63,686 nt of DNA, filler included, from an uncultured Clostridia bacterium (GCA_964482715.1; 3 parts of 3 records of this genome joined end to end with filler, not necessarily neighbours in it); one strand, 5' to 3'; shown: positions 1 through 63,686, numbered from the whole stretch's first letter. Program-made: numbers and translations. The notes: generated by a model from the sequence alone, not told the origin.

Positions 1-333
<333 letters not shown>

Positions 334-370
334 AAAAAGTCAGTTTCTAAGACTGCCTGCTCTACCCTAA

Positions 371-383
371 TTTTCAAAGAGCA
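371..383 (-). promoter_or_regulatory. rrn leader antitermination boxA
   Basis: Minus strand reads TGCTCTTTGAAAA, matching boxA consensus TGCTCTTT, just downstream of the proximal promoter. Confidence 0.75.
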
Positions 384-389
384 CTTATT

Positions 390-417
390 ATTATACTGTT
401 ATCTTTTAACCTGTCAA
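390..417 (-). promoter_or_regulatory. rRNA promoter P2 (sigma70 type)
   Basis: TTGACA-16 nt-TATAAT on the minus strand. Confidence 0.85.
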
Positions 418-471
418 GTGGGGTTTATTCTGAAGAATAAAGGTTTTCGATTGTCTTATAAGGCAGTTAAG

Positions 472-499
472 AGTATATATTTTTTATTATACCTGTCAA
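472..499 (-). promoter_or_regulatory. rRNA promoter P1 (sigma70 type)
   Basis: TTGACA-16 nt-TATACT on the minus strand; shares CTTGACAGGT with P2. Confidence 0.75.
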
Positions 500-536
500 G
501 CCCCCTGTCTTTTAAAAATAGGGGAAAATACACAAT

Positions 537-2891
537 TTATTTGCTTCGCAGAGTGGCTCCTAAATTTTTTTCCAAAGCTCTAAGGATTTTTTTCTGAATC
601 GAGTTTACCTCTTCATCAGTAAGAGTCTTACCGGGGTGCCTGAAAGTCACAGAGAAACTGAGACTTTTGTGTCCTGCGGGAATGTTGCCTCCCTGATACA
701 TATCAAAAAATTCAATATTCTCAATCCATTTACCCTTGGTTAAAACACATTCTTTAACCTGTGAAGCAGGAATATTTTCTCTGACAACAATAGATAAATC
801 TCTTTTTACTGAAGGAAACCTGGGAAGAGGATGGTATTTTTTTCCTTCCTGACTTAATGCTGCTATCAGGTTGACGTTTAGCTCAAACATGTAGATTTCA
901 GCCGGGAGTTCAAATGCCTCGCAAATATTTGGATGTCCTTTCCCTAACCAGCCTATTTCCCACTCTCTTTTTTTAACAAAAGCGGACATCTCTTCAGATA
1001 GATAAGGTAAGTTTGCGGGAAGAAATTCCACATCATTTATTCCAGTTTCCTGTAAAATGGCCTCTACTATTCCCTTGAGATTCCAGAAATCGAATCCTTC
1101 TTCTACTATAACCCCGGCAAGAGAAGTTCTCTCATTTAACTTTTCTTCTCTGGTAAATATCTTTCCCATTTCCATGAGTCTAAACTGTCTTACCTCCTGG
1201 TTGTAATTGAAAGAAGCTACATTAAGAAGCTGGGGAAAAAGTTTTATTCTTAAATATTCCAGTTCACGAGAAAGGGGATTTCTAATTTTTACACTTTCCT
1301 CCCTGCAGAGCAAAGCAAGCTCAAAAAGTCTTTCTCCCACCAGGCTGTTGGTTATCACCTCGTAAAAACCCCATCCTCTCAAAAGAAGCCTCAATTTGGC
1401 CTGAAGTCTCTCTTCCTTACTTTCTCCCTCGGTCTGAATTCCCAGAGAGGGCAAAGTAATTTTAATTTTATTATAACCATAAAGCCTGCAGACTTCCTCC
1501 ACCAGGTCAATTTCCCTTTCCACATCCGGACGAAACGCAGGAACCCTCACTTCCCATTTATGTTTTTCTTTTGTTTTTTTAACCATAAAACCCAAATTTT
1601 GGAGGATCTGCTCAATACTGGAGGGATTTATCCTGCTACCTGTTATCTTATTTACTCTTAAAGGACGGAAATATATCTTTTTCGTGCGAGTGGGAACTCT
1701 ACCAGCTTCTAATAGAGGCTCGACAATTTTTCCTCCAGCTACTTCCTGAATAAGGAATGCAGCTCTGTCGAGAGCTTTCTTTACCATCTCGGGGTCCACT
1801 CCCTTTTCAAACCTGGAAGAGGCTTCAGTTATCAAACCAAGCTTACGGGAAGTTTTACCTACAGAAAGAGGGTTAAAATAAGCAGCTTCCAAAAGTATGT
1901 TACAGGTAGCAGATTCAACCTGTGTATCTTTGCCTCCCATTATGCCAGCAAGCGCAATTGGATTATGTTCATCTGCAATAACCAGCATCTCGCTGGTTAA
2001 ATTTCGGCATTTATCATCAAGAGTAACTATACTTTCACCTTCCTTTGCTCTGCGTACGATTACTTTCCTGCCAGAGATAGTCTCAAGATCAAAGGGATGA
2101 AGTGGCTGACCCAGTTCCCACATCACGTAGTTGGTAACATCCACCGCATTGTTTATCGGATTTCCTCCAAAAATAAGGATCTTTTGCCTAAGCCAAAGTG
2201 GCGAGGGAGCAATTTTCACGTTTTTTATTATCCGGGCTGCATAATAAGGACAAAGACCCAGGTCTTTTATTTTTACTTCTGGCAGGTTTTTTTCTTGAAC
2301 TATTCTGTCCTTGCTAATTTCTGCCAAAGGTATGTGAACTTTACTTCCAGTTAAAGCGGCTATTTCTCTTGCAACTCCAAGGCTTGAAAGACAATCACCA
2401 CGATTGGAAGTAATCTCCAGGTCCAGGACAATGTCTTCAAATTCCAGAGCTTCGGAAAGTACAGCTCCTGGAACAAGATGAGAAGGCAATACCATGATGC
2501 CGGAATGATCTTCTCCCAGTCCCAATTCTTTCTCAGAGCAAATCATTCCGGGAGATTCCACTCCCCTGATTTTAACCCTCTTCACCTTAAAATTTCCCTG
2601 AAGTTCTGCTCCCTCAAGAGCAACCGGTACCAGAAGCCCTTCTTTCACGTTAGGAGCACCGCAAACAACTGAAAGTTTTCCTCTTCCTATATCCACATCC
2701 ACTATTTTAAGTCGATCAGCATTGGGGTGTTTTTTTACTTTTATAATTTTCCCTACCAGTATCCCTTCTGTCTTGCCAAATGATTTTATTTCCCTGACTT
2801 CAAGACCGAGATCGGTCAGCCTCTGGGCAAGCTCCTCCGGTGAATATGGAAAATCAACTAATTTTTTGAGCTGATTGTAGGACACTTTCAT
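537..2891 (-). CDS. pheT: Phenylalanine--tRNA ligase beta subunit
   Basis: KHPNADRL, VVCGAPNV, GMICS, NRGDCLS and RFEKGVD motifs; C-terminal FDX-ACB domain (RFPSVKRDLS); 784 aa. Confidence 0.97.
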   Translation of the reverse strand: MKVSYNQLKKLVDFPYSPEELAQRLTDLGLEVREIKSFGKTEGILVGKIIKVKKHPNADRLKIVDVDIGRGKLSVVCGAPNVKEGLLVPVALEGAELQGNFKVKRVKIRGVESPGMICSEKELGLGEDHSGIMVLPSHLVPGAVLSEALEFEDIVLDLEITSNRGDCLSSLGVAREIAALTGSKVHIPLAEISKDRIVQEKNLPEVKIKDLGLCPYYAARIIKNVKIAPSPLWLRQKILIFGGNPINNAVDVTNYVMWELGQPLHPFDLETISGRKVIVRRAKEGESIVTLDDKCRNLTSEMLVIADEHNPIALAGIMGGKDTQVESATCNILLEAAYFNPLSVGKTSRKLGLITEASSRFEKGVDPEMVKKALDRAAFLIQEVAGGKIVEPLLEAGRVPTRTKKIYFRPLRVNKITGSRINPSSIEQILQNLGFMVKKTKEKHKWEVRVPAFRPDVEREIDLVEEVCRLYGYNKIKITLPSLGIQTEGESKEERLQAKLRLLLRGWGFYEVITNSLVGERLFELALLCREESVKIRNPLSRELEYLRIKLFPQLLNVASFNYNQEVRQFRLMEMGKIFTREEKLNERTSLAGVIVEEGFDFWNLKGIVEAILQETGINDVEFLPANLPYLSEEMSAFVKKREWEIGWLGKGHPNICEAFELPAEIYMFELNVNLIAALSQEGKKYHPLPRFPSVKRDLSIVVRENIPASQVKECVLTKGKWIENIEFFDMYQGGNIPAGHKSLSFSVTFRHPGKTLTDEEVNSIQKKILRALEKNLGATLRSK

Positions 2892-2929
2892 TTTACTCCC
2901 TTCCCGGGGCAGTCTGTAATAGTCTGTTA

Positions 2930-3007
2930 ATTTTACTCACCTTACATTCTTTGTCAAATTTGATAAGATCCAGAATAAGTTGACATCAAAATTCTATCAT
3001 ATAAAAT
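2930..3007. promoter_or_regulatory. Divergent sigma70 promoters for pheT (-) and purF (+)
   Basis: Minus strand: TTGACA(2957-2952)-16-TAAAAT(2935-2930). Plus strand: TTGACA(2980-2985)-16-TAAAAT(3002-3007). Confidence 0.7.
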
Positions 3008-3026
3008 TTTGAGAGGAGGCTCTCTT

Positions 3027-4418
3027 TTGCGAGAAGAGTGTGGGATATTCGGTATCTATAATCACCCTCAAGCCACAAAGCTTACCTACCTTGGTCTTTA
3101 CGCCTTACAGCATCGAGGTCAGGAAAGTGCAGGCATAGCGGTATCTGATGGTTTTAATGTTCTGATTCACAGAGGATTGGGTCTTGTAGATACGGTCTTT
3201 AATGAAGAAATTTTGGGAAGTCTTTCCGGGCATATAGCCATAGGGCATAACCGTTATTCCACTATGGGGTCTATCTCTCTTGCCAACACTCAGCCACTTT
3301 TGATTACCTTCTTCGGCGAAGGGATAGCCATATCCCACAACGGCAACTTGATAAATGCCAACCAACTCCGGAAAAAATTAGAAACATCCGGCTCTATCTT
3401 TCAGACCACCATGGATACAGAAATCATTGCACACCTTTTTACCAAATATAACAAATCTCTGGGTAAAAGAAGAGCTCTTGTAGAAGCCCTAAGAAAAGTT
3501 AAAGGAGCTTACTCTCTCCTCATACTATTTAACCAAAAGCTTATTGCAGCAAGAGATCCACTTGGCTTTAGACCACTTGTCCTTGGAGTTTTAGGATCAA
3601 GCTATCTGATAGCTTCGGAAACCTGTGCTTTTGACCTTGTAGGAGCAAAATACTTGAGAGAAGTCAACCCAGGAGAAATGTTAATAATCGATGAAAGGAA
3701 TATAAAATCTTACAAAATAGAAGAGTCCAAAAGAAAAGCCCAATGTATATTTGAACATATCTACTTTGCTCGACCGGATAGTATAGTCTTTGGAGAAGGT
3801 GTTCATGGAGTAAGGGTCAAAATGGGAAGAGTATTAGCCAGAGAACACCCGGTTAAAGCTGATATCGTGGTGCCTGTTCCTGATTCGGGAATCTCTGCTG
3901 CACTGGGATACGCGCAGGAAAGCAAGATACCTTACGCTATGGGACTTACAAGAAATCATTATGTGGGAAGGACTTTTATCCAGCCTCTGCAATTTGTCAG
4001 AGACATGGAGGTCAAAATAAAATTAAATCCCATAAGAGAGGTTTTACGAAACAAAAAGGTGGTCCTCGTAGATGATTCCATTGTCAGAGGAACAACCAGC
4101 AAAAAGATAATCGGACTTCTCCGTGAGGGAGGAGCAAAGGAAATTCATTTCAGGATAAGTTCTCCTCCTATAAAATTTCCCTGCTTTTTTGGAATCGACA
4201 CACCTGTTCAAAAGGAGCTTATCGCTGCGACTTGCGGTATTGAAGAAATCAGAGACAAAGTAGGAGCTGATTCACTCGGTTATTTGAGTTTAAAGGGTCT
4301 TTTAAGTTGTGTAAAAAATCCCCAGGATTTCTGCACAGCATGCTTTACGGGTAAATACCCCCTTAAGGTTCAGCCTCAAACCAAATACGTTTTTGAGACA
4401 AAGAAAAAAAAGGAGTAA
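3027..4418 (+). CDS. purF: Amidophosphoribosyltransferase; likely TTG start at 3027 with a short propeptide before the catalytic Cys
   Basis: EECGIFG, LQHRGQE, HNGNL, CIFEHIYFARPDS and VDDSIVRGTT motifs; GGAGG SD upstream of TTG 3027. Confidence 0.97.
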   Translation: MREECGIFGIYNHPQATKLTYLGLYALQHRGQESAGIAVSDGFNVLIHRGLGLVDTVFNEEILGSLSGHIAIGHNRYSTMGSISLANTQPLLITFFGEGIAISHNGNLINANQLRKKLETSGSIFQTTMDTEIIAHLFTKYNKSLGKRRALVEALRKVKGAYSLLILFNQKLIAARDPLGFRPLVLGVLGSSYLIASETCAFDLVGAKYLREVNPGEMLIIDERNIKSYKIEESKRKAQCIFEHIYFARPDSIVFGEGVHGVRVKMGRVLAREHPVKADIVVPVPDSGISAALGYAQESKIPYAMGLTRNHYVGRTFIQPLQFVRDMEVKIKLNPIREVLRNKKVVLVDDSIVRGTTSKKIIGLLREGGAKEIHFRISSPPIKFPCFFGIDTPVQKELIAATCGIEEIRDKVGADSLGYLSLKGLLSCVKNPQDFCTACFTGKYPLKVQPQTKYVFETKKKKE

Positions 4419-4422
4419 TTTT

Positions 4423-5061
4423 TTACCAAAAAAAGAAAGGTGCTCCGGTTAAAAGGGCGGCCACTTTCAACAAAGCCATAAAAAGATAATTAAAAATGCC
4501 CCCTATGAGTAAAACTACGAGGATGATAAAACCAAAGGGCTCAAGTTGAAGTAAGCGATAACTGTATCTTTCAGGTAAAAATCCTGAAAGAATACGGGAG
4601 CCATCAAGTGGGGGTATGGGAATTAGATTAAAAAAAGCAAGAAGCAAATTTATGCTAACTCCGTAAAAAAGCACAATTCCCCCTAAACTTCCTGGACTGG
4701 CAAAAATCCGGAATAAGAGGGCAAGAAAAACGGCAATAAAGAAATTAGTGGCCGGCCCAGAGATGGAAATCCACATCATATCTTTTCTGGGATTATTTAA
4801 ATTTCTTGGATTTATAGGTACAGGCTTTGCCCACCCAAATATGGGAACTCCTCCCCAAAAAATATTCATGACGATCATTATTCCAGGAAGAAGTATTGTC
4901 CCCACAGGATCTATGTGTGGAATGGGATTTAGGGTAATTCTTCCCATAATTCTTGCTGTTGGATCTCCTTTTCGCTCAGCCATAAGTCCATGAGCAATTT
5001 CATGAAGGATAATTGAAAAAAACAGGATTATCATCAAGAAAAAAAGTACAATGATTCTCAT
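4423..5061 (-). CDS. Site-2 protease family (M50) membrane metalloprotease
   Basis: HEIAH zinc motif, NLIPIPPLDG motif, several TM segments. Confidence 0.93.
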   Translation of the reverse strand: MRIIVLFFLMIILFFSIILHEIAHGLMAERKGDPTARIMGRITLNPIPHIDPVGTILLPGIMIVMNIFWGGVPIFGWAKPVPINPRNLNNPRKDMMWISISGPATNFFIAVFLALLFRIFASPGSLGGIVLFYGVSINLLLAFFNLIPIPPLDGSRILSGFLPERYSYRLLQLEPFGFIILVVLLIGGIFNYLFMALLKVAALLTGAPFFFW

Positions 5062-7646
5062 TTATCCACTCCTGGAGAAAAATTTTTTCTCACAAATTCT
5101 ATTTCTTCTTCGCGAGTTTTTATAAGTCCATCTAATTTTGCCTTTTTTGTTTCCTCAAGTATTTTTGAAAATTGAGGTGACGGTTTGTAACCCATACGCT
5201 TAAGATCATTTCCATCTATTTCCAGTTCAACTTTGCTTAGACGGGTAAAATAAAGAGCTATTCTTTTTTTGACTGTATTATCCTCAGTTTTTGCCATAGC
5301 TAAAATCAAAATATCAGGTGGATAGTCCTTTAAAAAATAGTAAAGAGAACTTGGTTTAAGATGAGCTAATTTTAGTTTCCTCAAAATTTTTTTCACCTGG
5401 TTAGTGGCTAAATTGAGTGTTTCTTTTTCCTCGCGAGTAAAATGATAAGTCTTACAGAAATCTGCTATTTCCTCCTTCTGGCATTTTCCCATGAGGACCG
5501 ATAGCCTTATCAGCCATTTCCTGATTTTTGTCCCGGTGAGAACTTCATAAAATGCGATGGCATCCACAAGCCTGCTCAGAATTTTTTCACGATAGGAATT
5601 TAGAGAAATTTTAGGATGAATCTCTTGCAGGATACCTAATTGATGCATCCTGCGCACACATTTTTCAGGTCTTTCCTCCTCCAGTAGTTGAACCAGCTCT
5701 TCCTTTAATCTTTTACCACTTAAATACCTGAATACCTTATTATTTAAAGCCTGTTTTAACAATCTCTCGGTGACTTCGTCAAGAGAAAATCTGTATCGCT
5801 GTTCAAACCTGATGGCTCTAAAAATCCGTGTAGGATCATCAATGAAACTGCGAGGATGCAAGACTCTGACTTTCCTCCGTTCCAGATCCCTTTTTCCTCC
5901 GAAAAAATCGATCAGTTTACCAAAATCAGAAGGATTAATACTAATGGCCATGGCATTGACTGTGAAGTCTCTTCGAAAAAGGTCCTCTTTTAAAAGAGCT
6001 GGTTTAACCCGGGGAAGAGCTGCCGGACGTGGATAAAACTCAGATCTTGAAGTTGCTACATCCAGTTTAAAACCTTCAGCTAAATTTAAGGTAGCTGTCC
6101 CAAAATCCTCATATAAAGCAACAGGAACTTTTAATCTTTTAGCTAATTTTTTAGCATAGCCAATTCCATCTCCTTCCACTACCAGGTCAATATCCAGGTT
6201 TTCATTTCCCAGGATTAAATCTCTCACAAAACCTCCAACAATGAAAATAGGAAATCTCATTTCTGAGGCTATTTTTCCTGCTTCAAATAAAATTCGCATT
6301 ATTTTAGGGGGAACCCTTTTTTGCAACAGTTCCTTCACATTTTCTTCGGGAAAAGGAGAAAAACCCCTGTTCAAGGCTTTAAATATGTCAAGACTGGAAA
6401 TTACACCTATCAGCTTTTCCTCTCTAAAGACAAAAAGCCAGGGTGTCTCCTTCTGAATCATTACTTCTTGAGCTTTCTTTAGAGAAAGATTAGAGGAGAT
6501 GCTAATGAACTTCCACGACAAAAAACTCCTGATTGGAACTCTTGATGAGTGGTATGATATAATATTTTCTACCTTTTCTCTGGAGATGGATCCTACTATC
6601 TTATCTTTTTCCTGTACAGGAACAATATCCATACTGTGCTCTTTCATAATTTTTTTCACCTCAGCCGCAGACATATCCGGAAAGACCACCGGCACCGGTG
6701 AGCGCATCACCTCTTTTACCAGCAGACGTGGACGTATCTTTCTTTTTAGAATTTCCTGAAGTGCTTTTTCCACCTCCTCTATAGGTCTGTTTTTTATAAG
6801 GGCGGAAGCGGCAAATTCATGCCCTCCTCCTCCAAGAGGAGAGAGAATTTCACTCACATTTATTGATGGATCCCTGGAACGAGCTAAAACATAAATTTTA
6901 TCTCTGGCTCTAATTACAGCAAAAGTAACATCAGTGTTTTTAAGATCTATAAATTTGTGCAAGGGTAAAGAAAGTCCACCCACAAAATCATCAATCTCGG
7001 TTACTATAATTACCACCTCAACACCATTTATAGATTTAACTTTAGCTTTTTCTAAAAAATCCCTTAAGAGATTATTCTGTTTTTCATTTAAGTTTCGATT
7101 AAGAAAACCGGAAACAATCTCCAGATTTGCTCCCTTCTTCAGAAGAAAAGCCACGGATTCAAGATCAAGATGAGTAGTGGAGGAAAACCTCAAAGAACCG
7201 GTGTCCTCATAAATACCCAATGTAAAAAGGGTTGCCTCAAAAGGAGTGATAGGGATTTTCCTTTTTCTTATAAGCTCCACCAAAATACTGGTAGTGGCAC
7301 CGACCTCTTTGCATAAACCCCCATCCCCTTTTATATCTTCAGGAGTGGATGGATGATGGTCGTAAATGTAAATCTTTATCCCTTTTTTCCCAACAAGTTT
7401 TCCAAATATTCCTATTCTTGCAACCAGTCTCGTATCTACAAGAATGAGTTTTTTTATTTTGTGTAAATCCTCTTCTTCAACTTTTACAGCAGATAACAGC
7501 TGGCCATAAAGATGAATGAAATCCCTGACCTCCTGGGCTAAATTACCGGAGAAAGATATTTTTGCCCCGGGATGAAGTTTCTGAGCCGCTACCAGGGAGG
7601 CAAGTCCGTCAAAGTCACATCCTACGTGAGTTGTAATTATCTGCAT
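5058..7646 (-). CDS. tRNA nucleotidyltransferase (class II) with N-terminal DHH/DHHA1 and CBS domains, probably A-adding type
   Basis: DFDG, YDHHP and GGGGH (DHH/DHHA1); CBS pair; GGFVRD, DIDL, EDLFRRDFTVNA and DDPTRIFRAIRF. Confidence 0.9.
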   Translation of the reverse strand: MQIITTHVGCDFDGLASLVAAQKLHPGAKISFSGNLAQEVRDFIHLYGQLLSAVKVEEEDLHKIKKLILVDTRLVARIGIFGKLVGKKGIKIYIYDHHPSTPEDIKGDGGLCKEVGATTSILVELIRKRKIPITPFEATLFTLGIYEDTGSLRFSSTTHLDLESVAFLLKKGANLEIVSGFLNRNLNEKQNNLLRDFLEKAKVKSINGVEVVIIVTEIDDFVGGLSLPLHKFIDLKNTDVTFAVIRARDKIYVLARSRDPSINVSEILSPLGGGGHEFAASALIKNRPIEEVEKALQEILKRKIRPRLLVKEVMRSPVPVVFPDMSAAEVKKIMKEHSMDIVPVQEKDKIVGSISREKVENIISYHSSRVPIRSFLSWKFISISSNLSLKKAQEVMIQKETPWLFVFREEKLIGVISSLDIFKALNRGFSPFPEENVKELLQKRVPPKIMRILFEAGKIASEMRFPIFIVGGFVRDLILGNENLDIDLVVEGDGIGYAKKLAKRLKVPVALYEDFGTATLNLAEGFKLDVATSRSEFYPRPAALPRVKPALLKEDLFRRDFTVNAMAISINPSDFGKLIDFFGGKRDLERRKVRVLHPRSFIDDPTRIFRAIRFEQRYRFSLDEVTERLLKQALNNKVFRYLSGKRLKEELVQLLEEERPEKCVRRMHQLGILQEIHPKISLNSYREKILSRLVDAIAFYEVLTGTKIRKWLIRLSVLMGKCQKEEIADFCKTYHFTREEKETLNLATNQVKKILRKLKLAHLKPSSLYYFLKDYPPDILILAMAKTEDNTVKKRIALYFTRLSKVELEIDGNDLKRMGYKPSPQFSKILEETKKAKLDGLIKTREEEIEFVRKNFSPGVDK

Positions 7647-7651
7647 AGTTA

Positions 7652-8521
7652 TTAAGCCCGGGGGTGGAATCTTTTGTATATTTTCTTTAATCTCTCCTGG
7701 GTAATGTGTGTGTAAATCTGGGTGGTGGAAATATTCACATGACCCAGAAGTTCCTGGACCGATCTGAGATCAGCATCTGAAGCTAAAAGATGAGTAGCAA
7801 AAGAATGTCTTAAAGTGTGAGGTGAGATAACTTTGGTTATTCCAGCCTTTCTGGCGTACTTTTTGATCAATTTCCAACAGGACTGACGGGAAAGCCTTTT
7901 CCCGTATCGATTGCAAAAAAGGGGAGCAGTAATCTTCTTACCATCTTTTCTCTCTTTTAGATATCTGGAAATCCATTTTATAGCTTCTCTACCCAGAGGA
8001 ACCATTCTTTCGCGAGACCCTTTTCCTTTCACTCTTAACCATCCGCTGTTTAAATTTACATGACCTATGTTCAAACCGGTAAGCTCTGAAATTCGAATCC
8101 CCGTAGCATAAAGAACTTCCAGTAAAGCCTTATCTCTCAGACCAAGAAAGGAATTGGTAGAAGGCGCCTCCAATAAATCCTCTACCTCTTTTAGAGTTAA
8201 AAAGGAGGGAATTTTTCTCCCTCTACGAGGTGCAGTTATATTTTGAGTGGGGTCTTCTTTTATAACTCCCTGTACCAGAAGATATCGATAAAATACTTTT
8301 AAAACGGAAATCTTTCTGGAAATTGAGGAAATAGAAAACCCTTTTTCTTTTAAACTCCCGATATACTCACTTATAAGCTGAGAACTTACCTCTTTAAGAT
8401 CGCCTTCTAACCATTTTTGGAATGTTTGAAGGTCATTTTTATAAGAATAAATCGTATTTTCAGATAGTCCCCTTTCTACTCGGAGATGGTCAAGAAAACA
8501 GTCAATTAGAGAACCTGGCAA
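7652..8521 (-). CDS. xerD: Tyrosine recombinase XerD
   Basis: ERGLSENT N-terminus, LYATGIRISEL, GKGSRER, HTLRHSFATHLL, LLGH, TTQIYTH. Confidence 0.9.
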   Translation of the reverse strand: MPGSLIDCFLDHLRVERGLSENTIYSYKNDLQTFQKWLEGDLKEVSSQLISEYIGSLKEKGFSISSISRKISVLKVFYRYLLVQGVIKEDPTQNITAPRRGRKIPSFLTLKEVEDLLEAPSTNSFLGLRDKALLEVLYATGIRISELTGLNIGHVNLNSGWLRVKGKGSRERMVPLGREAIKWISRYLKERKDGKKITAPLFCNRYGKRLSRQSCWKLIKKYARKAGITKVISPHTLRHSFATHLLASDADLRSVQELLGHVNISTTQIYTHITQERLKKIYKRFHPRA

Positions 8522-9074
8522 AATTCCATCCCTCCTTCAGGGACTTCTCATTTACTCCCAAAAGATCAAGTCTATGGGGTGGTAGCAACTTTTTTAAAGA
8601 AAAAATAAGGCTTTCCAAACTTACCGCCCGAGAAAAAAAAGCCCAGGCACCAAGGACAACCATATTTGCTGATTTGCTTGTGCCTATTTTTTCGGCAATT
8701 TCATTAGCCGGAATTTCAATCAGTCTCAAATTATCTGCTTTAACCTTCTCTCTAATCAAAGATGTGTTCACTACTACCTGACCTTTTGTTTTTATACGCG
8801 GCAGAAATTTCTCCAGTGCTGGATAGCTCATTATTATGGCGCTGGATGGATGTGAGATTATGGGAGAGGGAATCAGACTATCAGATAGGATAACCGTGCA
8901 ATTTGCCGTTCCTCCCCGCATCTCAGCGCCATAAGATGGATAGAAAACAACTTCCCTTTCTTCTATCAGACCTGCATAAGCAAGAAGTTTACCGGCAAAA
9001 ATTATACCCTGACCCCCAAACCCCGCTATAACCACATCTCTGTAAAACCCTTCAAGATGGGTATAATTTTCTAT
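8502..9074 (-). CDS. 2-oxoacid:ferredoxin oxidoreductase gamma subunit; start uncertain (GTG 9035 or ATA 9074)
   Basis: IAGFGGQG, SYGAEMRGG and ANMVVLGA motifs. Confidence 0.88.
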   Translation of the reverse strand: MENYTHLEGFYRDVVIAGFGGQGIIFAGKLLAYAGLIEEREVVFYPSYGAEMRGGTANCTVILSDSLIPSPIISHPSSAIIMSYPALEKFLPRIKTKGQVVVNTSLIREKVKADNLRLIEIPANEIAEKIGTSKSANMVVLGAWAFFSRAVSLESLIFSLKKLLPPHRLDLLGVNEKSLKEGWNFARFSN

Positions 9075-10510
9075 TTTATCTCCTCCATTACCTGTTGAGC
9101 TAAATTCTTTCCTTCTTCGATAATCCTTTCCATCTGCTTTTCACGGGGAGCTTCGGCATAAACCCTTACTTTAGGTTCAGTTCCTGATGGCCTTATGAGA
9201 AGCCAGCTTTCGTCTTCCATGACAAATTTCACACCGTCAATGGTTAAGATTTCCCTGAGAGGAATTCCTCCCAGTGCCGCTGGAGGATTAGAGGTGAGCT
9301 TTTCAATAAATACTTTTTTATCTGCTTTTTCCTGATAAAAATCAACTCTCTTAAAGAAAGATCTACCGAACTTCTTTTCCATCTGTTCAAGAATTTTAGA
9401 TAAAGGTTTTCCCTTTTTAGCAATCATTTCTATAAAGAGAAGCGCCGATAAAATTCCATCTCTCTCCGGGAGATGCCCGTAATACCCATAACCACCACTT
9501 TCTTCACCTCCAAGAATTACCTTTTCTTTAAGCATTTTTTCACAGATATATTTAAAACCAACCGGTGTCTGTTCCCACTCCAGTCCGAATTTTCTGGAAA
9601 TCCTCTCAGGTTGATAACCAAGAGAAACCGTCTTTATCACCTTTCCCCTCATTTCCTTTTCTTCCACCAGATATAAAAGCAGAAGGGAAAAGACCTGAAG
9701 AGGAGAAAGATACCTTCCTGTTCCATCAACCACTCCTACCCTATCTGCATCACCATCAGTGGCTATTCCCAGATCAGCTCCTCTTTTTTTTATTTCTTCC
9801 TGGAGCTGTTTTAAGTTTTCTTCAATTGGCTCAGGGTTTATTCCCCCAAAACCTGGATTATATTTAGGATGAATGGTAAAAAGTTCACAATTGGAATCTT
9901 TTAAAATCTCTTCCAGACATCCATATCCCACTCCATACATGGGATCATAAACCACTCGGAGCCCGGCACTGTTTACAATTTTCATATCCAGAAAAGAGGT
10001 GACCTTTTTTAAATAAGGGGGCAAAATATTGACCGTGGTAGCTAATCCCTTCATCTCTCCTTTTTCCCAGGGTAGGGTTTTAATTGGATTTTTGTCCAGC
10101 AACGACTCAATACGAGCAGTAATTTCGGGAGTAGCTGAACCACCAAACGGGGCCTTTATCTTGACTCCGTTAAACCGGGGAGGATTATGTGAAGCAGTGA
10201 TCATCACTCCACCAGGAAGTTTTCTGTCCACCACGGTGAAAGATACAGCCTGGGTGGGAACATCTGTCTGAGATAAAATAACCGAAAACCCGTTTCCAAG
10301 AAGAACTTCAGCAAAAACCCGGGCAAATTCAGAAGAGAGAAAGCGGGTATCGTATCCTATGACAATTTCTCTCTCCTTTTCCTTCCCTTCTTTGAGCTGG
10401 ATTTTATAATAGTCAGCAACTGCCTGAGCTACTCTTCGCAGGTTATCAAAGGTGAAATCATCGGCTATTACCCCCCTCCATCCGTCGGTTCCAAATTTTA
10501 TCTGTGGCAT
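9071..10510 (-). CDS. Phosphoglucomutase/phosphomannomutase family protein (likely ATG at 10510)
   Basis: FGTDGWRG, catalytic TASHNP, DGDADR, GGEESGG, RPSGTEP. Confidence 0.95.
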   Translation of the reverse strand: MPQIKFGTDGWRGVIADDFTFDNLRRVAQAVADYYKIQLKEGKEKEREIVIGYDTRFLSSEFARVFAEVLLGNGFSVILSQTDVPTQAVSFTVVDRKLPGGVMITASHNPPRFNGVKIKAPFGGSATPEITARIESLLDKNPIKTLPWEKGEMKGLATTVNILPPYLKKVTSFLDMKIVNSAGLRVVYDPMYGVGYGCLEEILKDSNCELFTIHPKYNPGFGGINPEPIEENLKQLQEEIKKRGADLGIATDGDADRVGVVDGTGRYLSPLQVFSLLLLYLVEEKEMRGKVIKTVSLGYQPERISRKFGLEWEQTPVGFKYICEKMLKEKVILGGEESGGYGYYGHLPERDGILSALLFIEMIAKKGKPLSKILEQMEKKFGRSFFKRVDFYQEKADKKVFIEKLTSNPPAALGGIPLREILTIDGVKFVMEDESWLLIRPSGTEPKVRVYAEAPREKQMERIIEEGKNLAQQVMEEIK

Positions 10511-10654
10511 CTTTATCCTCAAAAGTTTTATTAAAAATCTCCCATAAAATACTATCAAAAAAGCGAGAAATGTCAAAGAGGCAAAGTAAAGTTTGTATTT
10601 TAGAGATTTTGACTGATAAAACATAAAATGCTATTGTATAAAAGGAGATATCCA

Positions 10655-11623
10655 ATGAATGTTGTGGGAGTTGGAGCTTTAAACCTAGATTTTATTTATC
10701 AAGTTGATTTTGCTCTGTTTCAAAATGTGGAAAAAGGAACGGAAAGGAGAATAAGCCTCGAAGAATGGGAAGACCTTCGGGTCCTTCTAAAGAAAAAAGG
10801 TAAGTTGATGGTTAAAAATGGGGGAGGTTCGGCGGTAAATACTATTTATACCTTAGCCCGGATGGGGTTTTCCTGTGGGTTTGTTGGTAAAGTTGGAACT
10901 GACAGAGAAGGTGACTTTCTGCTTCAGGAATTAACTGAGGCTGGAGTGGATACGAGTAAGATTGTAAGAGAAGGAAAAACCGGTATCTGTTTAATCCTGG
11001 TTGATAAAAATGGAGAAAGAACCACTTTTATTCTTCCCAATACAAATGACACCTTTTCCTTGAAAGATGTGGAATTTGACTATATCCAGAGTGCCAGGAT
11101 TTTACACGCAGCCTCTTTCCTGGGGGAAGAATCTTTCAAAACACAAAAGGAGATAATTTTACGCACGGGAAATCTTGTGAGTTTTGACCCCGGACATCCT
11201 CACGTCATCAGGGGATGGGTGGAAATCTTTCCACTGCTTAAAAGAACATGGGTACTTTTCTCTACCCAAAAGGAAATAGAAATCCTGACCGGACTACACT
11301 ACAAACAGGGTGTATGGAAAATTCTGGATGCCGGGGTTAAAATAGTAATTTGTAAAATGGGTGAAAGTGGTTCCTGGATAGTATCAAAGGAAGAAAACTT
11401 TTTTCTTCCAGCTGAAAAAGTAAAAGTCTTAGACACCACTGGTGCAGGAGATGTTTATGCTGCCGGTTTTCTGGCCGGCTTGTTAAAAGGTCTGCCGCTT
11501 AAATGCTGTGGCAAAATAGCTACAAGAGCTGCTGGCATTAGTGTCACTGACTGGGGAAGAAAAAGCTACCCCGGGAAAGAAATTTTAGAACTTGCGTTAA
11601 AGGTACAAAAAAATGGGATTTAA
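10655..11623 (+). CDS. PfkB/ribokinase-family kinase
   Basis: GGSAVN, DTTGAGDVYAAG; AAGGAG SD before ATG 10655. Confidence 0.9.
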   Translation: MNVVGVGALNLDFIYQVDFALFQNVEKGTERRISLEEWEDLRVLLKKKGKLMVKNGGGSAVNTIYTLARMGFSCGFVGKVGTDREGDFLLQELTEAGVDTSKIVREGKTGICLILVDKNGERTTFILPNTNDTFSLKDVEFDYIQSARILHAASFLGEESFKTQKEIILRTGNLVSFDPGHPHVIRGWVEIFPLLKRTWVLFSTQKEIEILTGLHYKQGVWKILDAGVKIVICKMGESGSWIVSKEENFFLPAEKVKVLDTTGAGDVYAAGFLAGLLKGLPLKCCGKIATRAAGISVTDWGRKSYPGKEILELALKVQKNGI

Positions 11624-12401
11624 AATTGGCTGGTTTTCTACCGGAAGGGATGAGCAGGCATCTGTCTTACTGGAAGATACCTGTAAAGCTATAGAAGAAA
11701 GAAGGGTAGAAAATCTTGCAATAAGTTTTGTCTTTTGCAATAGAGAAAGAGGAGAAGGCAAGGAAAGTGATGAATTTATTGATCTGGTCAATCGAAAAGG
11801 TATCCCCTTGATCCTTCTTTCTTCAAAAAAATTTCGACCGGATTTAAGGAAAAAAGCACTGAAGGAAAAAAATGAAAGTCTTCTTGAAAACTGGAGAATT
11901 CTATACGATAGAGAAATAATGAAAAGAATAAAAAGATATCCCTTTAGAATAATCTTTCTTGCCGGGTATATGCTGATACTTGGTCCGGAGTTTTGCAGGA
12001 ACTACCCTGTATTCAATTTGCATCCCGCAGCTCCGGGAGGACCCAGGGGCACCTGGCAGGAGGTTATATGGCAACTTATAGAAAAAAAGGCAAAGAATAC
12101 GGGTCTGATGATTCATCGGGTTACCCCTGAACTTGATTCGGGTCCCGCGATTACTTTTTGCCTTTTTTCCATCAGGGGTAAAAGATTTGATCCTCTCTGG
12201 GATAGTTTTGAGAAAAAGTTAAAAAAGCAAGGTATAGAAGCTATTAAGGCAAAGGAGGGGGAAAATGAACCCCTTTTTGCAGCCATCAGAGAAGAGCAGA
12301 AAAAACGAGAATTTCCCTTAATTATTTCAACTTTAAATTTACTTTCTCAAGGAGAGATAAATCCTGGCAAGATTACTTCTCCTCGTCGTATAGAGCTATA
12401 A
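11613..12401 (+). CDS. Divergent PurN-fold (10-formyl-THF-dependent) formyltransferase
   Basis: LAGYM, NLHP and H-x6-DSGP catalytic motifs retained; N-terminal loop is STGRD rather than PurN SGxGSN; basic insertions. Confidence 0.8.
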   Translation: MGFKIGWFSTGRDEQASVLLEDTCKAIEERRVENLAISFVFCNRERGEGKESDEFIDLVNRKGIPLILLSSKKFRPDLRKKALKEKNESLLENWRILYDREIMKRIKRYPFRIIFLAGYMLILGPEFCRNYPVFNLHPAAPGGPRGTWQEVIWQLIEKKAKNTGLMIHRVTPELDSGPAITFCLFSIRGKRFDPLWDSFEKKLKKQGIEAIKAKEGENEPLFAAIREEQKKREFPLIISTLNLLSQGEINPGKITSPRRIEL

Positions 12402-12403
12402 AA

Positions 12404-13444
12404 ATGAAATTACTCTGTTTAGATTGTGAGGGGCCTATTACTTTAAATGATAACGCCTTTGAGATATGCCAGAGTTTTCTGCCCCGGGGAGAAAATTTTT
12501 TTACTCTTATCAGTCGATATGACGACTATCTTGCCTACCTCATCAAAAGGAAAAATTACACTCCGGGAAACACCTTAAAATTAATTACCCCTTTTTTTAA
12601 AGCTTATCGATTAACTAACTCAATAATAAGAACCTACTGCAAAAAAAGCATCAGGTTCGTTCCCGGAGCAGACGAAATGGTAAAGCGAGCAAAATCCATG
12701 CTGAATACCTTTATAATCAGTACAAGCTATACTCCTTATATAGAAGCCCTCTGTGAGCTTCTTGATTTTCCCCGGGAAAATACCTTTTCTACTTTCCTTG
12801 ATCTTGATCAATATCACATAACCACCATGGAAAGAGCCAAACTTATCCGCTTTTATGAAGAGATCCTTTATTTATCCTTAACTCCCCTGGAGAAAACCAG
12901 GGAAAAGAGGGAAATTTCTGTTCAGGATCAAAGAACGATTGATAAGTTAGATGAAATATTTTTCAGGGAAATTCCCGCTATGGAGGTTGGGAAAATTATG
13001 AAGGAGGTCCATCCAGTTGGAGGAGAAGAAAAGGTAAAAGCCTTAAAAAAAGCTCTTATGATGTGTTCCTGTCAGCCTGAGAATGCCATGTATGTGGGAG
13101 ACAGCATAACCGATGCAGCAGTTCTACAGTGGGTTAAAGAAAAAGGGGGTGTGGCTTTAGCCTTTAATGGTAATTTTTACGCTTTAAGAGAGGCTGAATT
13201 TGCCTGTATTTCTCCTCACAGCTTTTGTCTATCTATTGTGATAGACGAGTTTAACAATAACGGAAAAAGGGAGCTGCTGGAAATGGCTTCCAGCCGGGCA
13301 GAAAGAATTTCTGAAAAAAGGTGTATGATACCAGAGGATTGCCTTTTTACCAGGGTAGAAAAAGACAGACTATCTTTTTTGATTGAAGAAAGCGAAAAAA
13401 TGAGAAAAAAGGTAAGAGGTGAAAAAATCGGCGATCTGGGATGA
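12404..13444 (+). CDS. HAD-superfamily hydrolase, EhaR-like
   Basis: Motif I DCEGP, motif II ISTS, motif III Lys in GEEKVKAL, motif IV GDSITD, plus FNGNxYA. Confidence 0.75.
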   Translation: MKLLCLDCEGPITLNDNAFEICQSFLPRGENFFTLISRYDDYLAYLIKRKNYTPGNTLKLITPFFKAYRLTNSIIRTYCKKSIRFVPGADEMVKRAKSMLNTFIISTSYTPYIEALCELLDFPRENTFSTFLDLDQYHITTMERAKLIRFYEEILYLSLTPLEKTREKREISVQDQRTIDKLDEIFFREIPAMEVGKIMKEVHPVGGEEKVKALKKALMMCSCQPENAMYVGDSITDAAVLQWVKEKGGVALAFNGNFYALREAEFACISPHSFCLSIVIDEFNNNGKRELLEMASSRAERISEKRCMIPEDCLFTRVEKDRLSFLIEESEKMRKKVRGEKIGDLG

Positions 13445-13896
13445 GAGGAGTTTATGTTTTATTGATACAAATTGAAAAAGAGATTGAAATCCTGGTGGGA
13501 AGGTTGGGTAAGTGTAAATTTTCACCCGGATACTATCTTTATGTAGGCTCGGGAAAAAATCACCTGGAAAAAAGAGTTGAAAGACATCTTCGACGAGAAG
13601 GAAAAAAGCTTTTCTGGCACATTGATTACCTTTTAGATAACCCTCTGGTAAAAGTTAAAAAAGTCTGGGTCGGAAAAGATATTGAGGAGTGTGATCTGGC
13701 AAAGAAAATAGTTACCAGAAAAGAGTTTGGAGTTCCGGTAAATGGTTTCGGCTCCAGTGACTGCCGGTGCAAAGCTCATCTTTTTTCAGTTTCCGGAGTG
13801 CTGGAAAAAGTTGATTTTTTATGTAAAAATAGATTCTGTCTGCTTGACTGGCCTCTGAAATCTGATAAATTTAACCTTGATAATTCCAAGGTTTAA
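13441..13896 (+). CDS. GIY-YIG (Uri) superfamily putative endonuclease, DUF123-like
   Basis: GVYVL...YLYVGS, RVERH, WHIDYL, FGSSDCRCKAHL. Confidence 0.85.
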   Translation: MRGVYVLLIQIEKEIEILVGRLGKCKFSPGYYLYVGSGKNHLEKRVERHLRREGKKLFWHIDYLLDNPLVKVKKVWVGKDIEECDLAKKIVTRKEFGVPVNGFGSSDCRCKAHLFSVSGVLEKVDFLCKNRFCLLDWPLKSDKFNLDNSKV

Positions 13897-13916
13897 GTAA
13901 AGTAAAGGAGATCCCC

Positions 13917-14132
13917 ATAGCTAAAATTAAAATAGATACTGAAAGATGTAAAGGTTGTGGTTTTTGCATTCACTTTTGTCCTCATAATTTGATCCGCCTG
14001 GACTCTGTTTTTAATCGAAAAGGCTACCATCCTGCAGTATTTGAGGATAAAAATGAGTGCACTGGCTGTGGTATATGTGCTATGGTCTGTCCTGATGTAG
14101 CCATAACAGTTTACAAAGAATTAAAGAAATGA
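13917..14132 (+). CDS. 2x[4Fe-4S] ferredoxin, 2-oxoacid:ferredoxin oxidoreductase delta-like; absent from ORF track because it starts at ATA
   Basis: Manual translation gives (M)AKIKIDTERCKGCGFCIHFCP...NRKGYHPA...CTGCGICAMVCPDVAITVYKELKK*, with two CxxCxxCxxxCP motifs; AAGGAG SD 6 nt upstream. Confidence 0.9.
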   Translation: MAKIKIDTERCKGCGFCIHFCPHNLIRLDSVFNRKGYHPAVFEDKNECTGCGICAMVCPDVAITVYKELKK

Positions 14133-14136
14133 AACA

Positions 14137-14715
14137 ATGATTTACTACCTGGAGGGAATTCTTAAGGAAAAAAAACCGTCTCGAATAATTGTGGAGGTGA
14201 GAGGAATAGGGTATGAGATTTTTATTCCTTTTTCCATTTTCGAAAAGCTACCTGAACCAGGAAAAAGGATCAAGGTATATACTTACTTACACACCAGGGA
14301 TGAAAAAAATTCTCTATACGGTTTTTTAGACCCTGGGGACAGAGAATTTTTTCTGGATCTAACATCCATTTCCAGTGTTGGTCCTCGTTCGGCCTTAAAG
14401 ATGCTTACCCGAATTTCCCCCTCAGAATTTAAGGAAGCCATAAATCAAAAAGATCTTGATAGATTAACCAGTGTCCCGGGAATTGGAAAGAAAACAGCTC
14501 AACGTTTGATTCTGGAAATGGGAGGAGTAATAAAAGAGAGGGAAATTCCCGAGGCAAAAGAAAGAACAATATTTAAAGATGGTGTGATGGGTCTTATATC
14601 GTTGGGTTATAGTAAAAGTGAGGCAGAAAGAGCGGTAAGAAGAGCACTCAAAGATGGAAAAACTAAAAAAAAGGATTTAGCCAGCTTGATCAAGGAGGCT
14701 TTGAAGTATGTATAG
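14137..14715 (+). CDS. ruvA: Holliday junction branch migration protein RuvA
   Basis: [33 protein letters not shown]. Confidence 0.95.
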
Positions 14716-15748
14716 GGAAAAAGAAAGTCTGACCACTCCGCGTCTTCAACAAGAAGAAAGAGGAATTGAACTAACTTTACGTCCTCTCAAAATGGAAGAC
14801 TTTATTGGTCAGGAAAAGGTAAAACAAAAACTGGAGATTTTTATTAGAGCTGCTCTTAAGAGAAAGGAGGCTCTGGATCACACTTTACTTTACGGTCCTC
14901 CTGGGCTTGGTAAAACCACTCTGGCTCATATAATTGCCCGGGAGATGAAAGGCAACATTCACGCCACCAGTGGCTCAGCAATAGATCGTCCTGGAGAGCT
15001 GGCTAAAATACTTACCAATACGCAACTAAAGGATGGAGATGTACTTTTTATCGATGAAATTCACCGTTTACCTCCTCAGGTGGAAGAGGTACTTTATTCA
15101 GCCATGGAAGACTTTAAAGTAGATATAATTCTTGGGAAAGGAGCAAGTACTCGTTCGGTAAAAATTCCCCTTCCACGCTTCACATTAATAGGAGCCACCA
15201 CCAGAGCTGGCCTTCTCACCTCACCTCTTCGAAATAGATTTGGTGTTACAAGTCACCTTGACTTTTACACTCCGGACGAACTATTTATCATTATTCTGCG
15301 TTCAGCCCGCATCCTGAGGATAAAGATAGAGGAAGAGGGAGCCAGGGAAATCGCTAAACGGTCAAGAGGAACACCTCGAATTGCTAATCGTTTATTAAGA
15401 CGCATAAGAGACTTTGCTCAGATAAAAGGCAAGGGTGTAATAACCTTAGACATTGCTAAAAAAGCACTTGATATGCTGGAAATTGACAGTAAAGGACTCG
15501 ATCCCATGGATAGAAAAATACTCAAAACACTCCTTTATAAATTTGGAGGCGGTCCAGTGGGAATCAAGACTTTAGCTATGGCTGTAAATGAAGAGCCAGA
15601 TACAATTGAAGAGGTTTACGAACCTTACCTGCTTCGAGAGGGACTCATAAACCGGACACCTAAGGGTCGGGTTGCCACCAAACTTCTTTATGACTATCTA
15701 AAAGAAACCCCACCTGGTTCTCTGCAACAACAATTAAACTTTCTTTAA
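14708..15748 (+). CDS. ruvB: Holliday junction helicase RuvB
   Basis: [38 protein letters not shown]. Confidence 0.98.
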
Positions 15749-16213
15749 ATAACGATCACTTCTTCCCGAGATTTTTCTTATCATAGGAATTAACAGTATA
15801 AGCAGGCCATAGCTTAAAAAGGAAATAGCTGTAGCTAAAACCAGGCTTCCGACAAGCAAACTTTTGCTTATAAGTAGAAGCTTTTTTAGCCTAAAAATGT
15901 CCCATGAAAACGTCAGTCCACCACTTTGAAGGATAAAGTCTCCTATCTTAGTAGCCCAGAGCATGTAAAAAGGTGTGGTAAAAGGATTGGAAACAAAAGT
16001 ACCTAAAATTGCGGTTAGTCTGTTTGCCTTCAAAACAACAGCAACAGGAAGAGAAAATATGGCAGCAAGACCAAAAGTGGGAAGAACTCCAAAAAAAACA
16101 CCTATAGCAAACCCCCGCGCCAGCTTTTCGGGAGAATCATTGGCTAAAACCGCCTTTTTTAAGAGAGCCTTAAATTTTGTAAGGTGACGTTTTTTCCTGG
16201 GTTTAGCTACCAT
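15734..16213 (-). CDS. DUF2062-family membrane protein (likely ATG at 16213)
   Basis: [23 protein letters not shown] helices. Confidence 0.8.
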
Positions 16214-16377
16214 TGGATTTATCTTTATTGTCAATTTTATCAAATATTGGGAAAAAAACAAGCCAACTGTTCTGCCATTGGAACCCTATTTTGTATTTTT
16301 TACTCCTGCTTGACTTTTTATCCTTAACTCTTTATAATCAAGAATAACTTCTAAAAAACGAAAAACGTCAGGATAAA

Positions 16378-17244
16378 GTGACTTTTCAAGAAATTATACT
16401 TCGCTTACATCAGTTCTGGGCGAAGAGAGACTGTCTTCTGTGGCAACCCTACGATGTTGAAAAGGGAGCAGGAACCTTTAACCCGGCAACTTTTTTGAAG
16501 GTTTTGGGTCCTTCTTCCTGGCGGGTCGCTTATGTAGAGCCCTCCCGTCGTCCCACTGATGGTCGATATGGTCAAAATCCAAACCGTCTGAGGCTACACT
16601 ATCAATATCAGGTTATAATGAAACCCCCGCCTGAGGACATCCAGCAAATATATCTTGACAGTTTAAAAGAGCTGGGAATCGATCCCAGGCAACATGACAT
16701 CAAATTCATTGAAGATGACTGGGAATCCCCTACCCTTGGAGCATGGGGGCTGGGCTGGGAAGTGAGACTTGATGGAATGGAGATTACACAATTTACCTAT
16801 TTCCAGCAAGTAGGAGGAATAGATCTTGATCCTGTTGCGGTGGAGCTAACCTATGGACTGGAAAGAATTGCCATGTCTATCCAGAAAGTTGAGAGTGTAT
16901 TTGATATAGCCTGGGACTGTGAAGTTAAGTACAGAGACCTCCACCTGGAGACGGAGATACAGTTTTCCCGATATAATTTTGAAGTTAGTGATGCATCTTT
17001 ACAGATCAAACTATTTCAGATTTACGAGCAGGAGGCAAAAAGACTTCTGGAAAAAAAGCTATTTTTACCGGCTTACGATTACATTTTGAAATGCTCCCAT
17101 ACTTTTAACCTTCTCGATGCTCGGGGAGCAATAGGAGTTTCAGAAAGGGAAAGATACATAAAAAGGGTAAGAGAGCTGGCCAAAAAATGTGCCATGGCTT
17201 ATCTTAACCATCAAAAAGCCAATCTGAAAAACTCCTTCCGCTGA
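16378..17244 (+). CDS. glyQ: Glycine--tRNA ligase alpha subunit
   Basis: [36 protein letters not shown]; promoter TTGACT-17-TATAAT at 16310-16338. Confidence 0.98.
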
Positions 17245-17261
17245 AAAAGGAAAAATAAAAA

Positions 17262-19355
17262 ATGCATCTTGATAGTGTACTGGAAATAGGTGTTGAGGAT
17301 TTACCTCCCCAGATGGTCAAAAGTGCTCTTGAACAGCTGTATCAAAAGGGTGGGGCTTATCTCAAAGAGCACAGATTGGAATACAAAAAAATCCATGTGT
17401 GGGGAAGTTCTCGAAGACTCATCTTTTATATTGAGGAGCTTAAGTCAACCCAGGAGGATCTGATAGAAAAGGAGTCTGGCCCCCCAAAAAATGTGGTTTT
17501 TGATTCTGAAGGAAGATTGACCGAGGCAGGGAAAAGGTACCTCGAGGCCAAAAAGGTCAAAGCGAAGCAGCTTGAAATAGAAAAAACAAAAAAAGGTGAA
17601 TATGTTTATATCAAAAGAACTCACCGGGGAAGAGAGACTATCCAGATTCTACCAGCTATTTTCACTCAACTCATATCGGGACTGCACTTTGCTAAGAATA
17701 TGAGATGGAAAGAGGGGAATTTTTATTTTGGCCGACCAATTCGTTATATCCTGGCTCTATTTGGAGACAGGGTAGTTCATTTTAATATTGCTGGAGTGTC
17801 TTCTGGAAGAAAGACAAAGGGGCATTTTTATCTTAACCCAGAATTTGTCGAGGTTCCTACTGCCAGTTCCTACGGTGAGATACTAAAAAAAGCCCGGGTT
17901 ATTTTTGATCCCGAAGAAAGAAGAGAAAAAATAATGATCCAGATTCAAAAAATTATTGGCCAGTTAAAGAAAAGAGGATATCCCAAAGCCCAAATGATCC
18001 CTGATGAAGAACTTCTTGAAAAGCTTATTTATCTTGTTGAATACCCAACTGTTTTTGTCGGTCAGTTTGATCCCGAATTCTTGAAACTCCCCTCTTTTAT
18101 TCTGAAAACCTGTTTACGTGGATACCAACAGCAATTCACAGTTGGAGGTAAAAATGGGATCCTCCCCTTCTTTATTGGAATAAGAGATGGAAATGAGAGA
18201 AACCTTTCAGAAATTATAGAAGGAAATCGAAGAGTTTTGCATGCCCGTTTGAGAGATGCCGAATTTTTTTACAGGGAAGACAGAAAAATCTCTTTAGAAA
18301 AGAGAGTTCCTCTCTTAAAGGAAATTGTTGTTCAGGAAAGATTGGGAAGCTATTATGATAAAGTTGAAAGGGTGATTAAGCTGGTTCAGGATTTATGCAG
18401 TTTGCTGGATATTTCAGAGTCTGATCAGAAGGTGATTGTGAGGGCAGCTTATCTTTGTAAAGCTGACCTTTTAACTAATATGGTAAGAGAGTTCCCTGAG
18501 CTTCAGGGAATCGTGGGGGCAAATTATGCGCTTTACTTTGGAGAAGATCCCAGGGTGGCAAAATCTGTTGAAGAACATAGAAAACCCCGGTCTAATCAGG
18601 ACGAAATCCCGGAAAGTTTAGAAGGAGCGATCCTGGCTATAGCAGATAAAATGGATACTCTGGCTGGCGCTTTCTGGATAAACTTTATCCCCACTGGATC
18701 CGAGGATCCCTGGGGACTAAGAAGAGAAGCTCAGGGAATTTTGGAAATAATTGTGGGCAAGCAATTTGATTTTTCCCTACAGGAACTTATCGATCGAGCT
18801 GTAAATCTTTATGGAGAAGGAAAGGAGGTTGGAGAAAAGTTAAAAGATTTCTTTGAGAGTCGGATTCGTTTGCTTCTCAGAGAGAAAAACATACCTTACG
18901 ATCAAATAAATGCAGTGATGAAAACTGAAACTTTTAACCTGGTAGATATTTTTTCCCGAGCTTGGACCTTAAAAGAAATTATTCAAAGAGAAGATTACAA
19001 AAGGGAAGTCATGGCAATAATAAGACTTGTAAATATATTAAAGCAAGCCAGAGAGTGGAAAATAAAGCTACCCGGGAAAATAAATGAAGAAATGCTGATC
19101 CAGGAAGAAGAGAAATGTCTCTATCAAAAGTGGAAAAATATAAAAGGAGAGGTCCTTGAATATATAGAAAAAAGAGAATACAAAAAAGCCTATGAGAGGC
19201 TATCTGAGCTAAAAGACCTCATCCACGATTTCTTTGAAAAAGTTCTGGTCATGAGCGAGGATATGAATCTAAGACTTAATCGACTGGCTATGTTAAATCA
19301 AATTGGTCAAGTTTTTTTGAGAATAGCTGATTTTTCTGAACTCCAGGTTAAATAG
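17262..19355 (+). CDS. glyS: Glycine--tRNA ligase beta subunit
   Basis: LEIGxEDLP, MRW...RPI, ARLxDAxFF, KADL, EFPELQG, GSEDP. Confidence 0.95.
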   Translation: MHLDSVLEIGVEDLPPQMVKSALEQLYQKGGAYLKEHRLEYKKIHVWGSSRRLIFYIEELKSTQEDLIEKESGPPKNVVFDSEGRLTEAGKRYLEAKKVKAKQLEIEKTKKGEYVYIKRTHRGRETIQILPAIFTQLISGLHFAKNMRWKEGNFYFGRPIRYILALFGDRVVHFNIAGVSSGRKTKGHFYLNPEFVEVPTASSYGEILKKARVIFDPEERREKIMIQIQKIIGQLKKRGYPKAQMIPDEELLEKLIYLVEYPTVFVGQFDPEFLKLPSFILKTCLRGYQQQFTVGGKNGILPFFIGIRDGNERNLSEIIEGNRRVLHARLRDAEFFYREDRKISLEKRVPLLKEIVVQERLGSYYDKVERVIKLVQDLCSLLDISESDQKVIVRAAYLCKADLLTNMVREFPELQGIVGANYALYFGEDPRVAKSVEEHRKPRSNQDEIPESLEGAILAIADKMDTLAGAFWINFIPTGSEDPWGLRREAQGILEIIVGKQFDFSLQELIDRAVNLYGEGKEVGEKLKDFFESRIRLLLREKNIPYDQINAVMKTETFNLVDIFSRAWTLKEIIQREDYKREVMAIIRLVNILKQAREWKIKLPGKINEEMLIQEEEKCLYQKWKNIKGEVLEYIEKREYKKAYERLSELKDLIHDFFEKVLVMSEDMNLRLNRLAMLNQIGQVFLRIADFSELQVK

Positions 19356-19417
19356 AGCTTTTCATCACCTCCAGGTTAAATCATCAAGCATAAACCTCTC
19401 TGGTTTAAAATTGTAAA

Positions 19418-20533
19418 ATGAGGCCAAATTTATTTATATCAACTGGAGAAGTCTCCGGTGACCTCTATGGCAGTCTTCTAAGCGAAGCCATCCATCAACT
19501 TGAGCCTCGAGTTGTCCTTCACGGAATAGGAGGAAAAAGAATGAAAGGGGCAGGAGTAAATCTTATCTCTGATTTCTCCTCAATTTCTGTCGTTGGGTTG
19601 GTGGAAGTTTTGCCCAGATTTTTTGATATAATAAAGACTTTCCGCAAGGTGAAAAAATTCATCCTTGAACATAAACCTCGAGTTGTGGTTCTTATCGATT
19701 ATCCTGGATTCAATCTCCATTTGGCTCGTATACTTAAGAAGAACAAAATCCCTTTGCTTTACTATGTTCCTCCTCAGCTGTGGGCCTGGAACAAAAAAAG
19801 AATAAAAACTCTTTTCCATACCGCAACTCATGTAGTGGTGATTTTTCCTTTTGAAAAAAAATGGTATGAAGAACAGGGTTATCAGGTTGATTACTTTGGT
19901 CACCCGTTGATGGAGTTTTTGGAAAAAAAACAAAATTATAAAACCATAAAAAAAGAAGGCAGGATTGTAGGTATTTTGCCCGGGAGCAGAGAAAGCGAGG
20001 TCAAAAGAATCTTACCCGTTATGCTAAGGGTAGCAGAAAGACTTCGAAAAGAAAATGTACGATTTGTTCTTGCTCTGGCTCCTGGAGTAAAAAGAGAAAT
20101 CGTATCAAATTATATATCAAGATTTAAGATAAAAATTGAAGTTTGGGAAGGTGATTCTCTTTCCGTGATAAAAAATTCAGATCTCCTCCTGGTTGCTTCT
20201 GGAACTGCCACCCTTGAAGCTGCTTATTTTGAGATTCCTATGATTATAATTTACAAGCTGAACATTTTAACCTATCTTATAGCCAAACTCCTGGTAAAGA
20301 CTTCCTGGATAGGTTTGGTTAACATAATTGCAGGAGAGGAAATAGCTCCCGAGTTTATTCAAGGAAAGGCAGAACCTGCAAAAATTTCAAAAGTGGCCAT
20401 GAGGTATTTAAACGATGACCAGCTCATACAAAAGGTAAAAGAAAAGATGCGCCAGATTAAAAATAAACTTAAAGGGGAATGCACCTCTCTCCAGGTTGCA
20501 AAAATTGCCCTAAAGTTTTGTAAGGAGGAATAA
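19418..20533 (+). CDS. lpxB: Lipid-A-disaccharide synthase
   Basis: GEVSGD, IDYPGFN, PQLWAW, LPGSR, SGTATLE, PEFIQ. Confidence 0.95.
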   Translation: MRPNLFISTGEVSGDLYGSLLSEAIHQLEPRVVLHGIGGKRMKGAGVNLISDFSSISVVGLVEVLPRFFDIIKTFRKVKKFILEHKPRVVVLIDYPGFNLHLARILKKNKIPLLYYVPPQLWAWNKKRIKTLFHTATHVVVIFPFEKKWYEEQGYQVDYFGHPLMEFLEKKQNYKTIKKEGRIVGILPGSRESEVKRILPVMLRVAERLRKENVRFVLALAPGVKREIVSNYISRFKIKIEVWEGDSLSVIKNSDLLLVASGTATLEAAYFEIPMIIIYKLNILTYLIAKLLVKTSWIGLVNIIAGEEIAPEFIQGKAEPAKISKVAMRYLNDDQLIQKVKEKMRQIKNKLKGECTSLQVAKIALKFCKEE

Positions 20534-21334
20534 ATGCCTTTTGTGGGAATAGAACTTTTACCTTCGGGTAAAGTTACATACCTTATCACCGAGGAAGAGA
20601 ATTTGAATAGGGGAGACTTCTGTCTTTTTAAATCTCAGGAAGGCTGGGAAATAGGCAAAGTAAAGTTTGTCTCGAGACAGAGTGTACCGGAAAAGGTTAA
20701 AAAGGTAAAAATCAGAAAAGCCACTGTCAAGGACCTGGAAGAATTCAGGGAAAAACAAAAAATAGTCGTAAAAGCAAAGGAGGTGGCTCTGGAGAAAATT
20801 GCCAAATATGGACTCCCCATGAGACTTACCTGTACCAAATGTCCCCCGGGTAAAAAGAAGATTATATTTTACTACACAGCTAAAGAAAGAGTGGACTTTC
20901 GGCAACTGGTTAAAGACCTGGCTAAGGTCTTTAAAGTGCGCATTCAAATGCAACAGATTGGCGTAAGAGATGAACCCCAGATTTTGGGTGGAGTTGGAAT
21001 TTGTGGAAGAGAGGTTTGTTGCGCCTCTTTCCTGAGCAGAGGAAAAGATAAGCTTGACTCAGTAGCTTTAGAATCGGCAAAAGTTCAAAATCTTCCTCTG
21101 GTTTCTTCCAAGATATCAGGTATATGTGGAAGATTAAGATGTTGTCTCAATTTCGAGTATCCTGTTTATACCGAACTTATTAAGGATTTTCCCTCTCTGG
21201 GAGAGGAAATAACTTTCCAGGGGGAAAAAGTAAAGGTGGTAGGCTACAATCTCATTAAGAAGATACTTATAGTTGAAACTCCAGAAGGAGTGAGAAAGAT
21301 TATCTCTAATGACCAGCTAAAGAAAATAAAGTAG
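20534..21334 (+). CDS. PSP1/RicT (YaaT) family Fe-S protein
   Basis: RVDFRQLVKDL, QIGVRDE, GICGREVCC, SGICGRLRCCLNFE. Confidence 0.9.
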   Translation: MPFVGIELLPSGKVTYLITEEENLNRGDFCLFKSQEGWEIGKVKFVSRQSVPEKVKKVKIRKATVKDLEEFREKQKIVVKAKEVALEKIAKYGLPMRLTCTKCPPGKKKIIFYYTAKERVDFRQLVKDLAKVFKVRIQMQQIGVRDEPQILGGVGICGREVCCASFLSRGKDKLDSVALESAKVQNLPLVSSKISGICGRLRCCLNFEYPVYTELIKDFPSLGEEITFQGEKVKVVGYNLIKKILIVETPEGVRKIISNDQLKKIK

Positions 21335-21335
21335 A

Positions 21336-22319
21336 ATGAAAGCGCTTGCTCTTTTTTCTGGAGGACTGGATAGTATGTTAGCAGTTTGTTTAATTAAAGA
21401 GCAGGGAATTCAGGTAGAAGGTGTGTGTTTTGTTTCCCCCTTTTTTGGACCAGAAAAAGCAAAAGCTGCTGCTCAAAAATTAAATATCCCCCTTATCATC
21501 TCCGACATAGGAGAAGAACTTATCTCAATAGTCAAATTTCCTACCCATGGTTTTGGAAAAGGAGCTAATCCCTGTATAGACTGTCACATCTTAATGATAA
21601 AAAAGGCCGGCGATTTGCTCAAGGAAAGAGGAGCATCTTTTTTGATTACTGGAGAGGTTCTGGGAGAAAGACCGAAGTCACAGAGTAGATGGGCCCTTAA
21701 TCTGGTAGCGAATGAATCAGGATGGGGTGACTATCTGGTTCGACCCCTTACCGCCAAAAATCTACCACCCACTATCCCAGAAAAGAAAGGATGGATTAAT
21801 CGAGAAAAACTTCTTGATATAAAAGGGAGAACAAGAACTGCTCAAATTAAACTGGCCGAAAGGTTTGGCCTAACAGACTTTCCCTCTCCTGCGGGAGGAT
21901 GTCTTTTAACTGACCCTAATTTTTCTCGCAGAATTAAATACATATTGAAAAGAGGAAGGATCAGTCTCAGAGAAGTGGAACTTTTAAAGGTGGGAAGACA
22001 CTTTCATCTAAACTATCAGGCAAGAGTTGTTGTGGGAAGAAACCAGGAGGAAAATCGCAGAATAGAGAAACTGGCAACCCCGGGGGATTTTATTTTAAAA
22101 GCAAAGGGGGGTCCTGGACCTACAACACTTCTTTTTGGACTGATTGATGAAGAATCAATTTACAAAGCTGCCTCTATTACAGCAAGGTATAGTGATATTA
22201 AAGAAAAAACGATTGAGGTGGTATATTATCGAGTCCCCCAGGGTGAAAAGAGAAAAATACGGGTTATTCCCATGGAAGATTCCCTTATAGAAAATCTGCG
22301 GATAGAGGAGTGTGAATGA
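21336..22319 (+). CDS. PP-loop tRNA thiolation enzyme (ThiI/MnmA-like) with C-terminal DUF814/NFACT-R-like domain
   Basis: SGGLDS, NPCIDC, TGEVLGERPKSQ, PAGGCLLT, GRHF, GRNQEEN. Confidence 0.8.
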   Translation: MKALALFSGGLDSMLAVCLIKEQGIQVEGVCFVSPFFGPEKAKAAAQKLNIPLIISDIGEELISIVKFPTHGFGKGANPCIDCHILMIKKAGDLLKERGASFLITGEVLGERPKSQSRWALNLVANESGWGDYLVRPLTAKNLPPTIPEKKGWINREKLLDIKGRTRTAQIKLAERFGLTDFPSPAGGCLLTDPNFSRRIKYILKRGRISLREVELLKVGRHFHLNYQARVVVGRNQEENRRIEKLATPGDFILKAKGGPGPTTLLFGLIDEESIYKAASITARYSDIKEKTIEVVYYRVPQGEKRKIRVIPMEDSLIENLRIEECE

Positions 22320-23101
22320 GTTTATTTATCTTTGATCTGGACGGGGTTATTTATCGAGGAAATAGTCTTTTACCCGGAGTCAGGGAGACACTCTCTTCTC
22401 TTGAAGAGAGAGGAGAGAAAATATGTTTTCTCAGCAATAATTCAACCCTGAGTAAAAAGGGATACCTTAAGAAACTAAGTATGATGGGTTTAAAGGTTAG
22501 AGAGGAGCAACTTTTTCCTTCTTCCTATCTTTGTGCTCTTTATTTTAAAAATCTCCCGGACAGAACCTCGGGAAAGGTTATGATCATAGGAGAAAGAGGT
22601 CTTTTTGAGGAGCTAAAAAAAATCGGATTGAAAATCTCCTGGAATCCATCTGAAGTAAAATGGGTGGTGGTAGGACTGGATCGCAGATTTAACTTTCGTA
22701 AAATGTGCCTTGCCTATCAGGCAATATTAAAAGGAGCCAAATTCATAGCCACCAATACCGACATAACTTATCCTCTGGAAAACACCACCATACCCGCAGC
22801 AGGAGCTATTGTAAAAGCTATTGAAGTCTCCACTGGAAAGTCGCCTCTTGTTCTGGGGAAACCCCAGACTTTTGGATTAAAAATTGTGCTTGAAAAAACA
22901 GGTTATTTTCCTGAAAGCACCATACTGGTAGGGGATAGGCTGGAAACTGATATTTTAGCTGGAAATAAAATGGGAGTTCGGACAGTTCTAGTATTATCAG
23001 GTATAAGTTCTCTCGAGGAGGTCAAAAAGGCTCCACCCTGCTGCCAACCAAAACATATCATTTCTAATCTCTCCCAGCTTCTTTCTCTCAAGTTAAACTG
23101 A
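22316..23101 (+). CDS. HAD-IIA (NagD-like) phosphatase
   Basis: DLDGV, LSNN, TNxD, GKP, GDRLETD. Confidence 0.92.
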   Translation: MSLFIFDLDGVIYRGNSLLPGVRETLSSLEERGEKICFLSNNSTLSKKGYLKKLSMMGLKVREEQLFPSSYLCALYFKNLPDRTSGKVMIIGERGLFEELKKIGLKISWNPSEVKWVVVGLDRRFNFRKMCLAYQAILKGAKFIATNTDITYPLENTTIPAAGAIVKAIEVSTGKSPLVLGKPQTFGLKIVLEKTGYFPESTILVGDRLETDILAGNKMGVRTVLVLSGISSLEEVKKAPPCCQPKHIISNLSQLLSLKLN

Positions 23102-23221
23102 TTTACGAGTTCAAACTTAAGGCTCTCTTCCTACCAATCTGGAACAAAAAATACTCGATTTCAAGACCTGATCCCCCATCGAGTAACACTGGAACAGTTT
23201 TTACCTATACTTTTCTCTTTA

Positions 23222-23514
23222 GACTCCCGGGTATCTCAGGGTGAATTGAGGGAAAATATTTCCCGCTGGCATAGCTTCGCTCGCTGCTTTCTCGGGGCAA
23301 AAANNNNNNNNNNNNNNNNNNNNNNNNNNNNNNNNNNNNNNNNNNNNTTAATTAATTAANNNNNNNNNNNNNNNNNNNNNNNNNNNNNNNNNNNNNNNNN
23401 NNNCCTATTATTTTAGTGCAGCTCGGCCTCCGCTTTTTGTGGGTGCAAAAGTTTCTACTATGGCGAAGCTTTCTGCTCGCCAAAAAGAGGCTTCCTTTGA
23501 GATACCCGGGAGCC
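23222..23514. mobile_element. Ends of an IS/MITE whose interior lies in the assembly gap
   Basis: 17-bp terminal inverted repeats (GACTCCCGGGTATCTCA 23222-23238; TGAGATACCCGGGAGCC 23498-23514, 16/17 match) flanked by TTTA direct repeats (23218-23221, 23515-23518). Confidence 0.8.
23304..23403. other. Assembly gap with artificial six-frame-stop linker
   Basis: 44 N + TTAATTAATTAA + 44 N. Confidence 0.97.
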
Positions 23515-23648
23515 TTTATCTTCATGAAAAAAGTGTCCCAATTTCAGGAAAAAGCAAGTTGACTTTCCGGATAGTTTTTGTAAATTAAGAACAATGATAA
23601 GCTTATTCTAAAAGCAAGGAGAAAATTTTAAGAGGGAGATATGGAAAG

Positions 23649-24251
23649 ATGAAATCATATCGCCTTTATGCTGAATTTGTGAAGGGTTTATGGCGCCAAA
23701 ATCCGGTTTTTTTTCAGCTTCTGGGGATGTGCCCTACTCTGGCAGTGACTAATTCAGCTATAAATGGTCTTTCTATGGGTCTTGCCGTGATTTTTGTTCT
23801 GGTGTGTTCAGGAATTGTTATTTCTATATTTAGAAATTTTATTCCTTCTGAGGTCAGGATTGCAACTTTTACTATAATTATTGCCAGTTTTGTAACTGTA
23901 ATTGATTTTGTTTTTAAAGCCCAACTTCCCGAGATAAGTAAGGCACTTGGTCCTTATGTTCCTTTGATTGTGGTTAACTGTATAATTCTGGGAAGACAAG
24001 AGGCTTTCACTTCAAAGAATCCCTTATTACCCTCAATTGCCGATACTCTGGGAATGGGAATAGGTTTCACTTTAGCCCTGGTTATTTTGGGGAGCATAAG
24101 AGAGCTTTTCGGTTCCGGATCGATCTTTGGCTATCAAATCCTGGGAAATTATTTCCGACCCTGGGTAATTATGATCCTTCCTCCTGGTGCTTTTTTGACT
24201 CTCGGGGTTCTTATTGGCACTATTAATAAATTCTCTCCTGTGAGAAGTTAG
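23649..24251 (+). CDS. rnfE: Rnf/Rsx electron transport complex subunit E (orphan)
   Basis: NPVFFQLLGMCPTLAVT, PLIVVNCIILGR, PPGAF. Confidence 0.92.
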   Translation: MKSYRLYAEFVKGLWRQNPVFFQLLGMCPTLAVTNSAINGLSMGLAVIFVLVCSGIVISIFRNFIPSEVRIATFTIIIASFVTVIDFVFKAQLPEISKALGPYVPLIVVNCIILGRQEAFTSKNPLLPSIADTLGMGIGFTLALVILGSIRELFGSGSIFGYQILGNYFRPWVIMILPPGAFLTLGVLIGTINKFSPVRS

Positions 24252-24255
24252 GGCA

Positions 24256-24702
24256 ATGCTAGTTAACAAAAGGGCAAGACACGAATATCAAATTTTAGAG
24301 ACTTACGAGGCTGGTATTGTTTTAAAGGGAAGTGAAGTAAAATCAATACGTGAAGGAAGGGTAAGTTTTACCGACAGTTTTGTCCGAATAAAAGATGGAG
24401 AAATGTGGCTTTGTAACTTGCATATAGCTCCCTATTCTTCCACACATGAAAGTTATGATCCCAAGAGAGAAAGGAAACTTCTCCTTCACAAAAAGGAAAT
24501 CAAGAGATTAACCGGGATGTTATCCCAAAAGGGCTTGACATTAATACCATTACGTATATACTTTAGAAAAAGTCTTGCCAAAGTTGAAGTTGGACTGGCT
24601 AAAGGAAGGAAGAAATACGATAAAAGAGAGAAACTCAAACGGGAATACGTGGACAAAGAGGTAAGGAGAGTTTTAAAAGGAAGGGAGAAGTTTAATATTT
24701 GA
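24256..24702 (+). CDS. smpB: SsrA-binding protein
   Basis: NKRARHEY, EAGIVLKGSEVKSIR, RKLLLHK, GRKKYDKRE. Confidence 0.98.
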   Translation: MLVNKRARHEYQILETYEAGIVLKGSEVKSIREGRVSFTDSFVRIKDGEMWLCNLHIAPYSSTHESYDPKRERKLLLHKKEIKRLTGMLSQKGLTLIPLRIYFRKSLAKVEVGLAKGRKKYDKREKLKREYVDKEVRRVLKGREKFNI

Positions 24703-24709
24703 TCTTTGT

Positions 24710-25062
24710 GGGGGTGATAAGGTTTCGACAGGGATAGAGAAAATCAGAATTGCACACCAAGGTCCGGATTCCTTGTAAAACTATCCGGAAAAAACTAAGC
24801 GCCAACGAAAGCTTAGCTTTAGCTGCATAAGAAGCAGCTAACGCCAGCTACTTTCGTCCTGCGAAGTAGCCCAGGTGTCAGAAAGCAGGACTTTTCCTTG
24901 CTTTTTGCAGAGTGAAGCAAGGAGAAAAATAACTCTGCTAACCCATCTTCTATCCTGCCTGTCGGAGAGATGATGGGTGATAAAACAGAAGACAGGCTAA
25001 GTGTGTAGAAGTTCTGATTTTCTCATTTCTGGACGAGGGTTCGATTCCCTCCACCTCCACCA
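24710..25062 (+). ncRNA. ssrA: tmRNA; tag peptide ANESLALAA* (24801-24830)
   Basis: 5' GGGGGTGATAAGGTTTCGAC and 3' GAGGGTTCGATTCCCTCCACCTCCACCA with a G-U in the acceptor stem; tag ORF ends in ALAA; directly after smpB. Confidence 0.96.
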
Positions 25063-25107
25063 TTTCCTTCCGAAAAAAGAGTTCCTTCCCTAAAAGTGGT
25101 ATAAGTA

Positions 25108-25893
25108 ATGAAGGTAAAAATAATTGTTTGTGGTGCTCGAGGGAGAATGGGAAGGGAAGTTATTTCTCTTATTCAAGCAGAAGAGGATTGGGAATTAGTA
25201 GGTGCTATCGAATCTCCTGATCATCCTGAAATAGGGAAGGAGATCAGAAGTGGTTTGAAGATTACCCCCAGTCTTGAAGAAGTCATTGATAAAGATCGCA
25301 TTGTAATAGAATTTACAACACCAGAGGCGACCATAGAACACCTGAAAATAGCAAAACAAAACAAATCAGGTATGGTTATCGGAACTACAGGATTTAAAGA
25401 TTTTCAGCTGAAAGAAATAGAAGAGGCTGCACAGAGTATCCCCATTCTGCTTTCTCCTAATATGAGCCTGGGGATAAATCTTTTTTTTGCACTGGTTAAA
25501 GAAATAGCACGGATTCTTAAAGATTTTGATAAGGAAGTGATAGAAATGCACCATCGACTAAAACAAGATGCACCAAGTGGGACGGCTCTCAAAATTGCTG
25601 AAATCTTAGCCGAAGTGGAAAGTAAAGAGCTTTCCCAAATTGCTGTTTACGGAAGGAAAGGCTTAACTGGAAAGCGAAAGCAAGAAGAGATAGGAATTCA
25701 TTCGCTAAGAGGGGGGACAGTGGTAGGTGAACATACAGTTATATTTGCGGGAGAAAATGAAAGACTCCAAATTACTCACATAGCCGAATCAAGAAGAATT
25801 TTTGCTCGGGGTGCTCTTGCTGGTGCAAAATTCATTGCCCAAAAAAATAAAGGTTTATACGATTTACAGGATGTTTTGGGGATTAAAAGATGA
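25108..25893 (+). CDS. dapB: 4-hydroxy-tetrahydrodipicolinate reductase
   Basis: GARGRMG, IGTTG, PNMSLG, EMHHRLKQDAPSGTA. Confidence 0.97.
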   Translation: MKVKIIVCGARGRMGREVISLIQAEEDWELVGAIESPDHPEIGKEIRSGLKITPSLEEVIDKDRIVIEFTTPEATIEHLKIAKQNKSGMVIGTTGFKDFQLKEIEEAAQSIPILLSPNMSLGINLFFALVKEIARILKDFDKEVIEMHHRLKQDAPSGTALKIAEILAEVESKELSQIAVYGRKGLTGKRKQEEIGIHSLRGGTVVGEHTVIFAGENERLQITHIAESRRIFARGALAGAKFIAQKNKGLYDLQDVLGIKR

Positions 25894-27062
25894 ACTCCCA
25901 ACATTGTGTTAAAGCCAGGCGCTTGAGTTTACTCCCCCCTTATCTTTTTGCCCAATTGGATGAGGCGAAGAAAAGGTTAATGAAAGAAGGGAAAGATCTT
26001 ATAGACCTCGGTGTGGGAGATCCAGATATTCCTACTCCTCCTCCTATCATTGAAAAATTGGTTGAAGCTGCTAAAAATCCTTGTAATCATCGTTATCCGT
26101 CATACGAAGGACTTTTTGCCTTTCGACAGGAAGTGAGCCGATGGTATTTAGACCGATTTGGGGTGCAACTGGATCCTGAGAGAGAAGTTTTGACCTTAAT
26201 TGGTTCTAAGGAAGGCATATTTCATCTTAGTCTGGGCTTACTGGATGAAGGCGACTTGGCATTGGTGCCTGAGCCAGCATATCCTGTTTATCAGGCTGGG
26301 GCAATTTTTGCCGGTGCAAAGCTTCATTATTTATCCCTTACTGAGGAAAATTTTTTTTTACCATTGCTGGCAGATATTGACCCCGAAATTGCTTCTCGGG
26401 CAAAACTGATGTGGATTAATTATCCCAACAATCCAACAGCAGCAACAGCTGATTTGAATTTTTTTAAACAAATAGTTGAATTTGCCCAAAAATTTAATAT
26501 TATTATCTGTCACGATCTTGCTTATTCTGAGCTTTCTTTTGATGATTACCGTGCTCCCAGTTTATTACAGATAGAAGGTGCCAAGGAAATAGCCATAGAG
26601 TTTCATTCTCTGTCTAAAAGTTTTAACATGACAGGATGGAGGATTGGTTTTGCAGTAGGAAATGAAAAAATCATCAAAACTCTGAGAGAGGTAAAAACTA
26701 ACGTAGATTCCGGGGTTTTTCAAGCTGTGCAGGAGGCCGGGATTGAAGCCTTGAAACTGGGGGATAGTTTGATTTCCGATATTCGGAAAATATACTGTCG
26801 CCGCAGAAACGTTATGGTGGAAGGTTTGAAAAAACTTGGCTGGAAGGTTCTCCCGCCCAAGGCCACCTTTTATCTATGGATAAAAATTCCCCAGAATAAG
26901 TTCTCTTCCATTGATTTTGCAAATTTACTCTTAAATGAAAGCGGTGTAGTTGTAACTCCTGGTGTTGGATTTGGACCATCAGGCGAGGGTTATATAAGAA
27001 TGGCTCTTACTGTAGATGAAGAAAGTTTAAAAGAGGCTTTGAATCGCTTAGAAAAAATTTAA
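25890..27062 (+). CDS. dapL: LL-diaminopimelate aminotransferase
   Basis: LPPYLFA, GVGDPD, GSKEG, NYPNNPT, SLSKSFNMTGWRIG; follows dapB. Confidence 0.85.
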   Translation: MNSQHCVKARRLSLLPPYLFAQLDEAKKRLMKEGKDLIDLGVGDPDIPTPPPIIEKLVEAAKNPCNHRYPSYEGLFAFRQEVSRWYLDRFGVQLDPEREVLTLIGSKEGIFHLSLGLLDEGDLALVPEPAYPVYQAGAIFAGAKLHYLSLTEENFFLPLLADIDPEIASRAKLMWINYPNNPTAATADLNFFKQIVEFAQKFNIIICHDLAYSELSFDDYRAPSLLQIEGAKEIAIEFHSLSKSFNMTGWRIGFAVGNEKIIKTLREVKTNVDSGVFQAVQEAGIEALKLGDSLISDIRKIYCRRRNVMVEGLKKLGWKVLPPKATFYLWIKIPQNKFSSIDFANLLLNESGVVVTPGVGFGPSGEGYIRMALTVDEESLKEALNRLEKI

Positions 27063-27076
27063 ATCGAGGGATAGAA

Positions 27077-27793
27077 ATGCCAAGATTGTCAGTAAATATA
27101 GACCATGTAGCTACACTGCGACAGGCAAGACGGGCTGACGTTCCAGATCCCGTGGCCGCAGCTTGTCTGGTAGAGCTTGCCGGGGCAGATGGTATTACAG
27201 TTCACCTGAGAGAGGATCGTCGACATATCCAGGAAAGAGATGTTGAAATCTTAAGACAAGTCATTAAGACAAAGTTAAATCTGGAGATGGGGCTATCTGA
27301 CTTTGTTGTTAAATTTGCCCTCAAAGTTCGTCCCGATTTAGCTACTTTAGTTCCGGAAAAAAAAGAAGAGGTTACGACTGAAGGAGGTTTAGATCTTTCC
27401 AGATCTACAGATCGACTTTCTGAAGTAATTTCTCTTTTACATGAGGCGGGTATAGTGGTTTCTCTGTTCATAAATCCTACTCCTAACAGTGTTAGAAAAG
27501 CCCATAAATTAAAAGCGGATTTTATTGAACTTCATACAGGGCTGTATGCTGAAGCAAAAACTCCAGCAGAAGCTGCTACCGAACTGGAGAAAATTGCTGG
27601 TGCAGCTATGTTAGCCAAAAAATTAGAACTGGGAGTTAATGCCGGCCATGGATTAAATTATCAAAATGTACGTGAAGTTGCAGCAATTAAAGAAATAGAT
27701 GAGCTGAGTATTGGTCACGCTATTGTGGCCAGAGCCTGCCTGGTGGGGATACAGCAGGCTGTAAGAGATATGCTTAAGCTCATAGGAAGATGA
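27077..27793 (+). CDS. pdxJ: Pyridoxine 5'-phosphate synthase
   Basis: VNIDHVATLRQAR, HLREDRRHI, TTEGG, ELHTG, NAGHGL. Confidence 0.98.
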   Translation: MPRLSVNIDHVATLRQARRADVPDPVAAACLVELAGADGITVHLREDRRHIQERDVEILRQVIKTKLNLEMGLSDFVVKFALKVRPDLATLVPEKKEEVTTEGGLDLSRSTDRLSEVISLLHEAGIVVSLFINPTPNSVRKAHKLKADFIELHTGLYAEAKTPAEAATELEKIAGAAMLAKKLELGVNAGHGLNYQNVREVAAIKEIDELSIGHAIVARACLVGIQQAVRDMLKLIGR

Positions 27794-28155
27794 TAAGGGG
27801 AGTGGGAATAGATATCGTTGAGATAGAGAGAATAAAAAAAATGCTTCACAAATGGGGTAAGGCTTTAGAAAAGCATATCTTGACCCAGGAAGAAATAAAA
27901 GTGGGGGAGAAAAGACAAGAGAAGGCGATTTTCCTGGCGGGAAGGATTGCCGCCAAAGAAGCTATCTTTAAGTCTCTGGGGGTTAGTCCCCGCTGGCAGG
28001 AAGTTCAAATTTTACCAGATGAAGATGGTGTACCTTTAGTGACTTTCTCCTCAAAGTTTTATAGAGAGCTTCAAAGTAAAGGGGTAAATAAAGTGGTGGT
28101 GAGCATTTCTCACTCTAAGAGCTTTGCCATAGCTCAAGCATTGGCTTTGAAATAG
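27790..28155 (+). CDS. acpS: Holo-[acyl-carrier-protein] synthase
   Basis: GIDIVEIERI, AAKEAIFKS, SISH. Confidence 0.95.
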   Translation: MIRGVGIDIVEIERIKKMLHKWGKALEKHILTQEEIKVGEKRQEKAIFLAGRIAAKEAIFKSLGVSPRWQEVQILPDEDGVPLVTFSSKFYRELQSKGVNKVVVSISHSKSFAIAQALALK

Positions 28156-28223
28156 TCATTCCCAGTAAAGCATTCCGGTCATTCTTCAACGAAGAGCACA
28201 CAAAAATAGATAAAGATAAATCC

Positions 28224-29786
28224 ATGAAGTTACTTACCTCAAAAGAGATGCAGTTTTTAGACAGAATAACCATTGAGAAGGTGGGAATATCTGGAATTGT
28301 TTTGATGGAAAATGCCGGAAAAGCGGTAGCCGATTTCATTACCGAAAGGTGGCCACCTTCTGCTAAAGTTTACATATTCTGTGGTCCCGGCAATAACGGC
28401 GGGGATGGATTGGTAGTGGCAAGACACCTTTTTAACAGAAGATACCAGGTAAAAGTTTTTATGGGAGTGGACAAAGAAAAAATAAAAGGTGATGCTGCTA
28501 CAAATTACCAGATTGCTTGCAATATGGGTGTTAATATAAAGCATGTATCCTCTCTTTCTGAATTGCCCTTTCCTCAAGAGTCAACGGGGGAGAGAAAGCC
28601 AATTATAGTTGATGCTCTTCTAGGCACAGGCGCCAAAGGGTCTCCTCGCGGTATAATAAAAGAAATGGTTAATGTTATTAACAGATGCCGGGCAATCAAA
28701 ATTGCAGTAGATATTCCAACAGGAGTAGATGCTGATACGGGAGAAGTAGCAGGCGAGGCTGTTAAAGTTAACTACACTATTACCTTTGCTTATCCTAAGA
28801 GAGGGGTTTATCTTTATCCTGGTATAGACTTTTCTGGAGAAGTCAAAGTTGTAGATATTGGTATCCCAAAAGACATTATAGAAAAGGAAAAAATTGACAT
28901 ACGAGTAGAACTTCTTTCTTCTGAGAATTTTTCTCCTGAAATCTTCTACCGCAGACCTTCCTCTCATAAGGGTGAATTTGGACATCTTCTTGTTCTTGCT
29001 GGATCCGCTGGAATGACTGGAGCAGCTGCATTAGCTTGCATGGCAGCACTTCGAATTGGGACGGGATTAGTTACACTGGGAATTCCAGAGAGTCTCAATC
29101 CCGTTATGGAGATTAAACTAACCGAAGCTATGACTTTACCTCTACCCGAGACGAAAGAAAAAACCTTCTCCCTGAAAGCTATGGAGCAAATTGAAAGCTT
29201 CCAGAAGAGATGTCAAGCTCTTGTAGTTGGCCCCGGTCTTTCTCGCAACTCCGAGTCCCAGGAACTGGTCCGGGAGATATTACGAAGGTTTGAGATTCCT
29301 CTTGTTTTGGATGCAGATGGAATAAACGCAATTCAAGGAAAGACAGAGATTATAGCCTCTTACCAGGGTCCACTGGTAATTACACCTCACCCGGGTGAGA
29401 TGGCTCGCCTTGTGGGCATTTCTGTAGCTGAAGTTCAAAGAGATCGAATAAAAGCAGCCTTAAATCTTTCTAAAAATACAGGAAAAGTAGTTGTGTTGAA
29501 AGGAGCAGGAACTGTGATTGCTGAACCTGAGGGTAAATGCTGGGTAAATACTACCGGTAACCCTGGAATGGCAAGTGGAGGAGCAGGAGATGTCCTGACA
29601 GGAACAATAGGAGGGTTTTTAGCTCAAAGAATGGATGTTCTTATGGCAGCCAAACTTGGAGTTTACCTTCACGGCTTAGCAGGAGATTTGGCAATGAAGA
29701 CAAAAGGACAAAGTTGCCTTCTCGCTACTGATATAATAGAAAATTTACCCTTTGCTATAAGGAGTTTAAAAAATGGATATTGCTGA
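28224..29786 (+). CDS. nnr: Bifunctional NAD(P)HX epimerase/dehydratase
   Basis: [40 protein letters not shown]. Confidence 0.96.
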
Positions 29787-31035
29787 ACTTCAAAGAAAAA
29801 GTATTGTGGAGCTACACCAAGAAGCGGCCAAGAGAAATATAAACGACTACAAACATCTTAAAAAACAGGACCTGATTTTCAAAATTATTCAAAATGAGAT
29901 CGATCAACAAAAGGTTGTTTACGGTTCGGGTGTTTTAGATATACTTCCGGAAGGATATGGATTCTTACGGAGTAACTATCTGTCTGGCCCTGATGACATT
30001 TATGTTTCACCATCCCAGATTAAAAAGTTCGGTCTTAGAGAAGGCGATTTTGTAAGTGGTCAGATAAGGCCACCCAAAGAAAATGAAAATTACTTTGCAC
30101 TCCTGAAAGTGGAAAAAGTTAATGGTGATGACCCTGAAAAAGCGAGGAACAGGACAGTTTTTGAAAATCTTACCCCTCTTTATCCTTACGAAAGAATAAA
30201 ACTTGAAACTGTCAACGGTGATATTTCTACGAGACTCATTGACCTTATCGCTCCCATTGGTAAGGGTCAAAGAGGCTTAATTGTTGCTCCTCCCAAAACA
30301 GGGAAAACTATTCTGCTTCAAAAAATTGCTAACTCTATAACCAAAAATCATCCTGAAATTGAGCTGGTCGTGCTTTTAATAGATGAACGCCCAGAAGAGG
30401 TTACCGATATGCAACGTTCAGTAAAAGGGGAAGTAGTTTATTCAACTTTCGATGAGCCAGCCAAAAATCAGATTAAAGTAGCTGAACTTGTTATTGAAAA
30501 AGCAAAAAGGTTAGTAGAGCAGGGAAAAGATGTGGTTATTTTATTGGATAGCATTACAAGGTTAGCCCGTGCTTACAATTTGTTAATGCCTACAAGCGGT
30601 AAAGTCTTATCAGGAGGGATTGACGCAAATACTTTACATCACCCGAAGAGATTTTTTGGTGCGGCAAGAAAGGTTGAAGAAGGGGGAAGTTTAACCATTC
30701 TGGCAACTGCACTGGTAGAAACCGGAAGTAAAATGGATGAAGTTATTTTTGAAGAATTCAAGGGAACAGGAAATATGGAACTCAGACTGTCCAGAGAACT
30801 GGCTGAGCGACGAATTTTCCCCGCTATTGATATAAATCGGTCAGGAACAAGGAGAGAAGAACTGCTTCTAAGTGAAAAGGAATTAAAGGCAATTTGGGCT
30901 TTGAGAGATTACCTTAATCGTCAAAATGTAAAGGAACCTATTGAGGCAATAATTGAAGTTATGAAAAAGACAGAAAATAACCAGCAGTTTCTTGAGATTA
31001 TCTCTCATATTGAAAAAGATCTTACAAGTGGGTAA
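29773..31035 (+). CDS. rho: Transcription termination factor Rho
   Basis: [48 protein letters not shown]. Confidence 0.98.
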
Positions 31036-31073
31036 AATATTATTGGTATAGAAATAAAAAGGGGGTAAAAAAT

Positions 31074-31280
31074 ATGAAAAAAGGAATTCATCCGGAATAC
31101 AAGGAGACAATTGTAAAATGTGTTTGCGGAGCAGAGTTCAAAACAAGATCCACTAAACAAAATATCCACGTAGAAATATGTTCTCGCTGTCATCCTTTTT
31201 TCCTTGGAGTTGATCAACAAAAACTGATAGACACTGGAGGGCGGATAGAGAGATTCCGAAAGAAATATGGACAGAAGTAA
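31074..31280 (+). CDS. rpmE: 50S ribosomal protein L31 (zinc-binding type)
   Basis: MKKGIHP, CxC...CxxCHPF, GRIERF. Confidence 0.97.
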
Positions 31281-31294
31281 ATTTTTCTTCTGAA

Positions 31295-31337
31295 AAGAAT
31301 AAGAAAAGGGGACCTCAGGCCCCCTTTTCTTATTCTT
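31295..31337. terminator. Bidirectional intrinsic terminator between rpmE and the LysM gene
   Basis: AAGAATAAGAAAAGGGG...CCCCTTTTCTTATTCTT inverted repeat. Confidence 0.85.
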
Positions 31338-32229
31338 GGGGAATAATTAATCTGAGACCCGGATAAAGGAGGTCGGGGCTGGTTAGCTTATCTTTATTAG
31401 CCTCAAATATCTTTTTCCAGGCAGAGGGATCATTGTAAACCTTTTTAGCAATTAACCACAGGCTCTCGCCTTTTTTGACCTGATAATAAGTAACCTTTCG
31501 AGGTGGTTTTATGGTTGTCAATTTCGGTTTTACCTCTTTCTCCCACTTACCCGCCTTTTGTAAAATTTCCTCCACTTTTTTTAATAAAAGCTCCTTTGTT
31601 CTCCTGCATTCTTCAGCTAATGCTCGTGTCTCTTTTCTTGCCTGGGTAGCCTCTATCTTGGCAGTAGCAGCCATTTCTTTAGCCAGAGAAACATCGGTTG
31701 CCAAATTATCGAGGTCTCTTTTAAATGCACTCATCTCCTGAGCAAAACTATCCACTCTCTGTTCCATCACGTCCACTCTTTTTTGGACTTCCTGATTTAT
31801 CTGGGCTACCTCTTTTAAGCGACTGGACATAAGACCGAGTCTTTTCTCTGCATCTGCCACCTTACCCCAGATTACATCCACCCGCTGGTTCGCTTTCCTG
31901 GCAACCTGCTCTGCTTGTTCAGCTGAACCTTTTGCCGCTATACTCATCAGAAGCCCTTCTCCTAATTTACCTCTCCAGAGTCCCAATCTATATAAAACAT
32001 CTTCTTTAAATTTGGCACTTTCTAACCTGGAGGCAACAGCAATTTCTCTGGCTTCATCGGCAGTTTTTTTAATTTGAATCACTTCAGCACGCAGAGTTTC
32101 CAGTTGCTGCATGAGCTGTTCCACAGTTGGGGGAGAAGATTTATTAGCCCATAAAACACCTGTATTTACTGTGAAGACCAACGTACAGATTAGAAAAATT
32201 CTCAATATTTTATTACACATATTTTTCAC
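31330..32229 (-). CDS. Exported coiled-coil protein with C-terminal LysM domain
   Basis: Signal-peptide-like N-terminus; Ala/Glu/Lys heptad region; YQVKKGESLWLIAKKVY...IFEAN...LYPGLRLIIP. Confidence 0.85.
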   Translation of the reverse strand: MKNMCNKILRIFLICTLVFTVNTGVLWANKSSPPTVEQLMQQLETLRAEVIQIKKTADEAREIAVASRLESAKFKEDVLYRLGLWRGKLGEGLLMSIAAKGSAEQAEQVARKANQRVDVIWGKVADAEKRLGLMSSRLKEVAQINQEVQKRVDVMEQRVDSFAQEMSAFKRDLDNLATDVSLAKEMAATAKIEATQARKETRALAEECRRTKELLLKKVEEILQKAGKWEKEVKPKLTTIKPPRKVTYYQVKKGESLWLIAKKVYNDPSAWKKIFEANKDKLTSPDLLYPGLRLIIPQE

Positions 32230-32273
32230 CCCCTCGACTCACTATCTCCTTGAAAACTTTTTATTCCCTATCC

Positions 32274-33683
32274 TTACATTCCTCCAGCAAAGAAGAAACC
32301 AGCAACGACCAACAATCCAATTGTCCATTTTAACGCAGTGTTGGTGGTAGAAACCCTGGTTACCTGACCCTCAAGAGCTTCCTTCTCTCTGGCTATTTTT
32401 TGATTGGCTGCTTCAAGACGCTTTACCTGCAATCTTAAAGCACGTTTTTCATTTTCGGTTCTTCGAGCCAGCTCAATAAGTTTGTCTCTTTGTTCAGCTG
32501 TGAGTTTTTTCAATTTCTCATTTTCCGCCTGAAGTTGAGTTTTTTCCTCACTGAGTGAAGCTATCTTGGAGTTCAACTTACCGGTTGTTTTAAAGAAATT
32601 CTCGGTGATACGATCGATGGTTTCTCGTTGTTTGGTATTTTCTCCCTCTAAGTGTTTTACCTTCTTTTTCAGCTCTGATACGGTCTGGAAATATTTGTCG
32701 GTTAGTTTATCTATGGTCTCGGTTTTTTCCTTGTCCAAGGCTTGCAGTCTCTCGTTTTCTTCAGTTAAAGAGCTTATCCTGGCGTTTAATTTCTCTGTAA
32801 CCTTAAAGTAGTTGTCAGTAATAAGTTTTACAGTCTTTTCTTTCTCTCCNNNNNNNNNNNNNNNNNNNNNNNNNNNNNNNNNNNNNNNNNNNNNNNNNNN
32901 NNNNNNNNNNNNNNNNNNNNNNNNNNNNNNNNNNNNNNNNNNNNNNNNNAGAGATTCAACCTCATTACTAAGCTCCCAGGTTTCCTTGAGGTACTTCTCG
33001 GTTAAAGCTGAGATATCCTGATTCAATCTGGCATTCTCAGCTTCAAGTTCAGCGTTTTTCTTCTTAAGCGCAGAAAGCTCTGAATTAAGTTTTCCTGTAA
33101 CCTTAAAGTAGTTGTCAGTAATAAGTTTTACAGTCTTTTCTTTCTCTCCCAGGGAAGCCTTGAGAGATTCAACCTCATTACTAAGCTCCCAGGTTTCCTT
33201 GAGGTACTTCTCGGTTAGGGCTTTAATTGAGTCTTGTTGTTCTGCAATAGTGATTTGCAATTCAGAATTCTTTGCTTCTATTTCCGAAATTCTCTTTTCT
33301 GCTAATTTTAACCTCTTCTTGAGCTCAGGGACTCTCTCTTTTGTCAGTGGCCTGAGAAGCTCAATCTCTCGAGTAAGCTTTTTAATTTTTTTCGAATACT
33401 CCTGTCTTAATCTCTCAATAGTTGTTTTTTGCTCCTCATTTATAGTTTTTAATCTTTCTATCTCTTCCCACAGTTCACCAACGGTCTTAAAGAAATTATC
33501 TTTTAGTCTTTGGATTACCCAGTTTTGATCAGCAATAGTTGCTTTCGCTTCTTCCAGTTGTTTTTCAAGAGGTTTTTCTTCAGCGAGAGCTGGTAAAGTT
33601 ACTGATCCAATCAGACCTAATATTATACACGGAATTATAATTTTAAATGATAACCTCCACACTTCTGTTTTCTTGCCAAACAT
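32274..33683 (-). CDS. Exported, C-terminally membrane-anchored repetitive coiled-coil protein (spans an N gap)
   Basis: Signal peptide (..LPALA/EE); repeated Tx(N/K)(Y/F)xKxxxxL units; C-terminal TM WTIGLLVVAGFFFAGG; promoter TTGACA-17-TAAAAT at 33771-33799. Confidence 0.8.
   Translation of the reverse strand: MFGKKTEVWRLSFKIIIPCIILGLIGSVTLPALAEEKPLEKQLEEAKATIADQNWVIQRLKDNFFKTVGELWEEIERLKTINEEQKTTIERLRQEYSKKIKKLTREIELLRPLTKERVPELKKRLKLAEKRISEIEAKNSELQITIAEQQDSIKALTEKYLKETWELSNEVESLKASLGEKEKTVKLITDNYFKVTGKLNSELSALKKKNAELEAENARLNQDISALTEKYLKETWELSNEVESXXXXXXXXXXXXXXXXXXXXXXXXXXXXXXXXXXGEKEKTVKLITDNYFKVTEKLNARISSLTEENERLQALDKEKTETIDKLTDKYFQTVSELKKKVKHLEGENTKQRETIDRITENFFKTTGKLNSKIASLSEEKTQLQAENEKLKKLTAEQRDKLIELARRTENEKRALRLQVKRLEAANQKIAREKEALEGQVTRVSTTNTALKWTIGLLVVAGFFFAGGM
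32796..33216. repeat. Intragenic 213-bp (71-codon) tandem duplication, broken by a 100-N gap (32850-32949)
   Basis: 32950-33003 matches 33163-33216 (offset 213); 32796-32849 matches 33096-33149. Confidence 0.85.
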
Positions 33684-33831
33684 TTTCTGATCCCTCCTTT
33701 ATTTTTTATTTCAAAGACTACCCCTTTCACCTCCTTTCATCCAGGCTCAGATGAATCATTATCCGCAACCATTTTAACATTACTCTCTTTCCATGTCAAG
33801 CCCGATTAGCTTGGGAATTTTACTTAATAAA

Positions 33832-35094
33832 TTAAAGAACTTCTCGGGGATGAGCAATTCTCCCCTTGATAGCTGAAGCTGCAGCCACAGCAGGACTTGC
33901 AAGGAAGACTTCACTTTCAGGATGGCCCATCCTACCAACAAAATTTCGATTTGTTGTCGCCAATGCTCTCTCCCCTTTACTGATTACCCCCATGTGTCCT
34001 CCCAGACAAGGTCCACAAGTAGGAGGTCCCACAACAGCTCCTGCCTTTACGAATGTCTCAATAATTCCTTTTTTTAAAGCTTCAAGGTAAATCCAGGGAG
34101 TGGCTGGAATAACGACAACTCTTACTTCGGGATGAATTTTTTTTCCTCTTAGAATACTGGCAGCAAGTTCTAAATCCTCCAGATGACCATTGGTGCAGGA
34201 ACCAATTACTACTTGATCTATTGTTATAGAATTTACCTGAGAGACAGGGACAGTTTTTGAAGGTAAAGGAGGTAAGGCAACCTGTGGTTCAATTTTCTCT
34301 ACCTGGTAAATTTTTATTTCAACATATTCAGCGTCTGGATCACTGTGATAAACCCTGTAAGGCCTTTTAGCTTTTTTTTGTACGTACTTCAGGGTTGTTT
34401 CGTCAGGGGCTATTATGCCATTTTTTGCTCCAGCTTCAACTGCCATGTTGCACATGGTGAGTCTCCCCGAGATAGAAAGGCTGGAGACAACCGGTCCACT
34501 GAATTCCATTGACATATAAGTAGCACCATCAGTTCCAAGATCACCTATGGTATAAAGAATCAAGTCTTTCGCCATTGTCCAGTGAGGGAGTTCTCCCTGA
34601 TAGATGAGCTTGATACTCGGGGGAACTTTTAGCCAGATTTCACCAGTTACCATCACTGCTGCAAGGTCTGTGCTTCCCACTCCGCAAGCAAAAGCTCCCA
34701 AAGCACCAGCTGTGCAGGAATGAGAATCAGCTCCAACGATAAGATCTCCTGGAAGGACAAAACCTTGTTCTGGTAAAAATACATGCTCTATGCCAGCGCG
34801 TCCCACTTCAAAATAGTTTTTAATTCCTTGACTACGGGCAAACTCTCTTACCATTGCACACTGCTTTGCTGCTTGTATATCCTTGTTAGGGGTAAAATGA
34901 TCAGGGATGAGGACAATTTTTTCTGAATCAAATACTTTTTTTATTCCCCACTGGTGAAGTTTTTTAATAGATAAAGGTGCAGTTACATCATTAGCAAAAG
35001 CCAGATCCACCTTAGCCAGGATATATTCACCTGGTCTAACCTTTTTTCTCCCACAATGAGCAGCAAGAATTTTTTCCGATATGGTCATAGACAT
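33832..35094 (-). CDS. leuC: 3-isopropylmalate dehydratase large subunit (type 2 / homoaconitase-like)
   Basis: DH, GIEH, GADSHS, IGSCTNG, CGPCLG, TNRNFVGRMG. Confidence 0.9.
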   Translation of the reverse strand: MSMTISEKILAAHCGRKKVRPGEYILAKVDLAFANDVTAPLSIKKLHQWGIKKVFDSEKIVLIPDHFTPNKDIQAAKQCAMVREFARSQGIKNYFEVGRAGIEHVFLPEQGFVLPGDLIVGADSHSCTAGALGAFACGVGSTDLAAVMVTGEIWLKVPPSIKLIYQGELPHWTMAKDLILYTIGDLGTDGATYMSMEFSGPVVSSLSISGRLTMCNMAVEAGAKNGIIAPDETTLKYVQKKAKRPYRVYHSDPDAEYVEIKIYQVEKIEPQVALPPLPSKTVPVSQVNSITIDQVVIGSCTNGHLEDLELAASILRGKKIHPEVRVVVIPATPWIYLEALKKGIIETFVKAGAVVGPPTCGPCLGGHMGVISKGERALATTNRNFVGRMGHPESEVFLASPAVAAASAIKGRIAHPREVL

Positions 35095-35118
35095 TTTTTT
35101 CCTCGCAAGTCGTCTTTT

Positions 35119-36330
35119 TTACAATTCACTAAGAGCCCACCTTATTCTTTTCATTCCCTCCTTAATTTCCTCTGAGGAAGCTGCGTAAGATATTCTAAGG
35201 TGTCCTTCTGCCCCAAAGGCAGAACCAGGAACTACTGCCACTTCAGCTTTTTCAAGAATATAATTGGCAAGATCAAGAGAATTTTTTATGACTCCATTAC
35301 TATATTCTCTTCCCAGAAAGTAGCTGAAATCTGGAAAGATATAGAAAGCACCAAGGGGTTTGTTAATTTTGACGTGTTTTATCTTTTTTAAGGCTTCTTT
35401 GATCAATTTTCTCCGCTTATCAAATTCCTTCGTGCGTTTTTTAATTTCTTCTTCTGGCTGATTTAAAGCAGCAACAGCTGCTTTTTGAGATATGGAACAG
35501 GCACAAGAAGTGGAATGACTTTGAATTTTAGTCATAGCCTGGATGATTTCCTCTGGACCCCCAGCGTAACCTATCCTCCAGCCGGTCATACTACAGGTTT
35601 TAGAAACACCGTTGACAGTCAGGGTTTTCCGGGCAATACTCTCTCCCAGAGAAGCGATACTCACATGAGGCATCTCGTAAACAAAGTCTTCGTAAATCTC
35701 GTCTGAAATTATCAAAATAGGGTAAGACTCAAGAACCTCTGCTATCTTCCTTAGTTCTTCTTCCGTAAAAACTCCACCAGTAGGGTTATGAGGACTGTTT
35801 AAAATAATCACCTTTGTTTTCTCTGGATGGATAGCCCTTTTTAATTCTTCGATGTCTATTTTTAATTCCTTTTCAAATTCAAGAGAAACATATACGGGCA
35901 CAGCCTGGGCTAATCTTACCTGCTCTGGATATGATACCCAGTAAGGTGTAGGTATAATTACTTCATCCCCAGGATTACAAACCGCCTGTATAGCATTGTA
36001 GATAATTTGTTTGGCACCATTAGCAACTATTATTTGAGAAGGTGAATAGTTTAATTTGTTTTTTTGCTTGAATTTTTCCACAATGCTCTGGATTAAATCT
36101 TCGCTTCCCTTTACCGGAGTATAACGGGTAAAGTTTTCCTGTATTGCTTTTATTCCTGCCCTGCCGATTGGCTCAGGAGTATTAAAGTCTGGTTCTCCAG
36201 CTGAGAGATTTATAACCTTTCTTCCTTCTTGAATCATCCTCCGGGCTTTTGCGTTTATACTTAACGTAAGAGAAGGCCTAATACTTGACACCCTCCTGGA
36301 AACGTGCATTTTATTTATGCCGCCACACAT
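35119..36330 (-). CDS. aspC: PLP-dependent aspartate aminotransferase (class I/II); start may be 36309
   Basis: AGEPDF, GAKQ, PYWVSY, NPTG, DEIY, SKTCSMTGWRIGY. Confidence 0.85.
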   Translation of the reverse strand: MCGGINKMHVSRRVSSIRPSLTLSINAKARRMIQEGRKVINLSAGEPDFNTPEPIGRAGIKAIQENFTRYTPVKGSEDLIQSIVEKFKQKNKLNYSPSQIIVANGAKQIIYNAIQAVCNPGDEVIIPTPYWVSYPEQVRLAQAVPVYVSLEFEKELKIDIEELKRAIHPEKTKVIILNSPHNPTGGVFTEEELRKIAEVLESYPILIISDEIYEDFVYEMPHVSIASLGESIARKTLTVNGVSKTCSMTGWRIGYAGGPEEIIQAMTKIQSHSTSCACSISQKAAVAALNQPEEEIKKRTKEFDKRRKLIKEALKKIKHVKINKPLGAFYIFPDFSYFLGREYSNGVIKNSLDLANYILEKAEVAVVPGSAFGAEGHLRISYAASSEEIKEGMKRIRWALSEL

Positions 36331-36358
36331 TTTTTAGAAAGTCCTCCTTTTATTTTGT

Positions 36359-37996
36359 TTATCCCAAAAAAATTTCAGACGCTTTAAGAATGGAAAAAAC
36401 GGTATTATCAAACGAAGAATCTATTATAGCTCCGTCTAATCCGTACCAGTTTGCCATTCCCATAAAAAAGCCTGTTAAAAATTTGTTGAATGATTCAGAC
36501 GCGTGGAACATATTTAATTTAATAAAAACCGGAACTTTAAACCTGGTAGATTTTATGTTTGTAATTTGATCAAATATTTTTTTCAGGGGAAAATAACGCT
36601 TTTTTAACGAATGGTTTAAAGGAAAAGTAAGCACCAGCAAATCATGGTCTTTATTCTTGAAAAACTTTTCTTCAAGGAGATTTACTTTTTCCTTTAGATC
36701 AGTTTTATCTTCTTCTATGGGAATCTTTATCCCCACCATTGCTCCCCATTTTCTGGCTATTTCTATGGATTTTTCGTCATGCTCGTTTGACAGAACAGCA
36801 GGCTTTCCCTCTATTTCTTCAAGACTTTTTTCCAGTAAATGGGTAGCAACCTCTAAAGTAACAGGCAGATCAACTGTTTCCTGGATGAGATTTATAAAAT
36901 GACCGATTGAAATTTCACCTTCTTTTCTGTTTTGCCAGCTCACATTTATAAAAGAGAATGCCTTTTCTTTGATCTCAATTAACCTTTCTCTCAATTTTTC
37001 TTCATTTAACCCCGGGGAGATCATGAGGTTAGCTCCAACCTTAAAAGATTCCTTTTCTCCCAGATGCAAGAATTTTGTCCTGGAGGATAAACCTTTAAGT
37101 ATATGAACCTTTCTATCTGCAGGAGAAGGAATATCTTTTACTTTTGCAATCATGGCTCTTATATGCAGGGGAGTGGTTCCACAACACCCTCCCACAATTT
37201 TTGCGCCTTTCTCTATGAATTTTATCATCCATTCTGAGAATTCCTTGGGTTTAACAGGAAAGATTGTTTTACCGTCCTTTATATAAGGTTTCCCGGCATT
37301 GGGTTGAAAAATCAGGAATTTTTTAGTATGAAGACTCATTTGTTCAGCTACAGATAACATCTCTCGAGGTCCTACACTACAGTTGGCTCCCACTACCTCT
37401 ACATCCATTTTTTCCAGTGTAGCTGTCATGATTTCAGGGTCAGAGCCGGTGAGCGTTTTTCCTTCTTCATTAAAAGTTAACTGGCACACTACCGGGATAT
37501 TGCTAACCTCCTTAGCCGCCATTACTGCAATTTTTGCTTCTTTGAGGTGCATCATAGTTTCTATCACTATTAAATCCACACCAGCCTCTACCAGTATTTC
37601 TATTTGTTCTTTGAACACCTCAAATGCCTGATGAGCGGTAATTTGACCCCAGGGTTGAATCAAATCCCCAAGTGGACCAACTGATGCTCCAACCAACACA
37701 GAGGAAGGTGATGCTATTTCTTTGGCTAATTTTACTGCCTGATAGTTAATATCTTTTACAAACCTGCCTAAATTATACTTTTCTAACTTAACTCGATTGG
37801 CCCCAAAGGTATTGGTTTCAATAACATGCACTCCTTCTTTGATGTATGAGTAATGGACCTGTTTTACCTTGTCAGGTAAAGTTAAATTTAGTTTTTCAGG
37901 TGGAGTATCTGATGATAGATAGGTTTGCAAAGAAGTCCCCATAGCCCCATCAAAAAAAACTACCTTTTTTTCATTTATTAAATCGGTGAATCGCAT
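36359..37996 (-). CDS. Homocysteine S-methyltransferase domain protein (MetH N-terminal half) with degenerate pterin-binding-like C-terminus
   Basis: DGAMGT, TNTFGAN, GANCS, PNAG, GGCCGT zinc ligands; no DxHxxG cobalamin motif. Confidence 0.85.
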   Translation of the reverse strand: MRFTDLINEKKVVFFDGAMGTSLQTYLSSDTPPEKLNLTLPDKVKQVHYSYIKEGVHVIETNTFGANRVKLEKYNLGRFVKDINYQAVKLAKEIASPSSVLVGASVGPLGDLIQPWGQITAHQAFEVFKEQIEILVEAGVDLIVIETMMHLKEAKIAVMAAKEVSNIPVVCQLTFNEEGKTLTGSDPEIMTATLEKMDVEVVGANCSVGPREMLSVAEQMSLHTKKFLIFQPNAGKPYIKDGKTIFPVKPKEFSEWMIKFIEKGAKIVGGCCGTTPLHIRAMIAKVKDIPSPADRKVHILKGLSSRTKFLHLGEKESFKVGANLMISPGLNEEKLRERLIEIKEKAFSFINVSWQNRKEGEISIGHFINLIQETVDLPVTLEVATHLLEKSLEEIEGKPAVLSNEHDEKSIEIARKWGAMVGIKIPIEEDKTDLKEKVNLLEEKFFKNKDHDLLVLTFPLNHSLKKRYFPLKKIFDQITNIKSTRFKVPVFIKLNMFHASESFNKFLTGFFMGMANWYGLDGAIIDSSFDNTVFSILKASEIFLG

Positions 37997-38132
37997 TTTG
38001 CGTATTTTTTACCAATTATATTACTTCAGCATTATCTTGCTGTCAAATAGATAATGCGTTTGGGATATCCAGAGTCTTATTTATCTAAAAAAGTCCCATC
38101 TTCAGGATAGTTCCCAAGTTAGAACAGTTTTT

Positions 38133-39197
38133 CTACAGTTCGCGGTAAAAAGCAAGAAGGATACCTATTCCTGATAGAAAGAGCAAAGCAGAACTTCCTC
38201 CATAACTAATTAATGGAAGAGGAACACCTGTAACCGGAAGCATACCGGAAGCCATACCCATATTTATGAATCCTTGCAGGCCAATTAGAGCAGTAAAGCC
38301 TGCAGCAAAAATACCGCCAAAGCTTTTTCCTTTCTTAAGGGCCAGATTGATGCCCTGGATCGTAATTAACCCGTAAAGGATTATTATTATACTTGTTCCA
38401 ACAAATCCCCATGCTTCACCCACACTGGAGAAAATGAAGTCAGTAAAGGGTTGGGGTAGATATTTAAGCTGGGTATGAGCAGCACCTCCAATTCCTTTAC
38501 CAAAAAGCCTGCCTGAACCTAAAGCAATCTTGGACTGCAAACTACTCCAGCCTGCTCCCAGTGGATCTCTTTGAGGATTGAGGAAAGTCAAAATCCTGAG
38601 TTTCTGGTAAGGTCGGAGAAGGAAAAAATAAGACAGAGGAAAGACAGCAATCATAGCTCCTATTATGACCAGGAACTTCTTCAGGGATATTCCAGAGACG
38701 AAAATAATTACAAGCCATAAGGAGACAAGAATAAGGCCTGTTCCAAGATCAGGTTGAGTAACAACAAGAAGAGCCAGAAAGGAAGTCATAAGAAGGGAAA
38801 GGAAAATAATTTTCCAGTTAATCTCTTTGTGAGTGGAAGTTAGTTTAGCTAAAGTCCCTATAAGAACAATCTTGGCAAATTCTGAAGGCTGAAAGCTTAT
38901 CCATCCAATTTCCAGCCATCTTTTGGCCCCGTAAGTAGGCTCTGCCTTGATCAAAACAAGCATCAATAATAAAGCTATTATTCCGTAGGCAACATAGGTT
39001 AGTTTTGGCCAGATTAAAGTAGGTAAAAGATAGATGATAAAAAGGCAAATTAGACCAGCTGCTATCCAGGTAAGTTGTCGATAAAAATAGTTGAGAGAAT
39101 CATCCCCTGAGAGAGCATAAAGGTGAAAAAGGCTCAGACCCATTAAAATAAGAGTTGGTCCTAAAAGATACCAGTTTAATTTTCTTTGATAACGCAT
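38133..39197 (-). CDS. rodA: SEDS peptidoglycan glycosyltransferase RodA
   Basis: GAKRW, FQPSEFAK, QPDLGT, TDFIF, PVTGVPLPLISYGGSS; coupled to mrdA. Confidence 0.95.
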   Translation of the reverse strand: MRYQRKLNWYLLGPTLILMGLSLFHLYALSGDDSLNYFYRQLTWIAAGLICLFIIYLLPTLIWPKLTYVAYGIIALLLMLVLIKAEPTYGAKRWLEIGWISFQPSEFAKIVLIGTLAKLTSTHKEINWKIIFLSLLMTSFLALLVVTQPDLGTGLILVSLWLVIIFVSGISLKKFLVIIGAMIAVFPLSYFFLLRPYQKLRILTFLNPQRDPLGAGWSSLQSKIALGSGRLFGKGIGGAAHTQLKYLPQPFTDFIFSSVGEAWGFVGTSIIIILYGLITIQGINLALKKGKSFGGIFAAGFTALIGLQGFINMGMASGMLPVTGVPLPLISYGGSSALLFLSGIGILLAFYREL

Positions 39198-41014
39198 TAT
39201 ATCTTCTGCAAGTCCTTTAATTTTGATTGGAAGATACGCACCAGAATTTTTCCAGCAATCTGTGGGGCAATAGAAATTTCCTCTTCCCTGTTTTCTACCA
39301 GCACAACAATAGAGATAACAGGGTTATCTGCTGGTGCATATCCCACAAACCAGTTGTGAGGATTTTGCTCTCCGGCGAGTTCTGCTGTTCCTGTTTTTCC
39401 AGCTATTTTGACCACATTGTTTTTTGCCCGCCATCCTGTCCCTCTTTCCACCACTCCAGCCAGAGCCTGATGGAGAAACTTAAGTGTTGAAGAAGATGCC
39501 GGAATTTTACCTGTTTTTTCAGGAACAAATTGAAATACCGTATTGCCTTTTATATCAACAATCCTGTCTAAGAGGTGGGGTTTAACAAATGTTCCTCCAT
39601 TGGCCACGGCGTTTATTAAATTTAACATTTGAAGAGGAGTTACCAAAATATAGCCTTGACCAATTGAGAGATTTGCCGTATCACCTGGATACCACATCTC
39701 ACCATAGGTTTTCTTTTTCCAATTTGGATCAGGAAGGAATCCCCTTTTTTCTGAAGGTAAATCAATTCCGGTCGGTCTGCCAAAACCGAGTAATTTAGCA
39801 TAATGGATGATTTCTTCCACTCCAATTTTAAGCCCCAACTGATAAAAATACACATCACAGGAATGAATTAGAGCTTCTTTAAGGTCTAATTTTCCGTGTC
39901 CTTCCTCTTTCCAACATTTAAATATTCTGTTGCCAACTTTGTAAGAGCCGTAGCATAAAAAGGATGTTCTGGGTGTAACTATCTTTTCTTCCAGAGCAGC
40001 AATTATTAGTACCATTTTAAAAGTAGAGGCTGGTGGGTATTCTCCCCGGATAGCTCTGTTCTCTAAAGGATTTCCTGGATGAGTTGAAAGTTTAATCCAT
40101 GCCTCGCTGGAAATTTTACGAACGAAAAGATTAGGGTCAAATGAAGGGAGACTTACCATGGATAGTATGGCTCCATTTTTTGGATTGGCTAAAATAACAA
40201 CACCTTTTCTATTGCCCATTTCTTCATATGCTATTTTTTGCATTTCAAGATCAAGAGTAAGATACATCGTATCTCCAGGTTGGGGTTCTTTTTGAAAAAT
40301 TGTTCTTAAAACTCTCCCATAGGCATCAATTTCTACCTGCTTTGCACCTTTCTCACCTTGAAGGTAAGAATTGTACATTTTCTCTATACCAGTTTTCCCA
40401 ACCAGATCACCGGCTTCTACTCCTAACATAGATAAAGTTCCAAGTTCCTTTCTGTTAACTTCTCCCAGGTAACCAACCACACAGCCAACCAGCTCCGCTG
40501 GAGGATAATTTCTTACGGGGTGAGTGAGAATCACCACAGAGGGAAATTGTTGTTGTCTTTCTAAAATATAGGTTATCTTGGGCAGGTCTATTTCTTCGTA
40601 AATAGTTACGGGACGGAAGGGATTCTCAGCTTTCCAAATTCTTTTTTTAGCAGAATTCAAATCAAGATCAGGTAAGACTTGTTTCAAGTTTTTTAGAGTT
40701 TGATCTATATCAGTTATATTTTGAGGAATTACTCCTAAGGAGAAAAAAGCCTTATTATCAGCAATTATTCTTCCCTTTTTGTCCCTGATGATTCCCCTCG
40801 TATTTAGCAGAGGTAAAAGACGCAGACGTGAATTTTGAGAAAGCTGAAGAAATCTTTCTCCCTGAATAATTTGAAGCCAGGCAACTCGAATTAAAATCAG
40901 AAAGAAAGCACATAAAAGTAAACTCAGAATAAACTTTATCCGGCGCTGGTAATTTAAATCTTCCCGGTGATTAATTCGATAATTTATTGACATCTTATGA
41001 AGTTTTTTGGACAA
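39197..41014 (-). CDS. mrdA: Penicillin-binding protein 2
   Basis: N-terminal TM; STFK, SCD and KTG motifs; YPPAS, IGQG. Confidence 0.93.
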   Translation of the reverse strand: MSKKLHKMSINYRINHREDLNYQRRIKFILSLLLCAFFLILIRVAWLQIIQGERFLQLSQNSRLRLLPLLNTRGIIRDKKGRIIADNKAFFSLGVIPQNITDIDQTLKNLKQVLPDLDLNSAKKRIWKAENPFRPVTIYEEIDLPKITYILERQQQFPSVVILTHPVRNYPPAELVGCVVGYLGEVNRKELGTLSMLGVEAGDLVGKTGIEKMYNSYLQGEKGAKQVEIDAYGRVLRTIFQKEPQPGDTMYLTLDLEMQKIAYEEMGNRKGVVILANPKNGAILSMVSLPSFDPNLFVRKISSEAWIKLSTHPGNPLENRAIRGEYPPASTFKMVLIIAALEEKIVTPRTSFLCYGSYKVGNRIFKCWKEEGHGKLDLKEALIHSCDVYFYQLGLKIGVEEIIHYAKLLGFGRPTGIDLPSEKRGFLPDPNWKKKTYGEMWYPGDTANLSIGQGYILVTPLQMLNLINAVANGGTFVKPHLLDRIVDIKGNTVFQFVPEKTGKIPASSSTLKFLHQALAGVVERGTGWRAKNNVVKIAGKTGTAELAGEQNPHNWFVGYAPADNPVISIVVLVENREEEISIAPQIAGKILVRIFQSKLKDLQKI

Positions 41015-41882
41015 TTATGGCCCGGGGATTACCATTAAAGTCTTTAACAATGCGGCATAAACTTAGTCTCTTCTCAGATTGTAAAAGCTGGGTAACTTTT
41101 TTATCTTGATCGTATCCTATCTCCAATAACAGCCAACCACCATTTTTTAACCAGATTAAACTTTCCGGGATTATCCTTTTATAAAAAGAAAGTCCTCCGG
41201 GACCTCCATTAAGAGCAAAGTCGGGTTCTTTTTTTACTTCAGGTGGCAGCTCTTTTAATTTTTTTCTGTCCACATAAGGAGGATTGGAGACAATAAGGTC
41301 AATTTTACCCTCCAATTTTTTTCCCTGAAGCGGGGAAAACAGATCACCCACCAAAAAGTCAATTTTTTTCTCCACTCTATTAAGTCGTGCGTTCATTTTA
41401 GCAACCTTAATTGCTTTAAAAGACAGATCTATGGTGTAAATCTTAATTGCTTGAAACTTTTTTGCTATACTGATAGCAATGTTACCAGTTCCTGTACCGA
41501 GATCGACAACTCTTAATATGGAAGCAGGAGACTTTAATTTTTTTAAGATCCTAAGGGCTTCCTCAACAAGAATTTCAGTTTCAGGTCGAGGAATGTAAAC
41601 TCCGGGTGAGACGATCAATTTAAGATCCATAAAATGCTTTTCGCCAACGATATACTCTACCGGGACTCTTCTTCCTCTTCTTTTTATTTCCTTTTCAAAT
41701 TTAGCTAAGACCTCATCTTCAACTAAAAAATCTGGCTCAAGATAAAGAGAGATACGTGACCTGCCAATAATTTTTTCAGCAATTAATTCTGCGTTTATGC
41801 GGGGACTATCAACTCCTCTTTCCTTTAAGTAAGAAACTGCCCAGTTTAAGATTTCTTTTATTTTTTTCTTCTTTTTCTCCAC
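40995..41882 (-). CDS. prmC: Release factor glutamine methyltransferase
   Basis: IPRPETE, DLGTGTG, SNPPY, EIG. Confidence 0.95.
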   Translation of the reverse strand: MEKKKKKIKEILNWAVSYLKERGVDSPRINAELIAEKIIGRSRISLYLEPDFLVEDEVLAKFEKEIKRRGRRVPVEYIVGEKHFMDLKLIVSPGVYIPRPETEILVEEALRILKKLKSPASILRVVDLGTGTGNIAISIAKKFQAIKIYTIDLSFKAIKVAKMNARLNRVEKKIDFLVGDLFSPLQGKKLEGKIDLIVSNPPYVDRKKLKELPPEVKKEPDFALNGGPGGLSFYKRIIPESLIWLKNGGWLLLEIGYDQDKKVTQLLQSEKRLSLCRIVKDFNGNPRAIIVQKTS

Positions 41883-42343
41883 TAAATTTCAGAGTAGAGA
41901 TTTGCCATTTCCATAGCAGAGATGGCAGCGTCCCATCCTCTGTTGCCAGCTTTTGTTCCAGCTCTTTCTATCGCTTGCTCCAGGGTATCAGCGGTAACTA
42001 TGCCAAATATTACCGGTATATCAGATTTTATCCCTAAACTGGCTATCCCTCTTGCTGCCTGCCCGGCGACTAATTCATAATGAGGGGTTGCTCCCCTTAA
42101 AACTACTCCCAGACAAATAATAGCGTTAAATCTCTTTTTCTTGATCATTCGTCCAGCTACTGCAGGAATTTCATAGCTTCCCGGTACCCACACTACTTCG
42201 ATATCCTCTTCTTTTGTGCCATGTCGCTTGAGGGCATCCAGAGCTCCTTCAAGCAATTTTTTAGTCACGAATTCATTATACCTTGATATTACTATTCCAA
42301 ATTTTAGACCCTCACCGCTAATTTTCCCTTTATATATTTTCAC
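41882..42343 (-). CDS. ribH: 6,7-dimethyl-8-ribityllumazine synthase
   Basis: [29 protein letters not shown]. Confidence 0.97.
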
Positions 42344-43598
42344 TTTCGTCTCCTTGGTCAGGTATAAAATTGGTGAAATTGAGCAAATGTCCTAATTTTT
42401 TCTGTTTGGCCTCCAGATAAGACCTGTTAATCTTATTGGGCTTTATTTCCAGAGGAATACGTTCCACTACTTCCAATCCGTAACCTTTCAGTCCGACGAT
42501 TTTTCGGGGATTGTTGGTTAAAAGTCTGATTTTATGTAAACCAAGATCAGCCAGGATCTGAGCGCCTATACCGTAATCTCTTAGATCGGGAGGAAAGCCT
42601 AATTTCTCATTTGCTTCTACCGTATCCATTCCCTCATCTTGCAGTTGATAGGCTCTGAGTTTATTTAAAAGCCCAATCCCTCTTCCCTCCTGGTTGAGGT
42701 AAAGCAGTACGCCATATTCCTGCTTAGAAATGAGTTTTAAGGCTGTATTTAATTGTTCTCCACAATCACAGCGGAGAGATCTGAAAACGTCTCCGGTCAA
42801 GCACTGAGAATGGACCCTGACCATGACATTTTCTTTTCCTTTGACCTCACCTTTAACCAGTGCCAGATGTACTCTATTTTCAACAAGGCTCCGATAGGCT
42901 ATAAGAGTAAAATCGCCAAAAATAGTGGGCAGAGATGTTACCACCTCTTTTTTTACCAGTTTTTCCTTCCTCCAGCGATAACTAATAAGATCAGCTACAG
43001 TGCATATCTTTAAGTTGTGAGTCCGGGCAATTTCCTGAAGTTTTGACAATCTTGCCATGTGGCCGTCATCGTCCATTATTTCACATATGACTCCTGCAGG
43101 GTAAAACCCGGCAAGTCTGGCAAGATCAACGGCAGCTTCGGTATGACCAGCCCTAACTAAAACACCACCTTCTCTGGCGATGAGAGGAAACACGTGTCCA
43201 GGTCTTGCAAGATCTTCACTTTTTGTGGCTGGATCAACCAGTGTTCTGACAGTTTGTGCACGATCATAAGCAGATATTCCGGTAGTTGTATTTTTCTTTG
43301 CGTCAACTGAAATGGTGAAAGGGGTTCCTTTAAGTGACGTGTTTTCATTAACCATTGGATAAAGGTTTAGCTCTTTAGCTCTCTGGGGAGTTATGGCAAC
43401 GCAAATGAGTCCGCGTCCATATTTAGCCATGAAATTTATAGTTTCAGGTGTTACAAGGGAAGCAATTGCAACAAAATCTCCCTCATTTTCTCTATCCTTA
43501 TCATCCACCACAATAACTATTTTCCCTTTTTTAAGATCCTCTAATACTTCTTCGATGTTACTTAATCCGTTTGAAGAACTTTTACTTGTGTTTCTCAT
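42330..43598 (-). CDS. ribBA: Bifunctional DHBP synthase / GTP cyclohydrolase II
   Basis: [41 protein letters not shown]. Confidence 0.97.
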
Positions 43599-43603
43599 AA
43601 TTT

Positions 43604-44236
43604 TTAGTCTATAAATTTGCCTAATTGAAAACCAGTAAATGTTCTCTTTTCTTTATCTTGAATTATCTGGTCTAAATATTTTGCTATTATGTCCACTTCC
43701 AGGTTCAATATATCCTTTTCTTTTTTATACTTCAGAGTTGTATGATCCAGAGTATAGGGAATAAGACATACTCTAAAGGTTTCATCCGATCTTTCCGCAA
43801 CGGTCAAACTAACTCCTTCCAAAGCGACTCTTCCCTGATTTACTACATATCTCATAAGATGAGATGGTGGTTTTAAAATGAAGTCCCATTGCGAAGTCTT
43901 AACTTCGACTCTTTCGAGGGCCGCTGTTGCATCTATATCGCCGGTTACGAAGTGTCCACCAAGAGGGGTAGTGGGTAGCAGTGCTCTTTCCAGATTCACC
44001 GGGTCCCGGATTTTAAGTCTATTTAGATTTGTCTTTTTTAACGTCTGAGGCATCACTTGAACGGTAAAGTATTTTTCCCTCACCTCGGTAACCGTTAGGC
44101 AAACCCCATTTAAACAAACACTATCCGAAACATTTAATGTCTCGGAAACTTTACTGGACTGGACAGTGATTTGGAAAACGGGAGAATAATCAATACTACA
44201 GACCTTGCCCACTTCCTCTACTATGCCGGTGAACAT
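43604..44236 (-). CDS. ribE: Riboflavin synthase alpha chain
   Basis: [32 protein letters not shown]. Confidence 0.96.
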
Positions 44237-44260
44237 TTTATATTTTATTTATATTTAATT

Positions 44261-45433
44261 TTATAGGAGAAGCAGTACGGGTTTTTCTAAAGCTTTTTTT
44301 ATTTCTTGGAGAAATTGAGAGCCTAAATATCCATCTACCACTCGGTGATCGCAAGAAAGGGTAAGTTCCATTATGGGGGCAATCACAATTTTTCCCTGTT
44401 CAACAACCGGTTTTTCTCTTATCTCTCCGGCTGCCAGGAGACATACCTGAGGAGGATTTATTATAGCAGAAAAGTTCTTAATTCCCATCATGCCCAGATT
44501 GGAAAGAGTAAAAGTACCCCCTTCAACATCCTCAAGGGTGAGCCTGTCTTCCGTAGCTTTTGCAACTAATTTGGAACGCTCTAAAGCTACTTCAGATAAA
44601 CTTTTTTTATGTGCATTTTTTATTACCGGAACAACAAGCCCTTGTTCCCGGGCCACTGCGAGAGCAAGGTTTACTTCCGGGAAACAGACAATTTTTCCTT
44701 CTTTATAGTGAGCATTTGTGCGAGGAAACTTACATAAAGCTCTGGCACAGGCTTTAATTAAAAAGTCAGTATAAGAGAGGCGTACTCCTTTTTCTTTTTC
44801 AACTTCCTCGAGGAGGTCACCTCTTAGTTTAACCACTTCAGAGAAATTAACCTCGGTGCTAAGATAAAAATGCGGGATTTCTCTCTTACTAAGCTGCATT
44901 CTCTCTGCCATTATCTTCTCTACACGGGTAAGTGTTACCTCCTTTTCTACGCTAATTTCTTTTATCTTTTCCTCCTTCAATTCCTCTGCGGCTCTTAAAA
45001 CGTCTTCTTTAACTATTCTCCCACCGGGTCCTGTGCCTTTTATTTTGGCAAGATCTATTCCCTTTTCTTTAGCTATCTTTTTAGCCAGAGGAGAAGCTTT
45101 GATTCTTCTTTTTTCAGAAATTTCTTCTTTTTCTGGAATAACCACAGCTTCTGTTTTTCTCTCCTCTGGTTCACCTTCGGGTATTTCCTCTTCCATAGAA
45201 TCAACGATATAGGCTATGGTTTGGGTTATAGGCACGATTTCTCCTTCTTTAGCAAGGATTTTTCTTAAAATACCTGAAGCTGTAGATTCAACCTCCATAT
45301 TGGCTTTATCAGTGGCTATTTCAAGAAGAGGTTCACCTTCTTCCACTTTATCTCCCTCTTTCTTTAGCCACTTTATTATTTCTCCCTCTTCCATGGTTTC
45401 TCCAAGTTTTGGCATTATAACTTTTTTAACCAT
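44261..45433 (-). CDS. 2-oxoacid dehydrogenase E2 (dihydrolipoamide acyltransferase), single lipoyl domain
   Basis: Lipoyl TDKA; E3-binding ASPLAKK...GTGPGGRI; catalytic DHRVVDG; promoter TTGACA-16-TAGAAT at 45474-45501. Confidence 0.94.
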   Translation of the reverse strand: MVKKVIMPKLGETMEEGEIIKWLKKEGDKVEEGEPLLEIATDKANMEVESTASGILRKILAKEGEIVPITQTIAYIVDSMEEEIPEGEPEERKTEAVVIPEKEEISEKRRIKASPLAKKIAKEKGIDLAKIKGTGPGGRIVKEDVLRAAEELKEEKIKEISVEKEVTLTRVEKIMAERMQLSKREIPHFYLSTEVNFSEVVKLRGDLLEEVEKEKGVRLSYTDFLIKACARALCKFPRTNAHYKEGKIVCFPEVNLALAVAREQGLVVPVIKNAHKKSLSEVALERSKLVAKATEDRLTLEDVEGGTFTLSNLGMMGIKNFSAIINPPQVCLLAAGEIREKPVVEQGKIVIAPIMELTLSCDHRVVDGYLGSQFLQEIKKALEKPVLLLL

Positions 45434-45640
45434 CTAATCCTCCTTTTTCTACTTTGCCCTGCCATATCTATAAATTCTAAGGAAACAAGCCTCTTTGTCA
45501 AGGAAAAGTAGTCTTTTGTGGATGAAAGGGGTTTCTCTTGTGTAAGAGCGACCCTTTCGTCAAAAAAATCTTGAGGATTCAGGCAAGACTGACCAGAAAA
45601 ATTTCTTCTGGTAAAAGGGGAAGAAGGAATTTATAATTAA

Positions 45641-45657
45641 TGCCGGGAGGGGGACTC
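45641..45657 (-). mobile_element. Putative att site: isolated tRNA 3'-end fragment (tRNA-Leu-like)
   Basis: Minus strand GAGT-CCCCC-TCCCGGC-A parses as T-loop end, T-stem 3' strand, acceptor 3' strand and discriminator; no tRNA 5' half adjacent. Confidence 0.6.
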
Positions 45658-45863
45658 TATCGAAGCCATTTTGATAGCCCTTCAAAATCCTTTCCAATTC
45701 CCTGAAAGATGCTTTGGTTCACCCTTTCCACTATCTACCCTTTTAGTTTTCTTTCCCTCTTTTTCCCAATTTTTCACTTCGTTTTACTACTATTTTACTA
45801 CACCAAATAAACCTATTTTTACCGAATATATTCGTCTTTTTTAATGAAATTTACTGAATAGAC

Positions 45864-46118
45864 CTATTTGATGAGCTTCAACCGTTTTAGGTCGTTTTCT
45901 GTCCATCCTATGTCTATCAACAACGCCTTTAATAGTTTAGGCCCATAGGTTCGGCCAGGATGGTAGTGTATCACAATACGCCTGCCGTCAGGAGCCTTCC
46001 ATGTTTGTTTGGCTCCACTTGTCTTACGTAAATCCCATCCATCTTTTTTTAGAGCAGCTATTAATTCATCGCAGGTCTTATTCTTAAGCTGATCCCAAAC
46101 ATGCGAAGAAAATTTCAT
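45864..46118 (-). CDS. hicA: HicA-family toxin (variant lacking the GSH motif)
   Basis: ELIAALKKDGW...PDGRRIVIHYHP...PKLLKALL pattern; overlaps hicB by ATGA. Confidence 0.75.
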   Translation of the reverse strand: MKFSSHVWDQLKNKTCDELIAALKKDGWDLRKTSGAKQTWKAPDGRRIVIHYHPGRTYGPKLLKALLIDIGWTENDLKRLKLIK

Positions 46119-46405
46119 CGGAGGGCTATTTGTAAGTCCTTTGACTGCGGCTTAATGCGCTTTTTGATATGCAATAGTCTCGGTTTTTCCTCTTCGATTA
46201 TACCAAGAGGAATTGGATCTCCATCCTCGATAAGCGACTCAAGGTAAAGTTTAACTGCCTCTTTTGCATTTTCAAAGGCTTCCTCTACTGTCTTGCCCGG
46301 GACATGTAATCCCTTTAAAGCAGGACAATAAGCATGATATTCGTCTTCATCAGGTTCGACAATAATACGCACTTTAAATTTAATAGGCCTACCATTAATA
46401 CCCAT
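46115..46405 (-). CDS. hicB: HicB-family antitoxin (short, no DNA-binding domain)
   Basis: YHAYCPALKG..GKTVEEAFENAKEAVKLYLE...GDPIP; promoter TTGACA-16-TACAAT at 46472-46499. Confidence 0.88.
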   Translation of the reverse strand: MGINGRPIKFKVRIIVEPDEDEYHAYCPALKGLHVPGKTVEEAFENAKEAVKLYLESLIEDGDPIPLGIIEEEKPRLLHIKKRIKPQSKDLQIALR

Positions 46406-46621
46406 TTTCCTCCCCCTTTCTCCTTTATGGGTTTCCGATTAATTAGAGAGCTTTATATTAATTACCCTTTTATTGTAGCTGTCTCCCCCTTTTTGTCAAT
46501 TCTTAAAATCCTTTCTTGGACGGTATTTTAAATCACCTTCACCCACCTTCTGTTGATTGTTCTCTCTTCTCTTTTTCCTCAAGTTGTGTCTCTTGGAAGA
46601 AAATACCCTCTATCTTTCTTA

Positions 46622-46721
46622 NNNNNNNNNNNNNNNNNNNNNNNNNNNNNNNNNNNNNNNNNNNNTTAATTAATTAANNNNNNNNNNNNNNNNNNNNNNN
46701 NNNNNNNNNNNNNNNNNNNNN
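46622..46721. other. Assembly gap with artificial six-frame-stop linker
   Basis: 44 N + TTAATTAATTAA + 44 N. Confidence 0.97.
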
Positions 46722-46927
46722 TTAAATTTAGGACCTCTTTTATGGGGCTCAAGTGCTTCTTTGAGAGAAATTAAAGCTCTGTCTTTCCAGAAATATACAG
46801 AAGACCTATCTACTCCAGCTTCTCTTGCTATAGGTTGTATTTTCTCCTCAATTTTTTTCTCAACTGGTATAGGTCTAAAACTCAAAGTCTTACCCCCCAC
46901 ACCTTTTTCTACTTTTATTATATCCAC
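46722..46927 (-). pseudogene. N-terminal helix-turn-helix fragment of a probable transposase, running into the gap
   Basis: IAREAGVDRSSVYFWK...ALEPHKRGPK is a typical transposase HTH plus RGP motif. Confidence 0.55.
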
Positions 46928-47469
46928 TTTAAACTGTATCTGCCAGGAAAAAATATAGGATAGTTATGAGAAAGAACCAGTCTACTTCACAGAAGATTGA
47001 ACCATGTCAGACTTTTTAAAGATAATCAAGAAAGTTTTTTGTGTAGAATTTCTCTTTTTCCTCCTGATACTTTCCTGAAAAATAAACTTTTAGACTATGC
47101 TAAGGGGTATCTTGATCTTTTAACTAGAGTATAAAAACATCATACTTTTTTATTCCCCCATGCGAGGATAGAAAGAGGGATAAGTGTTTGGGTCGGACCT
47201 CCTACGGGTTAGGTTAATCGGTTCATGCAATTGATATTGAAAATTGCTACTTCAAAAAGTCCTGCAAGAGAGAATAAAAGAAAGTAGAGAATGGACTGTG
47301 AGATGAAGCCTACCCTGTAAAGAGAGTAAATTTCATCAAAAAATTTAACATTAAAGAGCTAAATACTGGAAGCATCTTACAATGTTTTTTGTTTTCTGTC
47401 AAGGTGGCGCATTCCAATTTCGGAAAAAATCTTGAGACGCCTTAAGGAAAGCTTCTCTTATTGATTCAA

Positions 47470-49178
47470 CCTATTTTCGGTAATTCAAGATTTTGCTCTT
47501 TGAGAAATTATGGTGAAGTTCTTAATTTTTAGATGTCTAAATTTGACTGAAATCCTCTCCTGATGTATAAAGGGAAAATTTATTAAAGACATCAGGAGAA
47601 AAAATACAACAAATTGAGGCAGATCCTCTTCCCGTTATCTTCCAAAAGTGGGCCATAAAAAGAAGATGAAAAATTCTACTACATTAGCCCTTTCCCCAAC
47701 TGTTGCAAGAAATGGATTAAGGATCAAACAGAACTTTTCAAAAAGCACAATCCCATCAATATCTTCGATATGGAGGGAAAAGAAACTTTTTACAACACAA
47801 GATGTTACTTTAATCAGGGTAACTTAACCAGCTTTGGTGGAGCATCTTTCCTTATCTCCTCTATAGAAAAAATGGGAATAGAGGAAGACTTAGAGGATGT
47901 GTTTGACCATACAGGTTACATCTACTCAACTACCGATCTTATCTTATCAGCTATAACGGGAATAACAGTGGGAGTGGACAGGATCTACCATCTAAATGCA
48001 ATTAGAAATGATCCTGGTCTCACCAAAGCCTTAGGTCTTGATATGGATTCAACCGTTGCCATGAGTGTATGGGAAACAGGAAGGTGCTGAAGTTGGCTAC
48101 AATCCAACCAAGCGAGGTAGACCAGGCTACTCAATAAAAGCCTGCTTCATCGCCAACAATGGTGATTGTGTCAACCTCAGATTAGATGGTGGAAAATCTC
48201 GCAGCAAAACAGGTTTCAAGGAGTTCTTTGAGAATACTACTTCTCTTCTTCCTCCCAGCTACAAGGTGAGTTTCCTCAGGTTAGACAAAAGCTTTTTTGG
48301 AGAGGATACCTTCTGGTACCTGGAGGAGAAGGGTGAAAGATACGTAGCTTATGCAAAGAATACCAAGCCTTTAAGGAAGATAGCCTCCGATGGTAAATGG
48401 GAAGAGACTGAAAGAAATAGCCTTTGCCTTACCGAGATAGAGTATACGTATGGCAGCTGGAAAAAAAGAAGGATGATTATCAAAAAGAGTATCTTGCCCA
48501 ATTAAGACTATGAGAAAGATGAGAGGGATATCTTTGGAAATCCCCTTGAGCCTGCCTTTAGGGTCACCTACAGCTTCTATGTAACAAATATCTCTGACAA
48601 AGAGCTGGACAAGTTATCCTGCTACAGATTTTACAATAACAAAGCTTTTGTAGAGAACAGGATAAAAGAGCAAAAACCTGGTTTTAACCTGGATAAACTT
48701 CCTGTCCACAGAAAAGGAGGAAATGAGGTTTATACTCTTCTTGTAGCTTTAACCTACAACATTTTAAACTGGTTTAAAAGATTCCTCTTTACCAGGGAGT
48801 TTAAATCAAAGTGTATTAAATGGGTAAGAATGTATCTTTTAAATTTACCAGCCATTATCCAGAGAAAGAAAAAGCAGTATTTCATCAAGTTCTCCAGGTT
48901 TCATCCTTGCAAGGAGCTTGCAGAGTTCATCTTTAGGGAACTTGCCCGAGGAAAGATCTATTATACAGTTTAGCTATCTTCTTTTTAAAAAGAGGCATAG
49001 TTTCTCTTTCCTTATAGGGGAGTACACCAAAAATCACCTAAATTTCAGACAAAAAACAAATTTTTGAGAATAAGGAGCAAAATTGCCACCATAGCTTACA
49101 AATTGAGCTAAAATAGCAGTTAAAAAAATGCAAAAAATGAATTTTTAGTGTAAAATAGCTTAGTTTACCGAATCTGGG
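47470..49178 (+). mobile_element. Decayed IS1380-family element (~1.7 kb)
   Basis: Imperfect terminal IRs CCTATTTTCGGTAA (47470-47483) and TTACCGAATCTGGG (49165-49178; 11/14 match) enclose the transposase pseudogene. Confidence 0.7.
47770..48973 (+). pseudogene. IS1380-family DDE transposase pseudogene
   Basis: LTSFGG, DMDST, YGKQEGAEVGYNP, RLDKSF and FYNNKAFVENRIKEQK motifs; frameshift near 48060; in-frame TAA at 48503-48505 with the frame continuing to TAG 48971-48973. Confidence 0.88.
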
Positions 49179-49307
49179 ATGAACATTTTTACCTTTTATC
49201 AGAATCTCTGTCAAGCTTTTTTTACAATGTAAAATTTCTTAAACTTTACAAAAAAGATAACTCAGGTAATATAAAATTGAAAGAAAGCTTGGAAAGGTTT
49301 TTAAATC

Positions 49308-50252
49308 TTGAAGATAGGGATTCCTCGAGCTCTTTATTTTTTCAAATATGGAAAAATATGGGAGGAATTTTTTAAAGAAGCAGGTTTTGACGTAATCATC
49401 TCGCCACCAACCAACCGACAGATACTGGAAAGGGGTGTAGCTCTTAGTGTAGATGAGCTTTGTATACCTCTTAAGGTTTTTTATGGACACTGCTACTGGT
49501 TGCAAAAAAGATGCGATTTTGTCTTTATTCCCCGGTATATAAGCCTTATCAAAAAAACCTTTACCTGTCCCAAATTGCTGGTTCTACCAGACACAGCGAG
49601 ATTCACTATTCCAGATTTACCGATTTTGACCCTGTCTTTTAAAAAATCAGATGAGCCGGGGATAATTCAATTTTTCCTTATGGAATGCGTAATCTGGAAG
49701 AAAAACGGCTATTTAAATTTAAGAAAAAAAACCTTTAATCCCATTAAGATGCACCGACTTTTCAAAAAGCTCCTGCAGGTGGAAAAAGAAAAAACCTTCA
49801 AAGAACCCTCTTTCTCTCCGACATCTTTTTTGGAACCTTCAATAATGGTAATAGGCCATCCTTACAATCTTGAGGACTCTTTTGTAAATCACAATCTTTT
49901 TAAAATGCTGGAAGAGCTGGGAGTAAAAGTTGTCACCTCCAGACAAATCCCGGCAAGGACAATCCAGAAAGAATTAGATGGGCTACCTTTTATTTACTGG
50001 AGTGAGGAAAGAGAAATTGCAGGTTCGGCTTATTTTGGCTTAAAAAACTCCTCCATCGACGGTATCATACTTGTTTCCAGTTTTGGTTGTGGACCTGATT
50101 CTCTCATTGCCGAACAGATAGTGCAGGATGCCAGGCAATTTAAAAAACCCGTGATGCAGCTTTTTCTGGACGAGAACACCAGTAAGATAAATATTGAAAC
50201 AAGATTAGAAGCCTTTGTGGACATGATAAGGAAAAAAGAGAGAAAAAGATGA
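49308..50252 (+). CDS. DUF2229 / 2-hydroxyacyl-CoA dehydratase-like Fe-S subunit
   Basis: KIGIPRAL, CIPLKVFYGH, CPK, GHPYN, FGCGPD, ETRLEAFVDM. Confidence 0.85.
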   Translation: MKIGIPRALYFFKYGKIWEEFFKEAGFDVIISPPTNRQILERGVALSVDELCIPLKVFYGHCYWLQKRCDFVFIPRYISLIKKTFTCPKLLVLPDTARFTIPDLPILTLSFKKSDEPGIIQFFLMECVIWKKNGYLNLRKKTFNPIKMHRLFKKLLQVEKEKTFKEPSFSPTSFLEPSIMVIGHPYNLEDSFVNHNLFKMLEELGVKVVTSRQIPARTIQKELDGLPFIYWSEEREIAGSAYFGLKNSSIDGIILVSSFGCGPDSLIAEQIVQDARQFKKPVMQLFLDENTSKINIETRLEAFVDMIRKKERKR

Positions 50253-51334
50253 GACCTAAAATCACCTCTCCTCACATGGGTAATACCTATATTGCAGTAA
50301 AAGCTTTTCTGGAAACGGTGGGTTGTATTTACATCCCATGCCCACCTACTTCCAGAAGAACAATAGAACTCGGAGTAAAGCACAGTCCCGAGTTTGCCTG
50401 TTTTCCCTTTAAGGTTACCCTGGGAAACATGATTGAAGGTCTGGAAAGAGGAGCCGACATCATATTGATGGCAGCAGGTAAAAAGGGTCTTTGCCGACTT
50501 GCTTACTATCACATAGTTCAGGAAAAAATCTTGAAAAGCCTTGGTTTTAAATTTGAAATGGTTGGCCTTGGAGAAAACCTCTGGGAGGTCCTTTTTAAGA
50601 AACTCAAACTCTGGTCAGACAATAAGTCCAATTTCTTTAGACTCATCAAAGCTGCCAGAATCACTTTCAAAAAATTAAAGCTTATAAGGAAGGTAGAAAA
50701 TCTAACCAGACAAATACGTCCTTACGAGATCCAGAAAGGGGAAACTGAGAAAATCGCTAAAAAGGCTTTGCAGTTAGTTGAAGAGACAAGAACCTATTCT
50801 CAATTAAAAAATGTTGCAGAAAAAATAGACCGGCTTTTTGCCTCTATTCCCAGAGATTCAAAAAAGAATGTACTTAAAGTTGTATTGGTGGGAGAATTTT
50901 TTTGCTGTCTTGAACCAGTAGTCTCCCATCAAATAGAGAAAGTTTTAGGAGAAATGGGGGTTTTGGTTAGAAATAACATGAGTGCTTACAGGCTGGCCAG
51001 GGGATTTCTTTTTCCGGATCTTCAAAGATGGTGGTTAAATCAATTTGTGGCCAGAAAATATCTAAAATACAGAGGAGGCGGAGAAGAGAGAAGAAGTCTT
51101 GGCGAGACAGAAATTTATGCTCGAAAAGGTTACGATGGAGTTATCTGTCTTAAGCCCTTTATATGTCTTCCGGAAAATACTGCCGAGACCATATTTCCAT
51201 TCTTAAGTAGAAATTTAAAAATACCTATTTTAACTCTTTCTCTGGATGAAAATTTTTCCGAGGTTAACATGCTCACGAGAATAGAATCGTTTGTAGATAT
51301 GCTCAGGAGAAGTAAAAATGTTTCTCGGGATTGA
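50249..51334 (+). CDS. 2-hydroxyacyl-CoA dehydratase/reductase-like Fe-S subunit
   Basis: PHMG, SPEFACFPFKVTLG, GLCR, VGE, PFICLPE, TRIESFVDM. Confidence 0.82.
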   Translation: MRPKITSPHMGNTYIAVKAFLETVGCIYIPCPPTSRRTIELGVKHSPEFACFPFKVTLGNMIEGLERGADIILMAAGKKGLCRLAYYHIVQEKILKSLGFKFEMVGLGENLWEVLFKKLKLWSDNKSNFFRLIKAARITFKKLKLIRKVENLTRQIRPYEIQKGETEKIAKKALQLVEETRTYSQLKNVAEKIDRLFASIPRDSKKNVLKVVLVGEFFCCLEPVVSHQIEKVLGEMGVLVRNNMSAYRLARGFLFPDLQRWWLNQFVARKYLKYRGGGEERRSLGETEIYARKGYDGVICLKPFICLPENTAETIFPFLSRNLKIPILTLSLDENFSEVNMLTRIESFVDMLRRSKNVSRD

Positions 51335-52256
51335 TGTTGGGTCAATTACAACCAAAGCTGTCATTTTAAATTCCCGGGGAAAGGTGGAAGCAAGCGTTTA
51401 CCTTCCCACTCAGGGATTTCCCGTTTTAGCCATTAAGTCATGTTTGAAAAAGCTGAAGCAGTTTATCATCAAAAATGAAATTAAGGGTGTAGGTGCCACC
51501 GGAAGTGGCAGAAAATTAGCCAATGTCATTGTGGGGGCTGATATTGTGAAAAACGAGATAACTTCTCAGGCGGTGGCTGCTCTTCACTTCAACCCTGATG
51601 TTCAAACGGTAATTGAAATAGGGGGACAGGACAGTAAAGTGATAATCATACGACATGGAGTAGTGGTTGATTTTGCCATGAATACCCTCTGTGCTGCAGG
51701 AACTGGTTCCTTCCTGGACCATCAAGCCAGAAGAATGAATCTTTCTATTGAAGAGTTTGGACGACTGGCTCTTGCTTCAAAAAACAAAGTGAGTATCTCT
51801 GGCAGATGCACTGTTTTTGCCGAATCTGACATGATTCAAAAATCTCAACTGGGATATGCTAAGGAAGATATCATCAGGGGACTTTGTGAAGCCCTGGTGA
51901 GAAACTACCTCAGCAATCTGACTAAAGGAAAGGAAATCCTGCCACCTGTTGTATTTCAGGGAGGTGTAGCCGCCAACCTGGGGATGAGGAAAGCTTTTGA
52001 AGATGTTTTGAAGCTGTCCATCCTGGTTCCTCCCAGTTATGCAGTAACTGGTGCTATTGGAGCAGCTCTTCTGGCAAAAGAAAATTACACCGGAAAACCG
52101 TCCCGTTTCAAAGGGGAGACTCTGCTAAGACATAAATATGTAACCCGGGGATTTGAATGTGACGGTTGCCCCAATCAATGTGAAATAGTAGAAATACTCC
52201 AGAATAATGAGATAATTGCCCGTTGGGGAAGCCGATGTGGAAAATGGAACATGTAG
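51318..52256 (+). CDS. ATP-dependent activator (HgdC/BadFG, ASKHA fold)
   Basis: GIDVGSITTK, EIGGQDSK, CAAGTGSF, GRCTVFAES, QGGVAAN; C-terminal CxxCxxxC...RC. Confidence 0.92.
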   Translation: MFLGIDVGSITTKAVILNSRGKVEASVYLPTQGFPVLAIKSCLKKLKQFIIKNEIKGVGATGSGRKLANVIVGADIVKNEITSQAVAALHFNPDVQTVIEIGGQDSKVIIIRHGVVVDFAMNTLCAAGTGSFLDHQARRMNLSIEEFGRLALASKNKVSISGRCTVFAESDMIQKSQLGYAKEDIIRGLCEALVRNYLSNLTKGKEILPPVVFQGGVAANLGMRKAFEDVLKLSILVPPSYAVTGAIGAALLAKENYTGKPSRFKGETLLRHKYVTRGFECDGCPNQCEIVEILQNNEIIARWGSRCGKWNM

Positions 52257-52258
52257 CT

Positions 52259-52552
52259 TTACTTTAAACTTTTTTCCAGCTCTCGCATTATCCTCAAGGG
52301 TTTGATTAGAAGACGGAAAGGCAAAGTGGAGGTAAAGTAAACAGGATGTTGACTTGCCTCTCGAGCCAATCTCAGTGGTTTGGTAAGAATTCTTAACTTC
52401 CAGCTCGGATGTGATGGCACAGAAGAAAGGGTGATTACCCTGCCACAGTTTTCGCAGACAAGCTTAACAGGTTTATTCCCTTCGTAGATTACTTTAACAC
52501 CAGATTCCTCAAAACACCAGCTACACTTTAAATTGGTCTTCACTTCTTTCAA
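52259..52552 (-). CDS. Small Zn-ribbon hypothetical protein (likely TTG start at 52552)
   Basis: CSWC...CENC; duplicated KPLR motif; AAGGAG SD before TTG. Confidence 0.65.
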   Translation of the reverse strand: MKEVKTNLKCSWCFEESGVKVIYEGNKPVKLVCENCGRVITLSSVPSHPSWKLRILTKPLRLAREASQHPVYFTSTLPFRLLIKPLRIMRELEKSLK

Positions 52553-52562
52553 TTTAATCTCC

Positions 52563-52979
52563 TTATTTACCTGAGCTGAGGATGGCAATGATTCTGGGTC
52601 TTTCTATCTTTTTCCCGTATTTTTTATCTCTGAGGTAAAGGAAAAGGGAAACACAGGCTAAAAAGACGAAAGCCAGAAACAGGGAAAAAGCTATACCCTC
52701 TACCAGTATCTGTCCTATTACAGCACCAATAAGAAAAGAAAAAGCCGGGACAAGGAACAAAAGTGCTGTTCCCTTAACAAGGAGCCCTCCTTTTATCTCG
52801 ACCTGTACCTTATCTCCCACCCTGATAAGAGCAAGACTCTCTGCCTCAATATACCTTTTTCCTTCCATCAACAAACCACAACTATCCGCCATGGAACAAC
52901 TTGAACATCTGGAGGAAGAATCAAGCTCCACTTTAGCTATGTTTCCCCTTATTTCAATAACTTTGCCAGTTTCGATCAT
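52563..52979 (-). CDS. RseC/MucC family (SoxR-reducing system) membrane protein
   Basis: ETGKV, CSSC....C cluster motif, VGDKVQV, two C-terminal TMs. Confidence 0.85.
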   Translation of the reverse strand: MIETGKVIEIRGNIAKVELDSSSRCSSCSMADSCGLLMEGKRYIEAESLALIRVGDKVQVEIKGGLLVKGTALLFLVPAFSFLIGAVIGQILVEGIAFSLFLAFVFLACVSLFLYLRDKKYGKKIERPRIIAILSSGK

Positions 52980-53119
52980 GATTTTTCCTTTTAAAATTAG
53001 CAAATTCTCAAAATAAGTCAAAACCTCAAGTCCTGAAATTTCTACAATCTCAAAATGCGCATACTTGCCTAATTTTTCTTTTTAACTATTATGAATAGGA
53101 GAAAAGGGCAGGTAAAATC

Positions 53120-54394
53120 ATGAAGAACAAACAGTTTACCCTGGAAAAAGAAACAAGGGAAAGTTCAACAATAGAAAAATCTCTGGGAAGAGTAATTTCT
53201 GAAAAGGAATTTATTTCCAAAGTTAAGGGAAGAGAGAAAAGATTTTTTGCACTGGGAAACCTGCTTAGAGAGAGAAAAGATCTGAGTCAGAAATACTACT
53301 CTAACCTGGAAAGCGAAGCTCATAGCCTGGAGACCTTCCTTGATAATCATCGGGCAAGGGGTAACAAAACTTTTTTCTTTCTTGCTGAGCTTGTAGCTTC
53401 TGTTAGATGGTTTGCCCGAACAATTCACACTCTCAAACATATACAGATAAGATACAAAAGTTATGGTCTCGAGGAAAATCAGGAATTTTTTAAGGATCTT
53501 TTTGATATTACTGAATTCTGTAACAGCGCTCTGTCAGACATCTATGACGTTCTGGTGGAGGAAGCACTTTCTCTGGGTATAGAAGTTTCTTCTCGACCTC
53601 TCGGAGAGGAAGAATTTGCTGAGGCAAAAACTGAGGAATACCTGGTTCAGAACATAGATGAGATTTTCTGTCTTCCTGAGGAAGAGAAAATAACCGAGGT
53701 TGCTTTCAAATATGTGGATGCAGAAAGAAAATTAACTGAACTCTTAGACCAGCCTCTATTTACCGAAGACGACATAGAAGAATCAGTAAGTGCCTTTCAT
53801 AGAATCCAGACAAAATACGACAGCTATATTAAAAACAGCAATGAGGAAAAAAAAGACCCAAGGCTCAAATTATTAAGAGGCTACATATCCATATCCCTTC
53901 ATCTCCTGGAGGCTGCCCTGTACCTTTATCATCTTTATGAAAGACATATCAGCACCAATAGAATAAGTGAAACTGGAAAAAGGCTCTCGGATATAATATC
54001 TCCACCTGCTGTAAACGACAAAGCAAAGGTGCTGCTTGGCTGGACAAAAAACTATGCTCAGAAGGGAAGCTTTCTGGCTAAAGATCTGTTAAAGGACTAT
54101 GCTGATGTAACCCTGGCCAGGGAGAGAATTCTAATTCCAAAAGGTTCCATTCTTCATCTCCGACCGGCCTCAGCCCTGGTTGAACCGGTTATTCAATGTC
54201 GGACACCGGTTCTGCTGGAAATAGACGGAAAGAGAGTCAGGGCAAATAGTGTTCTGGAAATTATAGCTGTTATGGGAGAGGTGGCTGACAAATTAGAACA
54301 GCAGGATGTGGAGATGGTTCTCCAGGGAGACGAGCAGGTGGTAAAAAAAATGAAAGATAATTTTTTAAGCAAAATTCTGGAAACTAAAAGTTAA
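53120..54394 (+). CDS. Large protein with C-terminal HPr (PTS phosphocarrier) domain
   Basis: LHLRPAS (His15 motif) and RANSVLEI (Ser46 motif) in the last ~95 aa; ~330-aa helical N-terminus of unknown family. Confidence 0.75.
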   Translation: MKNKQFTLEKETRESSTIEKSLGRVISEKEFISKVKGREKRFFALGNLLRERKDLSQKYYSNLESEAHSLETFLDNHRARGNKTFFFLAELVASVRWFARTIHTLKHIQIRYKSYGLEENQEFFKDLFDITEFCNSALSDIYDVLVEEALSLGIEVSSRPLGEEEFAEAKTEEYLVQNIDEIFCLPEEEKITEVAFKYVDAERKLTELLDQPLFTEDDIEESVSAFHRIQTKYDSYIKNSNEEKKDPRLKLLRGYISISLHLLEAALYLYHLYERHISTNRISETGKRLSDIISPPAVNDKAKVLLGWTKNYAQKGSFLAKDLLKDYADVTLARERILIPKGSILHLRPASALVEPVIQCRTPVLLEIDGKRVRANSVLEIIAVMGEVADKLEQQDVEMVLQGDEQVVKKMKDNFLSKILETKS

Positions 54395-54422
54395 TAAAAA
54401 CTCTATTTATCAAATAAAAAAA

Positions 54423-54989
54423 ATGAACGTTACAGAATATGAAGAAACCAGAAGAAAACTCATCCAGATGATAAAGGAAAGAGCCCTTTTTTTTCAGCTT
54501 GTTAAACTCTCCTCGGGAAAGAAGAGCAATTTTTATATAGACGCCAAGCAGGTAACACTTTCGGCTGAAGGGTCTTATCTGGTAGCAAAGCTCATCCTTC
54601 ATCTCATAAAAAAAGACAACGTGGAAGCCATTGGAGGTCCTACTATAGGTGCAGACCCCATTGTGGGTGCTGTTATCCAGCTCGGGTATTTAAATAATCT
54701 TCCCCTGAAAGGATTTATTGTTCGCAAAAACCCCAAGGGACACGGGATGCAGCGTTATGTGGAAGGGCCCCCTTTAAAAGAGGGGACAAGAGTGGCAGTT
54801 ATTGATGATGTAGTGACCACAGGCAGGTCAACCCTAAAAGCAGTCCAAGTAATGAAAGAGATGGGGTGTGAGGTGGTGAAAGTCATTGCTCTGGTGGATA
54901 GAAAGGAAGGGGCAGAAGAGCTTTTAAAAGACAACGGGTTCATTCTAACTTCCCTTCTCACCAGGGATGATCTAAAAATTTCAGAGTAG
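54423..54989 (+). CDS. pyrE: Orotate phosphoribosyltransferase
   Basis: LSSGKKSNFYID, VRKxxKGHG, IDDVVTTGRS, VDR. Confidence 0.95.
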   Translation: MNVTEYEETRRKLIQMIKERALFFQLVKLSSGKKSNFYIDAKQVTLSAEGSYLVAKLILHLIKKDNVEAIGGPTIGADPIVGAVIQLGYLNNLPLKGFIVRKNPKGHGMQRYVEGPPLKEGTRVAVIDDVVTTGRSTLKAVQVMKEMGCEVVKVIALVDRKEGAEELLKDNGFILTSLLTRDDLKISE

Positions 54990-55333
54990 CTCTTATTCCA
55001 GCAAAAAGCATCCACCCAGCTTAACTGTTAATTTTTGACAAAATCATGAAGTCTGTACTTTTACGCTGTCCCTCAACAGATTCGATAGCTTTAATAATTC
55101 GAGGAATTTGCTACCGATCGATACTTTGTTAGATCTCTTTCTGCTGAGAATTTCTCTAAATCTTATAGAAGAGTATTTTTTCAGCCTTTCTTCAAGCTTC
55201 TCAAAAGTCAAAGTCACTGTAAGGTTAATGGTAGTCAATTAAAAAATTAAATCAAGACCTATCATTTCTTGACTTATACACTATTACCGCTAAAATGAAA
55301 AAAGAAAATAGCATCTGGCAATAAAGGGGGTAT

Positions 55334-57748
55334 ATGAAGATTAAACCAAGAGAGCTTTCGTATAAGGAGCTACGGAGAGAATTTGATCTTTCCTCTCTGG
55401 AGTGTGAAACTACCGGTGAGCTTTCAGAAACGGAAGAGATAATCGGACAGGAAAGAGCAGTAAGAGCCATTGAATTTGGTTTAAATGTGGAAAGTCCTGG
55501 TTATAACATTTATGTTACCGGAATAAGTGACAGCGGACGTACCACCACAGTCCACAATATTTTGCAGAAAGTTGCGGCCACTAAAAATACCCCCCCGGAT
55601 TGGTGCTATGTTAATAATTTTGAAAATCCCGATCAACCAACAGCCATATCTCTTCCTTCCGGTAAAGGAAAAGTTTTTAAAAAAGACATGGAAGATTTGA
55701 TTGATAGTCTAAGAAAAGAGATACCCAAAGCTTTTCGGAGCGAAGATTACAAGGAAAGGAGAAGTTCTCTGCTGGAGAAATATGAAAATGAAAAAAAACA
55801 GATGATCACACAAATTGAAGAACAAGCCCGAAAAAGAAGATTTAGAATATTAAGGACACCTTTTGGATTTACCACCATTCCTGTGAAGGAAAATGGTGAA
55901 CCTTTAAAGGAGGATGAATACGAGGCTCTTCCACGGGAAGCCAAAGAAAAGATCCAGAACGAAATGGCCGCAATTCAGAAACAAATTGCTCAGACTTTTG
56001 AAAAGGTGAATGAACTGGATAAGAAGGCAAGAGACACGATAAACAATTTTAATCGTCAGATGGCACAATTTGTGGTGGAACAGAATATAAAAAGCCTTCA
56101 AGAAAAATATAAAGATTACCCGGCTATCCTCAAATATCTGGAAAATGTCACCCGGGACATAGTAAACAATATAGATGAGTTTTTTAGAGAAGAACAGAAA
56201 GGCGGACCCAAGGTCCCTTTTCAAGAGGAAGATAGATTTCTCAAATATCAGGTGAATCTGATTGTGGATAATTCTCAAACCAGAGGGGCACCGGTAATAA
56301 TTGAAAACAACCCCACTTATGGAAATTTGTTTGGACGAATAGAGAGAAAAATCCACTTTGGAGCTTTTGTTACTGACTTCACTAAAATTAAAGCCGGAGC
56401 AGTTCACCGAGCAAACGGAGGTTACCTGGTGGTGGATGTGCAAAGAGTTCTAATGTACCCCTTTGTCTGGGATACTTTAAAAAGAGCCCTCCGCACCAAA
56501 GAAATAAGAATAGAGGATATAGGTGAGCAGTACGGTCTTTTTTCCACCACAGGTTTAAGACCTGAACCTATCCCCCTTGATATAAAGGTGGTTATGATAG
56601 GCAGAAACGAGATATTCAATCTACTTCACTATTACGATGAAAATTTCAGAAAGATATTTAAAGTACGAGCCGATTTTGACTGGGAAACAAGATGTGATAA
56701 TGAGACCGTAAATAAGTGTGCCAGATTTTTGTGCAAATTATGCAACCAGGAAAAGTTAAAACACTTTGATAGGTCAGGTCTGGCAGCTATTCTGGAATAC
56801 AGTAGCCGGCTGGCAGGGGATCAAAAAAAGATATCTCTTCTTTTTGGTAAGATAGCCAACATAGCCCGGGAAGCAAACTATTGGGCAACTGTGAAAAAAA
56901 GTAAGTACATCACGAGAGAAATTGTGGAAAAGACCATAGAGGAAATGGAGTATCGAAACAGTTTGATTGAGAACAAGATAAGCGAAATGATTGAAGAAGG
57001 AACCCTCTATATTGATACTGAAGGGGCTAAAGTGGGTCAGGTAAATGGTTTGTCTGTTTACCAATATGGAGAATACATGTTTGGTAGACCATCTCGTATC
57101 ACTGCCCAGACCTTTATGGGTAACAAAGGAGTTATAAACATAGAAAGAGAGGCAAAACTCAGCGGGAAAACTCACGACAAAGGTGTTCTTATCCTGTCAG
57201 GTTATTTGGGGGGAAAATACGGAGGGAAAGCTCCTCTCGCTCTCTCTGCAACCCTGACTTTTGAGCAAAGTTACTCATATGTGGAAGGTGATAGTGCTTC
57301 TGCTGCTGAACTTTTCGCTATCCTCTCCAGTCTTGCTGACCTTCCCATTAAACAGGGTATTGCCATTACCGGTTCTGTCAATCAGAAAGGTGAAATCCAA
57401 CCTATAGGTGCGGTTAACGAAAAAATAGAGGGGTTCTTTGAAGCCTGTAAAAAAAGGGGGTTAACCGGGGAACAGGGAGTAATTATTCCCTTCAGTAACG
57501 TAAAGAATCTCATGCTTAAGAAAGAAATAGTAGAGGCAGTAAAAGCAGGTAAGTTCCACATCTATCCTATAAAGACAGTTGATGAAGGTATGGAGATTCT
57601 TACCGGTGTTCCTGCTGGTGAAAGAGGAAAGGATGGCCTCTTTCCTGAGGGAACCATTAACAGGCGAGTTGAGGACAAGTTATTTTATCTTCTAAGAGAA
57701 CAGGAAAAACTGAGAAAGATGGCCGAAAAAGAGGCTGAAACCTCCTAA
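55334..57748 (+). CDS. Lon-family serine protease (S16), LonC-like
   Basis: IGQERA, HRANGGYL, GQVNGL, EGDSAS (Ser), VNEKIEGF (Lys); degenerate Walker A GISDSGRT; promoter TTGACT-16-TAAAAT at 55269-55296. Confidence 0.9.
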   Translation: MKIKPRELSYKELRREFDLSSLECETTGELSETEEIIGQERAVRAIEFGLNVESPGYNIYVTGISDSGRTTTVHNILQKVAATKNTPPDWCYVNNFENPDQPTAISLPSGKGKVFKKDMEDLIDSLRKEIPKAFRSEDYKERRSSLLEKYENEKKQMITQIEEQARKRRFRILRTPFGFTTIPVKENGEPLKEDEYEALPREAKEKIQNEMAAIQKQIAQTFEKVNELDKKARDTINNFNRQMAQFVVEQNIKSLQEKYKDYPAILKYLENVTRDIVNNIDEFFREEQKGGPKVPFQEEDRFLKYQVNLIVDNSQTRGAPVIIENNPTYGNLFGRIERKIHFGAFVTDFTKIKAGAVHRANGGYLVVDVQRVLMYPFVWDTLKRALRTKEIRIEDIGEQYGLFSTTGLRPEPIPLDIKVVMIGRNEIFNLLHYYDENFRKIFKVRADFDWETRCDNETVNKCARFLCKLCNQEKLKHFDRSGLAAILEYSSRLAGDQKKISLLFGKIANIAREANYWATVKKSKYITREIVEKTIEEMEYRNSLIENKISEMIEEGTLYIDTEGAKVGQVNGLSVYQYGEYMFGRPSRITAQTFMGNKGVINIEREAKLSGKTHDKGVLILSGYLGGKYGGKAPLALSATLTFEQSYSYVEGDSASAAELFAILSSLADLPIKQGIAITGSVNQKGEIQPIGAVNEKIEGFFEACKKRGLTGEQGVIIPFSNVKNLMLKKEIVEAVKAGKFHIYPIKTVDEGMEILTGVPAGERGKDGLFPEGTINRRVEDKLFYLLREQEKLRKMAEKEAETS

Positions 57749-57750
57749 AA

Positions 57751-57783
57751 TAAAAAGGGGAAGTTAAAAACTTCCCCTTTTTA
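57751..57783. terminator. Bidirectional intrinsic terminator
   Basis: TAAAAAGGGGAAGTT-AAA-AACTTCCCCTTTTTA between the convergent lon-like and hsp20 genes. Confidence 0.85.
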
Positions 57784-57863
57784 CTCTATATTTAATACCA
57801 GCTTTTTGGCTGGCAGATTATAATGTGAGACTGATTTTTCGGATAAAAGTTCCTTTCTTGCTT

Positions 57864-57892
57864 GCAAGGGCTACCTCGAAGGTAGCCCTTGC
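57864..57892. terminator. GC-rich hairpin just downstream of the hsp20 stop
   Basis: GCAAGGGCTACCT-CGA-AGGTAGCCCTTGC, followed by a T-run on the + strand. Confidence 0.65.
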
Positions 57893-57895
57893 TTT

Positions 57896-58375
57896 TTATT
57901 GAACTTTTACTTCTTTTCTCTTCTCCTTTGCTTCTTCAGCCTTGGGTAAGGTGATTTCCAGAATTCCATTTTCATAGGTTGCCTTAGCTTCTTCCGCTTT
58001 CACCTTCACCGGAAGCGGAATTGTCCGTTGCCAGGCACTGTAAGCCCTTTCACAGCAGTAGTAGTCCTCGTCTTTTTCCTCTTTTTTCCGTTCCACCTTT
58101 CCTGATATACTTATATCATCCTCACCAACGGCAATCTTGATGTCCTGTTTCTTTACTCCCGGCATCTCGGATCTGAGAACCAGAGTGTCCCCTTTGTCTA
58201 CCAGATCTACAGGAGGAGTACCAATAAGGCCTTCCTCTCTCTCTGCCGGAAGTTCACTTCTTCGTGGAGAAGGGAGAATCCCCCATCTTCTTCGCTCACC
58301 CCAGAACTCGTCAAACATCTTTCTAATCTCTCGCTCAATGCGGGAAAATTCCCTGAAAGGATCCCACACAGCCAT
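57896..58375 (-). CDS. Small heat-shock protein (Hsp20/alpha-crystallin)
   Basis: WDPFRE, PPVD, EMPGV, ATYENGILEITLPK, C-terminal VxV. Confidence 0.96.
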   Translation of the reverse strand: MAVWDPFREFSRIEREIRKMFDEFWGERRRWGILPSPRRSELPAEREEGLIGTPPVDLVDKGDTLVLRSEMPGVKKQDIKIAVGEDDISISGKVERKKEEKDEDYYCCERAYSAWQRTIPLPVKVKAEEAKATYENGILEITLPKAEEAKEKRKEVKVQ

Positions 58376-58404
58376 GTTACCACCTCCTTTAATTTTTTGA
58401 AGAC

Positions 58405-58695
58405 TTAAAGTCTGTAGACTATTTCCTGGATTTTCTCAAGAATGGTAACAATTCCCTCATCACTTAAGGAGTAGTACACATAGAGAGCCTTTTTTCTCCT
58501 TTTCACCCATCCCCAACTTCTTAAAAGACCAAGATGCTGAGAAAGACTGGTCTGGTTCACGCCAATTCTCTCAGAGAGCTCACTAACACACTTCCTTCCA
58601 CTTCCAAGTTCCTGAAGGATCCTTATTCTTACCGGATGACTGAGGGCTTTTATGCACTCAGCCACCTGATCAAGCTCTTCTATTCTTTCTTTCAT
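58405..58695 (-). CDS. ArsR/SmtB-family transcriptional regulator
   Basis: KALSHPVRIRIL, CVSEL, SQHL, VYYSL. Confidence 0.93.
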   Translation of the reverse strand: MKERIEELDQVAECIKALSHPVRIRILQELGSGRKCVSELSERIGVNQTSLSQHLGLLRSWGWVKRRKKALYVYYSLSDEGIVTILEKIQEIVYRL

Positions 58696-58716
58696 TTTTC
58701 TATCCTCTTAGTTCCT

Positions 58717-58786
58717 TATATTATTATATTTGAATATAGTAAACTGTCAACCCTTTCTTGACCATACTACTTATTTTTTATATAAT
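58717..58786. promoter_or_regulatory. Divergent promoters (arsR-hsp20 and gpgS operon) with a putative ArsR operator
   Basis: Minus strand TTGACA(58750-58745)-16-TATAAT(58728-58723), overlapped by palindrome TATATT-N10-AATATA (58717-58738); plus strand TTGACC(58758-58763)-17-TATAAT(58781-58786). Confidence 0.7.
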
Positions 58787-58821
58787 AAAATTAGCTGCTG
58801 TAGCAAATTTTCTGAGAGGAG

Positions 58822-59850
58822 GTGATCAGTTTGGGATGGAGAAAAAATCTGGATCGCTGGATTAAAACTAACACTTTTCATCACAGTCGCTATTCTGATA
58901 TAAAAAAACTTGTAGAACTCAAAGAAAGAAAAAATCTAAAGATCAGTCTTGCTTTTCCAACTCTAAATGAAGAAGAAACCATTGGCAGAGAAGTTGAAGT
59001 TATGAAGAATGAACTTCAACTAAAATACCCGTTAATAGATGAAATAGCGGTAATAGATAGTGGCTCAACTGATAATACCCGTCAGATTGCTGAAGCAGCC
59101 GGAGCCGAAGTTTACCTGGCTTCTGAATGTCTTCCCCAGTATGGATTTATAAGGGGAAAAGGGGAAAATCTCTGGAAGAGTCTTTATATTTTAGAGGGTG
59201 ATATTATTCTCTGGCTTGATGCAGATATTAAAAATATTCACCCCAAATTTGCCTATGGTATTCTGGGGCCATTGCTTGAATTTGACCATATCTGCTATGT
59301 AAAGGGATTTTACGAGCGCCCCATTAAAGTGGGCAGGAGAATGAGAAGTTCAGGAGGAGGAAGAGTTACCGAGATACTGGTCCGTCCGCTTCTGTCTAAT
59401 TTTTATCCTGAACTTTCTGGATTTTTACAACCTCTTTCCGGTGAATACGCCGGAAGAAGAGAAGTTCTGGAATCTGTTCCTTTCCGGGTAGGTTATGGAG
59501 TAGAGATTGGTCTTCTAATTGATATCTATGAGCAGTGGGGACTTTTTTCTCTGGCTCAGGTTGATCTTGATAAGAGAATTCACAGAAATCGTGGCCTACA
59601 TGAACTGAGTAAGATGTCTTTTGCCATCTTACATACTTTCTTTACCCGATTGCAACAACAGGGTATAGTCTCCCTTAATAAGAAAATTGAAGAATACTTC
59701 AATACAGTAAAAGCAAAAGGGGAGGAGATCTTCCTTGTCCGGGAAAAGTTTACCTTCGTGGAAAGAAAACCCATGATTGAAATAAAAGAATACAGAGAGA
59801 AAAGAGCTCTTCTGGAAGCTGAAAATCTCAGGGCCACGGGTTCACAATAG
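58822..59850 (+). CDS. gpgS: Glucosyl-3-phosphoglycerate synthase
   Basis: PTLNEE, DSGSTD, GKGENLWKSL, DAD, GGRVTE, QPLSGEYA, GYGVEIG, HRN. Confidence 0.9.
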   Translation: MISLGWRKNLDRWIKTNTFHHSRYSDIKKLVELKERKNLKISLAFPTLNEEETIGREVEVMKNELQLKYPLIDEIAVIDSGSTDNTRQIAEAAGAEVYLASECLPQYGFIRGKGENLWKSLYILEGDIILWLDADIKNIHPKFAYGILGPLLEFDHICYVKGFYERPIKVGRRMRSSGGGRVTEILVRPLLSNFYPELSGFLQPLSGEYAGRREVLESVPFRVGYGVEIGLLIDIYEQWGLFSLAQVDLDKRIHRNRGLHELSKMSFAILHTFFTRLQQQGIVSLNKKIEEYFNTVKAKGEEIFLVREKFTFVERKPMIEIKEYREKRALLEAENLRATGSQ

Positions 59851-59885
59851 GTCAGGCAATATTTCTCTCTTAAAAATACCCTGGA

Positions 59886-61244
59886 ATGAAAGAAAACAGG
59901 AATTTTACTTCTCTCTTACAACTTGCCAGAAATAAAAAAGGCAAGATTGACTATAAACCTTTATTTCAGAATTACCTGAATATTGCAGAAAAAAGCCAGC
60001 TTAAGGCGAAAAAAGGGGCTGCTATTTTAGCTTCTCTTCCCGGAAGAAGATATCCCTACGTTTACCCCCGGGATGCTGCTTCTACCTCAAGAGTTCTCTC
60101 CAAATTGTGTGTAAAAGAGGATTTTTGTTCCCGGGCATTTCCTCTGTTGCGTGACCTTGCTACTTTTATTTTATTCTGCCAGCGAGAAGATGGCTACTGG
60201 GGACAAAGGTACAATCTTAACTTAAGAGAAAAATCAATTTACAAACAGGAAGACAATGTTGCCCATGGAATTGAGGTTATCTGTAACTATGCTTTAACCG
60301 CAAGTAAGATAGGGGAGCCAGTTGTCTATAAAGATAGGATAGTTAAAGCGTTAAGCAAGGCAGTTGATTTCGCTATGAAAAATTACTATCGCCAGGAGAT
60401 GGACCTTTTCTTTTCAACAACATCAATTCATGAAAGTGCTATTGAAAAAGGATATACCATCTGGGTCAATTTTTCCTACCTGAGTTCTTTCTCTCTTGCA
60501 GTTGAATTTTTGGAAAGTGAAGGGGAGGAAAAGGAGGTTGAGAAAATCCAGCATATACTGGAAAGATTTAAAAACAACATCTTTAAATCTTTCAAACTGG
60601 AAACAGGTTATATAAGACGATACACCCCAACCGGGGATATAGATTTTCGACCCGATATTACACTCTTCTCTCCCTTTTACTTTGGTTTTGAATCTCCAGA
60701 AGACAAAATCATGCTCAAAACAATTGATTTTATAAGCCATCATCTCTGGGATCCTATTCTCGGTGGTTTGCAGAGATATCTTCCCTTTACCGAAGACTTA
60801 AACACTCATATTCATGCAGGAAACGGTCCCTGGATGGTTTATACAGCTATTCTGGCCCGCTACTACTACGCCACGGGGCATATCGAAAAAGGTGATGTAA
60901 TCTTAAGACTCATAGACAATTATCGCTCCCCCGAAGGATACATTCCCGAACACCTTAGCACGAGGGAGAGATTCGAGGAATTCATGAGACTGGAATGGAA
61001 CACCGGTCTTGATTATACTAAGGAGTTTTCTCCGGACATTCTCCTTCCCGGGATTCCCTTTAACCGAATAGTGGAAGAGTTAAACCATATGCGCAAATCT
61101 TACTCCCGTATTTCACGATGGTGTTCCCAGAACCCGGAGGCAAAATTTATCAGATTTTGCTGTCCCCTCCTGTGGGCCCATTCTGAATACACCCAGGCCT
61201 TACTTGAAAGAGAAAAAATGGAGAAAAGGTGTGGTGAGAAATAA
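59886..61244 (+). CDS. GH15-like (alpha/alpha)6 glycoside hydrolase
   Basis: YPYVYPRD, QRY, QED, GNGPW, IPEH, PLLWAHSEY. Confidence 0.72.
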   Translation: MKENRNFTSLLQLARNKKGKIDYKPLFQNYLNIAEKSQLKAKKGAAILASLPGRRYPYVYPRDAASTSRVLSKLCVKEDFCSRAFPLLRDLATFILFCQREDGYWGQRYNLNLREKSIYKQEDNVAHGIEVICNYALTASKIGEPVVYKDRIVKALSKAVDFAMKNYYRQEMDLFFSTTSIHESAIEKGYTIWVNFSYLSSFSLAVEFLESEGEEKEVEKIQHILERFKNNIFKSFKLETGYIRRYTPTGDIDFRPDITLFSPFYFGFESPEDKIMLKTIDFISHHLWDPILGGLQRYLPFTEDLNTHIHAGNGPWMVYTAILARYYYATGHIEKGDVILRLIDNYRSPEGYIPEHLSTRERFEEFMRLEWNTGLDYTKEFSPDILLPGIPFNRIVEELNHMRKSYSRISRWCSQNPEAKFIRFCCPLLWAHSEYTQALLEREKMEKRCGEK

Positions 61245-62481
61245 AATAGCTCTGATTCATTACAGCTATCCTCCGGTAATAGGAGGAGTGGAATTCACTA
61301 TAAAAGCTCATGCTCACATCCTGGCTAAAAATGGACATAGAGTAAAGATAATAGCCGGAGCAGGTGAGGATGAAAAGGAGAGTGTTGAAGTTAAAGTAAT
61401 GCCTTTACTTGGTTCTCTTGCTTTATTTGATAGACAGCTCGATGAAAAGTTGAAAAGAGGAGAAGTTCCTGAGAGATTTTACAAATTAAAAAATGAGATT
61501 CTTTCTCAACTTGAGAGGGAGATTCAGGATGTAAAAGTGTGCATAATACATAACGTTATGACCATGCATTTTAACCTGCCTTTTACCTGTGCTCTGGACG
61601 AACTTGTCACCAGGTGGCATGAAAGGATCAGATTTTACTTCTGGTGTCACGACTTTTCTTTAAACAATCCGGCCTATATAAAACAGATTCCCGATCCGGA
61701 GAAATATCCCTGGAACTTGCTCTCTAAGTTCAACCGGGGGGCTGGTTACATTACAATATCCAAATTAAGACAAAGACAACTTGCCAGGCTTTTTGGAGTT
61801 GACGCTGATACCATTCAGGTAATCCCCAATGGAATTGACGTGCAAACTTTTTTGAACCTCTCCGAAAAGATCTGGAATCTCTCCTGGGATAAGGGATTTT
61901 TTGAAAGTGAACTTGTTATGTTCTTTCCTTCTCGAATGCTGAGACGAAAAAACTATGAACTGGGCATAAGGGTGCTGAGTGAGATGAAAAAAAGGGGTAA
62001 AAAATGTAAGTTTGTAATTACCGCACCTCCTGACCCTCACAATCCTGAAGCAGCGAAATATCTGGATTATCTGCATAGTCTTTCTCGAAAGCTAAGGGTG
62101 GAAGAAGAAGTTATATTCTTGTATGAACTAAAAGAAGATTATAATTTAAAATTAGACTATCAGGAGATAAAAGATTTTTATTCTGTATGTGATGTGCTTT
62201 TTATAACATCCATCCAGGAGGGATTCGGTATACCGCTTCTGGAAGCAGGCTTGAAGCGTCTGCCTATCGTTTGCACCAATATAGAACCTCTTCTTGAAAT
62301 AGTAGGAGACCATGCTCTAAAAATAGATCTTAAAGACTTAATACCTGCTGTAGCTGAAAAGATAATAAGCTATGTTGAATCTTCCCCTACTGTTAAGATG
62401 TTTAAAAGAGTGGTTGCCCGTTACTCCTGGGAGGCAATTTATAGAAATTATCTTAAAAAACTGGTGAATGAAAATGCGTAA
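61234..62481 (+). CDS. GT4 glycosyltransferase, mannosylglucosylglycerate synthase-like (start approximate)
   Basis: PPVIGGVE, HN...H.N, WCHD, VIPNG, RxxxRKNxE, EGFGIPLLEA. Confidence 0.8.
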   Translation: MRNKIALIHYSYPPVIGGVEFTIKAHAHILAKNGHRVKIIAGAGEDEKESVEVKVMPLLGSLALFDRQLDEKLKRGEVPERFYKLKNEILSQLEREIQDVKVCIIHNVMTMHFNLPFTCALDELVTRWHERIRFYFWCHDFSLNNPAYIKQIPDPEKYPWNLLSKFNRGAGYITISKLRQRQLARLFGVDADTIQVIPNGIDVQTFLNLSEKIWNLSWDKGFFESELVMFFPSRMLRRKNYELGIRVLSEMKKRGKKCKFVITAPPDPHNPEAAKYLDYLHSLSRKLRVEEEVIFLYELKEDYNLKLDYQEIKDFYSVCDVLFITSIQEGFGIPLLEAGLKRLPIVCTNIEPLLEIVGDHALKIDLKDLIPAVAEKIISYVESSPTVKMFKRVVARYSWEAIYRNYLKKLVNENA

Positions 62482-63547
62482 AACTGGAACTGCAGATCTT
62501 CCTCTCCACTATGGAAGAGCACCCCGCTGGCTATTTGAGAGAATGAAGTTACTTGCCAGAGAGATTATCATCAGTATTGTTTCAGATACTGGAAATGAAG
62601 AATTTTTGAGAAAAATTTCCGATCCTTTATGGTTCCAGGCTCTGGGATGTGTTCTGGGTTTTGACTGGCACAGTTCCGGTCTAACTACCACTGTTTGTGG
62701 AGCGATAAAAGAAGGTATTCGGGGATTGGAAAGAGAACTGGGACTTTTTGTAGCCGGAGGAAAAGGCAAGGTCTCACTTAACACTCCCTCAGAAATTTTA
62801 AACTGGGGAGAATTTATCAAAGCCGATCCCACCAGCCTCGTCTATGCCAGCAAAATGTCAGCTAAGGTTGATTCTGCCGCCTTGCAGGATGGCTTTGAAC
62901 TTTACCATCACAGTTTTATTTTTTCTTCTACAGGCAAATGGGCTGTTGTACAGCAGGGTATGAACCCTTCAATCCGGTATGCACGGCGTTACCACTGGAT
63001 TGGAGAAAAGGTAGAAAGTTTTGTTCAAGAACCTCACCTGGCAATATGCTCTGACTGGAAAGGCAGGGGACTAAACATGGTGGCAAGAGAAAGCGAAAAA
63101 ACAAGATGGGTCTGCGTTGAACTTTCCCAGGAACACCCGCGTAAGATAGCTACCCAACTTAAAAAAATAGAGAACTTAAAACTTCCACCAGAACATGCCT
63201 TTTCAATTGAGAAGGTAAGACCTCGTCTCCTGGAAAGAGCTTTGCAGACTGCCTATGAAAATTCGCCTCAAAATTTTGAGGAGCTTCTGGGTTTAAAAGG
63301 AGTGGGAGCAAAAACAATCAGAGCTCTTGCCCTTATCTCGGACCTTGTTTACGGAGCTACACCGAGTTTTAAAGATCCTGCCACTTACAGTTTTGCCCAC
63401 GGAGGAAAGGATGGACATCCCTATCCAGTAGACAGAAGAACCTACGATGAGACAATCTCCAGTTTGCATAAAGCCCTTAAAGAGGCGAAAGTGGGGAGAA
63501 CAGAAAAAATCAAGGCTTTAAAAAGATTAAGAGAGATGCTACTTTAG
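62468..63547 (+). CDS. DUF763 family protein
   Basis: ADLPLHYGRAP, GFDWHSSGLTT, KVDSAALQDGF, QQGMN, HhH GVGAKT, AHGGKDGHPYPV. Confidence 0.9.
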   Translation: MKMRKTGTADLPLHYGRAPRWLFERMKLLAREIIISIVSDTGNEEFLRKISDPLWFQALGCVLGFDWHSSGLTTTVCGAIKEGIRGLERELGLFVAGGKGKVSLNTPSEILNWGEFIKADPTSLVYASKMSAKVDSAALQDGFELYHHSFIFSSTGKWAVVQQGMNPSIRYARRYHWIGEKVESFVQEPHLAICSDWKGRGLNMVARESEKTRWVCVELSQEHPRKIATQLKKIENLKLPPEHAFSIEKVRPRLLERALQTAYENSPQNFEELLGLKGVGAKTIRALALISDLVYGATPSFKDPATYSFAHGGKDGHPYPVDRRTYDETISSLHKALKEAKVGRTEKIKALKRLREMLL

Positions 63548-63610
63548 ATTTGCCTTTTCTTGACTGTTTGGCTTTGGCCAATATAATATTAGCAGTTAAT
63601 TCTTTAAAAT

Positions 63611-63686
63611 CGGGGCGTGGCGCAGCCTGGTTTAGCGCGCTTGGTTTGGGACCAAGAGGTCGTCGGTTCAAATCCGACCGCCCCGA
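63611..63686 (+). tRNA. tRNA-Pro(TGG); ends at the discriminator base at the window edge
   Basis: Cloverleaf: CGGGGCG/CGCCCCG acceptor, CTTGG-TTTGGGA-CCAAG anticodon arm, GTCGG-TTCAAAT-CCGAC T arm. Confidence 0.97.

Follow-up and report, generated by a model that had tools for sequence, protein, structure and literature searches.

A recurring gene module of a PfkB kinase, a divergent PurN-fold formyltransferase and an EhaR-type HAD protein, with a proposed role in step 3 of purine synthesis

Introduction

Two enzymes are known for step 3 of purine synthesis, PurN and PurT. PurN, the folate-dependent GAR transformylase (TIGR00639; PDB 1CDE, 1GAR, 4ZYV and others), combines a catalytic Asn/His/Asp set and a LAG[FY]M motif with a loop, SGxG[ST]N, which from the Escherichia coli PurN structures we take to be the site of the GAR 5'-phosphate. 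PurT, a formate- and ATP-dependent GAR transformylase, is an ATP-grasp enzyme that spends one ATP on the same step. PfkB-family enzymes are known to phosphorylate ribosides of purine intermediates, and aminoimidazole riboside (AIR riboside) kinase (PDB 1TYY) belongs to this family.

A comparable trio of proteins, EhaR, EhaS and EhaT, is encoded at the end of the Methanothermobacter eha operon. In the passages of Kaster et al. 2011 (PMC3087415) that deal with EhaS and EhaT, these are described as Ftr-like and ribokinase-like and as cotranscribed with eha, which bears out the assignments given in the initial annotation of the present locus. The Ftr copy is called EhaS in one place and EhaT in another, and both proteins are concluded to be Eha subunits from their cotranscription with ehaA-R. 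According to the passages of Brown et al. 2011 (PMC3261824) on this step, neither PurN nor PurT could be found in several purine-prototrophic archaea; the genomes in which both genes were missed are those of two Archaeoglobi, four species of Methanobacteriales and Methanopyrus kandleri. The open-access articles searched, taken without their supplements, yielded no paper on the function of a kinase/formyltransferase/HAD trio and no useful source on the PurN phosphate loop.

Organization of the locus

In the window (the whole stretch of DNA that was analysed, 63,686 nucleotides), the ORF listing gave four tightly packed, co-directional ORFs on the + strand, and purF lies upstream of them:

3009..4418, + strand: purF, amidophosphoribosyltransferase (TIGR01134, 538.1 bits, cut-off 350)
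10655..11623, + strand: PfkB-family (ribokinase-like) kinase (ORF, PF00294; alternative upstream start 10628)
11613..12401, + strand: divergent PurN-fold formyltransferase (ORF, PF00551, motifs, fold of the AF2 model)
12404..13444, + strand: AF1437/EhaR-type HAD-IB phosphohydrolase or phosphotransferase (ORF, family profile, AF2 model)
13441..13896, + strand: DUF123 (GIY-YIG-like) protein (ORF, PF01986)

The tight coupling of the four genes claimed in the initial annotation was confirmed, with an 11-nt overlap between the kinase (taken from 10628) and formyltransferase ORFs, a gap of 2 nt between the formyltransferase and the HAD protein, and a 4-nt overlap of the HAD stop with the DUF123 start. 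A kinase start at 10655, which corresponds to the second in-frame Met, suits the kinase family alignment better than one at 10628. Neighbours in the window included a phosphoglucosamine-mutase-like gene, the gamma subunit of a 2-oxoacid:ferredoxin oxidoreductase, purF and pheT, and DUF123 is followed by ruvA- and ruvB-sized ORFs, assigned by ORF size and sequence. The product of purF is the first enzyme of de novo purine synthesis; the gene is 6.2 kb upstream of the module and not contiguous with it. The initial statement that the formyltransferase is not in a pur operon holds for the immediate neighbours.

The DUF123 protein matched PF01986 at 95 bits, and its gene adjoined the HAD gene in only 2 of the 79 loci surveyed below (L001 and L014). 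It is a local, lineage-specific passenger outside the conserved module, and on this count its earlier inclusion in the candidate pathway was abandoned.

The kinase and the HAD protein

The kinase matched PF00294 at 166.7 bits, and the GG and TGAGD motifs (G57-G58 and G263-A264-G265-D266) were invariant in the alignment of its family. It scored below every NCBIfam equivalog cut-off, including that for ribokinase (TIGR02152, only 118.9 against 299.65), in which it differs from the known PfkB riboside and nucleoside kinases; it is a member of the PfkB ribokinase family but by the TIGR02152 cut-off not a ribokinase proper. The nearest solved structures were YdjH, ribokinases, the MJ0406 nucleoside kinase and adenosine kinase, and the module-kinase profile matched ribokinases, MJ0406, adenosine kinase and 1TYY at 110–166 bits, 1TYY itself at 110 bits.

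The HAD protein scored just under the cut-offs of PF12710 (25.2 bits) and PF00702 (23 bits), and the HAD-IB model TIGR01488 gave 34.2 against a cut-off of 45. Invariant positions in the family alignment were D7, S106-T107-S108, K210 and G232-D233-S234-I235-T236-D237. Motifs I–IV (nucleophile Asp, Ser/Thr, Lys, acidic pair) were assigned to residues by inspection, and from the presence of all four the protein is classed, at the level of sequence, with the HAD superfamily phosphohydrolases. Motif I, DCEGP, had been singled out initially as an atypical DxE rather than DxD form; it proved invariant in 29 relatives, and the C-terminal tail RGE..G.LG was likewise invariant. The family profile matched PDB 1Y8A, AF1437 of Archaeoglobus fulgidus, with an E-value of 7.6e-56, and the AF2 model (pLDDT 91.7) aligned to 1Y8A with TM scores of 0.84/0.93 at 31% identity, followed by SerB, ThrH and MtnX as the next structural matches. 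AF1437 is a clear full-length homolog with the motif DWEGP in place of DCEGP; its entry is titled ‘hypothetical protein’ and gives no function. The family comprises 350 cluster representatives at E<=1e-30, and some database sources label its members ‘energy-converting hydrogenase A subunit R’.

The divergent formyltransferase

The formyltransferase matched PF00551 at 47.1 bits (cut-off 26.1) and failed the PurN equivalog TIGR00639, with 53.5 bits against a cut-off of 150.1. Its AF2 model (pLDDT 93.9) shares the PurN fold, and the best solved folds in a Foldseek search were GAR transformylases (target-normalised TM 0.71–0.83, 17–21% identity). Three features reported in the initial annotation were reproduced. 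The catalytic set is kept, with NLHP and ELDSGP present and N135, H137 and D175 invariant in 38 family members; the folate-side motif LAGYM is also retained. The GAR-phosphate loop is replaced, the window protein having STGRD where 14/14 canonical PurN sequences used for comparison have SG[RSN]G[ST]N. The protein also carries insertions relative to PurN, two in number and each of about 22 residues. Throughout the module formyltransferases the loop was STG[RK]D or TSLHD, with the Asp (D13 in the window protein) invariant. A tree of 33 module formyltransferases and 14 canonical PurN sequences, the latter drawn from two phyla only, contained one branch separating the two sets, with a length of 2.5 and support of 100/100, which places the window protein outside the canonical PurN clade as sampled.

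Fusion proteins linked the components in several combinations. A formyltransferase–HAD fusion of 599 aa (P0281) had two members from two sources, and a PfkB–formyltransferase fusion (P0241) was a single sequence. In P0325 and P0330, which are 46% identical and represent four sequences in all, the HAD protein is fused to a region in which an ATP-grasp stretch resembles PurT/PurK, the likeness to PurT resting on some 35 residues (33 bits; E 0.06 for PDB PurT). PurT is unrelated to all three window proteins. In the genome G064 a PurT gene adjoins a PfkB–HAD pair, its product passing NF006766 (342.5 against 339) and failing TIGR01142 (344.8 against 502.15).

Recurrence and gene neighbourhoods

A gene-neighbourhood survey, as proposed in the initial annotation, retrieved 80 related loci, of which 79 had a called HAD gene. 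A formyltransferase was encoded within three genes of the HAD gene in 65/79 loci, a PfkB kinase in 57/79, and the two together in 57/79. The nearby formyltransferase was of the PurN fold in 32 of the 79 loci and of the Ftr fold in 33. The kinase, formyltransferase and HAD genes are therefore a recurring module in both bacteria and archaea, and the earlier idea of a triad built with two unrelated formyltransferase folds is upheld. Unlike PurN, the module formyltransferase is nearly always accompanied by HAD and PfkB kinase genes.

The purD gene was within three genes of the HAD gene in 37/79 loci. The order (purF)-purD-HAD-Ftr-PfkB was found in loci titled Bathyarchaeota or Bathyarchaeia and in L011, and L044 had purF-purD-FT-HAD-PfkB, with a formyltransferase (FT) of the PurN fold. 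The slot between purM and purH in PurN operons is occupied by the module formyltransferase in some lineages: L013 read purM-FT-HAD-PfkB-purH-...-purB-purA, and the pattern was the same, judged by ORF size, in L018, L019, L024 and L032. L069 had HAD-FT-PfkB-purH, as did L033 by ORF size. The order of the window, PfkB-FT-HAD, recurred in loci titled Aerophobetes and Thermodesulfobacteriota, and in the window and most of these loci the module had no purine neighbours.

In 14/79 loci neither a formyltransferase nor a PfkB kinase was encoded within three genes of the HAD gene. Seven of these were Thermodesulfobacteriota-type records with ample flanks, and in one of the seven (G010) the formyltransferase was encoded elsewhere in the genome. 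HAD–PfkB pairs were also found without an adjacent formyltransferase. In the phylum of the genome G006, PfkB was adjacent to the HAD gene in only 23/59 loci and Ftr within four genes in only 8/59. The HAD neighbours in that phylum gave no functional lead; they included fructose-1,6-bisphosphatase, TPR, CBS and Usp proteins, an amidohydrolase, translation GTPases and aspartate-semialdehyde dehydrogenase. Nor did the Thermodesulfobacteriota-type loci offer a lead, where the genes following the HAD gene encode a rhomboid, a ClpP-like protease, an M18 peptidase and methyltransferases.

PurN and PurT in module-bearing genomes

The absence of PurN and PurT was assessed in relatives, most of which are incomplete metagenome bins, and no PurN or PurT over cut-off was found in 10/10 module-bearing genomes examined. 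For G001–G005 the sole PF00551 matches were one Fmt-sized frame and the module formyltransferase, with PurT over cut-off in 0/5 and PurD over cut-off in 5/5. For G006–G010 there was no PurN over cut-off (0/5) and no PurT at E<=1e-30 (0/5), and each had one PurD-like match, over cut-off in G009 and G010 and at 254–264 bits in G006–G008. In the three archaea among G006–G010 the PurD-like match adjoined the HAD gene.

The initial annotation had set its pathway against the simpler case of a formyltransferase that is its genome's only PurN and lies within the canonical clade. The first half of that description does appear to apply, since the module occurs in purine operons and the 10 module genomes examined lack another PurN or PurT; the second half does not, as far as the canonical clade was sampled.

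Across larger samples the HAD gene was anticorrelated with PurN and PurT. A PurN or PurT-like match was present in 15/60 HAD-positive and 55/61 HAD-negative genomes of the phylum of G006 (Fisher p 8e-14), in 0/22 and 46/79 for the phylum of G004 (2e-7), and in 0/11 and 64/90 for the phylum of G007 (5e-6; 56/90 HAD-negative genomes when only PurN over cut-off is counted), the genomes not being phylogenetically independent. PurN over cut-off was nonetheless present in 14 HAD-positive genomes, and in 14/14 of these its loop was altered, to SGRGTD (5), S[VA]SSWGGN (7) or SNTAGN (2). Among the HAD-negative genomes with a PurN match (n=44), xRGxN was kept in 41 of the 42 examined. A PurN-like type with the loop FASGxxxGGGSGF occurred in HAD-positive G181 and G218 and also in HAD-negative G141, G220 and G183, and G165 had a module-type formyltransferase with no HAD match at E<=1e-20. 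PF00551-like frames of 262–296 aa in HAD-negative G131, G144, G154, G175, G177, G186 and G223 were ruled out as module-type formyltransferases, as they keep SGSG[ST]N.

Proposed function

The reading we favour, with a probability of about 60%, is that the kinase, formyltransferase and HAD protein are the bacterial form, built with a PurN-fold enzyme, of a conserved module that converts GAR to FGAR (step 3 of de novo purine synthesis) in organisms without canonical PurN or PurT; within it, the HAD protein and the kinase would change the phosphate state of the acceptor. The gene set appears to stand in for the usual step 3 enzyme in many anaerobic bacteria and archaea. This reading draws on gene content, synteny, the anticorrelation with PurN and PurT, folds, loop changes and fusion proteins; the substrates, donors and order of steps given here are our interpretation of them. 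As the formyltransferase keeps the PurN Asn/His/Asp set and LAGYM, the formyl donor is most likely 10-formyl-tetrahydrofolate. In the archaea, where an Ftr paralog takes the place of this enzyme, the donor is presumably of methanopterin or methanofuran type. The rebuilt 5'-phosphate loop and the co-travelling phosphatase-like HAD protein and ribokinase-like kinase suggest that GAR is probably formylated with its phosphate state altered. The remodelled loops also fit the earlier suggestion of a coupling between formyl transfer and phosphate handling.

In the order of steps that we prefer, the HAD protein would remove the 5'-phosphate of GAR or retain it as a phospho-enzyme, the formyltransferase would formylate the glycinamide riboside, and the kinase would use ATP to put the phosphate back, giving FGAR. 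In a variant of the last step, the HAD phospho-enzyme would rephosphorylate and the kinase would merely rescue escaped ribosides. The reverse order, with phosphorylation by the kinase, formyl transfer and removal of the phosphate by the HAD protein, is an alternative. The kinase-dependent route would resemble PurT in using one ATP; the dephosphorylation and rephosphorylation have no evident benefit, which counts against the proposal. So do the loci with neither a formyltransferase nor a kinase near the HAD gene, the low rates of PfkB and Ftr linkage in the phylum of G006, the 14 HAD-positive genomes with PurN, the FASGxxxGGGSGF type found with and without the HAD gene, and G165.

It is possible, if on balance doubtful, that a common core of ‘phosphate off, formylate, phosphate on’, in which the HAD protein removes or moves the 5'-phosphate and the kinase or the HAD phospho-enzyme restores it, has been joined in different lineages by a PurN-like, an Ftr-like or a PurT-like enzyme, three unrelated folds for formyl transfer. 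In that case the GAR formyltransferase that Archaeoglobi, Methanobacteriales and Methanopyrus are reported to lack would be this module, and the position of ehaR, ehaS and ehaT at the end of the eha operon would be explained.

The formyltransferase could also be an ordinary, if divergent, GAR transformylase that uses GAR itself, with the HAD protein and the kinase doing a separate purine-linked job such as recapture of leaked intermediate ribosides, as by AIR riboside kinase, or supply of ribose phosphate. The kept catalytic triad, the GAR transformylases as nearest folds, the resemblance of the kinase to ribokinases and nucleoside kinases (1TYY included) and the HAD–PfkB pairs without an adjacent formyltransferase are all consistent with this. 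We consider it unlikely, as it leaves unexplained the rebuilt loops, both in the PurN of 14/14 HAD-positive genomes and in the whole module formyltransferase family, the fusions of the HAD protein to the formyltransferase and to the PurT/PurK-like stretch, and the pairing of HAD and kinase with formyl-transfer enzymes of unrelated folds.

A pathway apart from de novo synthesis, in which a ribosyl or amino-sugar compound is phosphorylated, formylated and dephosphorylated, for instance in salvage of ribosides or damaged purines or in ZMP turnover, was the role put forward initially. It would suit a formyltransferase under the PurN equivalog cut-off and a module that lacks purine neighbours both in the window and in the majority of loci titled Aerophobetes or Thermodesulfobacteriota. 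It is improbable given that purine operons house the module in several lineages, that 10/10 module genomes examined have a PurD or PurD-like match and no other candidate for step 3, and that, in the samples from three phyla, the HAD gene and PurN or PurT tend to exclude each other. What stands of the initial interpretation is the recurring triad with two formyltransferase folds, and what falls is its preference for salvage over a pur role.

The view of EhaS and EhaT in the passages of Kaster et al. 2011 (PMC3087415), which would make such proteins accessory subunits of the energy-converting hydrogenase Eha, agrees with the ‘subunit R’ label of the HAD family and is rejected as very improbable, because no hydrogenase subunit gene was seen among the scanned neighbours (the window and a subset of the 80 and 59 loci) and the module occurs in bacteria, inside purine operons.

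The trio of the eha operon is of the same families (HAD-like, formyltransferase, ribokinase-like) as the proposed step 3 module, a link that rests on PMC3087415 and on the names given by sources; it differs from the window in its Ftr-fold formyltransferase and its cotranscription with a hydrogenase. If step 3 is the role of this combination of kinase, phosphatase-like protein and interchangeable formyltransferase, the archaeal gap described in the passages of Brown et al. 2011 (PMC3261824) would be filled, in line with the membership of AF1437 from Archaeoglobus fulgidus in the HAD family. Brown et al. 2011 (PMC3261824) may list the genomes concerned in more detail in their additional files. 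Three genes so far taken for hydrogenase subunits would be reassigned, and the HAD family with its 350 cluster representatives would receive a corrected annotation. If the phosphate-state idea is true, a central pathway would gain a new kind of intermediate. Small size, solubility and, for one of the proteins, an existing crystal structure make the question directly testable.

Gene content of the module

Four co-directional ORFs were found, with families confirmed by Pfam and NCBIfam scans:

10628–11623, + strand: PfkB kinase; the family alignment favours an internal Met at 10655
11613–12401, + strand: PurN-fold formyltransferase (FT), overlapping the kinase gene by 11 nt
12404–13444, + strand: HAD-IB protein of the AF1437/EhaR type (HAD), 2 nt after FT
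13441–13896, + strand: DUF123 (GIY-YIG-like) protein, overlapping the HAD gene by 4 nt

The tight packing described in the initial annotation was borne out by these overlaps and the short gap, and its families agree with those assigned here. The motifs that it had pointed out were also present and kept family-wide, with N135, H137 and D175 of FT invariant among 38 sequences and the DCEGP motif of HAD invariant among 29. None of the three module enzymes reached a curated equivalog cut-off in the Pfam and NCBIfam scans; the NCBIfam scores were 118.9 vs 299.65 for the kinase (ribokinase), 53.5 vs 150.1 for FT (PurN) and 34.2 vs 45 for HAD (HAD-IB).

Conservation of the gene neighbourhood

To determine the recurrence of the trio of kinase, formyltransferase and HAD, one genome per species was scanned with a HAD alignment, giving 556 confirmed relatives, of which the best 80 loci were kept. 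The HAD was called by the ORF caller in 79 of these, and the counts rest on these 79 of the best 80 loci. A formyltransferase was present within three genes of HAD in 65/79 loci, being PurN-fold in 32 and Ftr-fold in 33, and both a formyltransferase and PfkB were near HAD in 57. This supports the earlier suggestion that the triad recurs with two unrelated formyltransferase folds. Eight of the 79 loci had a formyltransferase without PfkB, mostly with HAD no more than two genes from a contig end, and 14 had neither. In locus L020, where HAD was uncalled, tblastn placed HAD, FT and PfkB side by side. The Ftr fold was confirmed by Pfam in four loci (PF01913, PF02741). Gene order depended on lineage: besides the window's own PfkB-FT-HAD, the arrangements FT-HAD-PfkB, HAD-Ftr-PfkB and HAD-FT with an oppositely oriented PfkB were observed. 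DUF123 adjoined HAD in only 2/79 loci and therefore lies outside the conserved set.

Purine genes were common in these neighbourhoods, with purD within three genes of HAD in 37/79 loci. The order (purF)-purD-HAD-Ftr-PfkB was found in L011 and in loci titled Bathyarchaeota or Bathyarchaeia, and purF-purD-FT-HAD-PfkB, with a PurN-fold FT, in L044, so that the two formyltransferase folds occupy the same slot. In L013 the order was purM-FT-HAD-PfkB-purH-deaminase-purB-purA, and the same ORF-size pattern was seen in L018, L019, L024 and L032. The module was directly followed by purH in L069 and by an ORF of matching size in L033. No purine gene adjoined the module in the window, which carries the Aerophobetes-type bacterial form. 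The window does encode a purine gene 6.2 kb upstream of the module, with opposite-strand genes in between:

3009–4418, + strand: purF (TIGR01134, 538 bits vs a cut-off of 350)

Distribution relative to PurN and PurT

Ten module-bearing genomes (G001–G010) were examined for alternative enzymes of step 3 of de novo purine synthesis (GAR to FGAR). Each of G001–G005 had exactly two PF00551 matches, an Fmt-sized frame (323–396 aa) and the module FT; PurD was over cut-off in all five and PurT in none. Among G006–G010, PurN over cut-off and PurT at E<=1e-30 were each found in 0/5. One PurD-like match was present per genome in these five; it exceeded the cut-off in G009 and G010 and scored 254–264 bits in G006–G008, and it adjoins HAD in all three archaea among them. 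G006 and G007 had two Ftr genes each, the module copy being the lower-scoring one, and G008, with a PurN-fold module FT, had one Ftr elsewhere in the genome.

Presence and absence were also counted in samples of three phyla. In the phylum of G006 (121 genomes; PurN E<=1e-8, PurT-like E<=1e-60), a PurN or PurT-like match was present in 15/60 HAD-positive vs 55/61 HAD-negative genomes. In the phylum of G004 (101 genomes), none of the 22 HAD-positive genomes had PurN over cut-off or PurT, and 46 of the 79 HAD-negative genomes had PurN over cut-off, one of them also with PurT. For the 101 genomes sampled from the phylum of G007, the counts were 0/11 HAD-positive and 64/90 HAD-negative genomes with either PurN (E<=1e-25) or a PurT-like match, the latter falling to 56/90 when PurN over cut-off alone was counted. 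Fisher p values were 8e-14, 2e-7 and 5e-6 for the phyla of G006, G004 and G007 respectively, which overstate the evidence since the genomes are interrelated and many are incomplete bins. Six of the 121 genomes in the phylum of G006 were missing HAD, PurN and a PurT-like match alike, which may reflect incompleteness, purine auxotrophy or another enzyme.

Brown et al. 2011 (PMC3261824) found neither purN nor purT in two Archaeoglobi, in Methanopyrus kandleri, or in Methanosphaera, Methanothermobacter and two species of Methanobrevibacter, and emphasized the purine prototrophy of M. thermautotrophicus. The HAD family takes in an Archaeoglobus fulgidus protein and, by source names and the eha operon, also Methanobacteriales. 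The eha link put forward in the initial annotation has backing from two sides: some sources name relatives of the window HAD 'energy-converting hydrogenase A subunit R', and Kaster et al. (PMC3087415) describe Ftr-like and ribokinase-like eha genes as cotranscribed with ehaA-R and hence taken as hydrogenase subunits. Within the open-access literature covered, no paper was found that gives the trio a role in purine synthesis.

Structural relatives and the phosphate loop

The predicted FT model was confident (pLDDT 93.9), and its best solved matches were GAR transformylases from many organisms (target-normalized TM 0.71–0.83, 17–21% identity), with ArnA, PurU and sugar N-formyltransferases ranking below them. 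A single branch of length 2.5, with support of 100/100, divided the tree into 33 sequences of module FT and 14 of canonical PurN. HAD is a homologue of AF1437 (PDB 1Y8A, an entry without function; profile E 7.6e-56, model TM 0.84/0.93) and is otherwise most like phosphoserine phosphatases, the phosphotransferase ThrH and MtnX. The kinase retains the GG and GAGD motifs; its closest solved relatives were YdjH, ribokinases, the nucleoside kinase MJ0406 and adenosine kinase, and the AIR riboside kinase 1TYY matched it at 110 bits.

Alignment against canonical PurN confirmed the replacement of a loop noted earlier, the window FT having STGRD, with an invariant Asp, where canonical PurN has SG[RSN]G[ST]N. 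This is the loop which we take to hold the 5'-phosphate of GAR in E. coli PurN structures. Across the module FT family the loop was STG[RK]D, except that loci under the titles Bipolaricaulota and Fraserbacteria had TSLHD. The N-terminal loop was also aligned for PurN of the 14 HAD-positive genomes that encode one and of 42 of the 44 HAD-negative genomes with a PurN match (G086 and G102 left out). It was unusual in all 14 of the former (SGRGTD in 5, S[VA]SSWGGN in 7 and SNTAGN in 2), and the xRGxN pattern was kept in 41/42 of the latter (SGRG[STE]N in 28, SNRG[SG]N in 3 and [SG]NRGRN in 10), the lone exception being G040 with SGEGDA. Taking module FT and HAD-positive PurN together, this loop has been rebuilt in five distinct ways, each of them co-occurring with HAD. 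A counter-example is the bacterial PurN-like loop FASGxxxGGGSGF, found in both HAD-positive (G181, G218) and HAD-negative (G141, G220, G183) genomes.

Proteins of this last subfamily (loci L173–L177) were 229–269 aa and scored 66–81 bits against the PurN profile. Two genomes of ~1.0 Mb (G085 and G101; loci L112 and L115) had HAD-PfkB-Ftr plus a PurN with the SNTAGN loop, and their sole Ftr was the module-linked one.

Predicted role of the module

The best reading of these results is that the module performs purine step 3, as a new variant, where PurN and PurT are absent; we put the probability of this at about 0.6. The initial annotation had instead proposed a phosphorylate-formylate-dephosphorylate route apart from de novo purine synthesis, which found no support, as the module lies inside purine operons in several lineages and neither PurN nor PurT was over cut-off in the ten module-bearing genomes examined. 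This role is also the simplest account of the results. HAD, usually with the kinase, would be the constant part and the formyl-transfer enzyme interchangeable. Because the same HAD accompanies enzymes with different formyl donors, the expected target of HAD and the kinase is the acceptor or product rather than the donor, to which the rebuilt phosphate loops likewise point.

A phosphate-off/phosphate-on mechanism is a tentative and rather doubtful proposal for how this would proceed. In the preferred order, HAD would remove the 5'-phosphate of GAR, FT would formylate the resulting riboside and the kinase would restore the phosphate. As a variant, HAD might form a phospho-enzyme and hand the phosphate on from there, saving the ATP, which is possible given its resemblance to ThrH. 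The opposite order of steps is an alternative; the preferred order is favoured since the invariant Asp speaks against a phosphate in what was formerly the phosphate site and since PfkB kinases typically phosphorylate the primary hydroxyl of a ribofuranose.

Gene fusions and PurT-like neighbours

Fusions between module proteins were also observed. A search for longer proteins found a PfkB-FT fusion (P0241, 605 aa), a single sequence that could be a read-through. An exhaustive HAD-profile search gave 350 cluster representatives at E<=1e-30, and three of the best 150 were long. One of these, P0281 (599 aa; two members from two sources), is a module-type FT fused to HAD. In the other two, P0325 (899 aa) and P0330 (961 aa), which are 46% identical and comprise four sequences in all, HAD is preceded by an uncharacterized region of 540–600 residues. 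The only recognizable feature of this region was a stretch of ~35 residues resembling the PurT/PurK ATP-grasp (NF006766 E 2.8e-8, 33 bits; PDB PurT E 0.06), a weak likeness. In genome G064, a PurT lies beside PfkB-HAD, passing NF006766 (342.5 vs 339) and failing TIGR01142 (344.8 vs 502.15).

Flanking genes

Divergent from the kinase gene, with ~30 nt between starts, is a PGM/PMM-family gene similar to phosphoglucosamine mutase (9071–10624, - strand; Arch_GlmM 335.6 bits vs a cut-off of 439). An ORF of 470–479 aa, matched by size and position, was found in the same place and orientation in the Aerophobetes-type loci L001, L008, L009, L012 and L017. Downstream (13441–15748, + strand), the DUF123 gene precedes two ORFs, 192 and 346 aa long, which look like ruvA and ruvB, and L001 has the same DUF123-ruvA-ruvB order. 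It seems possible that the nuclease-like DUF123 protein is tied to RuvAB rather than to the purine module. The cumulative GC skew of the window reaches its minimum at ~8000–10600, where gene orientation switches from the - to the + strand; this could be a simple effect of gene orientation or a replication origin.
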